This document shows positions 1 through 64,000 of a stretch of 64,000 nucleotides of DNA, piece after piece. Under the pieces are notes generated by a model. That model searched no databases. It was not told the DNA's origin and saw only the letters and a program-made list of their open reading frames with translations. Position 1 is the stretch's first letter. Every line of letters starts with the position of its first letter. Location: NCBI GenBank assembly GCA_963718865.1, contig CAVRAE010000003.1, positions 859,518-923,517 on the forward strand, written 5' to 3'. Source of the stretch: an uncultured Gammaproteobacteria bacterium (GTDB taxonomy: Bacteria; Pseudomonadota; Gammaproteobacteria; Steroidobacterales; Steroidobacteraceae). The position numbers and the translations under genes were made by a program.

Positions 1-188
1 TGCGCGTGACGTTCCGGGACATGTACCTGTTCCAGCACTGGGACATGACGCGCGAACCCACGCTGTTGATCGGCATGGACGTGCTCGGATCCTTCGACGC
101 GCTGGTCATCGATTACCGCAGGCAGCGACTCGAGTTGCGCCAGCGTCCCCTGCACGGCGACTGGATCACGATCCCGATCCGCAACTAG
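1..188 (+). CDS. C-terminal fragment of a possible retropepsin-like (clan AA) aspartyl protease; N-terminus lies outside the window
   Basis: Reading frame is open from the window edge to TAG at 186-188. The segment LLIGMDVLGSFDALVIDY resembles the C-terminal region of bacterial retropepsin-like proteases. Weak similarity, judged from memory. Confidence 0.35.
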   Translation, partial: RVTFRDMYLFQHWDMTREPTLLIGMDVLGSFDALVIDYRRQRLELRQRPLHGDWITIPIRN

Positions 189-706
189 GATTTCGCGCCC
201 GCCTGCCCGAGCCGCAGGAAGCGCCGCCGCTCGTTCCACTGGTGGCGCGCGTGCAGCCGTTCGGATTCGTTCGCAGCCTCGGCCGGCAGCGCCCGCAGCG
301 CGCGCAGCGCCCCGGCGTGCGCCATCGCCACGGTGGGGTCGGTCTGCAGCAGCGCGCGGTAGTGCGCCAGAAAATCCTGCTCGGCCGGAACCTGGCCGCC
401 GGTCAGCAGCTCGCGTGCGTGCGCCCCGATGGCCGCCGCCTCGGTGGCCGGCAAGTCCGGTGCGTGCGCCAGCGCGTGATCAATGTCCGCGATCAGCCGG
501 TACAGCGGCTGCAGCCACAGCCACTCCGGGCTGGTAGTGATCTGCTGCAGGCGCTCAAGGGGAGAGGCCGGAGGCGCGAAATGGCGCTCGGTTTCCAGCA
601 GTGCGCCCAGCACCGTCTGCAGCGCGGCACTCACTTCGCGCAGGTGATCGAGCCACGGATGTTCAGCGCTCACTGCAGATCCTTTCGGCACAATCGACGA
701 GTTCAC
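185..706 (-). CDS. hypothetical protein (about 162-173 aa)
   Basis: Intact ORF directly downstream of and co-directional with the HAD hydrolase gene. An in-frame GTG at 673 is an alternative start. No recognisable motif. Confidence 0.45.
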   Translation of the reverse strand: MNSSIVPKGSAVSAEHPWLDHLREVSAALQTVLGALLETERHFAPPASPLERLQQITTSPEWLWLQPLYRLIADIDHALAHAPDLPATEAAAIGAHARELLTGGQVPAEQDFLAHYRALLQTDPTVAMAHAGALRALRALPAEAANESERLHARHQWNERRRFLRLGQAGAKS

Positions 707-1340
707 CGATGCGGCTCACGGTTATATCCGCCTGCGGGTAGGCGGCCAGCTCGCGTGCATCCAGCGCGTAGTGCCCCTGCCGTGGGAACACCGTGGTCAG
801 CCGCTCGCCCCAGAAGCCCTTCATCGCGGTGAGGATACGCAGCTTATCGTCCACCATCACGTAGTGTGCGGCCGGATAGCGCCTCTCGACGGCAGGCAGC
901 ATCTGCTCCTTGTGCAGGTAGATCAGTACCCGTCCCGCCACCGCATCCCACAGGCCCGAGCGCTGCACTTTGCGGGGCTGAAACACGACGTCACCGTCCG
1001 ACAGAATCACGGTTTGCCCCAGGCGGCCACAGCACTCGAGTGCGGCGAGTGCCCCCGGATACAGGCGCTGGGCAAACGGGTAGTCCACCAGGAACGCCGA
1101 GACCTTCAGCAGCAGCGGATCGTCGAGGTTCTCGAGACGGTAGCGCTGCAGGGCGCCAAGATAATCCGCGTAGCCGAGCTCGGCGCGCAGCTGCTCGAAA
1201 ATCGCCCAGTACCGGTCGCGGCTGGTGGTGCCGAATTCCCGTGCGAGGTGAGCGCTCAGGTCATCCTGCACGGCATCGTTGTCGAGCAGCGTGTTATCCA
1301 CATCGAAGAGAAAAACCGTCTTGGCCGCCGCAGCCGGCAT
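663..1340 (-). CDS. HAD-superfamily hydrolase
   Basis: N-terminal DxDxT motif (FLFDVDNTLL) and a later SDGD motif. Start set at ATG 1340 (MPAAAAKTVFLFDVD); the upstream part of the 300-aa ORF looks non-coding. Confidence 0.75.
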   Translation of the reverse strand: MPAAAAKTVFLFDVDNTLLDNDAVQDDLSAHLAREFGTTSRDRYWAIFEQLRAELGYADYLGALQRYRLENLDDPLLLKVSAFLVDYPFAQRLYPGALAALECCGRLGQTVILSDGDVVFQPRKVQRSGLWDAVAGRVLIYLHKEQMLPAVERRYPAAHYVMVDDKLRILTAMKGFWGERLTTVFPRQGHYALDARELAAYPQADITVSRIGELVDCAERICSER

Positions 1341-1484
1341 AACTGTGACCGCGCTCCCTGCCCACGCCTGCCGATGAGTGTACGCTCTCCGCAGGAACGC
1401 GAACGTGCCCCTACGGGCTGTCAACCTGTCACGCCGGAGGGCGTTGCACGCGTTTAGTCGTTTTGCGCCCGGAGGTAACGCAAC

Positions 1485-2732
1485 ATGAATATGTCCTCGT
1501 CCCTGAAGTGCGCCATCGCCGCAACGGTACTTACAACGCTTGCCAGCTGCGGCGGCTATGGGCACGACGATTACTTCGGCTACCCCTACCCCAGCCAGAC
1601 CATCACGGTCCCCAATTCGATCGCGGTCGCGGATGTGAACGGCGACGGCGTCCCGGATCTGTTGGTGGCGACCACGCTCGATCAGGGCCAGTTCAACAAC
1701 CCGGGCTTCGCGAACGTCATCCTCGGACAGACGAGCGCCCCGGGCACCTACCAGACCGGGGTCTCATATCCGACTACCGGCCCCAATCCGTCCAGCATCG
1801 CGGTCGGGGATTTTGAGGGCTCCGGACATCTCGACCTGGTCATTGCGAATTTCGGCAGCGGCAGCGTCACCGTCTACATCCACGGTTCGACCCCCGGGGT
1901 CTTCCAGCCAGGACTCGACATCGTCACCGGCGGGACGCCGAATCAGGTGGCGGTCGGCAGTCTTAACGGCGGCAACCCCGACATCGTGGTAGCGGACGCG
2001 AGCGCCAGCGGCAACGTGATCGTACTGTTTCACGATCCGGCCAACCCCGGGAAATTTCTCGCCCCGGTAATGCTGCCGACGGGCGTCACCACCAGCGGCG
2101 TGGCGATTGCCGACATCAACGGCGACGGGCATCCGGACATCGCGGCGGCGACCTACGATTCCAACGGCAACAACGGCGCGGTTTTTGTCTTCTACCAGAG
2201 CGCAACCTCCCCGGGCACCTTCGCGGCTCCGGTGCAGTTTCCCGCCGGCGCACAGCCGCAGGCCGTGCGCATCGCCGACGTCAATGGCGACGGGCTGCCG
2301 GATCTGGTGGTCGCGAACCTCGGACCCGGGTCCGACGGCACAGGTTCGGCCGGCGTGTCGGTGCTGCTGCAGAACCCGGCCAATCACGGCAGCTTCCTGG
2401 CACCAGTTACCTACCTCACGCAAAGCGGCGCGGTCGATGTTGCCGTGGGTGATCTCAACGGCGACGGTAAGCCCGACCTCGTCGTCGCGAACTTGGGTCC
2501 CGCGCCTACCGGAAGTGTGTCGGTGCTGCTGCAGAATCCGGCGAGTCCCGGCACCTTCGCGGCCGCGACCAATTACCCGGGTCTCGGGCAGCCCCTGAGC
2601 GTCGCCATCGCCGACCTGAACGGTGATGGGCACCCGGACATCGCGGTCGCCGATGCCACCACCGCGACGGTCATGCTGCAGAACGCCAGCGCGCCTGGCA
2701 CGTTCGCGCAGCCGGTGCAGGTCGGCCAATAG
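1485..2732 (+). CDS. FG-GAP/VCBS-repeat lipoprotein, predicted 7-bladed beta-propeller
   Basis: GGAGG ribosome-binding site. Lipoprotein signal ending LASC. Seven repeats of the type (I/V)ADxNGDGxPDLVVAN with Ca-binding-like DxNGDG loops. Confidence 0.85.
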   Translation: MNMSSSLKCAIAATVLTTLASCGGYGHDDYFGYPYPSQTITVPNSIAVADVNGDGVPDLLVATTLDQGQFNNPGFANVILGQTSAPGTYQTGVSYPTTGPNPSSIAVGDFEGSGHLDLVIANFGSGSVTVYIHGSTPGVFQPGLDIVTGGTPNQVAVGSLNGGNPDIVVADASASGNVIVLFHDPANPGKFLAPVMLPTGVTTSGVAIADINGDGHPDIAAATYDSNGNNGAVFVFYQSATSPGTFAAPVQFPAGAQPQAVRIADVNGDGLPDLVVANLGPGSDGTGSAGVSVLLQNPANHGSFLAPVTYLTQSGAVDVAVGDLNGDGKPDLVVANLGPAPTGSVSVLLQNPASPGTFAAATNYPGLGQPLSVAIADLNGDGHPDIAVADATTATVMLQNASAPGTFAQPVQVGQ

Positions 2733-2736
2733 CGCA

Positions 2737-2764
2737 GTGGGTGGGGTGCCATCACCCCACCCAC
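2737..2764. terminator. perfect 12-bp hairpin between convergent genes (likely bidirectional terminator)
   Basis: GTGGGTGGGGTG-CCAT-CACCCCACCCAC starts 5 nt after the lipoprotein stop codon. No strong U-tract. Confidence 0.55.
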
Positions 2765-2807
2765 CACCTTGAAGCTTCCCGATGATTGGCCAGCGCGGCC
2801 TAAGGCT

Positions 2808-3695
2808 TCAGCGTGCGGTGTACCCGCGCGCGTCGAGGCAGGCGATGATGGCCCGCCGGTAATCCGCAGGATTCCCGGCCTGCTGGCCCGAGCGGGTCGG
2901 GTCAAAGCCGGTCTGGTTCACCGCCCAGCTGTGGCACTGATACCGATCGGTCGAGGTCTGCTGTTCGTTCTGCCCGTTGCGCGGATACACGTACACGTCA
3001 GCCGAGCCACTCTGACCGTGGGCACCCGCCGGCGGTTGCGGGGCGCTGTACTGCGAAGCATCGGCGCCGCCGTACTGCGGGGCATCCGCGGTTGCATCGC
3101 CCGGCGCGTCGCCCGAGTCGGTGCCGCCCACCGGCGGCGGGTCGGTCACGACGTAGCCGTTGTAGCCGGGGTTCCAGGTGTAATAAAGGTCATTGCAGTA
3201 GTAGTACGGCAACCCGCCCCACCAGTAAGTCGCGTAGCCGAGGGGCAGCAGCGGCAGGAACCAGGCGTAGCCCGGATAGAAGTAGGCATGGGGCCAGAAC
3301 CTTCCGCCCCAGTAGCCACCGCCCCAGTAGTGCGCACCGCCCCAGCCGGCACGCCCGCCGGCAAATCCGGGATGGCCCGTAAAGCCGTTGCGTACGCCCT
3401 GGAAGCCGTGGGCCGGGTAGCCACCGGCGAAGTGCGGCGCGGCGTAATGCGCGCCGCCACCAAAGCCGCGGGCGTGTCCAGCGGCGAAATGCGCACCCGC
3501 GGCATGACCGCCTCCATGGCCGCCGCCGCTGACGTGGCCGCCGCCGCTGAAGTGTCCGCCGCCGCCCATGTGTCCTCCCCCGAAGCTGTGCTGCGCATAG
3601 CTGAGTGTCGGGGCACACGCCACTGCGACACCAAGGAGCACTGCTCCGAAGGTTCCGATCGCCCGTCGCGCGTTTACTGTGTTCACGTTCATCAC
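2808..3695 (-). CDS. secreted Gly/His-rich, aromatic-rich protein with a Cys-containing C-terminal domain
   Basis: Signal peptide ending SYAQ. GGGH(F/V)S repeats, then a W/Y/G-rich segment (HYWGGGYWGGRFW, PYYYCNDLYYTW), a Pro/Asp-rich linker, and a C-terminal YVYPRNGQ...C..WA..QTGFDP...C motif. Confidence 0.7.
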   Translation of the reverse strand: MMNVNTVNARRAIGTFGAVLLGVAVACAPTLSYAQHSFGGGHMGGGGHFSGGGHVSGGGHGGGHAAGAHFAAGHARGFGGGAHYAAPHFAGGYPAHGFQGVRNGFTGHPGFAGGRAGWGGAHYWGGGYWGGRFWPHAYFYPGYAWFLPLLPLGYATYWWGGLPYYYCNDLYYTWNPGYNGYVVTDPPPVGGTDSGDAPGDATADAPQYGGADASQYSAPQPPAGAHGQSGSADVYVYPRNGQNEQQTSTDRYQCHSWAVNQTGFDPTRSGQQAGNPADYRRAIIACLDARGYTAR

Positions 3696-3875
3696 CTTTT
3701 GGCTTCGCCTGGTTGATTAGACGCCTTGCATCGGCGGCTGTTCAAGTTGACATACATTAAAACGCAGTCGCGACCCGTTACGTTGACGTGTGCCCTTAAT
3801 GGGGGAACGGAGGTCTCACTTAAAGCTGGTTTTTGAGGGTTGCGGCGTTAACTTTCATTAAGAATCCATTCAGCT

Positions 3876-4841
3876 TCAGAACACCAGGTTGATCGCGACC
3901 GCCGGCGTTATGCTCGTGGTGACGTTGCGCCCGCTGGGTATGATGCGCACGCCACCAATCACTCCGGCGTTGCCGCTCCAGCTGTACTCGACCGCCGGCG
4001 CAAATCCCAGCGAGGCGCTGGCTCCCGAGGCCTGCTGGAAACTCACCAGCACGCCACTGCCTGGGAGCTGTGGCTGCAGACCCGCGATGCGGGTGCTGTC
4101 AGCGTGCTGGTAAACCACGTCCATCGCCAGCACCCAGCTGCGGGTCAGGCTGTACTCCCCGGCGAGATCCACGGTGGCCGCATCCCCCGGATACACGCGG
4201 CCACGGAACCCCCCCGAGGTACCGTATACGCTCGCATCCTGCACGCCAGCCGCCGCGGACACCTGGTAGGTGAGATCCAGCCGCGCCCGCAGAATCCGCC
4301 CGTTCGGCAGCCACAGATAATCCTGCGAGTAGAGCGACAGCGCCGTGCTGTAGACACCCGCGCCAAGACCATCGGCGGACCTCTGCAGCCGGTCGAAGCG
4401 GCCGGTGGGAAAGGTTTCCGCGAGGACCACGGAAATCGCCGGCATGAGATGCCCGTCCTCGAAGGCGGTGATGCCGTACTGCGCCTGCAGAGTCAGGTCG
4501 CCCACTCCCACCGCCGAACTGTTGTCGGCCCCGGCCGGCTCGTTGTAGCCAAAGCGCGGAATCAGCCCGACCGCGAAGCGGTCCGTGACGCTGTAAATGA
4601 GATAACTGAGCGAACCTAAGTCGTGCTCACCGGCAACAGGGTGATGTGCGCCGTTCGTATCCAGGCGGCCGGTACTGATCACGTCGAACAGGTACGGCTC
4701 GAACAACACGTGGCCCGCGGGCATGGTCGCGGCGTTGGCCGCCAGCAACGGACCCGTCCACCACGCGTCATCGCGCGATTCATCGGCCTGCGCCGTGGCA
4801 CACAGCATCACTCCCAGCAAGTTCAGGATCCACCAGCGCAC
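3876..4841 (-). CDS. outer-membrane beta-barrel protein (MetA-pathway/phenol-degradation-like transporter family)
   Basis: Signal peptide ending ATAQA. Alternating beta-strand pattern and a C-terminal INLVF with terminal Phe. N-terminal WWTGPLLAANAATMPAGH..EPY is typical of this family (from memory). Start chosen at GTG 4841, which has a GGAGG 7 nt upstream; ATG 4886 is also possible. Confidence 0.6.
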   Translation of the reverse strand: MRWWILNLLGVMLCATAQADESRDDAWWTGPLLAANAATMPAGHVLFEPYLFDVISTGRLDTNGAHHPVAGEHDLGSLSYLIYSVTDRFAVGLIPRFGYNEPAGADNSSAVGVGDLTLQAQYGITAFEDGHLMPAISVVLAETFPTGRFDRLQRSADGLGAGVYSTALSLYSQDYLWLPNGRILRARLDLTYQVSAAAGVQDASVYGTSGGFRGRVYPGDAATVDLAGEYSLTRSWVLAMDVVYQHADSTRIAGLQPQLPGSGVLVSFQQASGASASLGFAPAVEYSWSGNAGVIGGVRIIPSGRNVTTSITPAVAINLVF

Positions 4842-5071
4842 CTGCAACCCTCCAACACCGATTCGCACCTGACAGCCCCTAATCATCGCGGCAGTGCGAT
4901 CCGCCGCGCAGCCCGATTCCTGCTGTGAACTATGTCACATGTCAGCGCACGATTAACTTCGTGTAACAAAGGTCAGCAATCCGCAAGTTGCGACGTTGGT
5001 ACCGCTCAGGCAGCCGGAAAATCCGGCTAAATCCCGACCACCGGAACCCGGTCCCTTAAGGAGCAAGTCCC

Positions 5072-5410
5072 ATGTTGAAATCCGTACGCACCGTTCTGAC
5101 CGTCGCCGCTGCGAGCTTCGCATTGGCCGGCCTTGCCACCAACGCCATGGCCGACACCCAGTGGCAGAAGAATCACCCGCGCCGCGAACAGGTGAACAAC
5201 CGCCTGAAGAATCAGAACAAGCGCATTCACAAGGAAGTGAAGGAAGGCGAGCTGAGCAAGGGCCAGGCAGCGAAGCTGCATCACGAGGACCATGCGCTGC
5301 GCAAGGAAGAGCGCACCATGGCGAGCACCGATCACGGTCATCTCACCAAGACCGATCAGCGCGCGCTCAATCAGCAGGAAAACCAGGTCAGCAAGCAGAT
5401 CGGCCGCTAA
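5072..5410 (+). CDS. small secreted basic His/Gln-rich protein (function unknown)
   Basis: AAGGAG ribosome-binding site. Signal peptide ending NAMA. Helical charged body containing LHHEDH, TDHGHLTKTDQ. Confidence 0.65.
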   Translation: MLKSVRTVLTVAAASFALAGLATNAMADTQWQKNHPRREQVNNRLKNQNKRIHKEVKEGELSKGQAAKLHHEDHALRKEERTMASTDHGHLTKTDQRALNQQENQVSKQIGR

Positions 5411-5429
5411 CCCGGCAGGGCCTCGGCCG

Positions 5430-5453
5430 GGGGGCGCAGGCAACTGCGCCCCC
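5430..5453. terminator. 10-bp GC hairpin between convergent genes
   Basis: GGGGGCGCAG-GCAA-CTGCGCCCCC lies between the 5410 stop and the yhhQ stop. Confidence 0.5.
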
Positions 5454-5467
5454 GCCGGCCGCGGCTT

Positions 5468-6160
5468 TCATGCCCGCAGCGAAAACGGCGTGAAGTTCGT
5501 GCCGCTATCGTAGTAGTCCTCCTGCTCCATGCGCTTCAGGAACGCGACGACCCGGTAGGTTACCGGCGTCATGAACACCTCCCACGCGGACTTCAGTACG
5601 TACTGGGTGACGGTGACCGTCAGCAGGTCGCTGCCCTTCCACAGGCCAGCAAAGGCGATGCTGTAGAAGAGCGCAGAATCCACCAGCTCCCCGCACAGCG
5701 TCGAGCCGATGATGCGCGTCCACAGCCACTGCCCGCGCGTCATGAGCTTCATTTTCGCCAGCACGTAGCTGTTGACGAATGAGCCGCACCAGAACGCGAT
5801 GATGGAGGCGCAGATGATGCGCGGGGTATTGCCGAATATCTCCTCGACCGCCGGCTGTTTCGAGCGCCAGAAGTCCGCGGGCGGCAAGTGCACGATCACC
5901 GCAGCCATCACGGCTGCGAAAACCAGCGCCGCGAACCCGCTCCATACGCACCGCCGGTCGCGCGCGTAGCCATACACCTCGGTAAGGATGTCGCCGAAAA
6001 CGTAGGAGATGGGAAAGAACAGCACGCCGGCCATGAAGGTGACGGAGCCGATGAGCGGCACGTGCAGCGTCGATACCTTGGCCGGACCGATTATGTTGGC
6101 GCACAGCAGTACGCACACATACGCGCCCAGGATCAGGTCGTAGTAGCGGTAATTCTTCAC
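5468..6160 (-). CDS. yhhQ: queuosine-precursor transporter YhhQ (VUT/DUF165 family)
   Basis: YYDLILGAYVCVLLCANIIG...FFPISYVFGDILTEVYGY is typical of YhhQ; multiple transmembrane segments. The GTG start overlaps the fahA stop (GTGA). Confidence 0.85.
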   Translation of the reverse strand: MKNYRYYDLILGAYVCVLLCANIIGPAKVSTLHVPLIGSVTFMAGVLFFPISYVFGDILTEVYGYARDRRCVWSGFAALVFAAVMAAVIVHLPPADFWRSKQPAVEEIFGNTPRIICASIIAFWCGSFVNSYVLAKMKLMTRGQWLWTRIIGSTLCGELVDSALFYSIAFAGLWKGSDLLTVTVTQYVLKSAWEVFMTPVTYRVVAFLKRMEQEDYYDSGTNFTPFSLRA

Positions 6161-7476
6161 GCCTGCGCCGCCGGCAACACCGTGCCGGTAGCCTCACCGA
6201 AGCCGATACGTGTGCACCCCTCGCGTTCGCACCAGCCCCGTAAACTCACCCGGTCCCCGTCCTCGAGGAAGGTGCGCGTCTCACCGGAGGCGAGCATGAG
6301 GGGCTGCCTGCCCCCGGCGCTCAGCTCAATGAGCGACCCAGCCTCCGCCGGCAACGGCCCGGACTGCGTGCCGCTGCCCAGGAGATCCCCCGGCTGCAGA
6401 TTGCAGCCGTTGACCGTGTGATGCGTCACCATCTGCGACACCGTCCACCATGCGTCGCGGAAACCCGAATGCGACAGCCGCTGTGCGGGCGCCCCACGCG
6501 CGCGCATGCGCGCCGTGTCCAGCCACACTTCAAGCTGGATATCGATCGCACCGCTGAGCGGCGTAGCGGCATCGGCGAGATACGCCAGGGGCTGGGGTTC
6601 GTCCGCCGGCCGCGCCCACGGCCGGCGAAACGGCGCGAGCGCCTCGAGCGTGATCACCCAGGGGGAGACGGTGGTGGCGAAGTTCTTGCCAAGAAAGGGC
6701 CCGAGCGGCTGGTACTCCCATGACTGGATATCGCGTGCCGACCAGTCATTCAGCAGACACAACCCGAACACGTGCCGTTCCGCTTCAGCGAGCGGCACCG
6801 GTGACCCCAGCGCGTTGCCGCGGCCGATGAACACGCCGACTTCCAGCTCGTAGTCGAGCCGCCGCGTCGGCGTGAGTTGCGGTGTCTTCTCCCCCGGCAC
6901 CAGCACCTGCCCGACCGGTCGCGGGAAATCAAATCCCGATACGCGGATGGAGGAAGCCCGGCCGTGATAGGCGATGGGCAGCCACTTGAAATTCGGCAGT
7001 AGCGGATTGTCGGGACGAAACAGCCGCCCGACGGCGGTGGCGTGGTGAATCGAGGCGTAGAAATCCGTGTAGTCGCCCACATCGGCGGCGACCCGGTACT
7101 CAACCGCCGCCTGCGCCAGCAGCGCAGTCCGCAGCCGCGCCTCGTGCACCGCTCCGGTGCGCAATGCCGCGGACAGTGCCGCGCGCAGCGCCGCCGAGCC
7201 CGCGTGCCCCATCGCCATGAACGCATTCAGCGATGAGTGCGTGCATGCAGCCGCCGCCTGCGCCGCGAGCCCGTCGAGCACTCCCATGGCGCTGAGCGCC
7301 GCGAGATCCAGGACCGCATCGCCGAGCGCCACGCCGCCGCGAAACGCCTCACGGCTGCCCGCGCGGCGGAATGCAGCGAACGGCAGGTTCTGGATGGGAA
7401 AGTCACACCGTGGCGCATTCGCCGGCTCCAGCCAGCTGCGCAGCTGCGGGTCGTGCGTGGCGTTTACGTCACTCAC
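6157..7476 (-). CDS. fahA: fumarylacetoacetase
   Basis: [27 protein letters not shown] and [11 protein letters not shown] motifs. GTG start at 7476 overlaps the hmgA stop (GTGA). The longer 560-aa ORF is read-through into hmgA. Confidence 0.9.
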
Positions 7477-8828
7477 TTGCGCCGTCCCGCGCGGCGCCGT
7501 GGGGCGCGTTTCGCGGGCGCCACCCAGTCCGGGGAGAAGTGCTTGGGCAGATCCCGCCAGACACGCGAGTAGCCCTTCTGCAGCTGCCGCGACTCCAGCG
7601 CGAAGCGCGTCGGGCGGATCAGCGTGCGCGTCTCGAACATGAACGCCATGGTAGCGACGATGTGCGCCGGACGTGAGGTATCGGCGCGCAGCGCCTTCTC
7701 GTAGCTGGCCGCATCCGGCCCATGGCCGCTCATGCAGTTGTGCAGCGACGCCCCGCCCGGCGCAAAGCCTTCGGCCTTGGCGTCGTAGACACCCGTAATC
7801 AGTCCCATGAATTCGCTCGCGACGTTGCGATGGAACCACGGTGGACGGAAGGTGTCCTGGGCGACCTGCCAGCGTGGCGGGAAGATAACGAAGTCGATGC
7901 CATCAACCCCGGGCGTGTCGCTCTGTGACTGCAGCACGAGGAATATCGAGGGATCCGGATGATCGTAGCTCACCGAGCCGATGGTGTTGAAACGCCGCAG
8001 ATCGTATTTGTAGGGCGCGTTGTTGCCGTGCCAGGCAACTACATCAAGAGGCGAATGGCTGATGGGCGCCGTCCACAACCTGCCGGCAAATTTCGCGATG
8101 AGTTCGAACTCACCCTCGCGGTCCTCATAGGACGCCACCGGGGTGAGGAAATCGCGTGGATTTGCCAGGCCGTTGGCGCCAATCGGGCCGAGGTCCGGAA
8201 GGCGTAACGGTGCGCCGAAGTTCTCGCAGATATAGCCGCGAGCCTCGCGCTCCAGGAGCTCAACCCGAAAACGCAGACCGCGCGGGATCACGACGATCTC
8301 CTGCGGCGCCGCCTCGATGACTCCCAGTTCAGTCGCTATGCGCAGGCCGCCGAGCTGCGGCACCAGCAGCAACTCCCCGTCGGCGTCATAGAAAAAGCGC
8401 TCGCGCATGGAGCGATTGGCCACGTACCAGTAGATGCCGCAGCCGAGCTGCGCATCCGGCGAGCCGTTGCCGGCGATCGTGCGCAGACCGGTGACGAAGT
8501 CGGTCGCCTGGCGCGGCACCGGCAACGGGTCCCAGCGCAGCTGGTTCGGCGATGGCGTGAGCTCCCCGAAGCGGTTGCTGACCCCCGCGGCCTCGAGCGC
8601 CACGAATTCCCCGTGCACGGCCGCCGGCCGGATGCGATACAGCCAGCTGCGGCGGTTGCTGTGGCGCGGCGCGGTGAACGCGGTGCCCGAGAACTGCTCG
8701 GCATACAGGCCGTAGGCGCAGGCTTGCGGGGAGTTGCGTCCCGCGGGCAAGGCTCCAGGCAGCGCCTCGGTCGCGAAGTGGTTGCCGAAGCCGCATTGGT
8801 AGCGCAGCGCTGCCGCGACGCTCGTCAT
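7473..8828 (-). CDS. hmgA: homogentisate 1,2-dioxygenase
   Basis: [26 protein letters not shown]...[14 protein letters not shown]...[11 protein letters not shown]. Start at ATG 8828. Confidence 0.95.
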
Positions 8829-8848
8829 GGTCCCTGAGCCCTTGCTGG

Positions 8849-8905
8849 TTGGCGCGTGGATCGTACGGGCTCTATAATGGCACAAACGGTTGCGCACGCA
8901 ACTGT
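8849..8905 (+). promoter_or_regulatory. candidate sigma70 promoter plus near-palindromic operator in the hmgA/marR divergent region
   Basis: TTGGCG (8849-8854), an 18-nt spacer, then a perfect TATAAT (8873-8878). This is followed by the 20-bp imperfect inverted repeat ACGGTTGCGCACGCAACTGT (8886-8905). Confidence 0.4.
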
Positions 8906-8917
8906 CTGGAGAACGCC

Positions 8918-9421
8918 GTGTCCCCGCGATCCACCCGCCCGGCCTCGCTGCAGCTGGCGCGCTTCGTGCCCTTTCGCTTGAACCGCCTGGCGGCCGCCGT
9001 AAGCCAGCATCTGTCGGCCATCTACCGGGGACGCTTCCGGCTCGATATCCCGGAATGGCGCGTCATGGCGACCGTCGGCCAGGACCCGCGCTGCACCGCG
9101 CAGTACATCGCCGCCAGTACGCGCATGCACAAGACCCGCGTCAGCCGCGCCATTGCGCACCTGCTGCAGCGCGGGCTCATCGAACGCGTAGCGCGGGCGG
9201 CGGACCGGCGCGAGATGCAGCTGCGCCTGAGCAGCTCCGGCAGGCGCATGTACGCGCAGCTCGTGCCGCTCGCCTTGCGGCGCGAGCGCGCGCTGCTCGC
9301 CTGCATGAGCGCGCGTGAGCTGCGCGGCTTCATCAGCGGACTCGCGCGCCTGGAGGGGTTTCTGGGTCTCACGGGTCCCGCGGCGCCCGCTTCCGCCGGC
9401 AATGCGGAGCCGCTGCCATGA
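8918..9421 (+). CDS. MarR-family transcriptional regulator
   Basis: Winged-helix core ([45 protein letters not shown]). GTG 8918 is preceded by GGAG. It is divergent from hmgA. Confidence 0.8.
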
Positions 9422-9927
9422 TGGCGCTGATGCCCGTGATGCGGCGGTTTTTGGCAATGGTGATCACCGTGTTCGGCGCCGCCGGGCCGGCGTACGCCCA
9501 GGCGCCCACTGATACACACTTCAGCGTGTTTGGAGGCTCCACGCTCGTGAGCGTGGAGGCCGCAAGGCTCGCACCCGACACCCTCACCGTGCGTATCCGC
9601 CGCGCCACCGACCACAGCGCAGTCGTACCGCTGCAGGTCGAGGCGGCGGCAGCGGGGCGCAATCTTGCGGTTACGGCCAATACGGATGGCACGTTCACGG
9701 TGTCACTAAAGGAGTTGAAAGGCACGCCACCGCCCAGCCTTGATCTTCTGATCAGCCACGATGGCATCCGTGAAGTCATCAACGGCAAGCTGCCAGCGCC
9801 TGCTGCGGGCACGGCGAGCCGCAGCGCGGCCGGGCTGCTACGCGATCACAAACAGATGGCCTGGTGGATTCTCAACGTTGCGATCGTGCTGATCGCCGCG
9901 ATCGCGATCTCGCGGCGCACCTCGTGA
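9418..9927 (+). CDS. hypothetical secreted protein with a C-terminal membrane anchor
   Basis: ATGA overlap with the marR stop. Signal peptide ending AYAQA. C-terminal transmembrane segment WWILNVAIVLIAAIAISRR. Confidence 0.55.
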   Translation: MMALMPVMRRFLAMVITVFGAAGPAYAQAPTDTHFSVFGGSTLVSVEAARLAPDTLTVRIRRATDHSAVVPLQVEAAAAGRNLAVTANTDGTFTVSLKELKGTPPPSLDLLISHDGIREVINGKLPAPAAGTASRSAAGLLRDHKQMAWWILNVAIVLIAAIAISRRTS

Positions 9928-9966
9928 CGCACGCGCACGCGTGCATCCCCCCCTGGGCCGCCTGGC

Positions 9967-11028
9967 TTAAGGGGCCAGCACCAGCAGTCTGAAGGTGCCG
10001 GGCAACATCGCCCCGCGCGGGTGCGGATGCTCGGGCGTCGCCGCGGGTGCGGCGGCGAAGTTCGCCGTGACCAGGAACACCCGGTGCGTGGCGAGATCGA
10101 GCGCCATGGTGCGCGCGCCGTGCTGAGTCTTCACCGTCTCGATCACTTGCGGGGCGCCCGCCTTGCCGGCCCGCAGCACACTCAGCACACCCTCGCCGCA
10201 CGAGGCGTAGGCGAGACCGGTTCCCGGATCGAAGCCGGCAGCGTCTACGCCCTCACCAATCGGCGCCGTTCCGAGCAGCTTGCCCGATGAGGTATCCACG
10301 AGCGCCATGATCCGGTTGCCGCAGGCCGGGAACAGATGCCCGTGCGCCGCATCGAGGGCCAGTCCCGATGGTTCTTCGCAGCCGGCCAGCGGCCACACCG
10401 CCGTCACGGCAAGCTGCCGCGGGTCGATGACCGCGACGCTGTTCTTGTCCTCGAGATTCACGTAGACGTGTCCCTTGCCGTCGGACACCGCGAACTCGGG
10501 CTTCGCATCCAGGGCGATGGTGCCGAGCACCGTATCGCTCACGGCATCGACCGCGGTCACGTTGTGGCCGTGGCCGTTGAATGTGAATACCCGCCGGGTC
10601 GCCGGGTCGTAGAGTATGGCGTCGGGATTCTCGCCAGTGGTCTTGATTTCCTTGAGCCGCGCGAGCGTCTTCAGATCAAACACGACGATGGTGTTGGCGC
10701 GTCCGGCACTGATGTAGCCGCGGCCCAGCTCCGGCGCGAGCGCGATGCCGTGGACACCCTGGGTATCGGCCACCTCGCCCACAACCTTCAAGGTATCGGT
10801 GTCCACGACCAGCACGCGCGTGCCGTGGGCGATGAACAGCCGATGACCGCCCTGTTCGAACGCCAGGTAGTCCCAGCCTTCCTCCCCGGGAAGGGGTACT
10901 TCGTGGGCCAGACGATAGTGCGGGCCCGCGGCATCGGCGGCGCTGTACGCGCCGCCGGGAATCAGTGCCAGCGTGGCGAGAGTCGCGAGTGCTTCCACCA
11001 ACAGTGCTTTGCGGATCCGGCGGTTCAT
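9967..11028 (-). CDS. YncE-like/YVTN-repeat beta-propeller protein, secreted
   Basis: Signal peptide. Repeated G.HG.A....GR.Y..N...N.V.V.D-type blades. GAGGAG ribosome-binding site. The gene begins 21 nt after the nuoN stop. Confidence 0.8.
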   Translation of the reverse strand: MNRRIRKALLVEALATLATLALIPGGAYSAADAAGPHYRLAHEVPLPGEEGWDYLAFEQGGHRLFIAHGTRVLVVDTDTLKVVGEVADTQGVHGIALAPELGRGYISAGRANTIVVFDLKTLARLKEIKTTGENPDAILYDPATRRVFTFNGHGHNVTAVDAVSDTVLGTIALDAKPEFAVSDGKGHVYVNLEDKNSVAVIDPRQLAVTAVWPLAGCEEPSGLALDAAHGHLFPACGNRIMALVDTSSGKLLGTAPIGEGVDAAGFDPGTGLAYASCGEGVLSVLRAGKAGAPQVIETVKTQHGARTMALDLATHRVFLVTANFAAAPAATPEHPHPRGAMLPGTFRLLVLAP

Positions 11029-11049
11029 CCGACTCTCCTCAGCGTGTAT

Positions 11050-12498
11050 TCAATGGATCAGGCGCGCGCACAGATCGAGCAGCGGTCCCGGCAGCAGCCC
11101 GAGCGCCAGCACTGCGGCGGCGTTCAGCCCCAGTGCCCAACGCACGCCCGGCGCGCCGGCGCTCGCCGGTACCGACCCCTGCGGGTCATCAAAGTACATG
11201 AGCTTTATGACACGCAGATAATAGAACGCGCCGACCACTGACATCGCGGCAGCGATGATGACCAGCCACAGGTGGTTGGACTCCCACAACGCCTGGAAGA
11301 TACGCAGCTTCGCCCAGAAGCCCACGAACGGCGGCACGCCGGCGGTCGAGAACATCAGCACCATCATCACCAGCGCCAGCAGCGGGTCGCGCCGGTACAG
11401 ACCCCGGTAGTCATCCAGCCGGTCCGCCTCATAGCCCTTGGCGCCGGCCAGCAGAATCACCCCGAAGGAGCCCAGCGCCACCAGCACGTAGACCAGCGTG
11501 TAGTACAGCGCGGCGGCATAGCCATCCGGCGTGCCGGCGACGAATCCCAGCACGATGAAGCCCACATTCGCGATCGTCGAGTAGGCGAGCATGCGCTTCA
11601 GATTCGCCTGCACGATCGCCACTACGTTGCCCACCACCAGGGTGAGCACCGCGAGCGCCGAGAGCATCTGCGACCATTGCGCCTCCATGCCGCCAAGTCC
11701 GTAGGCAACGAGCCGCAGGGTGAGTGCGAAGTAGGCGATCTTGGGTACCGTGGCGATGAACAGCGTCACGCTCGTCGGTGCGCCCTCGTACACATCGGGC
11801 AGCCACATGTGAAACGGCACGGCGCCGAGCTTGAAGGCCACCGCCACGACGATGAACGTGAGGCCCAGGATCACCCCCGGGTGCAGCGGCGCGTGCAGGC
11901 GGGCAGCAATCTGCGTCAGATCGAGCGTCCCGGTCAGGCCGTAGATCAGCGACATGCCGTACAGCAGCGCTCCGGAGGCGATCGCGCCGAGCACGAAATA
12001 CTTCATGGCTGATTCCGCCGCGATACCCGAATCACGGTCGAACGCGACCAGGGCGTACACCGACAGCGCCAGCAGCTCCACCCCGAGGTACACGGTGAGC
12101 AGGCTGTTGGCGGATATCAGCACGAAAATTCCCAGCAGCGCCGTGAGCGCGAGTACGTAGTACTCGCCGCGCAGGATGCTGCGGCTCTCCAGATAGGCGC
12201 GCGAATACAGCAGCGCCACCGCCACCACCAGCAGCGCCGCGAGCTTCAGCACGAAGCCCAGCTCATCGGCTATGTACAGGCCGTTGAACAGCAGCGTGCG
12301 CACGGTGACATGCCCGCAGGTCACCATCAGAGCCGCCCCCGCCGCCAGCACCACCAGGGTCAGCGTCGGGGCGAGTGCGCGGTGGCGCTCGCCTGCGAAC
12401 ACATCCACCAGCAGCACATAGCAGATGCCAACCGCGAGCCAGATTTCCCCGACCGCCGGGGCAACGCTCGACCAGCTCATGAGCGCATCGGGACTCAT
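11050..12498 (-). CDS. nuoN: NADH-quinone oxidoreductase subunit N
   Basis: Antiporter-like polytopic membrane protein, last gene of the nuo cluster. ATG 12498 overlaps the nuoM stop (ATGA). Confidence 0.9.
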   Translation of the reverse strand: MSPDALMSWSSVAPAVGEIWLAVGICYVLLVDVFAGERHRALAPTLTLVVLAAGAALMVTCGHVTVRTLLFNGLYIADELGFVLKLAALLVVAVALLYSRAYLESRSILRGEYYVLALTALLGIFVLISANSLLTVYLGVELLALSVYALVAFDRDSGIAAESAMKYFVLGAIASGALLYGMSLIYGLTGTLDLTQIAARLHAPLHPGVILGLTFIVVAVAFKLGAVPFHMWLPDVYEGAPTSVTLFIATVPKIAYFALTLRLVAYGLGGMEAQWSQMLSALAVLTLVVGNVVAIVQANLKRMLAYSTIANVGFIVLGFVAGTPDGYAAALYYTLVYVLVALGSFGVILLAGAKGYEADRLDDYRGLYRRDPLLALVMMVLMFSTAGVPPFVGFWAKLRIFQALWESNHLWLVIIAAAMSVVGAFYYLRVIKLMYFDDPQGSVPASAGAPGVRWALGLNAAAVLALGLLPGPLLDLCARLIH

Positions 12499-14000
12499 AG
12501 CTTGGTGGCGATCGCCTGCATCACCAGGTGATGGATGGTGGGCTGCAAGACCCGCAGCAGCGGCGCCGGCCACAGTCCGACCAGCAGCACCGCGACGGCG
12601 AGCGCGCCGAGCACCAGGAACTCACGGCCGTTCAGATCCTTGAGCGCCGCGACCTTGCTGTTCGCCACCGGGCCGAACACGACGCGCTTCACCAGCCACA
12701 GCGTGTAGCAGGCGCCGAGCACCAGGGTCACCGCCGCGAGGCACGCATACCAGAAGCTCGCCCTGAAACTGGCGATGATCACCAGGAACTCACCGACGAA
12801 TCCCGAGGTTCCCGGCAGGCCGGTGTTGGCGAGCGCGAACAGCACCATGAAGGTGGCGAATATCGGCATGGTGTTGACCACCCCGCCATAGTCGGCGATC
12901 TGGCGACTGTGCACGCGGTCATAAAGCACGCCGACACACAGGAACAGCGCCCCGGAAATGAGTCCGTGGGAGACCATCTGCACCATCGCGCCATCCATTC
13001 CCATGCCGGCGCCGGTAAGGTTGCCGGTGTTGCGCACGATCGCGTAAACCACGAAGGCACCGAGAGTGACGAAGCCCATGTGGGCAATCGAGGAATACGC
13101 GATCAGCTTCTTCATGTCCTGCTGCACGAGCGCCACGAAGCCAATGTAGATCACGGCGATCAGCGACAGCGCGATCACCATGAGATCAAGCTCGCGGCTG
13201 GCATCCGGTGTGATGGGCAGGCTGAAGCGCAAAAACCCGTAGCCGCCCATTTTCAGCATGATGGCCGCCAGGATCACCGAGCCCCCGGTGGGCGCCTCGA
13301 CGTGCGCGTCCGGCAGCCAGGTGTGCACCGGGAACATCGGCACCTTGACGGCGAAGGCGAGGAAGAACGCCAGGAAAATCCAGCGTTGCTCGATCAGGCT
13401 CAGCGGCAGCGCCTGCAGGCTCGCGATCGAGTATTGCCCCGCCTTCACGTACATGTAGATGAGCGCCGCCAGCATGAACACCGAGCCTAGAAACGTGTAC
13501 AGGAAGAACTTGATCGTGGCGTAGACGCGTCGCGGGCCGCCCCAGATGCCGATGATGAGGAACATCGGGATCAGCATCGCCTCCCAGAAAAAGTAGAACA
13601 GCAGCGCATCGGTTGCCGAGAACACCCCGATCATCAGGCCCTCCATGATCAGGAAGGCCGCAAAGTACTGCGCCGGGCGCGCCTCGATCACGCTCCACCC
13701 CGCGATCACGACCGGCACGGTCATGAAGGCCGTGAGCAGGATCAGCGGCATCGAAATGCCGTCCACGCCAAGCCCGTAGTACGCCCGCAAGCGCGGGATC
13801 CACGGCAGCACCTGCGAAAACTGCAGGTCCGCGGTGCTGGTGTTGAAGTGGGTCCACAGCGGCACCGCCAGCGCCAGGGTCGCGAGCGAACCTGCCAGCG
13901 CGACCCAGCGCCCGGCCGCGATGTTGCGATCGCCGAGCAGCATGACGAGCACGCCGGCCGCGATCGGCAACCAGATCAGGATCGACAGCAGGTCATGCAT
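12495..14000 (-). CDS. nuoM: NADH-quinone oxidoreductase subunit M
   Basis: ND4-like antiporter subunit (WLPDAHVEAPT motif) in the expected position. Confidence 0.95.
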   Translation of the reverse strand: MHDLLSILIWLPIAAGVLVMLLGDRNIAAGRWVALAGSLATLALAVPLWTHFNTSTADLQFSQVLPWIPRLRAYYGLGVDGISMPLILLTAFMTVPVVIAGWSVIEARPAQYFAAFLIMEGLMIGVFSATDALLFYFFWEAMLIPMFLIIGIWGGPRRVYATIKFFLYTFLGSVFMLAALIYMYVKAGQYSIASLQALPLSLIEQRWIFLAFFLAFAVKVPMFPVHTWLPDAHVEAPTGGSVILAAIMLKMGGYGFLRFSLPITPDASRELDLMVIALSLIAVIYIGFVALVQQDMKKLIAYSSIAHMGFVTLGAFVVYAIVRNTGNLTGAGMGMDGAMVQMVSHGLISGALFLCVGVLYDRVHSRQIADYGGVVNTMPIFATFMVLFALANTGLPGTSGFVGEFLVIIASFRASFWYACLAAVTLVLGACYTLWLVKRVVFGPVANSKVAALKDLNGREFLVLGALAVAVLLVGLWPAPLLRVLQPTIHHLVMQAIATKL

Positions 14001-16041
14001 GCGTCAGAAACCAGCCGAGCAGGACCGCCAGCCCGATCATCATCCAGAAGGCGTAACTGTAGAGGTAGCCCGACTGCACCCGCCGCATCAGCCCGCCAAA
14101 GCGGCCCACCGTGTCCGCCGTGCCGTCGACCATCACCCCGTCGATGAGCGCCTGGTCGCCACCCTTCCATAACGTAAGGCCGATGCCGCGGGTGAGAGCC
14201 GCGAGCACGTTCTCGTTGAACCAGTCGAAGTAGTACTTCTGCGTGAGCAGGGTCTGCAGGCCGTGGAAGCGACGCGCAATGGTGTCCGCCCACACCGGCC
14301 GGTAGAGGAAACACGCCCACGCCGTGGCAGCACCGGCGAGCGCAAGCCAGAACGGCAGGGACACCAGCCCTTGCAGCGCCGCCCGCACCGGTCCCGTGAA
14401 CTCCTCGCCGACCGCGCCGATCACGTTATTGCGCGGCAGCACGAAGATCGAGTGCCCGAAGTAGCTGCCGAAGAGCACCGGGCCCACGGTAATCGCGCCA
14501 ATAATCACCGACGGAATCGCCAGCGCCACCAGCGGCAGCCACACCACCGCCGGGCTCTCGTGGGGATCACCGCCATGCGCCGCGTCGTCGTGATGCTCGT
14601 CGTGCCCCAGGAGAATCGGGTGTGTGGGTTCGTCGGCCGGGTCGAGGTGCGCTGCGCTCGTGTGGGCGGCAGCGCGAAAGCGCTCCGGACCATGGAAGGT
14701 CAGGAACAGCATGCGGAAGGTATACAGCGCGGTGACAAACACCCCGCACAGCACGCACAGGTACGCGTAACCGGCACCCCAGCGATGCGAGGCGCCGACC
14801 GCCTCGATAATCGCGTCCTTGGAATAAAAGCCGGAGAAGAACGGCGTGCCGATCAGCGCCAGCGCACCGATCCAGCAGGTCACCGCGGTGATGGGCATGT
14901 ACTTCGCGAGCCCGCCCATCTTGCGCATGTCCTGCTCGTGGTGCATGCCGATGATGACCGAGCCGGCCGCGAGGAACAGCAGCGCCTTGAAGAAGGCGTG
15001 CGTCATGAGATGAAAGATCGCCGCGCCGTAGGCGGAAGCTCCCAGCGCCACGGTCATGTAGCCGAGCTGCGAGAGCGTCGAGTAGGCGATGACCCGCTTG
15101 ATGTCGTTGTTCACCACCCCGAGCAGCCCCATGAAGAACGCGGTGGTGGCGCCGATCACCAGCACGAACGACAACGCGCCCTCCGAGTACTCGAACAGCG
15201 GCGACATGCGCGCCACCATGAAAATGCCGGCGGTCACCATGGTCGCGGCGTGGATCAGCGCCGAGATGGGTGTCGGGCCCTCCATCGAGTCGGGCAGCCA
15301 CACGTGCAGCGGCACCTGGGCGGACTTGCCCATGGCGCCGATGAAAAGACAGACGCAGATGAGGGTCAGCGCCCCGACGTTCGAGTTGGCGGTGAAGGGC
15401 AGCAGCGCCTGCGCCATGTGCGGCGCGGCCGCAAACGCCTGCATGTAGTCGAGCGAGTGCGTGAAGTAGGCGATGCCGGCGATGCCGAGCACGAAACCAA
15501 AATCGCCGATGCGGTTGACGATAAAGGCCTTGAGATTGGCAAAAATCGCGCTCGGGCGCGTGTACCAGAAGCCGATCAGCAGGTACGACACCACCCCCAC
15601 CGCTTCCCAGCCGAAGAACAGCTGCATGAAGTTGTTCGACATCACCAGCATCAGCATCGAAAAGGTGAACAGCGAGATGTAGCTGAAGAAGCGCGTGTAA
15701 CCCTCATCGTCGGCCATGTAGCCGATGGTGTAGATGTGCACGCACAGCGACACGAAGGTCACCACCACCATCATCAGCGCCGTGAGGCGGTCGATGAGGA
15801 AGCCGACCTCCATGTGCATGCCATCGCTCACCAGCCAGGTGTAGACCGGCGCGTTGTAGGTCGGGACGCCATCCCAGTAGATCTGCTTGAGCACCCACAC
15901 CGACAGGGCGAAGGAAATCGCCACCGCCACACAGGTGACGGTATGTGCGCCGGCGCGTCCGATCACGCGTCCCCCCAGGCCGGCGAGAATCGCGGCCGCC
16001 AGCGGCAGGAGCGCAATGGCGAGGAGCTGGTGCGGGTTCAT
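13993..16041 (-). CDS. nuoL: NADH-quinone oxidoreductase subunit L
   Basis: ND5-like (HVWLPDSMEGPTPISALIHAATMV) with a C-terminal extension. Confidence 0.95.
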   Translation of the reverse strand: MNPHQLLAIALLPLAAAILAGLGGRVIGRAGAHTVTCVAVAISFALSVWVLKQIYWDGVPTYNAPVYTWLVSDGMHMEVGFLIDRLTALMMVVVTFVSLCVHIYTIGYMADDEGYTRFFSYISLFTFSMLMLVMSNNFMQLFFGWEAVGVVSYLLIGFWYTRPSAIFANLKAFIVNRIGDFGFVLGIAGIAYFTHSLDYMQAFAAAPHMAQALLPFTANSNVGALTLICVCLFIGAMGKSAQVPLHVWLPDSMEGPTPISALIHAATMVTAGIFMVARMSPLFEYSEGALSFVLVIGATTAFFMGLLGVVNNDIKRVIAYSTLSQLGYMTVALGASAYGAAIFHLMTHAFFKALLFLAAGSVIIGMHHEQDMRKMGGLAKYMPITAVTCWIGALALIGTPFFSGFYSKDAIIEAVGASHRWGAGYAYLCVLCGVFVTALYTFRMLFLTFHGPERFRAAAHTSAAHLDPADEPTHPILLGHDEHHDDAAHGGDPHESPAVVWLPLVALAIPSVIIGAITVGPVLFGSYFGHSIFVLPRNNVIGAVGEEFTGPVRAALQGLVSLPFWLALAGAATAWACFLYRPVWADTIARRFHGLQTLLTQKYYFDWFNENVLAALTRGIGLTLWKGGDQALIDGVMVDGTADTVGRFGGLMRRVQSGYLYSYAFWMMIGLAVLLGWFLTHA

Positions 16042-16052
16042 GGCGGGGGCGG

Positions 16053-16358
16053 TCAGCCTTTCAGCGTGTTGAGGTCTTCGACGTTGATGCTGCGCCGCTC
16101 GCGGAACAGCACCACCAGGATCGCCAGCCCGATCGCCGACTCGGCCGCCGCCACGGTGAGAATGAAGAACACGAACACCTGTCCGTGCAGATCACCCAGG
16201 TAGCGCGAGAAGGCGATGAAGTTGAAGTTGGCCGCGAGCAGGATCAGCTCCACGCACATGAGCAGCAGGATGACGTTCTTGCGGTTGAGGAAAACTCCAG
16301 CCACCGCAAGTGAGAACAGGATCCCGGAGAGCGTCAGCAGTTGCGCCAGCGTGATCAT
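16053..16358 (-). CDS. nuoK: NADH-quinone oxidoreductase subunit K
   Basis: 101 aa, 3 transmembrane segments, [13 protein letters not shown] motif. ATGA overlap with the nuoJ stop. Confidence 0.95.
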
Positions 16359-16960
16359 GGGCGCTTCTCCGAGGCCATCTTGACGAGGCGCACGCGATCC
16401 TGGCTGCGCACCGCCACCTGTGCGTTGATGTCCTGCTGCTTGAGCCCGGTGCGGCGGCGCATGGTGAGCGCGATCGCCGCCACGATCGCCACCAGCAGCA
16501 GCATGGCCGCGAGCTCCAATGGATACGCGTAGTGCGTGTAGAGAATGCTGCCGAGTGCGAGCGTATTGCTGTAGTCCGCGGCACTGGCGACGCCGCCGCG
16601 GCTGGCGTCGATCCCGAGTCCGCCGCGCGCCCACACCACGCCCACGATCTCGGCGATCACGGCCAACGCCGTCAGCCAGCCAAGCCATGCGAAGCGCGTG
16701 AAACCCTGGCGCAGCTCCGCTAAGTCGATGTCGAGCATCATCACCACGAACAGGAACAGCACCATCACCGCACCGACGTACACCAGCACCAGCACCACGG
16801 CGAGAAACTCTGCTTCCATCAGCAGCCAGATCGCCGCCGAAGTGATGAAGCACATGACCAGCGCCAGCGCCGAGTACACGGGGTTGCGGGAGCTGATGAC
16901 CCCGAGCGCGGCCAGCACCAGGATGGTGCCGAACAGGTAGAACAGCCCCTGGATCAGCAT
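16355..16960 (-). CDS. nuoJ: NADH-quinone oxidoreductase subunit J
   Basis: ND6-like, 201 aa, in the expected position in the operon. Confidence 0.9.
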
Positions 16961-16997
16961 GTGCGCCCGCCCGCCGCGGCAGTTGTGGCTCGGGTGC

Positions 16998-17480
16998 TCA
17001 TCGGAAAGGCGCGTCCGCGGCCCGATCGGCGGCGATCATCGCCTCGTAGCGGTCGCCGACCGCGAGCAGCTTGTCCTTGCTCATGATGTTCTCGCCGCGC
17101 TTTTCCATGTGGTACTCGTGGATGCGCGTGAGCACGATGGCATCCACCGGGCAGGCCTCCTCGCAGAAGCCGCAGTAGATGCACTTGAAGAGGTCGATGT
17201 CGTAGCGGGAGGTGCGCCGCGTGCCGTCCGGGCCCACATCCGAGTCGATGGTGATGCACACCGCCGGGCACACCGCCTCACACAGCTTGCAGGCAATGCA
17301 GCGCTCCTGGCCGTTGGCATAGCGGCGCAGCGCGTGCAGCCCGCGGAAGCGCGGCGACTGCGGAGTCTTCTCTTCCGGATAGTTCAGCGTGAACTTGCGC
17401 TCGAACAGCGTACGGCGCGTCACCCACAGGCCCTTGAGGAGCTCCGGCAGCAGGAAGGTCTTGAAAGGATTCACGGCCAT
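16998..17480 (-). CDS. nuoI: NADH-quinone oxidoreductase subunit I
   Basis: Two 4Fe-4S motifs: [12 protein letters not shown] and [12 protein letters not shown]. Confidence 0.95.
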
Positions 17481-17492
17481 CGATTCGTCCCG

Positions 17493-18575
17493 TCAATGAA
17501 ACCAGGGTCGTGACCACGGCCCGATGTGCCAGGTGGCCAGCAGCATCTCCACGCCAATCCACACCAGCGTCACCGGGATCAGCGCCTTCCACCCCAGGCG
17601 CATGATCTGGTCGTAGCGGTAGCGGGGGAAGGTCGCGCGGAACCACAGGAACAGGAACAGCAGACAAAACACTTTCAGGAACAGCCACGGGAAACCCGGC
17701 GCGCCGAGCCAGGCGAGCCACGCCGGTGCGGCAGCCAGCCCCGGGTAACCTTCCAGGGGGCCCTGCCAGCCGCCGAAGAAAAACACCGCGGTCAGGGTCG
17801 AAATCAGGATCATGTTGGCGTACTCGGCGAGGAAGAACAGCGCGAACGCTATCCCTGAGTACTCGACGTGAAAGCCGGCAACGATCTCCGACTCCCCTTC
17901 CGCCACGTCAAACGGCGCGCGGTTGGTTTCCGCGACGCCCGAGATGAAATAGACCATCAGGAGCGGGAACAGCCAGAACCAGTTCCACGACAGGAGGCCA
18001 CCCGCCTGGGTGCGCACGATGGTGCCGAGATTCATGCTGCCGGTGGCCATGAGTACCCCGACGAGCGCAAACCCCATGGCGATCTCGTAGGCGACCATCT
18101 GCGCCGCCGAGCGCATGGCGCCGAGGAAGGCGTACTTCGAGTTCGCCGCCCAGCCGGCAATGATGACGCCATAGACGCCCATGGAGGTGAGCGACAGCAG
18201 GTACAGGAGGCCCGCGTCCGCCTTCGACACCACCACCGTCGGCGACAGCGGAATGACCGCCCAGGCGGCGAACGCCGGCACCAGCGCGATGATTGGCGCC
18301 AGGCGGAACAGCAGCTGGTTCGACTTGGTCGGAACGACGACCTCTTTCATGAGCAGCTTGAAGACGTCGGCAAACGGCTGCCCGAGTCCCGGCGCGAGAC
18401 CGAATATGCGCACCCGGTTAGGCCCACGGCGCAGCTGCATCCAGCCGATGACCTTGCGCTCCCACAAGGTGAGGAGCGCGACGCACACGATCAGCACCAC
18501 GGTAATGACGAGAATCCACACGGTGGACTGCCCGTAGTCCGGGAGCGCGAGCCAGAGGTTGCTGAGCTTGTGCAT
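17493..18575 (-). CDS. nuoH: NADH-quinone oxidoreductase subunit H
   Basis: ND1-like; [23 protein letters not shown] motif. Confidence 0.95.
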
Positions 18576-18590
18576 CGGGAAGCCGCGGCC

Positions 18591-20789
18591 TCAGTAGCTC
18601 GCCGCCGGCGTGCGGCCTTCGAGAGTCTTCTGCAGCGACGGCGCGCGCCGCACCAGGGCGTCAACCTGGTACATCGGGACGTCGATGAGCGCACCCCCGG
18701 CGGTGGCATCCCCGGCGCGCGCCCCCTCCCCCGTGCGCGTCAGCGCCGTCACCGCATGCGTGCCCTGGTAAGGGGCGGCTACGACGGCCGCGCACGCGGC
18801 GCGCACTTCCTGCAGCACTTCCTCGGATGACTGGTAATCGAAGCCCGCGAGATTGAGCAGATTTCCAAGCACCCGCAGGATCTTCCAGCCCGGACGGGCC
18901 TCACCCACCGGCTGCGCCGCGCCCGTCTGCGATTGCCATAGCCCTTCGCAGTTCACGTAGGTGCCCGAGGTTTCGGCAAACGTGCCCATGGGCAGCATCA
19001 CGTGCGCGACGCTCTTTAGTTCCGCGCTCGCGAACGGCGTGATGGCAACGACCAGCTCGGCTCGGGCGATCATGGCGAGACCGTGCGGGTCCAGGGCGTC
19101 AATCGAGGGCTCGATACCGCCGATCAGGACATATGCGCGCAGCGGCTTGTGCAGCATGTCGCGTGCCGACAGCCCCGGCTGGGACACGGCTTTCACGCCC
19201 GCCTCACGATGTGGTATCGCGCCGGCAAGGTAAGCACCCGCGGCGTTGCCGCCTTCGGTGATGCGCCCGAGGGAGGCGCCGGTGAGCTGCGCCAGCGCGG
19301 CCGCGAGCGCGCGCAGATCGGCAAATTGCGGATGGCGCGCGGCGAGCGCACCGAGCCACACGGCGCGCTTGCCGTCCGCGGCCAGCACCTGCGCCACGGC
19401 GCGGTGTGCGTCGGTGACGCGCGCGGCACTCACCACTGCGGCAAGGTGGGCCGGCACGGTCTTGCCCGCGAGGGTTGCGGCGGCGGCGAGCACGGCGGCG
19501 AGATCCGCGACCAGCTGGGCAGGCGCCGAAGTCAGATATGACGCGATCGGGAACAGGTACGGGAAACGCGCCGGGTTCAGCATCGCCACCTGCGCACCAT
19601 GCGCGGTCGCCTTGCGCACGCGGTGCGCCAGGATCGGCGCTTCGCGGCGCAGGTTCGAGCCGATGACGAGCAACGCATCCAGTGTGTCCACATCCGCGAT
19701 GCGCATGCCGAGCCCCGGGAATACCGGGTCCGCGGCCTGGTCGCGAAAATCCCGCTGCCGCAGGCGATGATCGATGTTGTGGGATTTCAGCCCGCGGGTG
19801 ATGCGCGCGGCGAGATACAGCTCCTCGAGGGTGGCGCTGCTGCTCACCAGCACCCCCAGGTCCCCCGCGCGCGCCTTGAGTCCTTCCGCGACCTGCATGA
19901 GCGCGCTCTCCCAGCCGGTTGCCTTCAGCTCCCCGCCCGTGCGCACCAGCGGCTGCTCGAGCCGGTCGGGACTGTAGACCCCCTCGTAGCTGAAGCGGTC
20001 GCGATCGGAAATCCAGGTCTCGTTGATCGCCTCGTTCTCGCGCGGCACGACCCGCATCAGGCGCCCGCGCAACACGTGACCGAAGAGGTTGCTGCCCATG
20101 CCGTCGTGGGGCGCGATGAGTGGCGTCGAGCTCATCTCCCAGGCGCGCGCGCTGAAACGGTAGGGCTTGGAGACCAGCGCGCCCACCGGGCACAGGTCGA
20201 TGATGTTGCCCGACAGCTCGTGGTTGACCGTGCCCTCTATATAAGTGCGCACCTTCATGTGCTCACCGCGGCCGATCATGCCGAGCTCCTGGATACCGGC
20301 GATTTCCTGCGTGAAGCGGATGCAGCGCGTGCAGTGGATGCAACGCGTCATGTCGGTGGCGACCAGGGGGCCTAAGTTCTCATCTTCGACCGAGCGCTTG
20401 CCCTCGTTGTAGCGCGACACGTCGCGGCCGAAGCCCACGGCGAGATCCTGCAGCTCGCACTCCCCGCCCTGGTCGCAGATCGGGCAGTCGAGCGGGTGAT
20501 TGATGAGCAGAAACTCCATGGTGGCGCGTTGCGCACCGATGGCCCGCGGGGACTTGGTGAAGATCTTCATGCCCTCGGCCACGGGTGTGGCACAGGCCGG
20601 CAGCGGCTTGGGTGCCTTCTCGACTTCCACCAGACACATGCGGCAGTTGGCCGCGATCGAGAGCTTCTCGTGATAACAGAAACGCGGTACGTAGGCGCCG
20701 TGCGCGTCGGTGGCGCGGATGATCATGTCACCCTTGCGCGCCTTCACCGGCACGCCATCGATTTCGATATTGACCTGGTCGTCCGCCAT
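18591..20789 (-). CDS. nuoG: NADH-quinone oxidoreductase subunit G
   Basis: N-terminal 2Fe-2S and 4Fe-4S motifs (CYHEKLSIAANCRMC, CPICDQGGEC, CIHCTRCIRF). Confidence 0.95.
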   Translation of the reverse strand: MADDQVNIEIDGVPVKARKGDMIIRATDAHGAYVPRFCYHEKLSIAANCRMCLVEVEKAPKPLPACATPVAEGMKIFTKSPRAIGAQRATMEFLLINHPLDCPICDQGGECELQDLAVGFGRDVSRYNEGKRSVEDENLGPLVATDMTRCIHCTRCIRFTQEIAGIQELGMIGRGEHMKVRTYIEGTVNHELSGNIIDLCPVGALVSKPYRFSARAWEMSSTPLIAPHDGMGSNLFGHVLRGRLMRVVPRENEAINETWISDRDRFSYEGVYSPDRLEQPLVRTGGELKATGWESALMQVAEGLKARAGDLGVLVSSSATLEELYLAARITRGLKSHNIDHRLRQRDFRDQAADPVFPGLGMRIADVDTLDALLVIGSNLRREAPILAHRVRKATAHGAQVAMLNPARFPYLFPIASYLTSAPAQLVADLAAVLAAAATLAGKTVPAHLAAVVSAARVTDAHRAVAQVLAADGKRAVWLGALAARHPQFADLRALAAALAQLTGASLGRITEGGNAAGAYLAGAIPHREAGVKAVSQPGLSARDMLHKPLRAYVLIGGIEPSIDALDPHGLAMIARAELVVAITPFASAELKSVAHVMLPMGTFAETSGTYVNCEGLWQSQTGAAQPVGEARPGWKILRVLGNLLNLAGFDYQSSEEVLQEVRAACAAVVAAPYQGTHAVTALTRTGEGARAGDATAGGALIDVPMYQVDALVRRAPSLQKTLEGRTPAASY

Positions 20790-20792
20790 GAC

Positions 20793-22121
20793 TTACGCCG
20801 CCTGCGCTCCCAGCGTGTCGCTGACGAGGCTGCGCCCGCCGTGATCGATCATGTATTCGAATTCGTGTCGGTAATGTTTCAGGAAGCTCTGCACCGGCCA
20901 GGCGGACGCATCCCCGAACGCACAGATGGTGTGTCCCTCGATGCGGTTGGCGACATCGAGCAGCAGCGCCAGTTCCTCGCGCCGCGACTGCCCGGCCAGC
21001 ACGCGCTTGAGCAGCCGGTTCATCCAGCCCGTGCCTTCGCGGCACGGCGTGCACTGGCCACAGGACTCGGACATGTAGAAGCGCGAAATGCGCTCCAGCA
21101 CCCGCACCATGCAGGTGGTCTCGTCCATGACGATGGCCGCGCCGGTGCCGAGGGCGGAGCCGGCGGCCTTCACCGAGTCGTAGTCCATGTTGGTTTTCAG
21201 CATGGTCTCCCCCGGCACTACCGGCACCGAGACGCCGCCGGGGATCACCGCCTTGAGCTTGCGGCCACCGCGAACCCCGCCGCACAGCGCCAGCAGATCC
21301 GCGAACGGGATGCCCATCGGCAACTCGATGTTGCGCGGCTTCTCCACGTGTCCGGACATGGAGTAAATCATGGTGCCGCCGGAGTTGGCGGGGCCGAGTC
21401 CCGCAAACCAGGCCGGACCCTTGCGCAGGATGGTCGGCACCGAGGCGAAGCTAAGGGTGTTGTTGATGGTGGTGGGCGCGCCGTACAGGCCGAAGTTCGC
21501 CGGAAATGGCGGCTTGAAGCGCGGCTTGCCGGGTTTGCCCTCCAGCGAGTCGAGTAGCGCCGTCTCCTCGCCGCAGATGTAGGCGCCGGCGCCCACGTAG
21601 GTGTGCAGGTCGAAATCGATGCCGCTGGCCTTGATGTTCCTGCCAAGGAGGCCGGCCGCGTAGCTTTCCGCGAGCGCCGCTTCGAAGCGCGGCACCGGTT
21701 CGCCCAGGAACTCGCCGCGGATGTAGTTGTAGGCGACCGTGGTGTTGGTGGCGTAGGCGGCGATCGCCAGCCCTTCGATCAGCGCGTGCGGGTTATAGCG
21801 CAGGATATCGCGATCGTGGCAGGTGCCCGGCTCGCTCTCATCGGAATTGCACACCAGGTATTTCTGCGCCGGGGAGTTGCGCGGCATGAAACTCCACTTG
21901 GTGCCGGTCGGGAAGCCCGCGCCGCCGCGGCCGCGCAGCCCCGAGGCCTTCACCTGGTCGATGACCGTGCCGCGCTCGGGCTTGTCTTTGAGCAGCCGCT
22001 CCCACACCTCGTAACCGCCGATGCTGCGGTAGCTGGCGAGCGTCCACGGGCGCTCGAGCTTCAGCGGCTCGAACACCGTGAGATTCATCTTGTCGGCGTA
22101 TTTCGCTTCCAGCTCGCTCAC
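20793..22121 (-). CDS. nuoF: NADH-quinone oxidoreductase subunit F
   Basis: [13 protein letters not shown] (FMN/NADH site) and [12 protein letters not shown] (4Fe-4S). GTG 22121 overlaps the nuoE stop (GTGA); ATG 22088 is an alternative start. Confidence 0.9.
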
Positions 22122-22654
22122 TTGAGCTCGTCCAGGATCTTGTCGAGCACCGCCGGGGTGAGGTGCTCGTGGAACACATGGTCCACCATCATCATCGGCG
22201 CGCCGGTGCAGGCCGCCAGGCACTCCTCTTCCTGTTTGAGAAAAATGCGCCCGTCGGCAGTGCTCTCGTTCAGCCTGATGCCGAGCTTCTTCTGCGCGTG
22301 CGCGACCAGCTCCTCCGCGCCGTTCAGCATGCAGGAAATGTTGGTACAGATGCTGACGTGGTGGCGCCCGCACGGATGGGTCTCGAACATCGAGTAAAAG
22401 CTCGCCACTTCGTAGACCTGGATCGGCGGCAGCTTCAGGTACTCGGCGATCGCATCCATGAGTTCGCCCGTCAGGTAGCCGTGGTTCTGCTCCTGCGCGG
22501 CACGCAGCGCCGCGATGCAGGCCGAGCGCTGCCGCCCGGGCGGGAACTTCGCAACCCAGTGGTCGATTTGCGCGCGCGTGTGCTGCGACAGCAGGCCCGG
22601 CTTGCTGCCGGCATCAGCGAGCGCGCCGGTGGTGGCTTCAGCCTCGATGCTCAC
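22118..22654 (-). CDS. nuoE: NADH-quinone oxidoreductase subunit E
   Basis: Thioredoxin-like 2Fe-2S subunit ([10 protein letters not shown]...[13 protein letters not shown]). The GTG start overlaps the nuoD stop. Confidence 0.95.
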
Positions 22655-23919
22655 CGGTCGATTTCCCCGAATACGATGTCCTGGGTGCCGATGATGGCGA
22701 CGACATCAGCGAGCATGTGACCACGACACATTTCCTCGAGCGCGGCGAGGTGCGGAAATCCCGGCGCGCGGCACTTGAGCCGGTAGGGCTTGTTGGCGCC
22801 GTCGGACACCAGATAAATCCCGAATTCGCCCTTGGGCGCTTCCACCGCGGCATAAGTCTCCCCCTCCGGCACTTCGTAGCCTTCGGTGAAGAACTTGAAG
22901 TGATGGATGAGGGACTCCATGTCCTCTTTCATGTGCTCGCGGCTCGGCGGCCGCACCTTGCGGTCGTCGACCATCACCGCTCCCGGGTTGGCACGCAGCC
23001 ACTCCACGCACTGGCGCACGATGCGATTCGCCTGGCGCATCTCCTCGACCCGCACCAGGTAGCGGTCATAGCAGTCGCCGTTCACGCCCACCGGGATATC
23101 GAAATCCATGCGCTCGTACACTTCGTAGGGCTGCTTCCTGCGCAGATCCCATTCGATCCCTGAGCCGCGCAGCATGGGACCCGAGAAGCCGAGCTGCAAG
23201 GCGCGCTCCGGGCTCACGACGCCGATATTCACGGTGCGCTGCTTCCAGATGCGATTGTCTGTGAGCAGCGTTTCGTAGTCGTCGACGGCAGCCGGAAACG
23301 CTTGCGTGAAGGCCTGGATGAAATCCAGCATGGTGCCGGCACGCGCCTCGTTCATGCGCGCGGCGTCCTTCTCGGAGCGCCATCTGGAGGCCTTGTATTT
23401 AGGCATCGCATCCGGCAGGTCGCGGTAGACCCCGCCCGGGCGGTAGTAGGTGGCGTGCATGCGCGTGCCCGAGACGGCTTCGTACACGTCCATCAGCTCC
23501 TCACGCTCCTTGAAGCACAGCAGGAACACCGTCATCGCACCGATATCGAGCCCGTGCGCGCCGAGCCACATGAGGTGGTTGAGGATGCGCGTGATCTCAT
23601 CGAACATCACGCGGATGTACTGCGCGCGCTCGGGCGGAACGATGCCCAGAAGCCGCTCGATCGCCAGCACGTAGGCGTGCTCGTTGCACATCATCGACAC
23701 GTAATCGAGCCGGTCCATGTAGCCGATGGACTGGTTGAAGGGTTTGGATTCCGCCAGCTTCTCGGTGCCGCGATGCAGGAGGCCGATGTGCGGGTCGGCC
23801 TTCTGGATGACCTCACCATCCATCTCCAGCACCAGCCGCAACACCCCGTGGGCCGCCGGGTGCTGCGGACCAAAGTTCATGGTGTAGTTGCGGATCTCGG
23901 TTGCGGGCGTGATGGACAT
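22651..23919 (-). CDS. nuoD: NADH-quinone oxidoreductase subunit D
   Basis: [23 protein letters not shown] near the N-terminus; C-terminal DIVFGEIDR. Separate from nuoC (not fused). Confidence 0.95.
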
Positions 23920-24623
23920 CAGCGCGGCACCTGCGGGTCCTTGAGCGCCGGATCGTAGCGATGGTCGTGACGGATGACTTTCGGCACCAGCACGCGCGGC
24001 ACGATCGTCACCGGCTGATAGATGACGCGCTTCCTGTCCGGGTCGTAGCGCACTTCCACGTTGCCGATGAGCGGAAAATCCTTGCGGAAGGGATGGCCGA
24101 TGAAGCCGTAGTCGGTGAGCAGCCGCCGCAGATCCGGGTGGCCGCGGAACAGGATCCCGTACAGGTCGAAGGCCTCGCGCTCGAACCAGTTGGCGCCCGC
24201 CCACACATCCACCACCGAGTCCACGACCGGCTCGGCCGTGTCCGGGCACTTCACCTTCAGGCGCAGCCGCTGGTTGTGACTGATGGACAGCAGGTTGTAG
24301 ACCACCGCGAAGCGGCCGGCCTCATCCGGATCGGGTGCGTCGCTGCGCGCGACACGTCCGCGGCTGAATCCGGAACGCGTCGCCGTATCGGTCTGCCACT
24401 CGTCGCGCCCGTAGTGCAGGTAGTCCAGCCCGGCAAGGTCCATGAGCATTTCGAACCTGAGTTGCGGGGCATCGCGCAGGGTGCGGCATACAGCCAGCAG
24501 CGCCGCGGCATCGGTCTCGTACGAAAGTTCCGAAGCGAGCGCGGCTACACGCCGCACCTGGCCCGGCAGCTGCGCATCAACCTTCGCGGCGAGAGCTTCG
24601 ATGAGCTCGCTCAAGTCAAACAC
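23919..24623 (-). CDS. nuoC: NADH-quinone oxidoreductase subunit C
   Basis: 30-kDa subunit motif [27 protein letters not shown]. Confidence 0.95.
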
Positions 24624-24635
24624 TCCATTGCCGCT

Positions 24636-25127
24636 TCAGCTGGCGATCGCGCTGGTGCGCGCAATTTTCTTCTGCAGCTGGATGATCCCGTAGACCAGCG
24701 CCTCGGCCGTCGGCGGGCAGCCGGGCACGTATACGTCCACGGGCACGACGCGATCACAGCCGCGCACCACCGCGTAGGAATAATGATAGTAGCCCCCGCC
24801 GTTCGCACACGATCCCATGGAGATGACCCAGCGCGGCTCGGCCATCTGGTCATAGACCTTGCGCAGCGCCGGTGCCATCTTGTTGACCAGCGTGCCGGCC
24901 ACGATCATGACGTCCGACTGGCGCGGGCTGGGACGAAACACCACACCGAAACGGTCCAGGTCGTAGCGCGAGGCGCCGGCGTGCATCATCTCCACCGCGC
25001 AGCAGGCGAGTCCGAAGGTCATCGGCCACAGCGAACCGGTGCGCGCCCAGTTGACGAGGTTGTCCACCTGGGTGGTGACGAAGCCACGCTGCGCGAAGCT
25101 CTCCGGGCTGTCAGCCTCTAGTCCCAC
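24636..25127 (-). CDS. nuoB: NADH-quinone oxidoreductase subunit B
   Basis: [19 protein letters not shown] and PGCPP motifs. Start set at GTG 25127, which overlaps the nuoA 3' end. Confidence 0.9.
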
Positions 25128-25486
25128 TCCAGGGCCCCCTTCTTCCACTCGTAGATGAAGCCCACGACCAGGATGCCGAGGAAGATGCCCATCGCGAGCA
25201 GACCCGCGAGGCCGATCTTGTTCAGGGCCACCGCCCACGGGAAGAGGAACGCGATCTCAAGGTCAAAGACGATGAACAGGATCGCGACCAGGTAGTAGCG
25301 CACGTCGAATTTCATGCGGGTGTCTTCGAAGGCCTCGAAGCCGCATTCGTAAGGCGAGAGCTTGGCGCGGTCGCCGCGCGAGCGCGTGAAATAGTGGCCG
25401 ATGCCGGTGCCGAGCACGAGCAGTACCACGGCCAGGCCCGCGGCGATGACCAGGAAGATCAGGATGGGCAGATAGTTCGACAGCAT
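25118..25486 (-). CDS. nuoA: NADH-quinone oxidoreductase subunit A
   Basis: [15 protein letters not shown]...SPYECGFE...[11 protein letters not shown]. Start at ATG 25486. Confidence 0.9.
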
Positions 25487-25539
25487 GCGATCTGGTTGCG
25501 GCAACAACAAAATCGCATTGTAGCAGCGCAACAGTCCTT

Positions 25540-25624
25540 TTGGTGCCGACGGTCGGATTCGAACCGACACGCCTTGCGGCGCTAGCCCCTCAAGCTAGTG
25601 TGTCTACCAATTTCACCACGTCGG
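25540..25624 (-). tRNA. tRNA-Leu (anticodon GAG), class II with a long variable arm
   Basis: The reverse complement folds by hand. Acceptor stem GCCGACG/CGTCGGC; anticodon stem CTAGC/GCTAG with loop TTGAGGG; T-arm GTCGG-TTCGAAT-CCGAC; encoded CCA. Confidence 0.9.
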
Positions 25625-25656
25625 CAACATTAAAATCCGCGCAACGAGCTGACGCC

Positions 25657-26040
25657 TCATTTCGGCGCCGGCGCGGGCGCCGGGGTCGTAGCGGGGCTCG
25701 CCGGTGCGGAGCTCGTGGGCGCCGCCGGAACCGCGGTACCGGTGAGCGGCGCGGCCTTCTTGGCCGCGGCGACCTCATCGAGAATCGTTTTCTGCTGCGC
25801 CTCGGCAGTGCGCGTACCCGTGTAGGCGAGCGCCAGACTGTTGATCATGAAGATCGCAGCGAAAATCGCGGTGGCGCGCGACATGGCGGTGCTCGCACCG
25901 CGGGCACCGAACACCGTGCCCGAAGCACCCGAGCCAAACCCGGCGCCGGCGTCTGCGCCTTTGCCGCGCTGAAGCAGTACCAGGCCGACGATCGCAAATG
26001 CGGAAGCCCACTGCACAAAAGTCAGAATCGAACGCAACAT
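25657..26040 (-). CDS. secG: preprotein translocase subunit SecG (with a Pro/Ala-rich C-terminal tail)
   Basis: MLRSILTFVQWASAFAIVGLVLLQRGKGADAGAGFG. Conserved tpiA-secG-tRNA-Leu-nuo context. Confidence 0.9.
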   Translation of the reverse strand: MLRSILTFVQWASAFAIVGLVLLQRGKGADAGAGFGSGASGTVFGARGASTAMSRATAIFAAIFMINSLALAYTGTRTAEAQQKTILDEVAAAKKAAPLTGTAVPAAPTSSAPASPATTPAPAPAPK

Positions 26041-26050
26041 CGGAAAATAC

Positions 26051-26812
<762 letters not shown>

Positions 26813-26954
26813 GAATCAACCTCGAATGGCGGCGGCACGAGGCCACCTGACCGCCCGCAAAGGGCGCGGGATGATAGCCATGTGAGGGGGGCGGCGCAAT
26901 GCTGGCCGCTGCAGGGTCTGGAGACCCCCCACGCCTGCGCCAATCTACCGAGTG

Positions 26955-28289
26955 TCAGCCCGCGATGCCCTTGATGATCTCGGCGAGTTCGTTGGCAGCG
27001 GCCCGGGTCGCGGCCTCGTCGCGCCCTTCGACCATGACGCGGATCACCGGCTCGGTTCCGGAAGCCCGCAGTACCACGCGCGCGTCGGCGCCCAGGCGCT
27101 GCTCGATGCGTTGCACCGCCTGCTGCACGGCTGGCACGGTGGTCGGATCGAAGCGCTGCGCCACTTTCACGTTGAGCAGCACCTGCGGGAACTTCTGCAT
27201 TCCGGCGGTCAGCTCAGCCAGCGAGCGGCCGGTCTGTTTCATGACGGCCAGCACCTGCAGCGCGCTCACGAGCCCATCACCGGTCGTGGTCTTGTCGAGG
27301 CACAGGATGTGTCCGGAGGCTTCCCCACCCAGAATGCCCTGGGTCTCGCGCAACATCGCCAGCACGTAGCGATCGCCCACCGCCGCACGGCGAAACTCGA
27401 TGCCGGCCGCACGCAGCGCCACCTCGAGTCCGAGGTTGCTCATCACCGTGCCGACCACCGGCCCGCGCAGCGTTCCTGCCTGCTTGAGCGCGCGCGCGAT
27501 GACGTACAGGAGCTGATCGCCGTCGACGATGCGGCCGAGATGATCGGCCATGACGAGCCGGTCACCGTCGCCATCGAGCGCGAGTCCAACGTGCGCGCGT
27601 ACGCCCGGCACGGTGAGCTGCAGAAGATCCGGAGCGGTCGAACCGCAGCCGTCGTTGATATTGCGGCCGTTCGGCGAGCAGCCCACCGGCACGATCTCGG
27701 CGCCGAGGTCGGCCAGAATCCGCGGCGCCACCTTGTAGGCCGCGCCGTTGGCGCAGTCGATGACGATTTTCAGACCCGACAGATCCACACCCGACGGCAG
27801 CGTCGAGGCGCAGAATTCCTGGTAAAAGAGCCGCGAGCGGTCCGCACGCGTCGCACGTCCGAGGCTGCGGGAAGCGCGCGTCAGCGGCGGCTCCGCGAGC
27901 TGCGCCTCGATTCGTTCCTCGAGTTCGTCCGAGAGCTTGCCGCCCGAGGCGTCGAAGAACTTGATGCCGTTGTCGTCGTAGAGATTGTGCGAGGCGCTGA
28001 TGACGATACCGAAGTCGCAATTGAAGCGGCGCGTCATGTAGGCAATGCCAGGCGTGGGCAGCGGGCCGATCAGCATGACGTTCACGCCGGCGGCGACAAA
28101 TCCCGCCTCCAGCGCCGACTCGAACATGTAACCGGACAGGCGCGTGTCCTTGCCGATCAGTACCGTGCCGCCCTCCGGCGCCAGTACGCGGGCAGCCGCG
28201 CTCGCCAGGTGCAACGCGAAGTCCACGGTCATGGGGTGCTCGCCGACACGGCCCCTGATGCCATCCGTGCCGAAATAAGCCCTCGTCAA
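26955..28289 (-). CDS. glmM: phosphoglucosamine mutase
   Basis: YFGTDGIRG and the active-site SASHN motif. TTG start at 28289 has a GGAGG upstream. Confidence 0.9.
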   Translation of the reverse strand: MTRAYFGTDGIRGRVGEHPMTVDFALHLASAAARVLAPEGGTVLIGKDTRLSGYMFESALEAGFVAAGVNVMLIGPLPTPGIAYMTRRFNCDFGIVISASHNLYDDNGIKFFDASGGKLSDELEERIEAQLAEPPLTRASRSLGRATRADRSRLFYQEFCASTLPSGVDLSGLKIVIDCANGAAYKVAPRILADLGAEIVPVGCSPNGRNINDGCGSTAPDLLQLTVPGVRAHVGLALDGDGDRLVMADHLGRIVDGDQLLYVIARALKQAGTLRGPVVGTVMSNLGLEVALRAAGIEFRRAAVGDRYVLAMLRETQGILGGEASGHILCLDKTTTGDGLVSALQVLAVMKQTGRSLAELTAGMQKFPQVLLNVKVAQRFDPTTVPAVQQAVQRIEQRLGADARVVLRASGTEPVIRVMVEGRDEAATRAAANELAEIIKGIAG

Positions 28290-28293
28290 ATCC

Positions 28294-29134
28294 TTACCCT
28301 CCCCTGTGAAGCGCCGCCACCACCGCCAGCGCATCCACCGTCGCCGCGACGTCGTGGGCGCGAATGATGCGCGCGCCGGCCTGTGCTGCAATCACCGCCA
28401 GTGCCACGCTGCCGGCAAGCCGCTCGTCAGCCTGCCGGTGAGTGAGTGTGCCCAGCATTGATTTGCGCGACAACCCGACCAGCACCGGCGAGCCGTCGGC
28501 GACCAGTTGCGCCAGCCAGCGCAGCAGTTGCAGATTGTGCTCGAGGGTCTTGCCAAAACCGAAGCCGGGATCCACCACCAGCCGCTCGGCGGCGAAGCCC
28601 GCGTCGCGGCAGGCGCCGGTGCGCGCGGCAAGAAATGCCCTGATCTCGTTCACGACGTCATCGTAGCGGGGTGCGAGCTGCATGGTGCGCGGTTCGCCCT
28701 GCATGTGCATCAGGCACACCGCGCACCCGGAGTGCATGGCGGCATCCAGCGCCCCAGGCTCCCGCAGCGCACGCACATCATTGATGAGGCCCGCGCCCGC
28801 GGCGGCGGCGGCCCGCATGAGCTCAGGCTTGCTGGTATCGACCGAGATCACGGCGCTCGTAAGGGTGCGCAGCCGCGCGATGACCGGCAGCACGCGCCGC
28901 TGCTTCCTCGTCCACAGGCACCGCTGCCGCGCCCGGGCGCGTCGACTCGCCCCCAACGTCGATGAACGCCGCGCCCTCGGCCACCATGCGCACGCCCTGC
29001 GCCACCGCGGCTTCCACGGACAGGAAGCGCCCGCCATCTGAAAACGAATCGGGCGTGACATTCAGCACGCCCATGACCTGCGGCTGGGACAGATCCACCG
29101 TCTTATCGGCGCAGCGGAGCAGGACCGGCGTCAC
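28294..29134 (-). pseudogene. folP: dihydropteroate synthase interrupted by a single frameshift (841 nt, not a multiple of 3)
   Basis: The N-terminal third (MGVLNVTPDSFSDGG...IDVGGESTRPGAAAVPVDEE) is in the frame of ORF 28823..29134. The rest (QRRVLPVIARL...SVDTSKPE...DPGFGFGKT...GLSRKS) is in the frame of ORF 28294..29061. The frame switch is at about 28900-28912 (GACGAGGAAGCAGCGG on the coding strand). Confidence 0.85.
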
Positions 29135-29189
29135 GGCGTCCCCGAAAGTGCGAAATTCTCGCTGGCCGCGCTAGCGGAAAAAAGATCGC

Positions 29190-31103
29190 TTAGTGCTGTC
29201 CCGCCGGTATGACTGGTCCGCCTGCAACCGGCCCCTCTGTCGGTGCCTTGGGCGGCTTGTTGGAAAGCGTGTCGTCCCAGTCAGCCGGTGGCTGCGGCAC
29301 CTTGCCCGCCATGATGTCCTTGAGCTGGTCCTCGCCGATCGTCTCGTACTTGATGAGCGCTTCGGCCATGAGGTGCAGCTTGTCGAGCGCCGAGGTGAGA
29401 ATCTCCCGCGCGCGCTTGTAGTTGGCCTCGATCAGGTGGCGGATTTCCTCGTCGATCGCGTGCGCGGTGACATCCGACACCTGTTTGTGCTGCGTGACGC
29501 TGCGGCCAAGGAACACTTCGCCGGTTTCTTCCGAATACGTCAACGGTCCGAGCTTATCGGACAGGCCCCACTTGGTAACCATGTTGCGGGCCACCTCCGT
29601 GGCGCGCTCGATGTCGTTGGAGGCGCCGGTGGTGACCGCCTCGGGCCCGAAAATCAGCTCCTCGGCGATGCGGCCGCCGAACAGTGTCGTGATCACACTC
29701 TCCAGGCGGCGCTTGGAGAAGCTGTAGCGGTCCTGCTCGGGCAGGAACTGCGTGACTCCGAGTGCGCGGCCGCGCGGGATGATGGTGACCTTGTAGACCG
29801 GGTCGTGTTCCGGGACCGTCATGCCGACGATGGCGTGCCCCGCCTCGTGGTAGGCGGTCATGCGCTTCTCGGCCTCGCTCATCACCATGGAGCGCCGTTC
29901 CGCGCCCATCATGATCTTGTCCTTGGCGCGCTCGAACTCTTCCATGCTGACGATGCGACGGTTCGCGCGTGCGGCGAACAGCGCCGCTTCGTTGACGAGG
30001 TTGGCGAGATCCGCGCCCGAGAACCCCGGCGTGCCGCGCGCGATGAGCGCCGGCTTGACGTCCTCGGACAGCGGCACGCGCCGCATGTGCACCCGCAGAA
30101 TCTGCTCGCGGCCGCGCACGTCGGGCAGCGGCACGACCACCTGGCGATCGAAGCGTCCGGGACGCAGCAGCGCCGGATCGAGTACATCGGGCCGGTTGGT
30201 GGCGGCGATGACGATAATGCCCTCGTTACCCTCGAAACCGTCCATTTCCACCAGCAGCTGGTTCAGGGTCTGCTCGCGCTCGTCGTGGCCGCCGCCAAGT
30301 CCCGCGCCACGGTGCCGGCCGACGGCATCGATTTCATCGATGAAAATAATGCACGGGGCGTGCTTCTTCGCCTGCTCGAACATGTCGCGCACGCGCGAGG
30401 CGCCGACACCGACGAACATCTCGACGAAGTCCGAGCCGGAGATGGTGAAGAAAGGCACCTTGGCTTCCCCGGCGATGGCGCGCGCCAGCAGGGTCTTGCC
30501 GGTTCCGGGCGAGCCGACCATCAGCACACCCTTGGGGATCTTGCCGCCGAGCTTCTGGAACTTGCCCGGGTCTTTCAGGAAGTCGACGATCTCGCCGACT
30601 TCCTGCTTCGCCTCGTCGACGCCGGCAACGTCCGCGAAGGTGACATTCACCTGGTCCTCTCCCAGCAGGCGCGCGCGGCTCTTGCCGAAGGACATGGCGC
30701 CGCGGCCGCCGGATGCGCCCTGCATCTGGCGCAACATGTAGAGGAACACCAGGATCAACACCAGCGCCGGCGCCATCTGCAGCACCAGCTGCCAGAAGAC
30801 GCTCGGCTGTTTCGGCGGACGTCCCTCGATCACGACGTTGGCCTTTTCCAGCGTGCCGATGAGCGCGGTGAAGTCGGTCTCCGGGTTGTAGGCCTTGAAT
30901 TGCGACTTGTCCTTGCGCACGCCGTAGATCATCTCGGCCTGCAGCACCACCGACTCCACGCGATTCGCCTTAACATCATCCAGGAATTGGGAGTACGGGA
31001 TCTCCTGGGGCTGCCCCGCGATCGGCATGTAGCGGCTGAACACGAGCAGCAGGACGGTGACGATCACCACCCACAGCAGGATGTTCTTTGTCAGGTCATT
31101 CAA
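29190..31103 (-). CDS. ftsH: ATP-dependent zinc metalloprotease FtsH
   Basis: Walker A GPPGTGKT-like ([11 protein letters not shown]), second region of homology, and the zinc motif HEAGH. Confidence 0.97.
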
Positions 31104-31151
31104 GGGCTTCCGTCCTTTGTAGCACGCGGCTCCCGAGGGTCTCGCAGCAAC

Positions 31152-31778
31152 CTACACCAAGCGATACTGCATGGCCAGCAGGTACATCTCAGGGCTGCGG
31201 GCCCGGGATGCAAGGGGTTTGACCAGTTTCACGCGGATAAATTTTCCCCGCGCCGCCTGCACCAGTTCCTGGAACCCGGCTCCCTGGAACACCTTCATCA
31301 GGGCGTTGCCACCGGGCTTCAAGACGCTTTGCGCCATGCCGAGAGCCAGCTCCGCCAGGTGCATCGCCCGGGGCTGGTCGATGACGTCCACCCCGCTTAA
31401 GTTCGGCGCCATATCCGAAAGCACTACATCGACCTGCCGCGCCGGCAGCAGTTTCAGGATCTGCTCGAACACGGCCTGCTCGCGAAAGTCCCCCGGCACG
31501 AACTCCACGCCCGGGATCGCGGGCATCGCCAGGATATCGCTCGCCACCACCCTGCCCGTGCGCCCCACCCGGCGCTGCGCGTATTGACTCCAGGCCCCGG
31601 GAGCCGCGCCCAGGTCGAGGACGATCCCGCCGGGCCTGAGCAGCCGCTCGCGACGGTCGATTTCCTCGAGCTTGAACACCGCACGGGAGCGCCAGCCTTC
31701 GGCCTGCGCGCGCTGCACGAAAGGGTCGGCAAAGTGCTCCTTCAGCCATCGATCACTGCTCTTGGTACGCCGCGCCAT
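31152..31778 (-). CDS. rlmE: 23S rRNA (uridine2552-2'-O)-methyltransferase RlmE/FtsJ
   Basis: SDRWLKEHFADPFVQRAQAEGWRSRAVFKLEEID and the SAM motif VLDLGAAPGAWSQ. Start at ATG 31778. Confidence 0.9.
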   Translation of the reverse strand: MARRTKSSDRWLKEHFADPFVQRAQAEGWRSRAVFKLEEIDRRERLLRPGGIVLDLGAAPGAWSQYAQRRVGRTGRVVASDILAMPAIPGVEFVPGDFREQAVFEQILKLLPARQVDVVLSDMAPNLSGVDVIDQPRAMHLAELALGMAQSVLKPGGNALMKVFQGAGFQELVQAARGKFIRVKLVKPLASRARSPEMYLLAMQYRLV

Positions 31779-31825
31779 TGCTTCAATGTGCCCAGGTCCT
31801 GGTGTGTTCCTCTTACAATGAGTCG

Positions 31826-32149
31826 ATGCCAAAATCCGCCGCCGCCCCCACCGGGCTCTCGGAACGCCAGCGCCGGCATCTGCGCGGGCTCGCGCACCCG
31901 CTCAGGCCGGTCGTGCGGATCGGCAACGCCGGCCTCACGGACGGGGTGGCCCTCGAGACCGAGCGTGCGCTGCATGACCACGAGCTCATCAAGGTGAAGG
32001 GCCCTGGCGGGGACCGCGAGGCGCGCGACGCGGTGTTCACCGCGCTTGCCAGCAGAACCCACAGCGAGCTCGTGCACCGCATCGGCAACGTCGCCGTCTT
32101 CTACCGTGCACGTGCGGACCTGTCCCGCATCCTGATCCCGGACACCTAA
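31826..32149 (+). CDS. yhbY: YhbY-like CRM-domain RNA-binding protein
   Basis: [31 protein letters not shown]...ELIKVK...[14 protein letters not shown]. Divergent from rlmE, as in many proteobacteria. Confidence 0.85.
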
Positions 32150-32615
32150 CCGACGCGCACCGCGAGGATCTCGTAGGAGCGTGTGCCGCCGGGGGCCGCC
32201 ACCTCGGCGACGTCACCTTCGCGCTTGCCGACCACCGCGCGGGCGATGGGCGAGGTCACCGAGATGCGTCCCTGACGGATGTCCGCCTCATCCTCGCCGA
32301 CGATCTGATAGGTCACGCGCGCCCCCGCCTGGTCCTCGAGCTCCACCACCGCGCCGAACACCACCCGGCCGTTGGGTGTGAGCTGGGTCGGATCGATCAC
32401 CTCGGCGCTCGCCAGCTTGTGCTCGATTTCCTTGATGCGCCCTTCGATGAATCCCTGCTGCTCGCGCGCCGCGTGATACTCGGCGTTCTCCGACAGATCC
32501 CCGTGGCCACGCGCCTCGGCAATCGCCTTGATGATGCTGGGGCGCGCCTCGGACTTCAGGCGCTTCAATTCCGCCCGCAGCGCCTCGGCGCCCAGCAGGG
32601 TCATGGGCGTGCGCT

Positions 32616-32619
<4 letters not shown>
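32146..32619 (-). CDS. greA: transcription elongation factor GreA
   Basis: [18 protein letters not shown]...[26 protein letters not shown] overlap with the carB stop. Confidence 0.95.
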
Positions 32620-35842
<3,223 letters not shown>

Positions 35843-35843
<1 letters not shown>

Positions 35844-37033
35844 TAGCGGGCCGCTCCGGCCTGCTGCCGGCGCGCGCTGTCGCCGGCGACTTTCAGTTGC
35901 GCCTGCAGCCGGCGCAGCATCAGGTGGTTGAAGCGCTCGAACAGCGGCCGCAGGTCGTGGGGGCCCGGGCTTGCTTCCGGGTGCCCCTGGAAACCAAACG
36001 CGGGGCGATCCTTGAAGGTGAGGCCCTGCAGCGAGCCGTCGAACAGCGAGCGGTGCGTCGGCCGGACCGACGCCGGCAGTGAACTCTCGTCCACCGCAAA
36101 TCCGTGGTTCTGGCTGGTGATGAACACCCGCCCGGACTCCAGGTCCTGCACCGGGTGGTTGGCGCCGTGGTGGCCGAACTTCATTTTCACCGTGCGCCCG
36201 CCGGCGGCCAGCCCGAGGATCTGGAACCCGAGACAGATGCCGAACACCGGCAGACTCGTGTCGATGAATTTGCGGGTGGCCTCGATGGCGTACTCGCACG
36301 GCTCCGGATCTCCCGGTCCGTTGGAGAGGAACACGCCGTCCGGTTCCAGCGCCAGGACTTCGGCGGCGGGAGTCTGCGCCGGCACCACCGTCATGCGGCA
36401 GCCGGAGTCCGCCAGCAGCCGCAGGATGTTGCGCTTCAGGCCAAAGTCGTAGGCGACCACGTGCAGCCGCTGCTGCGAGCGGATCGGCGCGCGCGCCGAC
36501 TCCGGCCACACACTCCCCTCGTTCCACTGGAAGCTGCGCTTGGCAGTGACGACTTTCGCCAGATCCATGCCCTTGAGTCCCGGGAACTTGCGGGCCGCCT
36601 TGATGGCCGCCGCTTCATCGACCTGCTCGCCGGTCATGATGCAGCCGGCCTGCGCACCCTTCTCGCGCAGCAGGCGCGTGAGCTTGCGGGTGTCGATGCC
36701 GGCGATCGCAACGACGCGGCCGCGCTCAAGAAACTCCGCCAGCGATTCGTTGGCTCGCCAGCTGCTGTGCAGCAGCGGCAGGTCGCGGATGATGAGACCG
36801 GCGCAGTACACCTGCGTGGATTCAAGATCTTCGGGCGTGGTGCCCGTGTTGCCGATGTGCGGGCAGGTGAGCGTGACGATCTGTCGCGCGTAAGACGGGT
36901 CGGTGAGAATTTCCTGATAGCCCGTGAGGGCGGTATTGAAAACGACTTCGCCTGTGGTGTTGCCTTTGGCTCCGATCGACTGGCCGCGGAAGATCGTTCC
37001 ATCGGCCAGCGCGAGCACCGCAGGTAAGCTCAC
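35843..37033 (-). CDS. carA: carbamoyl-phosphate synthase small subunit
   Basis: [16 protein letters not shown]...[12 protein letters not shown] and the glutamine amidotransferase GICLGFQ...H..N.PV motifs. GTG start with AGGAGA upstream. Confidence 0.95.
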
Positions 37034-37057
37034 GTGATCACTTCTCCTAGACTCACA

Positions 37058-37097
37058 TACACAAAGCGGGAGGAGTTCTCATCGAACATCCTCCCGC
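37058..37097 (-). terminator. rho-independent-type hairpin between dapB and carA (dapB terminator and/or carA attenuator)
   Basis: On the minus strand, GCGGGAGGA-N14-TCCTCCCGC is followed by TTTGTGTATGTG. It lies 24 nt upstream of the carA GTG. Confidence 0.55.
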
Positions 37098-37220
37098 CTT
37101 GCATGGACTAACCCGAACACGGATTAGGCGGAAATTTTACGGGTTGGGGGGCGGATGTGTCCACGGAAATTCCCGTTACGGGAGCGTGATACTTTCTCAC
37201 AACGTTTCGTGAAGAATTCG

Positions 37221-38003
37221 CTAAGTTACTGTTTTAAAACCCATGACATCCCGCATGCCATAACGACCCGCGGGCTGGGACGCCAGCCACATGGCTGCGG
37301 CCAGGGCGCCGCGGGCGAAGATCCCCCGCTCCAGGGCGCGGTGGGTGAGGCGCAGCTCCTCGGCGGCCCCCGCAAAGCGCACCGTGTGCTCGCCCACCAC
37401 CTCGCCTTCGCGGACCGAAGAGATGGGAATTTCACCCCCGTGGCCGTCGCGGCCCTCACGGATCGCCGCGGCCAGGCTAAGCGCGGTGCCGGAGGGGGCG
37501 TCGCGTTTCTCGCGGTGGTGCGTCTCGGTGATGCCGATATCGAACCCCGGCAGAGCGCGCGCGGCGGTCCGCGCAAGTTCGATCAGCAGCGTCACGCCGA
37601 GACTCGTATTGGGCGCAATGAGCAGGGGAATGTCCTGCGCGGCTGCCGCGAACTCAGCCTCGAGCGCGGCAGCGAAGCCGGTCGCGCCGATCAGCAGCGG
37701 CTTGCGCGCCGCACGGCAGGCGTGCAGGTTCCCGCGCGTCGCCTCCGCGGTGCTGAAGTCGATCACGACCTGCGCGCCCGGCAGCACGGCATCGAGATTA
37801 CCGGTGATGGGAAGATGATTCGGCGCGCCGCCGGCGGTGACGCCGGAGTCCCGGCCGAGCAGCGCGCTGTCCGTGGAGGCTATCGCGCCCACCAGCGCGA
37901 GCCCGGGAAATCCGCCCGCGGCACTCACGATCGCCCTGCCCATCCGGCCACTCGCGCCGATAAGAACCGCGCCGAGGGGCCGTGCGGGCGGGGCCTCGCT
38001 CAT
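37221..38003 (-). CDS. dapB: 4-hydroxy-tetrahydrodipicolinate reductase
   Basis: [14 protein letters not shown](P)-binding motif and [15 protein letters not shown] motif. ATGA overlap with the dnaJ stop. Confidence 0.9.
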
Positions 38004-39130
38004 CGGGACTGGAAGAAGCGCCGCACGCCCTCGAGAAAGCCTTTCTCACGCGGCGCGTGCCGCGCGGCGTGCGCCTTGAGCGACTCGTCCAGTTGCCGCA
38101 CGAGCTCGCGTTGCTCGCTCGACAGATGCACGGGCGTCTCGATGACTATGCGGCAGAAAAGATCGCCGCGCGTACCGCCGCGCACCGGCTTCACGCCCTT
38201 GTCGCGCAGGCGAAATACACGCCCTGACTGGGTCTCCGCCGGAATCTTCAACGACACATCTCCCTCGAGCGTCGGCACATCCACCGCGCCGCCGAGCGCT
38301 GCGGTGGCGAAGCTGACCGGCACCTCGCAGCTCAGGTGCTCCCCCTCGCGCTCGAAGATCGCGTGTTCGCGCACCTGCACCTCGACGTACAGGTCTCCCG
38401 GCGGACCGCCGTTGCGTCCGGCCTCCCCTTCCCCCGAGAGCCGCACGCGGTCGCCGGTATCCACCCCGGCCGGCACCTTCACGGCGAGCTTGCGGGTGCG
38501 GCGCACGCGGCCCTGTCCCAGGCAGGTGTCGCAGGGATTGCGGATGATGGTGCCGCTGCCGCGACAGCGCGGACAGGTCTGCTGCAGCTGGAAGAAGCCC
38601 TGGGAAACGCGTACCTGGCCGGCGCCGCCGCAGCCGTCGCAGGTCGTCGCCGAGCTGCCCTTGGCGGCGCCGCTGCCGTGGCAGGTGTCGCACTCGGCGA
38701 GCTTCGCCACCTCGATTTCCACCTGGTGGCCGAACACTGCCTGATCCAGCTCGAGCTGCAGCTCGTAACGCAGGTCCGCGCCGCGGAACACCTGCGAGCG
38801 GCCGCCGCGGCGTGAGCCCCCGAAGATGTCGCCGAAAACGTCCCCGAAGATGTCGCTGAAGGCATCCCCGGCACCGAAGCCGCGCCCACCGCCGCGCGCG
38901 GCAGCCTCGACACCGGCGTGGCCGTGCTGGTCGTAGAGCGCGCGCTTGTGCGAGTCCGTGAGCACCTCGGAGGCCTCCTTGGCCTCCTTGAAGCGCTCCT
39001 CCGCGTCCCGGTCGTTCGGGTTGCGGTCGGGGTGATACTTCATCGCCAGACGGCGATAGGCCTTCTTGACCTCCGCCTCAGTCGCGGTTTTCGGTACGTC
39101 GAGTACCTTGTAGTAATCGCGCTTGGACAT
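38000..39130 (-). CDS. dnaJ: molecular chaperone DnaJ
   Basis: J-domain (DYYKVLDV...KYHPDRNP), G/F-rich region, and four CxxCxGxG zinc-finger repeats. Confidence 0.97.
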
Positions 39131-39142
39131 GCGGCGTGGAAG

Positions 39143-41110
<1,968 letters not shown>

Positions 41111-41142
41111 GGCTCTTCACTCCGGGTAGTCCAGCTCTGCTT

Positions 41143-41170
41143 CTTAGGGGTGACGGGGCAGGCTTTCAAG
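41143..41170 (-). promoter_or_regulatory. sigma32-type heat-shock promoter candidate for dnaK-dnaJ
   Basis: Minus strand CTTGAAA-gcctgccccgtca-CCCCTAAG, compared with the consensus CTTGAAA-N13/14-CCCCATnT. The -35 element overlaps the grpE stop codon. Confidence 0.55.
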
Positions 41171-41705
41171 CCCCGCCGGGGGCGCGGGCGACAATAACCC
41201 GCGCGGGGCGCAACAGGCGCCCGTTGAGTTCGTATCCGGGCTGCACCACCTGCAGGACCGAATTGGGCTGCGCCTTCGCGGATTCCTGCGCCATCATGGC
41301 CTCGTGGCGCGCGGGGTCGAAGGGCTCCCCTTCGGGGTTGATCAGGGTGACCCCGAGCCGCTCGAGCGCCCGGGACAGCAGCTGCAGCGTCGCCTCCTGG
41401 CCCTCCTTGAGGCTCGCGGCGTCCGCCCGCCCGGCGTTCTGCACCGCCAGCTCCAGGGTGTCCTTCACCGGCAACAGCTCCGCGGCGAATTTCTCCAGTC
41501 CGTAGCGGTTCGCCGCCTCGATATCACGGCCGGCGCGCTTGCGCACGTTGTCCAGCTCGGCCAGGGCCCGCAGGTACTGCTCCCAGTGGCTCCTGGCGCG
41601 CTCTTCGGCGTCGGCGAGCGCGCGCTGCAGGCGCTCCAGTTCCACCAGCTGTGCTGCCGTCTCCGGCAGTACCGCGGTCGCTTCAGCCCCGGTGTTCTCG
41701 GTCAT
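41166..41705 (-). CDS. grpE: nucleotide exchange factor GrpE
   Basis: Coiled-coil N-terminus, with RALAELDNVRKRAGRDIEAANRYGLEKFAAELLPVKD and a C-terminal beta domain. Confidence 0.95.
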   Translation of the reverse strand: MTENTGAEATAVLPETAAQLVELERLQRALADAEERARSHWEQYLRALAELDNVRKRAGRDIEAANRYGLEKFAAELLPVKDTLELAVQNAGRADAASLKEGQEATLQLLSRALERLGVTLINPEGEPFDPARHEAMMAQESAKAQPNSVLQVVQPGYELNGRLLRPARVIVARAPGGA

Positions 41706-41795
41706 CTTAAGACAAACCTCCCGAAAATCTTATGTCCGCTCAGGCCCACGCCGTGCGCCCAGCAACGCTTGCCGCGCGCTCGTGGCCCGCGAGCC

Positions 41796-41824
41796 AGCGT
41801 GGGGGTCAGCGCCGTGAATTCAAG
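41796..41824 (-). promoter_or_regulatory. sigma32-type heat-shock promoter candidate for grpE
   Basis: Minus strand CTTGAA-ttcacggcgctga-CCCCCACGCT. It straddles the hrcA stop codon (41806-41808). Confidence 0.5.
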
Positions 41825-42873
41825 GCGGCGCCGAGCAGTTTAGCCGTCATATCAACGATCGGTATGACCCGTTCATAGGCCATGCGCGTGGGCCCGATGA
41901 CCCCGAGCACGCCCACGACTCCGTCGCTGTCGGCGTAGGGGGAGGTGACCACGCTGCAATCGTCGAGTATCCGGTAGCCGGATTCGTGGCCGATGAAGAT
42001 CTGCACGCCTTCGGCCTTGAGACTCTGGTCGAGCAGATGCAGGAAATCGCGCTTCTCGTTGAATGCCTCGAACAGCCGCCGCAGCTTTTCCACGCTCGTC
42101 AGATCCGCGGCCCCCATGAGGTTGGTCTCGCCCTTGATGACGTACTCGAGGCGGCTCTCGGCGCCGCTTTCGAACACCTGCTGCGCCATGGAAATCGCGT
42201 CCAGCATGATCTGGTTGAGGTGCGCATGCGCCTCGGACAGCTGGCGCAGGATCTCCTGGCGCACCTCGCGCAGCGAGCGGCCGCGGAACTGCTCGTTGAG
42301 GTAGTTGGTGGCCCGCTTGAGCTCATCAGCCGGGTAGTGGCGTTCGAGCTGGATGATGCGGTTCTGGACCTCGCGGTCATTGAACACCAGCACCACCAGC
42401 ACGCGGTTCTCCGACAGCGCGACGAATTCGATCTGGGTGATCGCGGCCTGCCGGGTGCGCGGTACGGTGACCACACCGGCGAGCTGGGTGACGGAGGACA
42501 GCAGCTGCGAGACGCTCGCGATGAGATCGGTGGAGCTGTCGCGGCTCGCTTCAAACTGCCGGCGCATTTCCGCGCTCGCCGTCTCATCCGGCCCGCGCAG
42601 CTGCAGCAGCGTGTCGACGAAAAACCGATATCCCTTGTCGGTGGGCACGCGGCCGGCGGAGGTGTGCGGGGAAGCCACGAAGCCGAGCTCTTCCAGGTCG
42701 GCCATCACGTTGCGGATGGTCGCGGAACTCAACTGCAATCCAGACTCCCGGGACAGGGCGCGCGAGCCGACCGGCTGGCCGTCGCGGATGTAGCTCTCGA
42801 TGAGGATCCGCAGCAGGCGCTGCGCCCGCTCACTTAAGGCCTCGTCCCCGGCATCGTGCCCCATGGCAGCCAA
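41806..42873 (-). CDS. hrcA: heat-inducible transcription repressor HrcA
   Basis: LSERAQRLLRILIESYIRDGQPVGSRALSRESGLQLSSATIRNVMADLEELGF and a C-terminal GVLGVIGPTRMAYERVIP. Confidence 0.9.
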   Translation of the reverse strand: MAAMGHDAGDEALSERAQRLLRILIESYIRDGQPVGSRALSRESGLQLSSATIRNVMADLEELGFVASPHTSAGRVPTDKGYRFFVDTLLQLRGPDETASAEMRRQFEASRDSSTDLIASVSQLLSSVTQLAGVVTVPRTRQAAITQIEFVALSENRVLVVLVFNDREVQNRIIQLERHYPADELKRATNYLNEQFRGRSLREVRQEILRQLSEAHAHLNQIMLDAISMAQQVFESGAESRLEYVIKGETNLMGAADLTSVEKLRRLFEAFNEKRDFLHLLDQSLKAEGVQIFIGHESGYRILDDCSVVTSPYADSDGVVGVLGVIGPTRMAYERVIPIVDMTAKLLGAALNSRR

Positions 42874-43014
42874 GCTAGCGTCGCGCTTGCCCGACCGTCA
42901 AGCATGCGACGGCCCGCACGCCCTGGGACGCCGCATTGGCTGCCGGCGCGGCGAGCGTGCTACAAAGACGGCGCTTCGCTTGGGAGGCTTTGAGGTTACG
43001 TTAAGGGCGCTGCG

Positions 43015-43902
43015 ATGGCCTCTGCGGTACACAACTGCGCGATAGTCGGCCGCTTCACGGATCCGCGTATAGCGGAGAGCGTCGCGGCGCTGCTGCCGCA
43101 TCTGGCGGGCCGCGGCGTCGGCGTTCTGGCGAGCACGGATGCCGCCCTGGGGCCCACGGGCGAGCGGGTCACGCGCATCCCGGAGCCTGAGATCGGTGCG
43201 CGCGCGGACCTGGTCATCGCCATCGGGGGTGACGGGACGCTGCTGTACGCGGCGCGCCTGGTCGCCGGCCACAAGGTGCCACTGCTCGGGGTCAACCGGG
43301 GGCGCCTGGGCTTCCTCACCGATGTCATGCCCCAGGACATGCTGGCGGCGGTGGACGCCGCCCTCGCCGGGGAATTGCAGGCCGATGAGCGCCCGCTGCT
43401 GCGCGCCGAACTGCGCGCCGCGGCCGGTCCCGTGGTGCAGGCCTTCGCCCTTAACGATGTGGTGATGCAGAAGCACGATACCGGACGCACGCTGGAATTC
43501 GAGACCCGGGTCAACGGCACCTACGTCAACACGCACGATGGAGATGGCATCATTATCGCCAGCCCCACCGGCTCCACCGCCTACGCGCTGTCCTGCGGCG
43601 GTCCGATCCTGGAACCGCACCTCGACGCCCTGGTCATCGCGCCGATCTGTGCGCACACCCTCTCCGACCGGCCGATCGTGGTATCCGCACGCTCCACGGT
43701 GGAAGTGCGGCTGCTCGAGCGGCCCGACACGCACGCGCACGTCACCTGTGACGGCATGCTGCTGGGAGCCTTCGCCCCCGGCGATCGGCTGCAGATCAGC
43801 AGCGCGGATGAACGCGTGACCCTCCTGCACCCAAAGGGACTGGACTACTACAAGCTGCTGCGCTCGAAGCTCCACTGGGGCCGCGGCAGTTTCGAGCGCT
43901 GA
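43015..43902 (+). CDS. nadK: NAD kinase
   Basis: GGDGTLL motif, NRGRLGFLTD, and IIASPTGSTAYALSCGGPI. Confidence 0.9.
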   Translation: MASAVHNCAIVGRFTDPRIAESVAALLPHLAGRGVGVLASTDAALGPTGERVTRIPEPEIGARADLVIAIGGDGTLLYAARLVAGHKVPLLGVNRGRLGFLTDVMPQDMLAAVDAALAGELQADERPLLRAELRAAAGPVVQAFALNDVVMQKHDTGRTLEFETRVNGTYVNTHDGDGIIIASPTGSTAYALSCGGPILEPHLDALVIAPICAHTLSDRPIVVSARSTVEVRLLERPDTHAHVTCDGMLLGAFAPGDRLQISSADERVTLLHPKGLDYYKLLRSKLHWGRGSFER

Positions 43903-43906
43903 CCCC

Positions 43907-45703
43907 ATGCTGACTCACCTGCAGATACGCGACTTCGCCATCATCGACGCGGTGGAGCTGGAGCTGCGCAACGGACTCACCGTACTCACCGGGGAAACCG
44001 GCGCGGGCAAATCCATTCTGGTGGATGCACTGCAGCTGCTCGCCGGCGGCCGCGCCGGTGCCGAGGTGGTGCGCCACGGCGCTGAACGCGCGGAGGTGTC
44101 GGCGACCTTCGATCTCGCGCCGGCGCCCCCGGCACTCAAGCGATGGCTCGAAGCACAATCGATCGACTGCCAGGGCGAACTCATCGTCCGGCGCGTCGTC
44201 ACCGCCGATGGCCGCTCGCGCGCCTACCTCAACGGCCAGTCGGTGTCAGTGCAGCTGCTGCGCGAGGCCGGTGACATCCTCATCGACATCCACGGCCAGC
44301 ATGAATTTCAGTCGCTCACGCGCGGCGCCGCGCAGCGCGAGCTCCTCGACGCCTATGGCGCACTCATCCCCCTCACCGAGCAGGTGGGAATCGCCCATCG
44401 CGGGTGGCTCGGGCTCCTGAACCGCACGCTGGAGCTGGAGACCCAGGCGCGCGACCGGGATGCGAAGCTGGAGCTGCTGCGCTACCAGGGCCAGGAACTG
44501 CAGGCGCTCGGGCTCGCCGATGGCGAGATCGAAAGTCTCACCGAGGAGCGCGTGCGGCTCGCCAATCGCGGCCGCCTCGCACAGGGGACACAGGCGGCCC
44601 TCGCAGAGTTATACGAGCACGAAACGGGCAGTGCCCACGCGGGGGTGAGCCGGGCCCTGCAGGCGTTGAAGGGACTGACGGGCCTGGATGCGAGGCTCGC
44701 CGCCCTGCTGCCGCTGCTGGAAGAGGCCGCGATTCACATCCGCGAAGGAGCGCGTGAGCTGGAGCGCTACGGCGAGACGCTCGACGTCGACTCCGCACGC
44801 CAGGAGAGCGTGGAACGGCGCCTGGCGGCGATTGAGGAACTGGCGCGCAAACACCGCGTCGCTCCGCTGCAGCTTCGCGCCCGAACCACCGAACTGCACG
44901 CCGAGCTTCAGACGCTGGAGCGCGCGGACGTGGACCTGGCGATGTTGCGCAAGGAGCTGTCCGCGGCGCTGGAAAACTACCGCACCCAGGCGCAGGCGCT
45001 GTCGGGAAAGCGCACGCGCGCGGCGCGCTCGCTCGCCAAGGACATCAGCGCCCGCATGCAGACCCTGGGAATGTCGGGCGGGCGATTCGAAGCCGACGTC
45101 GCCCAGAACGGCAACGCCGATCCGGCCCAGCACGGCATCGACCAGATCGAGTTCCGTGTCAGCGCCAATCCAGGCTCACCGCCGCGTGCGCTGTCCAAGG
45201 TTGCCTCGGGTGGCGAACTGTCGCGGCTGTCACTCGCGGTGCAGGTGTCGTGCGCCGCGCGCGAATCGCGTTGCATGGTGTTCGACGAAGTCGATTCCGG
45301 CATCGGCGGCGCGGTCGCCGAGATCGTCGGGCGGGAGCTGCGAGCCCTTGGGGAACGCGGCCAGGCGCTGTGCGTAACGCATCTGCCGCAGGTCGCCTCC
45401 CAGGCACATCACCAGGTGCGCGTCACGAAGCTCACCGACGGGCGCACCACGCGCACCACGCTCACCGAGTTGAGTGGCGCCGAGCGGGTGGAGGAGCTCG
45501 CGCGCATGCTCGGCGGAATCGAGGTCACGGCCAAGGCGCGCGAGCACGCGCGCGACATGCTCGGTGGCGCCGTGCAGTCCCCGCAGGCTTCAACAGGGGC
45601 CGCGGCAGCCGCGCCCAGCGCCGCAGCGGGCGCCGCGCGCGAGGCGCCCGCTTCCGCGGATACCGTGCGGCAACCGCGGCCGCCGCTCAGCAAAGGGCGT
45701 TAG
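43907..45703 (+). CDS. recN: DNA repair protein RecN (with an Ala/Pro-rich C-terminal tail of about 45 aa)
   Basis: MLTHLQIRDFAIID...LTGETGAGKSIL Walker A, a long coiled coil, and LSKVASGGELSRLSLA...VFDEVDSGIGG. Confidence 0.95.
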   Translation: MLTHLQIRDFAIIDAVELELRNGLTVLTGETGAGKSILVDALQLLAGGRAGAEVVRHGAERAEVSATFDLAPAPPALKRWLEAQSIDCQGELIVRRVVTADGRSRAYLNGQSVSVQLLREAGDILIDIHGQHEFQSLTRGAAQRELLDAYGALIPLTEQVGIAHRGWLGLLNRTLELETQARDRDAKLELLRYQGQELQALGLADGEIESLTEERVRLANRGRLAQGTQAALAELYEHETGSAHAGVSRALQALKGLTGLDARLAALLPLLEEAAIHIREGARELERYGETLDVDSARQESVERRLAAIEELARKHRVAPLQLRARTTELHAELQTLERADVDLAMLRKELSAALENYRTQAQALSGKRTRAARSLAKDISARMQTLGMSGGRFEADVAQNGNADPAQHGIDQIEFRVSANPGSPPRALSKVASGGELSRLSLAVQVSCAARESRCMVFDEVDSGIGGAVAEIVGRELRALGERGQALCVTHLPQVASQAHHQVRVTKLTDGRTTRTTLTELSGAERVEELARMLGGIEVTAKAREHARDMLGGAVQSPQASTGAAAAAPSAAAGAAREAPASADTVRQPRPPLSKGR

Positions 45704-46134
45704 CTGCTCTTGCGCTTGCGATAAGCGCAGTTCGGGCGGCGGCAGTGCCCGTAAAGAATGAGCGAATGGTCCTGGATACCAAATCCGAGTCGCTCGGCGA
45801 CCGCGGTCTGGCGATCCTCGATCCCTGCGTCCATGAATTCCTCAACCCGGCCGCAATCAAGGCACACGATGTGGTCGTGGTGCGTGCCCTGGTTGAGCTC
45901 GAACACCGCCATGCCGTCCTCGAAGTGATGGCGGGTGACCAGCCCCGCCGCTTCGAACTGCGTGAGCACGCGGTACACGGTCGCAAGTCCGATGTCCTCT
46001 TTGGTCTCCAGCAGCGAGCGGTAGATGTCCTCGGCGGAGAGGTGCCGCGTGGAGCTGCCCTCGAGGATCTCGAGAATCTTCAGGCGCGGCAGGGTCACCT
46101 TCAGACCCGCCTTGCGCAAATCCTTGCCTTCCAC
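45700..46134 (-). CDS. fur: ferric uptake regulator Fur
   Basis: DLRKAGLKVTLPRLKILEIL...HLSAEDIY...ATVYRVLTQFEAAGLV...HHDHIVCLDCG. GTG 46134 is preceded by GGGAGA. The longer ORF from 46209 is less likely. Confidence 0.9.
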   Translation of the reverse strand: MEGKDLRKAGLKVTLPRLKILEILEGSSTRHLSAEDIYRSLLETKEDIGLATVYRVLTQFEAAGLVTRHHFEDGMAVFELNQGTHHDHIVCLDCGRVEEFMDAGIEDRQTAVAERLGFGIQDHSLILYGHCRRPNCAYRKRKSS

Positions 46135-46209
46135 GTGAGATTCTCCCGGACGCAGGCGGCCAGCGATCAGGTATGATTTCGCGCCAGCATTATCCCCCAT
46201 CGGACTCAC

Positions 46210-46581
46210 ATGCGCCTACCTTGCGCCAGACTCATCGCCACCCTCGCCCTCGGCACGATCCTCGCCGGCTGCGTGTATCGCATGGACATCCAGCAGGGTA
46301 ACTACCTTGAGGGCAAGACCGTGGACAAGCTCGAGGCCGGCATGACCCGCAGCCAGGTGCGGTACCTCCTCGGCACGCCCATGGTTCCGGACCTGTTTGA
46401 CAAGGATCGCTGGGACTACCTCTACTATTTCGAGGGACGGCGCAAGAAGTCCGCGCGCCGGCACCTGGTGGTGTTCTTCAAGGACGACAAGGTCACGCAC
46501 TTCGATCGGGAAAACGTGCCCAACTCCGAGCCGCAGGCGCCGGACCAGGGCCCGACACCCTCGCAGTTCCCGCGCATCTGA
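46210..46581 (+). CDS. bamE: outer-membrane assembly lipoprotein BamE (SmpA/OmlA)
   Basis: Lipobox LAGC, then YRMDIQQGNYLEGKTVDKLEAGMTRSQVRYLLGTP. Divergent from fur, as in Pseudomonas and Xanthomonas. Confidence 0.85.
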   Translation: MRLPCARLIATLALGTILAGCVYRMDIQQGNYLEGKTVDKLEAGMTRSQVRYLLGTPMVPDLFDKDRWDYLYYFEGRRKKSARRHLVVFFKDDKVTHFDRENVPNSEPQAPDQGPTPSQFPRI

Positions 46582-46586
46582 CCGCA

Positions 46587-46661
46587 GCCGGCCAAAGTCA
46601 CGCCTTTGGCCGGCGGCAACGGCGCCACTGTCCGCCGAAATCGCTTCGAAGCGATTTCGGC
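46587..46661. terminator. two GC-rich hairpins between convergent bamE and rnfH
   Basis: GCCGGCCAAAG-TCACGC-CTTTGGCCGGC (46587-46614) and the perfect palindrome GCCGAAATCGCTTCGAAGCGATTTCGGC (46634-46661). Confidence 0.5.
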
Positions 46662-46668
46662 CAATGGA

Positions 46669-46998
46669 CTAACGACGGTTTGCCGCCGATCGCTCGCGCT
46701 GCACCCGCTCACGGCGCCGCTCGCGCGGATCGCGGCGCAGCGGGCGGTACAGCTCGATGCGGTCACCGTCCGCAAATTCATCGCTGCGCCGCCGCGGCTG
46801 CCCGAATATGCCCAGCGGCGCGCTGTCCCAGGGAATCGCGGCGCACGCAGCCGTGCCGGTGCACGCGGCACGCGCGGCCTCGAGCGCCTGCGCGATGGTC
46901 GCCGCGAGCGGCAACTCCACGCTCCACAGATACTGTCGTTCGCGGGTGGCGTAGGCGACCACGCAACGCTTGCGATCCTCAGCGCCCGGCACGCCCAC
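46669..46998 (-). CDS. rnfH: RnfH/YfjF (UPF0125) ubiquitin-fold protein
   Basis: [18 protein letters not shown]...GIFGQ...[17 protein letters not shown] matches the E. coli RnfH pattern. The gene sits 3 nt after the ratA stop. Confidence 0.8.
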
Positions 46999-47001
46999 CG
47001 C

Positions 47002-47421
47002 CTAGCTGCGTGCCCGCACTACGAATGCGTCCACCAGCGAGCCGAGGGTCTGGGCAAACAGCGGTTCGAACAATATTCCGGTGAGGGTGCTCTTGAACGC
47101 GAAGCGCATGGCGAGCTCCACCCGGCAACCCGAATCGACCGGTGTCAGCAGCCACTGCCCCTCCAGGGTACGAAACGGGCCGCTGACGAGCTCCATGTTG
47201 ACGGCGCGGTCCGGCTCGAGCTTATTGCGGGTGGTGAACTCCCCCGTGAGGGCCCCCTGCCGCACCCCGAGCGTCGCGACGATTTCGCGCGGCGTGCGCG
47301 ACTGCACCCGTGTGTGTGTGCACCAGGGCAGGAACTGCGGGTAGCTCTCGATGTCATTGATGAGCGCGAAGAGCTTCGCCGGCGGCTGGCTTACGAGCGC
47401 TGAGCGCTTGACCTCTCGCAT
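47002..47421 (-). CDS. ratA: SRPBCC/START-fold ribosome-association toxin RatA (Coq10-like)
   Basis: [29 protein letters not shown]. Conserved ratA-rnfH context next to smpB. Start at ATG 47421. Confidence 0.85.
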
Positions 47422-47448
47422 GGCGCATTGTCCCATTACGCCCCCCGT

Positions 47449-47916
47449 ATGACCAAAAGCAACGACTCGTCCCGACTGATCGCCGAGAACCGCCGGGCGC
47501 GCTTCGACTACTTCATCGAGGAGCGTTACGAAGCGGGCCTGGCGCTTGAGGGTTGGGAAGTCAAGGCCATGCGGGCCGGACGGGCGCAGCTGGCGGAAGC
47601 GTACGTCTACCTGCGCGGCGGGGAGGCATTTCTCATCGGCGCGCACCTGACTCCGCTGCGCACTACTTCCACCCATGTCGTTGCCGACCCGGTGCGAACA
47701 CGCAAGCTGCTGCTGCACTACAGCGAGCTGCAGGGCCTGATCGGCGCGGTGGAGCGTCGCGGCTATACCATCGTGCCGCTGGAGCTGTACTGGAAGAACG
47801 GGCGCGCGAAGCTGCAGGTGGGACTTGCCAAGGGCAAGAAACAACACGACAAGCGCGCCGTGCAGAAGGATCGCGACTGGCAGCGCAGCAAGGCGCGGCT
47901 GCTGCGGCGCGGCTGA
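47449..47916 (+). CDS. smpB: SsrA-binding protein SmpB
   Basis: [32 protein letters not shown]...TRKLLLH..E...L.....[28 protein letters not shown]. Confidence 0.95.
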
Positions 47917-47929
47917 CAGCGGCTGCCTG

Positions 47930-47968
47930 CAAACAAAAGCCCCGGCGCACCTCGCGGCGCGCCGCGGC
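47930..47968 (-). terminator. GC-rich imperfect hairpin followed by a T-tract, downstream of the DUF481 gene
   Basis: On the minus strand, a GC-rich stem-loop (GGCGCGCCGCGAGGTGCGCCGGGGC region) is followed by TTTTGTTTG. Confidence 0.4.
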
Positions 47969-47988
47969 CTGATTACTGGCCAGAGTTT

Positions 47989-48807
47989 TTACTGCGGAGC
48001 GAGCTGCGGATTCTTCAGCTCGTACACGAGGTTCAGCGTCGTCAGACCGTTCGACTTGGAGACCCCGGCCGGCACCTTGCTGTTGTTCACCACCTGGTAG
48101 GCTGCGGCGAGCGAGAACCGGGTGCTCATTTTCACTTGCAGCCCGACCCCAAACGTCGTCACGGTGTCGGCAGAACTGGACACCACTCCCAGATTCGCGA
48201 AGACACTGGTCGAGGGGTTGAAGGTGTGCTGGAAGCTGACCGCGCCGGTGGCTGCCACGTTGGACGTCGACGCACCCTGGATGCGGAAGAAGTGGCCTGC
48301 CACATTCGGGTCGGCGATCAGCTGCTCCGGCTGCAGGCGCTGTTCACCGATACCGACCTGCGCGCTGAGCTTGGTGTCGGCGTCGTTGATGATCTGATAC
48401 CCGACACCGGTGTCGATCATTTCCTGGTACACGAAGCCGCTGAACTTGTTGTCGTCGTAGTTCACACCGGCGAACCAGTACAGGTCGCCGGAAATGGTGT
48501 AGTTCGCCTGGAACTCGGCCCCGACGTCCTGGGCGCTCGTGACGTTCTGGGTAGAGCCGTACAGACCCTGGGCTCCGAACAGGAACTTCCAGGCATCTAC
48601 GGTGTGCGCCGCACGAAACATGAAGTTGGCGCTCGTGGTGTCCGAGGTGCCGCTGGTCTTGGCGTATCCGGCGAGCGCTCGCATCGCCCAATCCGGGACG
48701 TCCGCTGCCGGCGCAGCCGGTGCGCAATTGCACCCCGCGTCGTCCGCATAAGCCAGGCCACTAAAAGCAACGACTGCCAGAACTAAAAATAAAGCTTGCT
48801 TCCGCAT
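47989..48807 (-). CDS. DUF481-family (YdiY-like) outer-membrane beta-barrel protein
   Basis: Signal peptide ending AYA. Amphipathic beta-strand periodicity. Blocks typical of DUF481 (GYAKTSGTSDT, LYWFAGVNYDDNKFSGF, TGVGYQ). Confidence 0.7.
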   Translation of the reverse strand: MRKQALFLVLAVVAFSGLAYADDAGCNCAPAAPAADVPDWAMRALAGYAKTSGTSDTTSANFMFRAAHTVDAWKFLFGAQGLYGSTQNVTSAQDVGAEFQANYTISGDLYWFAGVNYDDNKFSGFVYQEMIDTGVGYQIINDADTKLSAQVGIGEQRLQPEQLIADPNVAGHFFRIQGASTSNVAATGAVSFQHTFNPSTSVFANLGVVSSSADTVTTFGVGLQVKMSTRFSLAAAYQVVNNSKVPAGVSKSNGLTTLNLVYELKNPQLAPQ

Positions 48808-49058
48808 TGCAAAATCCCTCAGTCCATATGGAGTTAACGTAACGTGCGCACCTTAGCCGGAGGTCTTGGTCGAGACAATCCGTTGCATAAAAACGACACC
48901 GGCCGCGGCGCGGGCGCGATTGTGCCACAACCCGCTGAACGCGTTCGGGTATGCTGCGGGTGAACCTTGAGGGGGCGACCGGTTTCGACGTGGGTTGCGA
49001 ACCTTCAGGGGCGTACCGAGGCGCAGTGCCCTCGTAAATAATGCTGCAAAACTTAGTT

Positions 49059-49091
49059 GCCAACGACGACAACTACGCTCTAGCTGCCTAA
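49059..49091 (+). other. tmRNA tag reading frame (ANDDNYALAA, TAA stop)
   Basis: GCC AAC GAC GAC AAC TAC GCT CTA GCT GCC TAA, with the typical upstream ...CGTAAATAATGCTGCAAAACTTAGTT context. Confidence 0.9.
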
Positions 49092-49306
49092 CCGCAGTTG
49101 ACCTCTGACCGGCTCGTGCCTGTGCGACCGAATCAGGGGACGCGTTCACAGGATCGCGCTCCGGCGTGCGACAGGCCGGTTGCGTTAAGAGTTACTGTCC
49201 GCTGGCGTTGCGTCTTCCCTGCTCCTCGGGTAGCGCCGCGTGAGAAAAAAAGAGCGAGCTACGTACGTAGATCCTGAAGTCTAGGACTTGCGGACGGGGG
49301 TTCGAT

Positions 49307-49600
49307 CAATGGGTCGCACCAGGCCGCGAGGCCTGGTTTGAAAACGGAGCTCACATCGGTGAAACCTGACGGCGTCCTCTTCGAGGGCGGCATGGCAACG
49401 CCGAGGGGTAGGAAGAGGGCCAACTTCAGGCCTGCCCTGTAGAGACTCATAGACCCGCCGACGGCTCTTGGGCCGCGGGCGGGCACTAGGATCCGCGCTC
49501 GCAGCAACGAGGCGGATAACACGCTCCGCATCCATGCACTCTTTGTGGGTGCGTGGATGAAGGCATAGTCCAGCCCGCGGCGAAAGCCACGGAAATGCTG
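49307..49600 (+). ncRNA. group I intron (IC3-like) inserted in the tmRNA T-loop
   Basis: The 5' exon ends in U. P1 is CGAU/GUCG with a U-G wobble. The last intron nucleotide is G. R-like GUAGAGACUCAUAGACC and S-like AAGGCAUAGUCC elements form P7 with a bulged C. P3 is GGUUU/AGACC. There are GNRA-capped hairpins. No internal ORF. Confidence 0.8.
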
Positions 49601-49620
49601 TCCCCCCGCCTCCACCAACT

Positions 49621-49657
49621 GAGCGGTTCCCGGTGCCAAAACACCGGGAACCGGCTC
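49621..49657 (+). terminator. 15-bp hairpin immediately after the tmRNA 3' end
   Basis: GAGCGGTTCCCGGTG-CCAAAA-CACCGGGAACCGGCTC with one bulge. No U-tract. Confidence 0.5.
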
Positions 49658-49772
49658 CTGCTGAGATTGCTTATCTCGCCGAAGTGCGGCCCCCTGTCGC
49701 GAACCCGACATGTTCTTGTGGCAGGCGCGGTACTACACTACGCATGCGGATCTGACTTTCTCAGGACTCGCC

Positions 49773-50021
49773 ATGGCGACAAAAATAACAACCAAGGGGC
49801 AGGTGACCCTGCCCAAGAAAGCACGCGAGGCGTTGCACGTGTGTCCTGGGGACTGCGTGGAATTCAGCATCGACGAGAGCGGCTCGGTCATCGTGTACAA
49901 GGCGCCGTCCACACCCGCGTCGGCGTCACTGCGCCGCGAGCGCCTCGCTCAGCCACGCGCCGAAGCGCTGCGCCGCCAGCGCGCGGCCGAATTCGAAGAG
50001 TTGCTGCGGGAACTGGACTGA
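49773..50021 (+). CDS. AbrB/MazE/SpoVT-family antitoxin-like DNA-binding protein (no adjacent toxin gene)
   Basis: MATKITTKGQVTLPKKAREALHVCPGDCVEFSIDESGSVIV is a swapped-hairpin AbrB-type motif. It is followed by a charged helical tail. Confidence 0.7.
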   Translation: MATKITTKGQVTLPKKAREALHVCPGDCVEFSIDESGSVIVYKAPSTPASASLRRERLAQPRAEALRRQRAAEFEELLRELD

Positions 50022-50050
50022 CGCGCGCCCGCGGGTGCGCCAGAGCGCTC

Positions 50051-50971
50051 TCAGGAGTGCCGGCCGTCGAGGGATGTGAGTACGCCGTAAAGGTCCGGAC
50101 GCCGGTCCCGGAACACGAACCAGTTGTCGCGCAGCTGCGCAATCGCGGTGAGATCGAAAGTGTGTGTCAGCACCGCATCGCCCTCCTCGGGCGCCTCGGC
50201 GAGCTTCGCCCCCATGGCATCCGCGATGAACGATGAGCCGTAGAAACGGATGTACAGACCCTGCGGATCCTGCAGCGAGCGCTCCAGTCCATAACGGTTG
50301 GACGCGATCAGCGGCGTGAGATTGGCGGCCGCGTGGCCCTGCTGGGTGCGCTGCCAGTGATCGCGTGAATTCACCGGCAGCGCCGGCGGGGGCTCGGTGC
50401 CGATCGCCGTCGGGAAGAAGAACAGCTCCGCGTCCATGAGCGCCATGACGCGCGCGGTCTCCGGGAACCACTGGTCCCAGCAGATGCCCACCCCGATGCG
50501 CGCGAAGCGCGTGTTCCACACGCGAAAACCACTGTCGCCGGGAGAGAAGTAGTTCTTCTCCTGGTAGCCGGGACCGTTGGGGATGTGCGACTTGCGGTAC
50601 ACGCCGAGATTGCTGCCATCGGCATCGAGGATGGCGATGCTGTTGAAGTACGCAGGTCCCGCGCGTTCGAAGAAGCTGATCGGCAGCACGACGCCGAGCT
50701 CGCGCGCAATCGGCGCGAAATGCCGCACGGCGCGATTTTCCGCCACCGGCCGGGCGAGCGCGAGGTGGCGCGCATCCTGCTCGATGCAGAAGTACGGCGT
50801 TTCGAACAGCTCCGGCAGCAGGATGATCTGTGCACCCTGGGCGGCGGCCTTGCGCACCAGCGCTTCGGCGCGTGCGATGTTGCCGTCGGCGTTCCAGTCG
50901 CACGCCATCTGGATCGCCGCGACCGCGACCAGGCGCGGCGGCCGCTGAAAGTGTTCCGGTTGCTGCGGCAT
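50051..50971 (-). CDS. aguB: N-carbamoylputrescine amidase (CN-hydrolase family)
   Basis: LPELFETPYFC, YRKSHIPNGPGYQEKNYFSPGD and IGVGICWDQWFPE (catalytic Glu-Lys-Cys) closely match AguB. Confidence 0.85.
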   Translation of the reverse strand: MPQQPEHFQRPPRLVAVAAIQMACDWNADGNIARAEALVRKAAAQGAQIILLPELFETPYFCIEQDARHLALARPVAENRAVRHFAPIARELGVVLPISFFERAGPAYFNSIAILDADGSNLGVYRKSHIPNGPGYQEKNYFSPGDSGFRVWNTRFARIGVGICWDQWFPETARVMALMDAELFFFPTAIGTEPPPALPVNSRDHWQRTQQGHAAANLTPLIASNRYGLERSLQDPQGLYIRFYGSSFIADAMGAKLAEAPEEGDAVLTHTFDLTAIAQLRDNWFVFRDRRPDLYGVLTSLDGRHS

Positions 50972-50988
50972 CGGCTCGGCCTTTCGCG

Positions 50989-51948
50989 CTAGCGGCTCTT
51001 GCGGTCCGCAAGCGACTGCCTGACCTGCTCGGTGATGCGCGTCGCCGTCTCGAGCGCCATGAGTCCGGCCTCGCCGGTAACCACGGGCGGTGTGCCGTTG
51101 CGGATGCAGCCCAGGAACGCTTCGATTTCCGCCTTGAGCGCATCGCCCTGCTCGAGGCTTTGTTCCTCGATGGTGACGGGCAAGGGCCCCGCGCCGTCCG
51201 CGGCGGTACGCTTGCGGATCAGCGTCACGATCTTCTGCTGCAGGTCGAGCGACAGGTAAGCATCGTCCTCGAAGATGCGCAGCTTGCGCTCGGTCTTGAC
51301 GCTCACGCGCGAGGCGGTGGCATTGGCCACGCAGCCGTTGGCGAAGCGGATGCGGGCGTTGGCGATGTCGATTTCCTCCGAAAACACCGGCGTGCCGATG
51401 GCGTCGATGGACACGATCGGCGCGCCCACGATGGTCTGTACGATATCGATGTCGTGGATCATCAGGTCCAGCACCACGTTCACATCGGTGCCGCGCTCGC
51501 GGTAGGGCGCCATGCGATGACACTCCACGAACCGCGGTGACTTCAGATACGGCTCAGCGGCGAGAATCGCCGCGTTGAAACGCTCCAGGTGCCCCACCTG
51601 CAGGACGCGTTTTGCCCGCGCGGCGATCGCGATCAGCTCGCGCGCCTCGGCGGGGGTCTCGGTGATCGGCTTCTCGACCAGCACGTGCGCACCGGCCTGA
51701 AGAAAATCACGCGCGATGGCGAAATGAGTCGGCGTGGGTGTGACGATACTCACCGCGTCCACCTGTCCGAGGAGCCCGTTGTAGTCGCTCAGGGCCTGCG
51801 CTTTGACTTCCCCTGCCACCTGCTCGCGCGCCTGGGCGCGCGAGTCGACCACGGCGATGAGCTCGCAGCCTGCCGCCTGCGCGTACTTCTGCGCATGGAA
51901 GCGCCCGAGGTAGCCGACGCCGATGACTGCGACTCTGATTTTCTCCAT
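50989..51948 (-). CDS. Gfo/Idh/MocA-family NAD(P)-dependent oxidoreductase
   Basis: MEKIRVAVIGVGYLGRFHAQKY Rossmann motif and the EKP motif (VLVEKPI). Confidence 0.85.
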   Translation of the reverse strand: MEKIRVAVIGVGYLGRFHAQKYAQAAGCELIAVVDSRAQAREQVAGEVKAQALSDYNGLLGQVDAVSIVTPTPTHFAIARDFLQAGAHVLVEKPITETPAEARELIAIAARAKRVLQVGHLERFNAAILAAEPYLKSPRFVECHRMAPYRERGTDVNVVLDLMIHDIDIVQTIVGAPIVSIDAIGTPVFSEEIDIANARIRFANGCVANATASRVSVKTERKLRIFEDDAYLSLDLQQKIVTLIRKRTAADGAGPLPVTIEEQSLEQGDALKAEIEAFLGCIRNGTPPVVTGEAGLMALETATRITEQVRQSLADRKSR

Positions 51949-52013
51949 GGGAACGCTATTATGCCCGCGCGAGCGTGCGATACCGGACAGGTTGCAGGAG
52001 TGGCGTCTTAATA

Positions 52014-52361
52014 ATGGTGACATCGACTGATGCACAGGGCAGCGGTCCGCGGGAACGGCTGGCACGGCTGCGCGGTTCCCTGGGCGAGCGGCCGCGGGTA
52101 CAGCGCGAGCTCATCCTCTTCGCCCTGCTGATGCTCTTCGGACTCATCGTGATGCCGTTCGTGATCTGGATCGCCAGCGACCACGTGCTCGGGCCCTATA
52201 CCCACGGGCAGAACCTGCACGCCGGCCCGCTGGCGCTTGTTGCAGACTATTACACCGGCCTGGCACACGGCTCGGCGGTGTTCTGGAGCGTGGCGCTGGG
52301 ACCAGCCGTCGTGGTGCTCCTGATCCGGCTGTTCCTGGCCGGCTGGCGCGCGCTGCCTTAG
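52014..52361 (+). CDS. hypothetical small membrane protein (2-3 transmembrane segments)
   Basis: Hydrophobic segments LILFALLMLFGLIVMPFVIWIA and VFWSVALGPAVVVLLIRLFLAG. The start is uncertain (GTG 51975 or ATG 52014). Confidence 0.4.
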   Translation: MVTSTDAQGSGPRERLARLRGSLGERPRVQRELILFALLMLFGLIVMPFVIWIASDHVLGPYTHGQNLHAGPLALVADYYTGLAHGSAVFWSVALGPAVVVLLIRLFLAGWRALP

Positions 52362-52528
52362 TGCAATCGGCGAAAATCGCAAGGGAAGCGATCTTCGCAG
52401 ACATCAGCTGCGTTTCCGCCGGCCAAAAGCGGGGCTCGTTGCCCAGTCTGTTCCGATCACCGCGGCAGCCGAGCACTTCAAAAGCCACGCCGGCGCAGGG
52501 GTTTTGGCCGGCTGCGGCGGCGCCCGCC

Positions 52529-52816
52529 TCACTTCGGCCAGTACAACCAGACCGCCACTGAGAACATCGCCAGCATCGCGGCATGCGCGCCCAGGCGCCA
52601 TGGCCGCGCGCGCTGCTCGGCATAAAAGCTCCAGCTGGCAATTGCGGCAAATGCCGTGAAAACCAGTACCGCGCGCACCAGGGCGGGTTGTTCGGGGGCG
52701 AAACGCTGCTCGTTGGCGGGCATGAACAGGATCACGATCCACGTCATGATGAGCCCGGTCGCCAGGGCGACCGCGGAACCCGCGAGAATGGCCAGAAGTG
52801 CCGCCAGAGGCCGCAT
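52529..52816 (-). CDS. hypothetical small membrane protein (3 transmembrane segments)
   Basis: 95 aa and strongly hydrophobic. No recognisable family. Confidence 0.4.
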   Translation of the reverse strand: MRPLAALLAILAGSAVALATGLIMTWIVILFMPANEQRFAPEQPALVRAVLVFTAFAAIASWSFYAEQRARPWRLGAHAAMLAMFSVAVWLYWPK

Positions 52817-52899
52817 GTTGTGACAACCTTACTTGCTAAAGGCGAACCGACCGCTCTAGCCTTACTCTATAGAGTGTACCCAAGCGGCGAGCCCATAAG

Positions 52900-55050
52900 A
52901 TGACCCTACCCCTGCGTCGTTCCTCTGGCTGGATCACTGCCTGCGTCCTGGCGGCCCTCGCACTGGCGCTGGCGGGCTCGGTGCAGGCCCCTGCCGGCAC
53001 TTCGATCCTGCCCCCCGGGGTCCTCGCCCCGAGCGACGCGCAGCGCGCCACGGCCCGCAAGGTCGGACGGATCCTCGAGGAGGCGCACTACAGCCGTGCC
53101 TCGCTCGACGAAAAGATGTCGCAGGTCGTCTACGCGCGGTACCTGGAGTTCCTCGACGGCCAGAAGAGCTACTTCCTCGCCGGCGACGTGCGCGACTTCA
53201 ATGTCTATCGACTGCAGTTCGGCAACATGATCCGCACCGGCGACATCGACCCGGCGTATCTGATCTTCGCCCGCTTCCAGCAGCGCAACCGCGAACGCAT
53301 GCAGCACGCCATCGCGCTGCTGCAGACTGAGCCGGACTGGACCATCAACGAGTCGTTCGAATTTGACCGCACGCACGCCGACTGGCCGGCGGACCAGGCG
53401 GCCATGGACGACCTGTGGCGCAAACGCGTAAAGAACGACGCGCTGTCGCTGCTCTTGACGGGCAAGACCTGGCCGGAGGCGGCCGAGATCCTGAAGAAGC
53501 GCTATGAGCGCGTGCTCAAGCGCGTCGACCAGGTGAGCTCCGAGGACGTGTTCGAGAATCTGATGAACGCCTATGCGCGGGCCTTCGATCCGCATTCGAG
53601 TTACTTCTCGCCGCGCTCCTCCGAGGAATACCGCATCCAGATGAGTCTCAACTACGACGGCATCGGCGCCTCGCTGCAGGTGGTTGACGACTACGTGACC
53701 ATCATGAACGTGCTGGAAGGCGGCCCGGCCGCCGTCGCCGGCACCCTGAACAACAACGACCGGATCACCGGCGTCGGCCAGGGCCATGACGGGCCCTTCA
53801 CGGACGTGATCGGCTTGCGCCTGGATGACGTCGTGCAGCTGATCCGCGGCAAGGCCGGCACTACGGTGCGTCTGCAGGTGTTGCCCGCCGGCGCAGCCCC
53901 GGGAACCAAGGAGAAGGTGCTGGAGTTCGTGCGCAACAAGGTGACGCTCGAAGCGCAGGCCGCGCACAAGCAGGTGAAGAGCGTCGTGCGCAACGGCCGT
54001 ACGCTGAAGATTGGCGTCATCACGGTGCCGGGCTTCTATGAGGACGTCGCGGCGCAGAGCGCCGGTGACCCGAATTACCGCAGCACCACGCGCGATGTGC
54101 TGAAGCTGGTGCGCGAACTGCGGGCCGAAAACGTCGATGGCCTGGTGCTCGACCTGCGCGACAACGGCGGCGGCTACCTGCCGGAGGCCACCGCGCTCAC
54201 CGGGCTGTTCATCGAGCACGGGCCGGTGGTGCAGCTGCGCGACACCAGTGGCAGAACCGAGGTACTGGACGACCCGGAAAGCGCCCCTGCCTACGACGGG
54301 CCACTGGCAGTGCTGGTGGATCGCCTGAGCGCTTCGGCTTCCGAGATTTTCGCCGGCGCGATCCAGGACTATCACCGCGGCCTGATCCTGGGGCAGACCA
54401 CCTTCGGCAAAGGCACGGTGCAGAACCTGGTGCCGCTTGATCGCTGGTCCAAAGAGCCGGTGAACGGGCAGCTCACCGTGACCATCGGCAAGTTCTACCG
54501 GGTCACGGGCGAGAGCACCCAGGAGAAAGGCGTGGAGCCGGACGTGTCGCTCGCCTCGGTGCTCGACACCAAGGAGGTCGGCGAGAAAGCCCTCGAATCA
54601 GCACTCCCCTGGGACCGCATCGCCGGTGTGCCCTTCAAGGCGAGCATCGGCACCGCCGCCGCGCCTGCGGTGGCGGCGCTGGCCTCGGAAGAGGATGCCC
54701 GCGCGCATCACGATCCGGACTACCGCTGGCTGATGTCGGACATCGCGGCGATCGACTCCGAGCGCGACCAGCACAGCGTGTCGCTGAATCTCAGCGTACG
54801 GCGCGAAGAACGCGCGCGCATGGAAAAAGAACGCCTGGAGCGTGAGAACACCCGCCGGGCGGCAAAGAACGAGCCGCCGTTCAAGAGCATCGAGGAACTG
54901 GACAAGTCCGCCAAGGACAGCAAGGACAAGCCCAAGGACGCGGCCGCTGACGTGCTGCTCGACCAGGCCGCTCAGATCATGGCAGACATGGTGGTTGGCG
55001 CGCGCCCGGCGCCGCAGCAGAAAACCGCGCGCGTGAGTGAGCCGGGCTAA
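52900..55050 (+). CDS. prc: tail-specific (C-terminal processing) protease Prc, S41A family
   Basis: Signal peptide, PDZ region, and the catalytic block LAVLVDRLSASASEIFAGAIQDY..G...G..TFGKGTVQ. Confidence 0.95.
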   Translation: MTLPLRRSSGWITACVLAALALALAGSVQAPAGTSILPPGVLAPSDAQRATARKVGRILEEAHYSRASLDEKMSQVVYARYLEFLDGQKSYFLAGDVRDFNVYRLQFGNMIRTGDIDPAYLIFARFQQRNRERMQHAIALLQTEPDWTINESFEFDRTHADWPADQAAMDDLWRKRVKNDALSLLLTGKTWPEAAEILKKRYERVLKRVDQVSSEDVFENLMNAYARAFDPHSSYFSPRSSEEYRIQMSLNYDGIGASLQVVDDYVTIMNVLEGGPAAVAGTLNNNDRITGVGQGHDGPFTDVIGLRLDDVVQLIRGKAGTTVRLQVLPAGAAPGTKEKVLEFVRNKVTLEAQAAHKQVKSVVRNGRTLKIGVITVPGFYEDVAAQSAGDPNYRSTTRDVLKLVRELRAENVDGLVLDLRDNGGGYLPEATALTGLFIEHGPVVQLRDTSGRTEVLDDPESAPAYDGPLAVLVDRLSASASEIFAGAIQDYHRGLILGQTTFGKGTVQNLVPLDRWSKEPVNGQLTVTIGKFYRVTGESTQEKGVEPDVSLASVLDTKEVGEKALESALPWDRIAGVPFKASIGTAAAPAVAALASEEDARAHHDPDYRWLMSDIAAIDSERDQHSVSLNLSVRREERARMEKERLERENTRRAAKNEPPFKSIEELDKSAKDSKDKPKDAAADVLLDQAAQIMADMVVGARPAPQQKTARVSEPG

Positions 55051-56111
55051 CGCAGCAGGATCCGGAACAGGTCCCAGGTATCTTCGCTCAGCACGTTCGG
55101 CAGCGGCGCGCCGTCGGAGCCGCGGGCCGGCTCCTGCATTACGTCCGCGGCGCTCGCGTTGAGCGAGTCGGTCACCGGGGTGGTGTCGCCAGGTCCCCGG
55201 TAACGCGCACCCGCGGTGAGCGCCCCGGTACGCGCCTTGATCTCCGCCGCCAGCGTGTCACGGCGCTCGAGCAGCTGATGCGCACGCTGGATCTGCCCCA
55301 TGAGCAGGACGCACTCGCGCGGTGAACCGTAGTCATCCGTAGCCTCGCGGCGACCCGTGGCATCACGCGCCATCTGCACCAGCGGTGGCTTCACGACCAC
55401 CAGCCGCAGGCACAACACCTGCGCATACGCGATGGCGGCGATGTTTATCGCGCGCCGCGCCGGCAGTGACAGGCCGGGAAACTGCGGAGCGCTCTCGCGC
55501 TCCAGATCCTCGACGGCACGCTGCGCCTGGTTGAGGGAACTGCCGGCCGCTGCGGCGGCGGCGTGCGCCGCGGTCACACGCTGCTCGAGGCGGCGACGTT
55601 TGAAGTAGTGCCACAGCCGCGTCAGCTGCGCGCGTTGCGCTTCCAGGGCGGCGACTTCCCCGGCGGCTTGCGCCGCCAGGGACTGCGCGGCCTGCAGCTG
55701 CGTCGCCGCGGTCTGCCGCCGGGCGAACAGTCGCCGGTTGTGGTGCGCGAGGTGCGCGCGCCGCTCACGCTCCTCCTGCTGGCGCACGAGATCGGCAACG
55801 AACTGCTTTATGAGGTCACGGCCCGCCTGCCACAGGCGGCGCAACTGGTAGAACACCAGCGCCGGATAGGCGGACTCCGCCACGCCCAGCCGCCCCTCGA
55901 GCGTGTTGAGCATGTCCAGGGAGCGCTGGCTCGCCCCCTCCTGCTGCTTGACGAGATCCTGCAGGCGGTAGATCTCCTCCTGCAGGTCGCCGTAAGCCTT
56001 CTTCAGTTCCGCGCGATTGCGAAACAAGGCCAGCACCCGATGGTCCTCTTCGGGGGGACCGTCGGTGCGCAGGCTGAGCTTGAGAAATCCGAGTTGTCGC
56101 AGCGCCTTCAT
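55047..56111 (-). CDS. hypothetical coiled-coil protein
   Basis: 354-aa intact ORF with a long Gln/Ala/Arg-rich heptad-like central region. No recognisable family. Confidence 0.5.
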   Translation of the reverse strand: MKALRQLGFLKLSLRTDGPPEEDHRVLALFRNRAELKKAYGDLQEEIYRLQDLVKQQEGASQRSLDMLNTLEGRLGVAESAYPALVFYQLRRLWQAGRDLIKQFVADLVRQQEERERRAHLAHHNRRLFARRQTAATQLQAAQSLAAQAAGEVAALEAQRAQLTRLWHYFKRRRLEQRVTAAHAAAAAAGSSLNQAQRAVEDLERESAPQFPGLSLPARRAINIAAIAYAQVLCLRLVVVKPPLVQMARDATGRREATDDYGSPRECVLLMGQIQRAHQLLERRDTLAAEIKARTGALTAGARYRGPGDTTPVTDSLNASAADVMQEPARGSDGAPLPNVLSEDTWDLFRILLR

Positions 56112-56139
56112 GAGAAATGCGGCGGGGAAACCGCCCTCC

Positions 56140-56595
56140 TCATGCGCCGCGGGTGAGCCTCGTCCGGGATGAGAAGCGATGACCTCGCTCCACGCAGTAT
56201 TCCAGCCACTTGTTTAACATTACGTTGCGTGCCCAGCGCTGATCCAGTTCACGCTCCGCGCTACCGCGCAGGGCCTTGAGAATGGGCTGGCTGTGACTCT
56301 CCGCCCACTGCTGCGCTTCAACGAGATGCGCGTCATGGTAAATGCGCACCCCCATGTCCGGGTAGTGCAGCGCGCCGTGCTGCTGGGGCAGCAGATAGGT
56401 CAAATTGACGGTGCTGGTGTAGGGGGAGCGCTCGGTGACGGTGAGAACAAGATCACAGTCGCCGCGGGCGCAGGAGCGGTGCTGGCCGGCGAGCTCGCCG
56501 AGCGCGCCTGCGAGCCAGCCGAAGCGAATGAAATTGCTTTCGTACAATCCCATCAGCGCGACGAAGCTGCGCGGGCGGGCGCGCCAGGAAACCAC
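56140..56595 (-). CDS. DUF1249 (YqiB-like) protein
   Basis: FVALMGLYESNF...YTSTVNLTY...MGVRIYHDAHLVEA...RNVMLNKWLEYCVERGH parallels E. coli YqiB. The start is uncertain (GTG 56595 or ATG 56553). Confidence 0.65.
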   Translation of the reverse strand: MVSWRARPRSFVALMGLYESNFIRFGWLAGALGELAGQHRSCARGDCDLVLTVTERSPYTSTVNLTYLLPQQHGALHYPDMGVRIYHDAHLVEAQQWAESHSQPILKALRGSAERELDQRWARNVMLNKWLEYCVERGHRFSSRTRLTRGA

Positions 56596-56795
56596 GGTCT
56601 GCGTATCGGTGAGCAACACGCCAGTGACTATAACGCACAAGCACGGTGCCGCAAGTGCGATGCATGCTGCATTTCGCACCTGCGCGCGACCGCCGGAGCG
56701 CTTGCAAGTTCCGTGCGACACGCAGTGCTCGCGTTGTGACGCGGATCATGCGATCGTTATTGGCTCGCGTGCACCCCGCACCCTGCGGCCGCCGT

Positions 56796-57617
56796 TCACG
56801 GCCGCAGGCGTCGTTCAATGCCGCTGGTGTTGAGAATGCGGCTGGCGATTTCCTCGATCGAGCACTCGGTCGTGTCCAGCGACGGAATCGCATAGCGCGC
56901 GAACATCGCCTGCGCGGTGCGCAGCTCGTACTGCACCTGCTGGCTCGAGGAATAGCGGCTGTCCGGCCGGCGCTCGTTGCGGATCTGCTGCAGCCGCGCG
57001 GGCGTAATGGTGAGCGCGTAGAGCTTGCTGCGATACGGCTCGAGGCGCGCCGGCAGCTTGCCGGCCTCCAGGTCCTCTTCCGTGAGCGGATAGTTGGCGG
57101 CAAATACCCCGTACTGCAGCGCCATGTACACGCACGTCGGGGTCTTGCCGACGCGCGACACGCCGATCAGCACCACATCGGCATGCGCGTAGTCACCGCC
57201 GCTGCCGTCGTCATTGGCGAGCGCGAAGTTGGTGGCGTTGATGCGGGTGGTGTAAGCGGCAAGGTCCGCAATGCCGTGCGCGCGGCCCGCGCGGTGCGTC
57301 GAACGGGTGTTGAGTTCGCGCTCCAGCGGCCCCACGAAGGCCGCAAAAAAATCCAGGAACAGGCCGTCGGACGTCATCACGATGTCGCGCAGCTCGTCCT
57401 GCACCAGGGTACTGAACACGATCGGCCGCAGGCCCTGTTCCTCGGCCGCGCGGTTGATGCGGCGGACCGTCTCGCGCGCCTTGTCAACGTCCAACACAAA
57501 TGGCAAAGTCACCGGCCGAAATTCCAGTCCCTCGAACTGCGTCATGAGGCTGTGGCCGAGTGTTTCCGCGGTCACGCCCGTCTGGTCCGAAACGAAAAAA
57601 ACGGTTCGACGGCTCAT
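56796..57617 (-). CDS. ppsR: PEP synthase regulatory protein (bifunctional kinase/pyrophosphorylase, DUF299)
   Basis: RTVFFVSDQTGVTAETLGHSL and the P-loop-like VVLIGVSRVGKTPTCVYMA. Divergent from ppsA. Confidence 0.9.
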   Translation of the reverse strand: MSRRTVFFVSDQTGVTAETLGHSLMTQFEGLEFRPVTLPFVLDVDKARETVRRINRAAEEQGLRPIVFSTLVQDELRDIVMTSDGLFLDFFAAFVGPLERELNTRSTHRAGRAHGIADLAAYTTRINATNFALANDDGSGGDYAHADVVLIGVSRVGKTPTCVYMALQYGVFAANYPLTEEDLEAGKLPARLEPYRSKLYALTITPARLQQIRNERRPDSRYSSSQQVQYELRTAQAMFARYAIPSLDTTECSIEEIASRILNTSGIERRLRP

Positions 57618-57732
57618 GCTGCGGGCAATTTCCTCGAAGGGGCGCTGGTGGCGATGAGTTGTTAGTCTTTCACTGCGCGTGCAGGCAAGCAAGCGCCGCC
57701 GGCGCGGCGGATTTTCCGCAAAAGGAGCTTCG

Positions 57733-60141
57733 TTGAACGCCTACGTCATCCCGTTCGAGCAAGTGAGCATGCGCGACGTCGAAACGGTCGGCGGCAAGAA
57801 CGCATCCCTGGGAGAAATGATCGGCGGACTCGCGAAGCTTGGCGTGCAGGTGCCGGGCGGCTTCGCCACCACCGCGCAGGCCTACCGCGAGTTCCTCGCC
57901 CAGGGCGGCCTCGACGCACGCATCCGCGCGGAGTTGCAGGCGCTCAACGTTGACGACGTCACGAAACTGGCCGCCAGCGGCGCGCGCATCCGCCAATGGA
58001 TCCTCGCCACGCCCTTCACGCCGGCGCTCACCGCCGCGGTTACCGCGGCACTCACCGGCATGAGTGCCGGCAGGGACATCGCCGTGGCGGTGCGCTCGTC
58101 GGCGACCGCGGAAGATCTGCCGCAGGCCTCGTTCGCCGGCCAGCAGGAGACTTTCCTCAACGTGCGCGGTACCGCCGCGGTACTGGGCACCATGCACGAG
58201 GTATTCGCCTCGCTCTTCAATGACCGCGCGATCTCCTACCGCGTGCACCAGGGGTTCGATCACAGCGCGGTGGCGCTGTCGGCCGGCGTGCAGCACATGG
58301 TGCGCAGCGATCTGGGCGCCAGCGGCGTCATGTTCACGCTCGACACCGATTCGGGCTTCAGGGACGTGGTGTTCATCACCGCGTCGTGGGGGCTGGGCGA
58401 GACCGTGGTGCAGGGCGCGGTGAACCCGGACGAGTTTTATCTGTATAAGCCGGCGCTGCGCGCCGGCAAGCACGCGGTCCTGCGACGCAACCTCGGCAGC
58501 AAGGCCGTCAAGATGGTGTACGCACCGGCAGGCTCCGCGCAACGGGTGAACACCGTCGAGGTGCCGCAGGCGGACCGGCAGCGCTTCTGCCTGGACGATG
58601 CGGATCTGGTCACCCTGGCGCGCCAGGCGCTGCTCATCGAGGAGCACTACGCGCGCCCGATGGACATCGAATGGGCGCGCGACGGCGCCAGCGGCGCCAT
58701 CTACATCCTGCAGGCGCGTCCCGAGACGGTGCAGAGCCGCGCCGGCCGCACCATCCTGCGCTACACGCTCAAAGGGCGCTCGCGGGTGCTCGCCACCGGG
58801 CGCAGCATCGGCCAGCGTATCGGCGCCGGTACCGCCCGGGTGATCAAAAGCTCGGCGGAAATGGCGCGGGTGCAGAACGGCGACGTGCTGGTCGCGGACA
58901 TGACCGACCCGGACTGGGAGCCGGTCATGAAGCGCGCTGCCGCCATCGTCACCAACCGCGGCGGACGCACCTGCCACGCGGCCATCATCGCCCGCGAACT
59001 GGGAATTGCCGCGGTGGTGGGCTGCACCGATGCAACCGAGCGCATCCGTGAAGGCCAGGAAGTCACGGTCTCGTGCGCCGAGGGTGACACCGGCCACGTC
59101 TACGAGGGACTGCTGGACTTCGAGCGCAAGCAGATCGAACTCGACGCGCTGCCGAAGATTCCGCTCAAGATCATGATGAACGTCGGCAACCCCGATCGGG
59201 CCTTCGATTTTGCCGGCATACCCAACCACGGGGTGGGGCTGGCACGGCTGGAGTTCATCATCAACCGCATGATCGGCGTGCACCCGCGGGCGCTGCTCGA
59301 GTTCGACCGCCTCGACGGCGAGCTGCAGGCGCAGATCCGCACCCAGATGGCAGGCTACGCCGACCCGGTGAGCTTTTACGTCGAAAAGCTCAGCGAGGGG
59401 ATCGCGCAGATCGCCGCGGCATTTGCGCCCGAACCGGTGATCGTGCGCCTGTCGGACTTCAAGTCGAACGAATACGCCAACCTCATCGGCGGGGCGCGCT
59501 ACGAGCCGCAGGAAGAAAACCCCATGCTGGGTTTCCGGGGTGCCGCACGCTACGTGGACGAGACCTTCCGCCCCTGCTTTGAGCTGGAGTGCCGCGCCCT
59601 GAAGCGCGTGCGCGAACTCATGGGCCTCACCAACGTGCAGGTCATGGTGCCGTTCGTGCGCAGCGTCGAGGAGGCACGCCAGGTCACGCAGCTGCTGGCG
59701 CAGAATGGACTAAAGCGCGGTGAGAATGGCCTCACCGTGATCATGATGTGCGAGCTGCCGACCAACGCCCTGCTGGCGGACCAGTATCTGGAATACTTCG
59801 ATGGCATGTCGATCGGCTCGAACGACATGACGCAGCTCACCCTGGGACTTGATCGGGATTCGGCGATCGTCGCGCGCCAGTTTGACGAGCGTGACGAGGC
59901 GGTGCGCAAGCTCCTGTCGATGGCCATCAGCGCCTGCCGCAAGGCCGGCAAGTACGTCGGCATCTGCGGCCAGGGCCCGTCGGATCACCCGGACCTGGCG
60001 CGCTGGCTGCTCGACGAAGGCATCGGCAGCATGTCGCTCAACCCCGATACGGTGGTGGAGACGTGGCTGTTCCTCGCCCAGTCCGCGGGCGACACGGCGC
60101 CCGCCGCCGGCGCCAAGCCGCCCAGGCAACCCAAGGGCTAA
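57733..60141 (+). CDS. ppsA: phosphoenolpyruvate synthase
   Basis: [12 protein letters not shown], the phospho-His block [18 protein letters not shown], and the C-terminal TIM-barrel block [15 protein letters not shown] 57733 is preceded by AAGGAG. Confidence 0.95.
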
Positions 60142-60698
60142 GGCGTGCCGGCGTACGCCGGCGCAAAGAGGCGCGCGCGGTAATGGCGCAGCTCCGCAAT
60201 TGATTCGTGAATGTCGGCCAGCGCCAGGTGCGCGCCGTGCTTCGCGAAGCCTTCCGCCACCCCCGGCGCCCAGCGGCGCGCCAGCTCCTTGAGGGTGCTC
60301 ACATCGAGGTTGCGGTAGTGGAAGAAGTGCTCGAGCTCGGGCATCAGGCGCGCGAGAAAGCGCCGATCCTGGCAGATGCTGTTGCCACACATGGGCGAGC
60401 TGCCGGCAGTGACCAGGGAGCTCAGGAACTCAAGCGTGCGGCGCTGCGCTTCGGCCAGGCTCACGCGGCTGGCGCGCACCCGTGCCACCAGCCCCGAGGA
60501 GCCGTGCTGACGCTGATTCCACTCATCCATGCGCGCAAGCACCTCCTCGCTCTGGTGGACCGCCAGCACCGGCCCCTCGGCGATGACGTTGAGCTCGCGG
60601 TCGGTCACCACCGTCGCGATCTCAATGATTGAATCGGTGTCGGGCTTCAGGCCCGTCATCTCCAGGTCGATCCAGATCAGGTAGTCGGCGCTCGGCAT
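60138..60698 (-). CDS. orn: oligoribonuclease
   Basis: [11 protein letters not shown] (DEDDh exo I), [13 protein letters not shown], and [11 protein letters not shown]. Confidence 0.95.
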
Positions 60699-60778
60699 GC
60701 CAGGGTCAGTGGTGGTAGCGTGTCAGGAACGTAAATGAAAGCCGCAATGAGTGTAGCAGACGAGCCTCTGCGGTCCCC

Positions 60779-61696
60779 ATGAGCGACACCCTGGTCGGGC
60801 GGGTAATCGCCGCCTATGGCCGCCACCTGCTGGTGCGCGAAGCCACCGGAAGCGAGCTGCGCGCACGGCCTTTCGGGCGCACGCTGAACGTCGTGTGCGG
60901 CGATGAGGTGCGCTGCCAGATCGACGCGCACCATGAAGAGGTGCACGTCACCGAGGTGCTGCCGCGCACTTCGGCGCTGTGGCGCGCGACGCTGCGAGGC
61001 GGCGCGGAACCGGTGGTGGCCAACCTCACGCATCTGCTGGTGGTGCTGGCACCGCTGCCGGCGCCGGATCTGTTCGTCGTCGACCGCTATCTCGCCGCGG
61101 CGACGGCGGGCGGTATTGCCGCCACTCTCATCGTGAACAAGAGCGACCTCGGCATCGATGCCAGCTTGAGCGCCGCGCTCGCCGTGTACGCGGCGGCCGG
61201 CTATGCCGCACTGCGCTGTTCCGCCGAAACCGGCGACGCGGTGGCCGCACTGCCGGCGATACTCGGCGCGGGCAATATCGCCGCACTCGTCGGGCAATCG
61301 GGCGTCGGCAAGTCCTCGCTGGTGCGCCGGCTGCTGCCGCAGTCGCAGGTAGCGATCGGCGCGCTGGTGCGCGAGGAGGAAGGCCGGCACACGACCACCG
61401 CCGCGCGCCTCTTCGACCTGCCGGGAGGCGCGGCATTGATCGACTCCCCCGGCGTGCGCGACTTCGCGCCGGCGGTGGATGCGCTCGATGAACAAAGTCT
61501 CGGGTTCGTGGAGGTTGCGCGGCTCGCCGGCCAGTGCCGCTTCCAGGATTGTCACCACATGCGCGAGCCGGGGTGCGCGGTGAGCGCGGCGGTGGCAGGC
61601 GGCGAGTTCGATCCGCGGCGCTACGAAAGCTACCGGCGCCTGCGCCGGCTGCGCGAGGAGCTCAGCGCGGCGCGCGGCCCGAAGCGCCGCCGCTAG
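60779..61696 (+). CDS. rsgA: ribosome small-subunit-dependent GTPase A
   Basis: OB domain; circularly permuted GTPase (IVNKSDL ... GQSGVGKSSL); zinc knuckle CRFQDCHHMREPGC. Confidence 0.9.
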   Translation: MSDTLVGRVIAAYGRHLLVREATGSELRARPFGRTLNVVCGDEVRCQIDAHHEEVHVTEVLPRTSALWRATLRGGAEPVVANLTHLLVVLAPLPAPDLFVVDRYLAAATAGGIAATLIVNKSDLGIDASLSAALAVYAAAGYAALRCSAETGDAVAALPAILGAGNIAALVGQSGVGKSSLVRRLLPQSQVAIGALVREEEGRHTTTAARLFDLPGGAALIDSPGVRDFAPAVDALDEQSLGFVEVARLAGQCRFQDCHHMREPGCAVSAAVAGGEFDPRRYESYRRLRRLREELSAARGPKRRR

Positions 61697-62293
61697 CTAT
61701 AACGACTGCCGGCCGGCGAGCGCGTGCGCCAGCGTGCCGCCGTCGACGTACTCGAGCTCCCCGCCGACCGGCACGCCGTGGGCGATGCGGCTGGCGCGGA
61801 TGCCGTGGCGTGCCGCGAGTTCGCTCAGGTAATGCGCGGTCGCCTCGCCCTCGACCGTGGAGTTGGTGGCGAGAATCAGCTCGCGCACCTGGCCCTGCGC
61901 GAGAATCGCCTCGAGCTCGCGGCTGCCGAGTTGTTCAGGCCCAACACCGTCGAGCGGCGATAAGTGTCCCATGAGGACAAAGTAGCGGCCGCGGTAGCTG
62001 CCCGAGGATTCGACGGCGACCACGTCCGCCGGCGACTCGACCGCACACAGCAGCGTCACATCGCGCAGCGGTGCCGCGCAGATCGTGCACAGCTCCCCTT
62101 CCGTGAGCATGCGGCAGCGCTGGCAGCGCTTCACCGACAGCAGCGCCGCATCGAGCGCCGCGGCGAGCGCGCGCGCTCCCGGCCGGCCCTCCTGCAGCAG
62201 CTGAAAGGCCATACGCTGCGCGGTCTTCGGCCCCACGCCGGGCAGCGCGCGCAGCGCTTCGATGAGCCGGGCAAGGTGCGGAGAGTGTTGCAT
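61697..62293 (-). CDS. recR: recombination protein RecR
   Basis: [21 protein letters not shown], the C4 zinc finger [16 protein letters not shown], and a Toprim domain. Confidence 0.95.
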
Positions 62294-62306
62294 CTTAGGC
62301 GGCGTA

Positions 62307-62630
62307 TCAGAACGGCAGTTTCATGCCCGCCGGCAACTTCATGCCTGCAGTCACGCTCGCCATTTTCTCCTGCACGCGCACTTCCACCTTGTGCACCGCG
62401 TCGTTGGCCGCCGCGGCGATCAGGTCCTCGAGCATCTCGCGGTCCTCGCTGCTGACCGCGGGCTCGATCTGCACGCGCTTCACCTCGTGCCGCCCGTTCA
62501 TGGTGACCTTGACCATGCCGCCGCCGGCCTCACCGATCACCTCGATGTTGCCGATCTCCGCCTGGGCCTTCTGCATGTTGGCCTGCATCGCCTGTGCCTG
62601 TTTCATCAGGTTGTTGAAATTTCCTGCCAT
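62307..62630 (-). CDS. ybaB: nucleoid-associated protein YbaB/EbfC
   Basis: [20 protein letters not shown]...[11 protein letters not shown]. Conserved dnaX-ybaB-recR order. Confidence 0.9.
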
Positions 62631-62676
62631 GGGGGAGCGACCTGTCAGGCGCCGTGCGCCGTGTGTGAGAGAGGTT

Positions 62677-64000
62677 TCATTTTGCCGGTCGTACCGTATC
62701 GGGCAGTACGGTCGCGCCGAAGCGCTCGCGCAGGCCCTGCACGCCCGGCTCGGTCTCGAATGAGCGGCGCGCGGCGGCGAGTTCAGCCTCCGAGGCACGC
62801 CGCTGTGCCTGCGCCGGAGTCTCCACCCCCGCGGCGACCGCCTGGAACTCCAGCCGCACCGCCGCGCCGAAGTAACGCGACAGCGCCTGGGCGAGCTTGT
62901 CTTCCTGCGCCGGGGTGCGCACCGGCGGGTTGCGCGGATCGAGTCCTAAGCGCACGACGGCGCCCTGGCGCCCGACGAACACGCAATGGCTGGCGAGCTG
63001 GCGTGCCGCACCGGAAAGATCGAGCTGACCGAGGATCTGCGCCCACTGGCCGCCGTCCTCGGCGCGCTCCGCGGCCGGTGGCGCCGCTGCGGGTGCGATG
63101 GCTGCGGCCGCCGCGGTGACCGTCGCCGGTGCGGCGCGCGGCTTGTCAACCGCGGGGCCCGAACGGGCAGCCTCACCGCCGGGCCGGAACGCGATCATGC
63201 GCAACAGCGTCATCTCAAAGCCGGTGCGCGGGTCGGGAGCCAGCGGCAGATCGCGCCTTCCCGTGATTGCGGTCTGGTAGTAGAGCTGCACGTCCTCGGG
63301 CGCGAGCGCGGCGCCCAGCCGCTCCAGCAGCTCCAGCTCATACAACTCGTCGCCCTCATAGTCGCTCACCGTCTGTTTCAGGGCGACGCGCACCAGCAGG
63401 CCCGCAAGCTCATCGAGCACCTGCGCGTAGTCCGGAGCGAACTCCTCGAGAGACTGCGCGCAGCGCACCAGCTCGTTGGTGTCGGCGGCAGCCAGCAGCT
63501 CCACCAGGCGCACCACGTGATCGCGGGAAATCGTTCCCAGCATGGCGCGCGCCTCCGCCTCACCGGCCTGACCGCCGCCGAAGGCGATCAGCTGGTCAAG
63601 GAGCGACAGCGCGTCGCGCACACTGCCATCGGCCGCCTGCGCCACGAGCTTCAGGCCCGCGGCGTCGAACGGCACCGCCTCGCGCTCGAGGATCATGCGC
63701 ATGTGGGCGGCGATGTCCGCCGCCGGCAGGCGCTTGAGGTTGAACTGCAGGCAGCGCGACAACACCGTCACCGGCAGTTTCTGCGGATCGGTGGTCGCGA
63801 GCAGGAACTTCACGTGCGGTGGCGGCTCCTCCAGGGTCTTCAGCAGCGCGTTGAAGGAGTGCGCCGACAGCATGTGCACCTCGTCGATGAGGTACACCTT
63901 GTAGCGGCCGCGCGCCGGGGTGTATTGCACGTTGTCGAGCAGTTCACGCGTATCGTCCACCTTGGTGCGCGAAGCCGCATCGACCTCGATGAGATCCGGA
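62677..64000 (-). CDS. dnaX: DNA polymerase III subunit gamma/tau (partial; N-terminus beyond the window end)
   Basis: [42 protein letters not shown]...[12 protein letters not shown]...TVLSRC. Ala/Pro-rich linker and a tau-specific C-terminus. Confidence 0.95.

Follow-up and report, generated by a model that had tools for sequence, protein, structure and literature searches.

A tmRNA gene split in its T-loop by a group I intron, with the features of an IA-type architecture, in a Steroidobacteraceae-like gammaproteobacterium

The dependence of intron-form tmRNA on splicing has been known since 2002, and this form of the gene was catalogued at scale in 2025 (PMC11915505). The tmRNA database of that year holds 883 unique intron-form sequences from 21 phyla, most of them interrupted at position 7 of the T-loop; Pseudomonadota account for 159 instances, and the introns average 293 nt in length (PMC11915505). 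The tmRNA intron of Clostridium botulinum is 287 nt long, self-splices and has the exon mimic CGAU (PMC2729099). Among group I introns more widely, two peripheral helices, P7.1 and P7.2, are used for assigning subgroup IA (PMC3428280, PMC3984707), and in the Twort structure they surround the guanosine pocket (PMC1995217).

Here we describe an ssrA gene that is broken in its T-loop, at positions 48971–49617 of the forward strand of the window (the whole 64,000-nt stretch of DNA analysed; Table 1). The intron-interrupted tmRNA gene is real and belongs to a documented gene form, so that it is ordinary rather than surprising; the view in the original prediction that such introns are very rare is outdated by the counts of sequences, phyla and Pseudomonadota instances given above. 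We are highly confident that the locus is a functional ssrA in this intron form, interrupted at T-loop position 7 by a group I intron of 294 nt that has an IA-type architecture and no open reading frame of its own.

We found no difference in kind between the window locus and the published class, which it fits in every tested feature. As in other intron-form tmRNA genes, the insertion is at position 7 of the T-psi-C loop, with U at −1 and a terminal G (PMC11915505). The length of the intron is close to the published mean, a homing endonuclease gene is absent, as it is from about 96% of published cases, and the host phylum is Pseudomonadota, with its 159 recorded instances (PMC11915505). The published class asks for 150 bits or more with the tmRNA_intron covariance model and for a length of 500 bp or more, and the gene here, at 647 bp, lies within the published length range (PMC11915505). 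The C. botulinum gene, which we compared by layout and exon mimic, is built in much the same way: its 5′ exon is 338 nt long (336 nt here) and contributes CGAU to P1, as here, its intron is 287 nt long (294 nt here) and its 3′ exon is short (PMC2729099). The hosts differ, a low-GC Firmicute in that case and a high-GC gammaproteobacterium in this one.

The predicted coordinates of the split gene hold to the base, and three observations fix them. First, the Rfam tmRNA model (RF00023) matches positions 48978–49308 with 148 bits; the alignment runs through GGGGGUUCGAU and ends in the T-loop, which leaves the 3′ strands of the T-stem and the acceptor stem of the unspliced locus unaligned. Second, ARAGORN called no tmRNA in the unspliced window, and after in-silico removal of positions 49307–49600 it called a tmRNA of 353 nt with the tag ANDDNYALAA. 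Third, the joined exons read GGACGGGGGTTCGATTCCCCCCGCCTCCACCA, identical to the 3′ ends of the intact ssrA genes of four relatives (L014, L016, L017 and L019). The insertion point is between the sixth and seventh nucleotides of the T-loop (TTCGAT/T), that is, ‘position 7’. Exon 2 restores the loop TTCGATT, a T-stem of 5 bp (GGGGG/CCCCC) and an acceptor stem of 7 bp (GGGGGCG/CGCCUCC) with the G3-U pair. Exon 1 is 84–98% identical to the ssrA of related Steroidobacteraceae MAGs, and the gene order at ssrA is standard, not permuted.

Table 1. Features of the split ssrA gene, its intron and smpB, in window coordinates
Feature	Position	Strand	Description
smpB	47449..47916	+	Protein partner of tmRNA, intact, 1 kb upstream of ssrA; Pfam PF01668, E = 1.5e-55
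ssrA exon 1	48971..49306	+	Acceptor 5′ strand, tmRNA body with pseudoknots, T-stem 5′ strand, loop TTCGAT
Tag frame and stop codon	49059..49091	+	ANDDNYALAA; ARAGORN, positions 89–121 of the spliced RNA
Group I intron	49307..49600	+	294 nt, IA-type architecture, no ORF
P1	49303-07 / 49312-16	+	Exon CGAU and C49307 with guide GGUCG; U49306-G49313 wobble at the 5′ splice site
P2 hairpin	49319-25 / 49330-36 (49319..49336)	+	GNRA loop L2 GCGA; 7 of 7 pairs compensatory, 99.3% of cells paired
P3	49345-50 / 49523-28	+	CGGAGC/GCUCCG; paired in 100% of cells; A-U to G-C in nine sequences
P4-P5-P5a-P6-P6a domain	49356..49437	+	From the alignment model
P4	49356-61 / 49399-404	+	Followed by J4/5 AAA; near-invariant
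P5	49365-66 / 49394-95	+	Near-invariant
P5a	within 49365-49395	+	Covaries
P6	49406-12 / 49431-37	+	Covaries
P6a	49415-18 / 49424-27	+	Covaries
R element	49439..49450	+	J6/7 and P7 5′ strand G(A)GACU(C)AU; invariant in 21 of 21 copies
P7	49442-50 / 49565-71	+	G(A)GACU(C)AU with AUAGUCC; bulged A49443 and C49448; invariant
P7.1 hairpin	49454..49483	+	4 of 6 outer pairs compensatory, 99.2% of cells paired
P7.2 hairpin	49491..49517	+	4 of 6 pairs compensatory, 98.4% of cells paired
P8 hairpin	49530..49558	+	8 of 10 pairs compensatory; 73% of cells paired overall, distal part poorly aligned
S element	49559..49571	+	J8/7 and P7 3′ strand, GAAGGCAUAGUCC; invariant; aligned to RF00028 consensus gAAGAUAUAGUCu
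P9 hairpin	49575..49592	+	Invariant GAAA loop L9; 6 of 7 pairs compensatory, 97.3% of cells paired
Terminal G (omega-G)	49600	+	Marks the 3′ splice site
ssrA exon 2	49601..49617	+	TCCCCCCGCCTCCACCA, 17 nt: last T-loop U, T-stem 3′ strand CCCCC, acceptor 3′ strand CGCCUCC, ACCA
GC-rich hairpin	49625..49652	+	Just 3′ of the CCA end; read from the sequence

Using SmpB, we fetched 80 related loci from species-representative genomes, which place the window in a Steroidobacteraceae-like gammaproteobacterium; a soil MAG gave the best match, with 95% identity in SmpB. Twenty of these loci carry an insert of 261–305 nt that can be aligned by BLAST and is placed at the identical point of ssrA, and 37 have an intact ssrA that ARAGORN can call. 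Among the split genes, the T-stem covaries across the insert (GGGGG/CCCCC versus GCGGG/CCCGC), as does the acceptor stem (GGGGGCG/CGCCUCC versus GGGGCCG/CGGCUCC). Because these stems covary between the exons, purifying selection evidently maintains the two parts of the split ssrA as a single functional RNA, and the gene is no pseudogene.

The same arrangement is found well beyond these genomes. Searching metagenomes for R and S blocks separated by the proper distance yielded at least 120 contigs and, among the matches listed, 104 contigs have the T-loop intron together with a matching 3′ exon. Each of the 80 listed copies with a complete 5′ exon gave a tmRNA in ARAGORN after in-silico splicing. 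The tags among the listed matches are mostly ANDDNYALAA-like; one contig alone (L150) has a clearly foreign tag, ANTFAYATASLN. Among these listed matches, the intron lineage was met in ssrA only. Since the split arrangement is common to 20 related genomes and 104 listed metagenome contigs, it cannot be put down to chance.

Both splice sites are constant across these copies. We surveyed P1 in 125 introns, comprising 21 genome copies (the window and the 20 relatives) and the 104 metagenome copies from the matches listed, and all five pairs form in every one of them, including the wobble that had been predicted between U49306 and G49313. The guide covaries with the exon. Exon CGAU followed by C is paired with guide GGUCG in 80 copies and with GGUUG in 7; CGAU followed by U is paired with GGUCG in 28 copies and with AGUCG in 7; and CAAU followed by U is paired with GGUUG in 3. 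The intron ends in CUG in all 21 genome copies and, among the 104 listed metagenome copies, in CUG (101) or CCG (3), so that every copy is G-terminal, as expected if G49600 is the omega-G that the prediction took it for. At most about two pairs are possible in P10.

For the fold of the intron, we aligned the 21 genome copies, whose core is highly conserved and whose hairpins vary. A complete group I model from P1 to P9, laid out in window coordinates, was then tested by counting pairs in this alignment. Standard pairs occupy 94.2% of cells, compared with 36–45% after the 3′ partners are slid by one to three columns. Changes on both sides are seen in 44 of the 82 pairs, and by no measure did any of 500 shuffles reach the observed value. 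The model has the conserved P3–P8 and P4–P6 core with the pseudoknot topology of P3 and P7. In this alignment, P1, P4, P5 and P7 are invariant or nearly so, and covariation says nothing for or against these helices; such invariance is expected of a catalytic core.

Several elements of the original prediction reappear in this model. P7, assembled from the R and S elements with a bulged C, is invariant in the 21 copies, and both of its elements align to the RF00028 consensus. The two GNRA hairpins are present at L2 (GCGA) and L9 (GAAA); P2 and P9 covary and L9 is invariant, and a single C-A mismatch (49578/49589) interrupts P9 in the window copy. The Tetrahymena pair G264-C311 is the model for a guanosine-binding pair and, by analogy, G49444-C49570, which adjoins the bulged A49443, would form the guanosine-binding site of this intron.

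The Rfam model of group I introns, RF00028 (Intron_gpI), gave no match to the window copy, neither at the gathering threshold nor at E ≤ 10 with permissive filters. A permissive search of nine homologous loci matched the whole intron in three: L083 (44.7 bits, E = 4e-8), L045 (38.4 bits, E = 3e-6) and L071 (30.4 bits, E = 7e-4). None of the three reaches the curated cut-off of 50 bits, but each match is significant. RF00028 is poorly sensitive for bacterial introns, as its seed was then without bacterial sequences, and the working cut-off used by Williams was 18–20 bits. The Rfam alignment of L083 has the same P1, P2, P3 (ACGGGGC/GCCCCG), P4, P5, P8 and P9 as our own model; the R element of this locus, GUAGAGACU, is aligned to the RF00028 consensus GUUCAaAGACUA, and GAAGGCAUAGUCC is set against the consensus S element. 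The prediction had looked to Rfam and ARAGORN for confirmation, which came from RF00023 and from ARAGORN after splicing and did not come from RF00028 on the window copy. The compensatory pairs and the RF00028 matches in three homologues nonetheless bear out its main claim, a group I intron without an ORF in a functional ssrA.

The subgroup had been given as ‘IC3-like’, and here the prediction did not survive. In that reading, the intron would be kin of the Azoarcus tRNA-Ile and cyanobacterial tRNA-Leu introns, and its P3 would be formed by GGUUU and AGACC (49335–39/49451–55), straight after P7. IC3 introns are also small and ORF-less, interrupt a loop in an RNA that resembles tRNA, obey the rule of U-1 and terminal G and have GNRA loops at L2 and L9. 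The classical bacterial tRNA introns are all IC3, Williams built a single covariance model for the introns of tRNA and tmRNA genes alike, which implies that the two can be aligned, and the P4-J4/5-P5 and J6/7-P7 blocks are ones that we take to resemble those of IC3 tRNA introns. The proposed P3 is complementary in the window copy, but it pairs in 62.8% of cells across the alignment, a value that 149 of 500 shuffles reach, whereas the P3 of our model (Table 1) pairs in all cells with compensatory changes and is the same P3 as in the Rfam alignment.

Additionally, the stretch of about 70 nt from P7 to the 3′ strand of P3 consists of two conserved, covarying hairpins, P7.1 and P7.2, and is handled by Rfam as a 59-nt insertion in L083. 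IC3 introns are without these hairpins and interrupt the anticodon loop, so that the intron here has about 70 extra structured nucleotides by comparison. P7.1 and P7.2 are the criterion of subgroup IA (PMC3428280, PMC3984707), and a ‘P7.1 region’ of tmRNA introns is described in the 2025 catalogue (PMC11915505). We consider membership of IC3 very unlikely. Because about 70 nt separate P7 from the 3′ strand of P3 and two covarying hairpins occupy that interval, the architecture is IA-type and not compact IC3.

Introns of this IA type include those of phage T4 td, Twort and nrdE/F, which also have two extra hairpins between the 5′ strand of P7 and the 3′ strand of P3. The C. botulinum tmRNA intron is said to have been labelled IA3 by Williams in 2002; the paper on its self-splicing names no subgroup (PMC2729099). 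In our intron, P7.1 and P7.2 are joined by CACUAGG and not by the G-U-A that is typical of IA2 introns (PMC3428280). Unlike the phage IA introns, which lie in protein-coding genes, this intron is in an RNA gene of the host; it has no similarity to any phage record, as a blastn search against 50,697 of them returned no match.

The sequences directly show the exact boundaries, the integrity and co-evolution of the exons, a ribozyme fold that is conserved and covaries, and the intron's homology to copies recognized by RF00028. By the general group I mechanism and by analogy with the C. botulinum intron, the IA-type intron very probably removes itself by splicing. The precursor of about 647 nt would fold, and the guide GGUCG (49312–16) would pair with exon CGAU and C49307 to form P1. 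Free guanosine, held in the P7 pocket (by analogy, at G49444-C49570), would attack the bond after U49306. G49600 would then replace the guanosine in the pocket, and the 3′-OH of U49306 would attack after G49600, which would ligate U49306 to U49601. The T-arm would thereby be rebuilt, and the acceptor stem could close, including the G3-U pair that confers alanine identity. After processing of its ends, the spliced RNA could receive alanine, bind SmpB and serve in trans-translation. As splicing restores the T-arm and the acceptor stem, trans-translation in this host should depend on ribozyme-catalysed splicing.

Alternatively, the locus could be a dead ssrA with an inert, non-splicing insert, and a working tmRNA could be encoded elsewhere in the genome. 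This would account for the failure of ARAGORN at the unspliced locus and for the missing RF00028 match, and our view is limited to 64 kb of the genome. It is nevertheless highly improbable. No fewer than 20 genomes at species level and 104 listed metagenome contigs keep the split arrangement, covariation between the exons spans the insert, and 44 compensatory pairs accompany the conservation of the ribozyme fold. The window copy has the consensus base at all alignment columns that are at least 90% conserved, and smpB is intact next door. True fossils also differ from this locus, in that they have an orphan intron 3′ of an intact ssrA (L126 and L143).

Intervening sequences of rRNA and permuted two-piece tmRNAs are precedents for removal without religation. 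That host RNases cut out the insert in this manner, leaving a mature tmRNA of two base-paired pieces, is barely conceivable here: two-piece tmRNAs are known in other proteobacteria (PMC11915505) and RF04321 gives a partial match to the locus (41 bits, under its cut-off of 47 bits), but that match covers the shared tRNA-like and tag region only, the gene order is not permuted, and every group I hallmark is present, including the U-1/G wobble within a P1 that covaries and the G at which all copies end, none of which removal by endonucleases would require. A permuted two-piece tmRNA as such was rejected, because the 3′ half of the acceptor is not encoded upstream of the 5′ half and the tag.

The functional, intron-form ssrA is flanked by housekeeping genes, in the order recN, a ratA-like SRPBCC gene, smpB, DUF481, ssrA, CN-hydrolase, an oxidoreductase and the tail-specific protease Prc. 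No integrase is found among the flanking genes, and no duplicated 3′ ssrA fragment is present in the window, which holds one 3′ fragment only. Thus, we find no island integrated at ssrA; a genomic island with attL and attR was rejected on these grounds and because the gene is not intact without its single 3′ fragment. A MITE-like insertion was also considered and rejected.

A tree of the tmRNA exons mixes species that have the intron with species that lack it, right down to sister pairs (for example, L006 with the intron and L017 without it). The intron tree broadly agrees with the host tree within the clade of the window and conflicts with it elsewhere. For example, L045 shares 92% identity with L046 and L051 in its exons but only 70% in its intron, which is nearest to that of L034; similarly, the intron of L026 groups with those of L047 and L059. 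An endonuclease gene is absent from every intron copy. From these sequences, the patchy distribution among relatives apparently reflects repeated precise loss with occasional lateral replacement.

The 3′ end of ssrA is a common target of recombination events. Because intron and host trees conflict (L045 and L026), L150 has a foreign tag and fossils exist in L126 and L143, we raise as a speculation, and one that we think unlikely, that the endonuclease-less intron still moves between ssrA alleles and that its T-loop site interacts with the recombination that targets the 3′ end of the gene. Were the intron to block integration at ssrA or steer it elsewhere, its role would extend to the host and it would not be purely selfish.

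In L126 and L143, the two loci with an orphan intron after an intact ssrA, an intron-less 3′ end seems to have been pasted in, with the old intron and 3′ exon stranded behind a conserved spacer of 170 nt. The spacer has no match in the other loci compared.

The locus has value for annotation: ARAGORN is blank, RF00023 truncates the gene and RF00028 is silent, and the genome would consequently be wrongly reported to be without a complete tmRNA. To what was already described, our analysis adds an intron lineage that is abundant in soil Steroidobacterales and interleaved with intron-free sister species, a clean covariation dataset in which even P1 covaries with the exon, and an intron architecture that is IA-type rather than IC3.

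A promoter scan upstream of ssrA found no sigma-70-like site, and a terminator scan did not call the hairpin after the CCA end, which is without a T-run. This GC-rich hairpin (Table 1) is possibly a terminator or a processing signal.

Among the loci homologous to the ssrA of the window, intron and exon histories are in conflict when L045 is compared with L046, L051 and L034, and L026 with L047 and L059: 92% identity between exons goes with 70% identity between introns, and the opposite case also occurs in these comparisons. Such conflict would imply lateral replacement of the intron, although it carries no endonuclease gene. The intron of another locus, L150 (reverse-complement coordinates ~715–1352), belongs to the window lineage, with identical R and S blocks (the conserved elements around P7), and occupies the same T-loop site of a quite different tmRNA body with the tag ANTFAYATASLN. 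This divergent body and tag suggest that the host may lie outside Gammaproteobacteria, and hence that the intron may have spread across phyla.

A small extra hairpin within the P1 loop (for example, GCAAGGGAUUGC) occurs in L034, L045, L047, L059, L116, L118, L140 and L168, all of which also have U, rather than C, as the first intron nucleotide. Together, these features mark an intron sub-lineage.

In L126 (reverse-complement coordinates ~2004–2745), the truncated L131 of the same lineage, and L143 (1–480), ssrA is intact, lacks the intron and ends in a terminator of its own; downstream of it come ~170 nt of spacer, an orphan copy of the window's intron, the 3′ exon and a second terminator. The orphan copy lacks a proper 5′ exon, and at the junction …GGGGCGAGCAT is followed directly by TAACA…. 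Because L088, within the L126 lineage, has an ordinary intron-bearing ssrA allele, the L126 arrangement is the derived state, in which a new ssrA 3′ end has been pasted in. The spacer is kept between L126 and L143, contains a TTGACA motif and includes a hairpin whose strands differ by compensatory changes (CAAAATTG…CAATTTTG versus CAAATTCGC…GCGAATTTG). The spacer may be what is left of an island, may have arisen by gene conversion, or may represent an RNA transcribed on its own.

Some intron-form ssrA genes from metagenome contigs (L093 and L107, ending in …CCTCCACAAAT and …CCTCCACTTTT) do not encode the terminal CCA, so that their hosts would have to add it after transcription. In L066 (4965–5377), ARAGORN called an unusually long tmRNA of 413 nt, whose tag begins at position 150, and BLAST similarity to the window exon starts only at 5066; either a miscalled 5′ end or an insertion in the 5′ region is probably responsible.

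In the 64-kb window, ARAGORN and Rfam detected a single RNA gene besides ssrA, a tRNA-Leu. A gene for a tail-specific protease lies 3.3 kb downstream of ssrA. This family is known for degrading ssrA-tagged proteins in the periplasm, and the proximity may be coincidental. Upstream, the listed ratA-like ORF overlaps smpB on the opposite strand; it is probably over-extended, because Pfam matches only part of it.

Features accompanying ssrA in the window
Feature	Coordinates	Strand	Details
tRNA-Leu(GAG)	25541–25625	-	ARAGORN and Rfam; uninterrupted
ratA-like SRPBCC (Polyketide_cyc) ORF, as listed	47002–47847	-	281 aa; Pfam match to residues 143–275 only
smpB	47449–47916	+	
Tail-specific protease gene (Prc/Tsp)	52900–55050	+	Peptidase_S41 with PDZ and TSP_NTD domains
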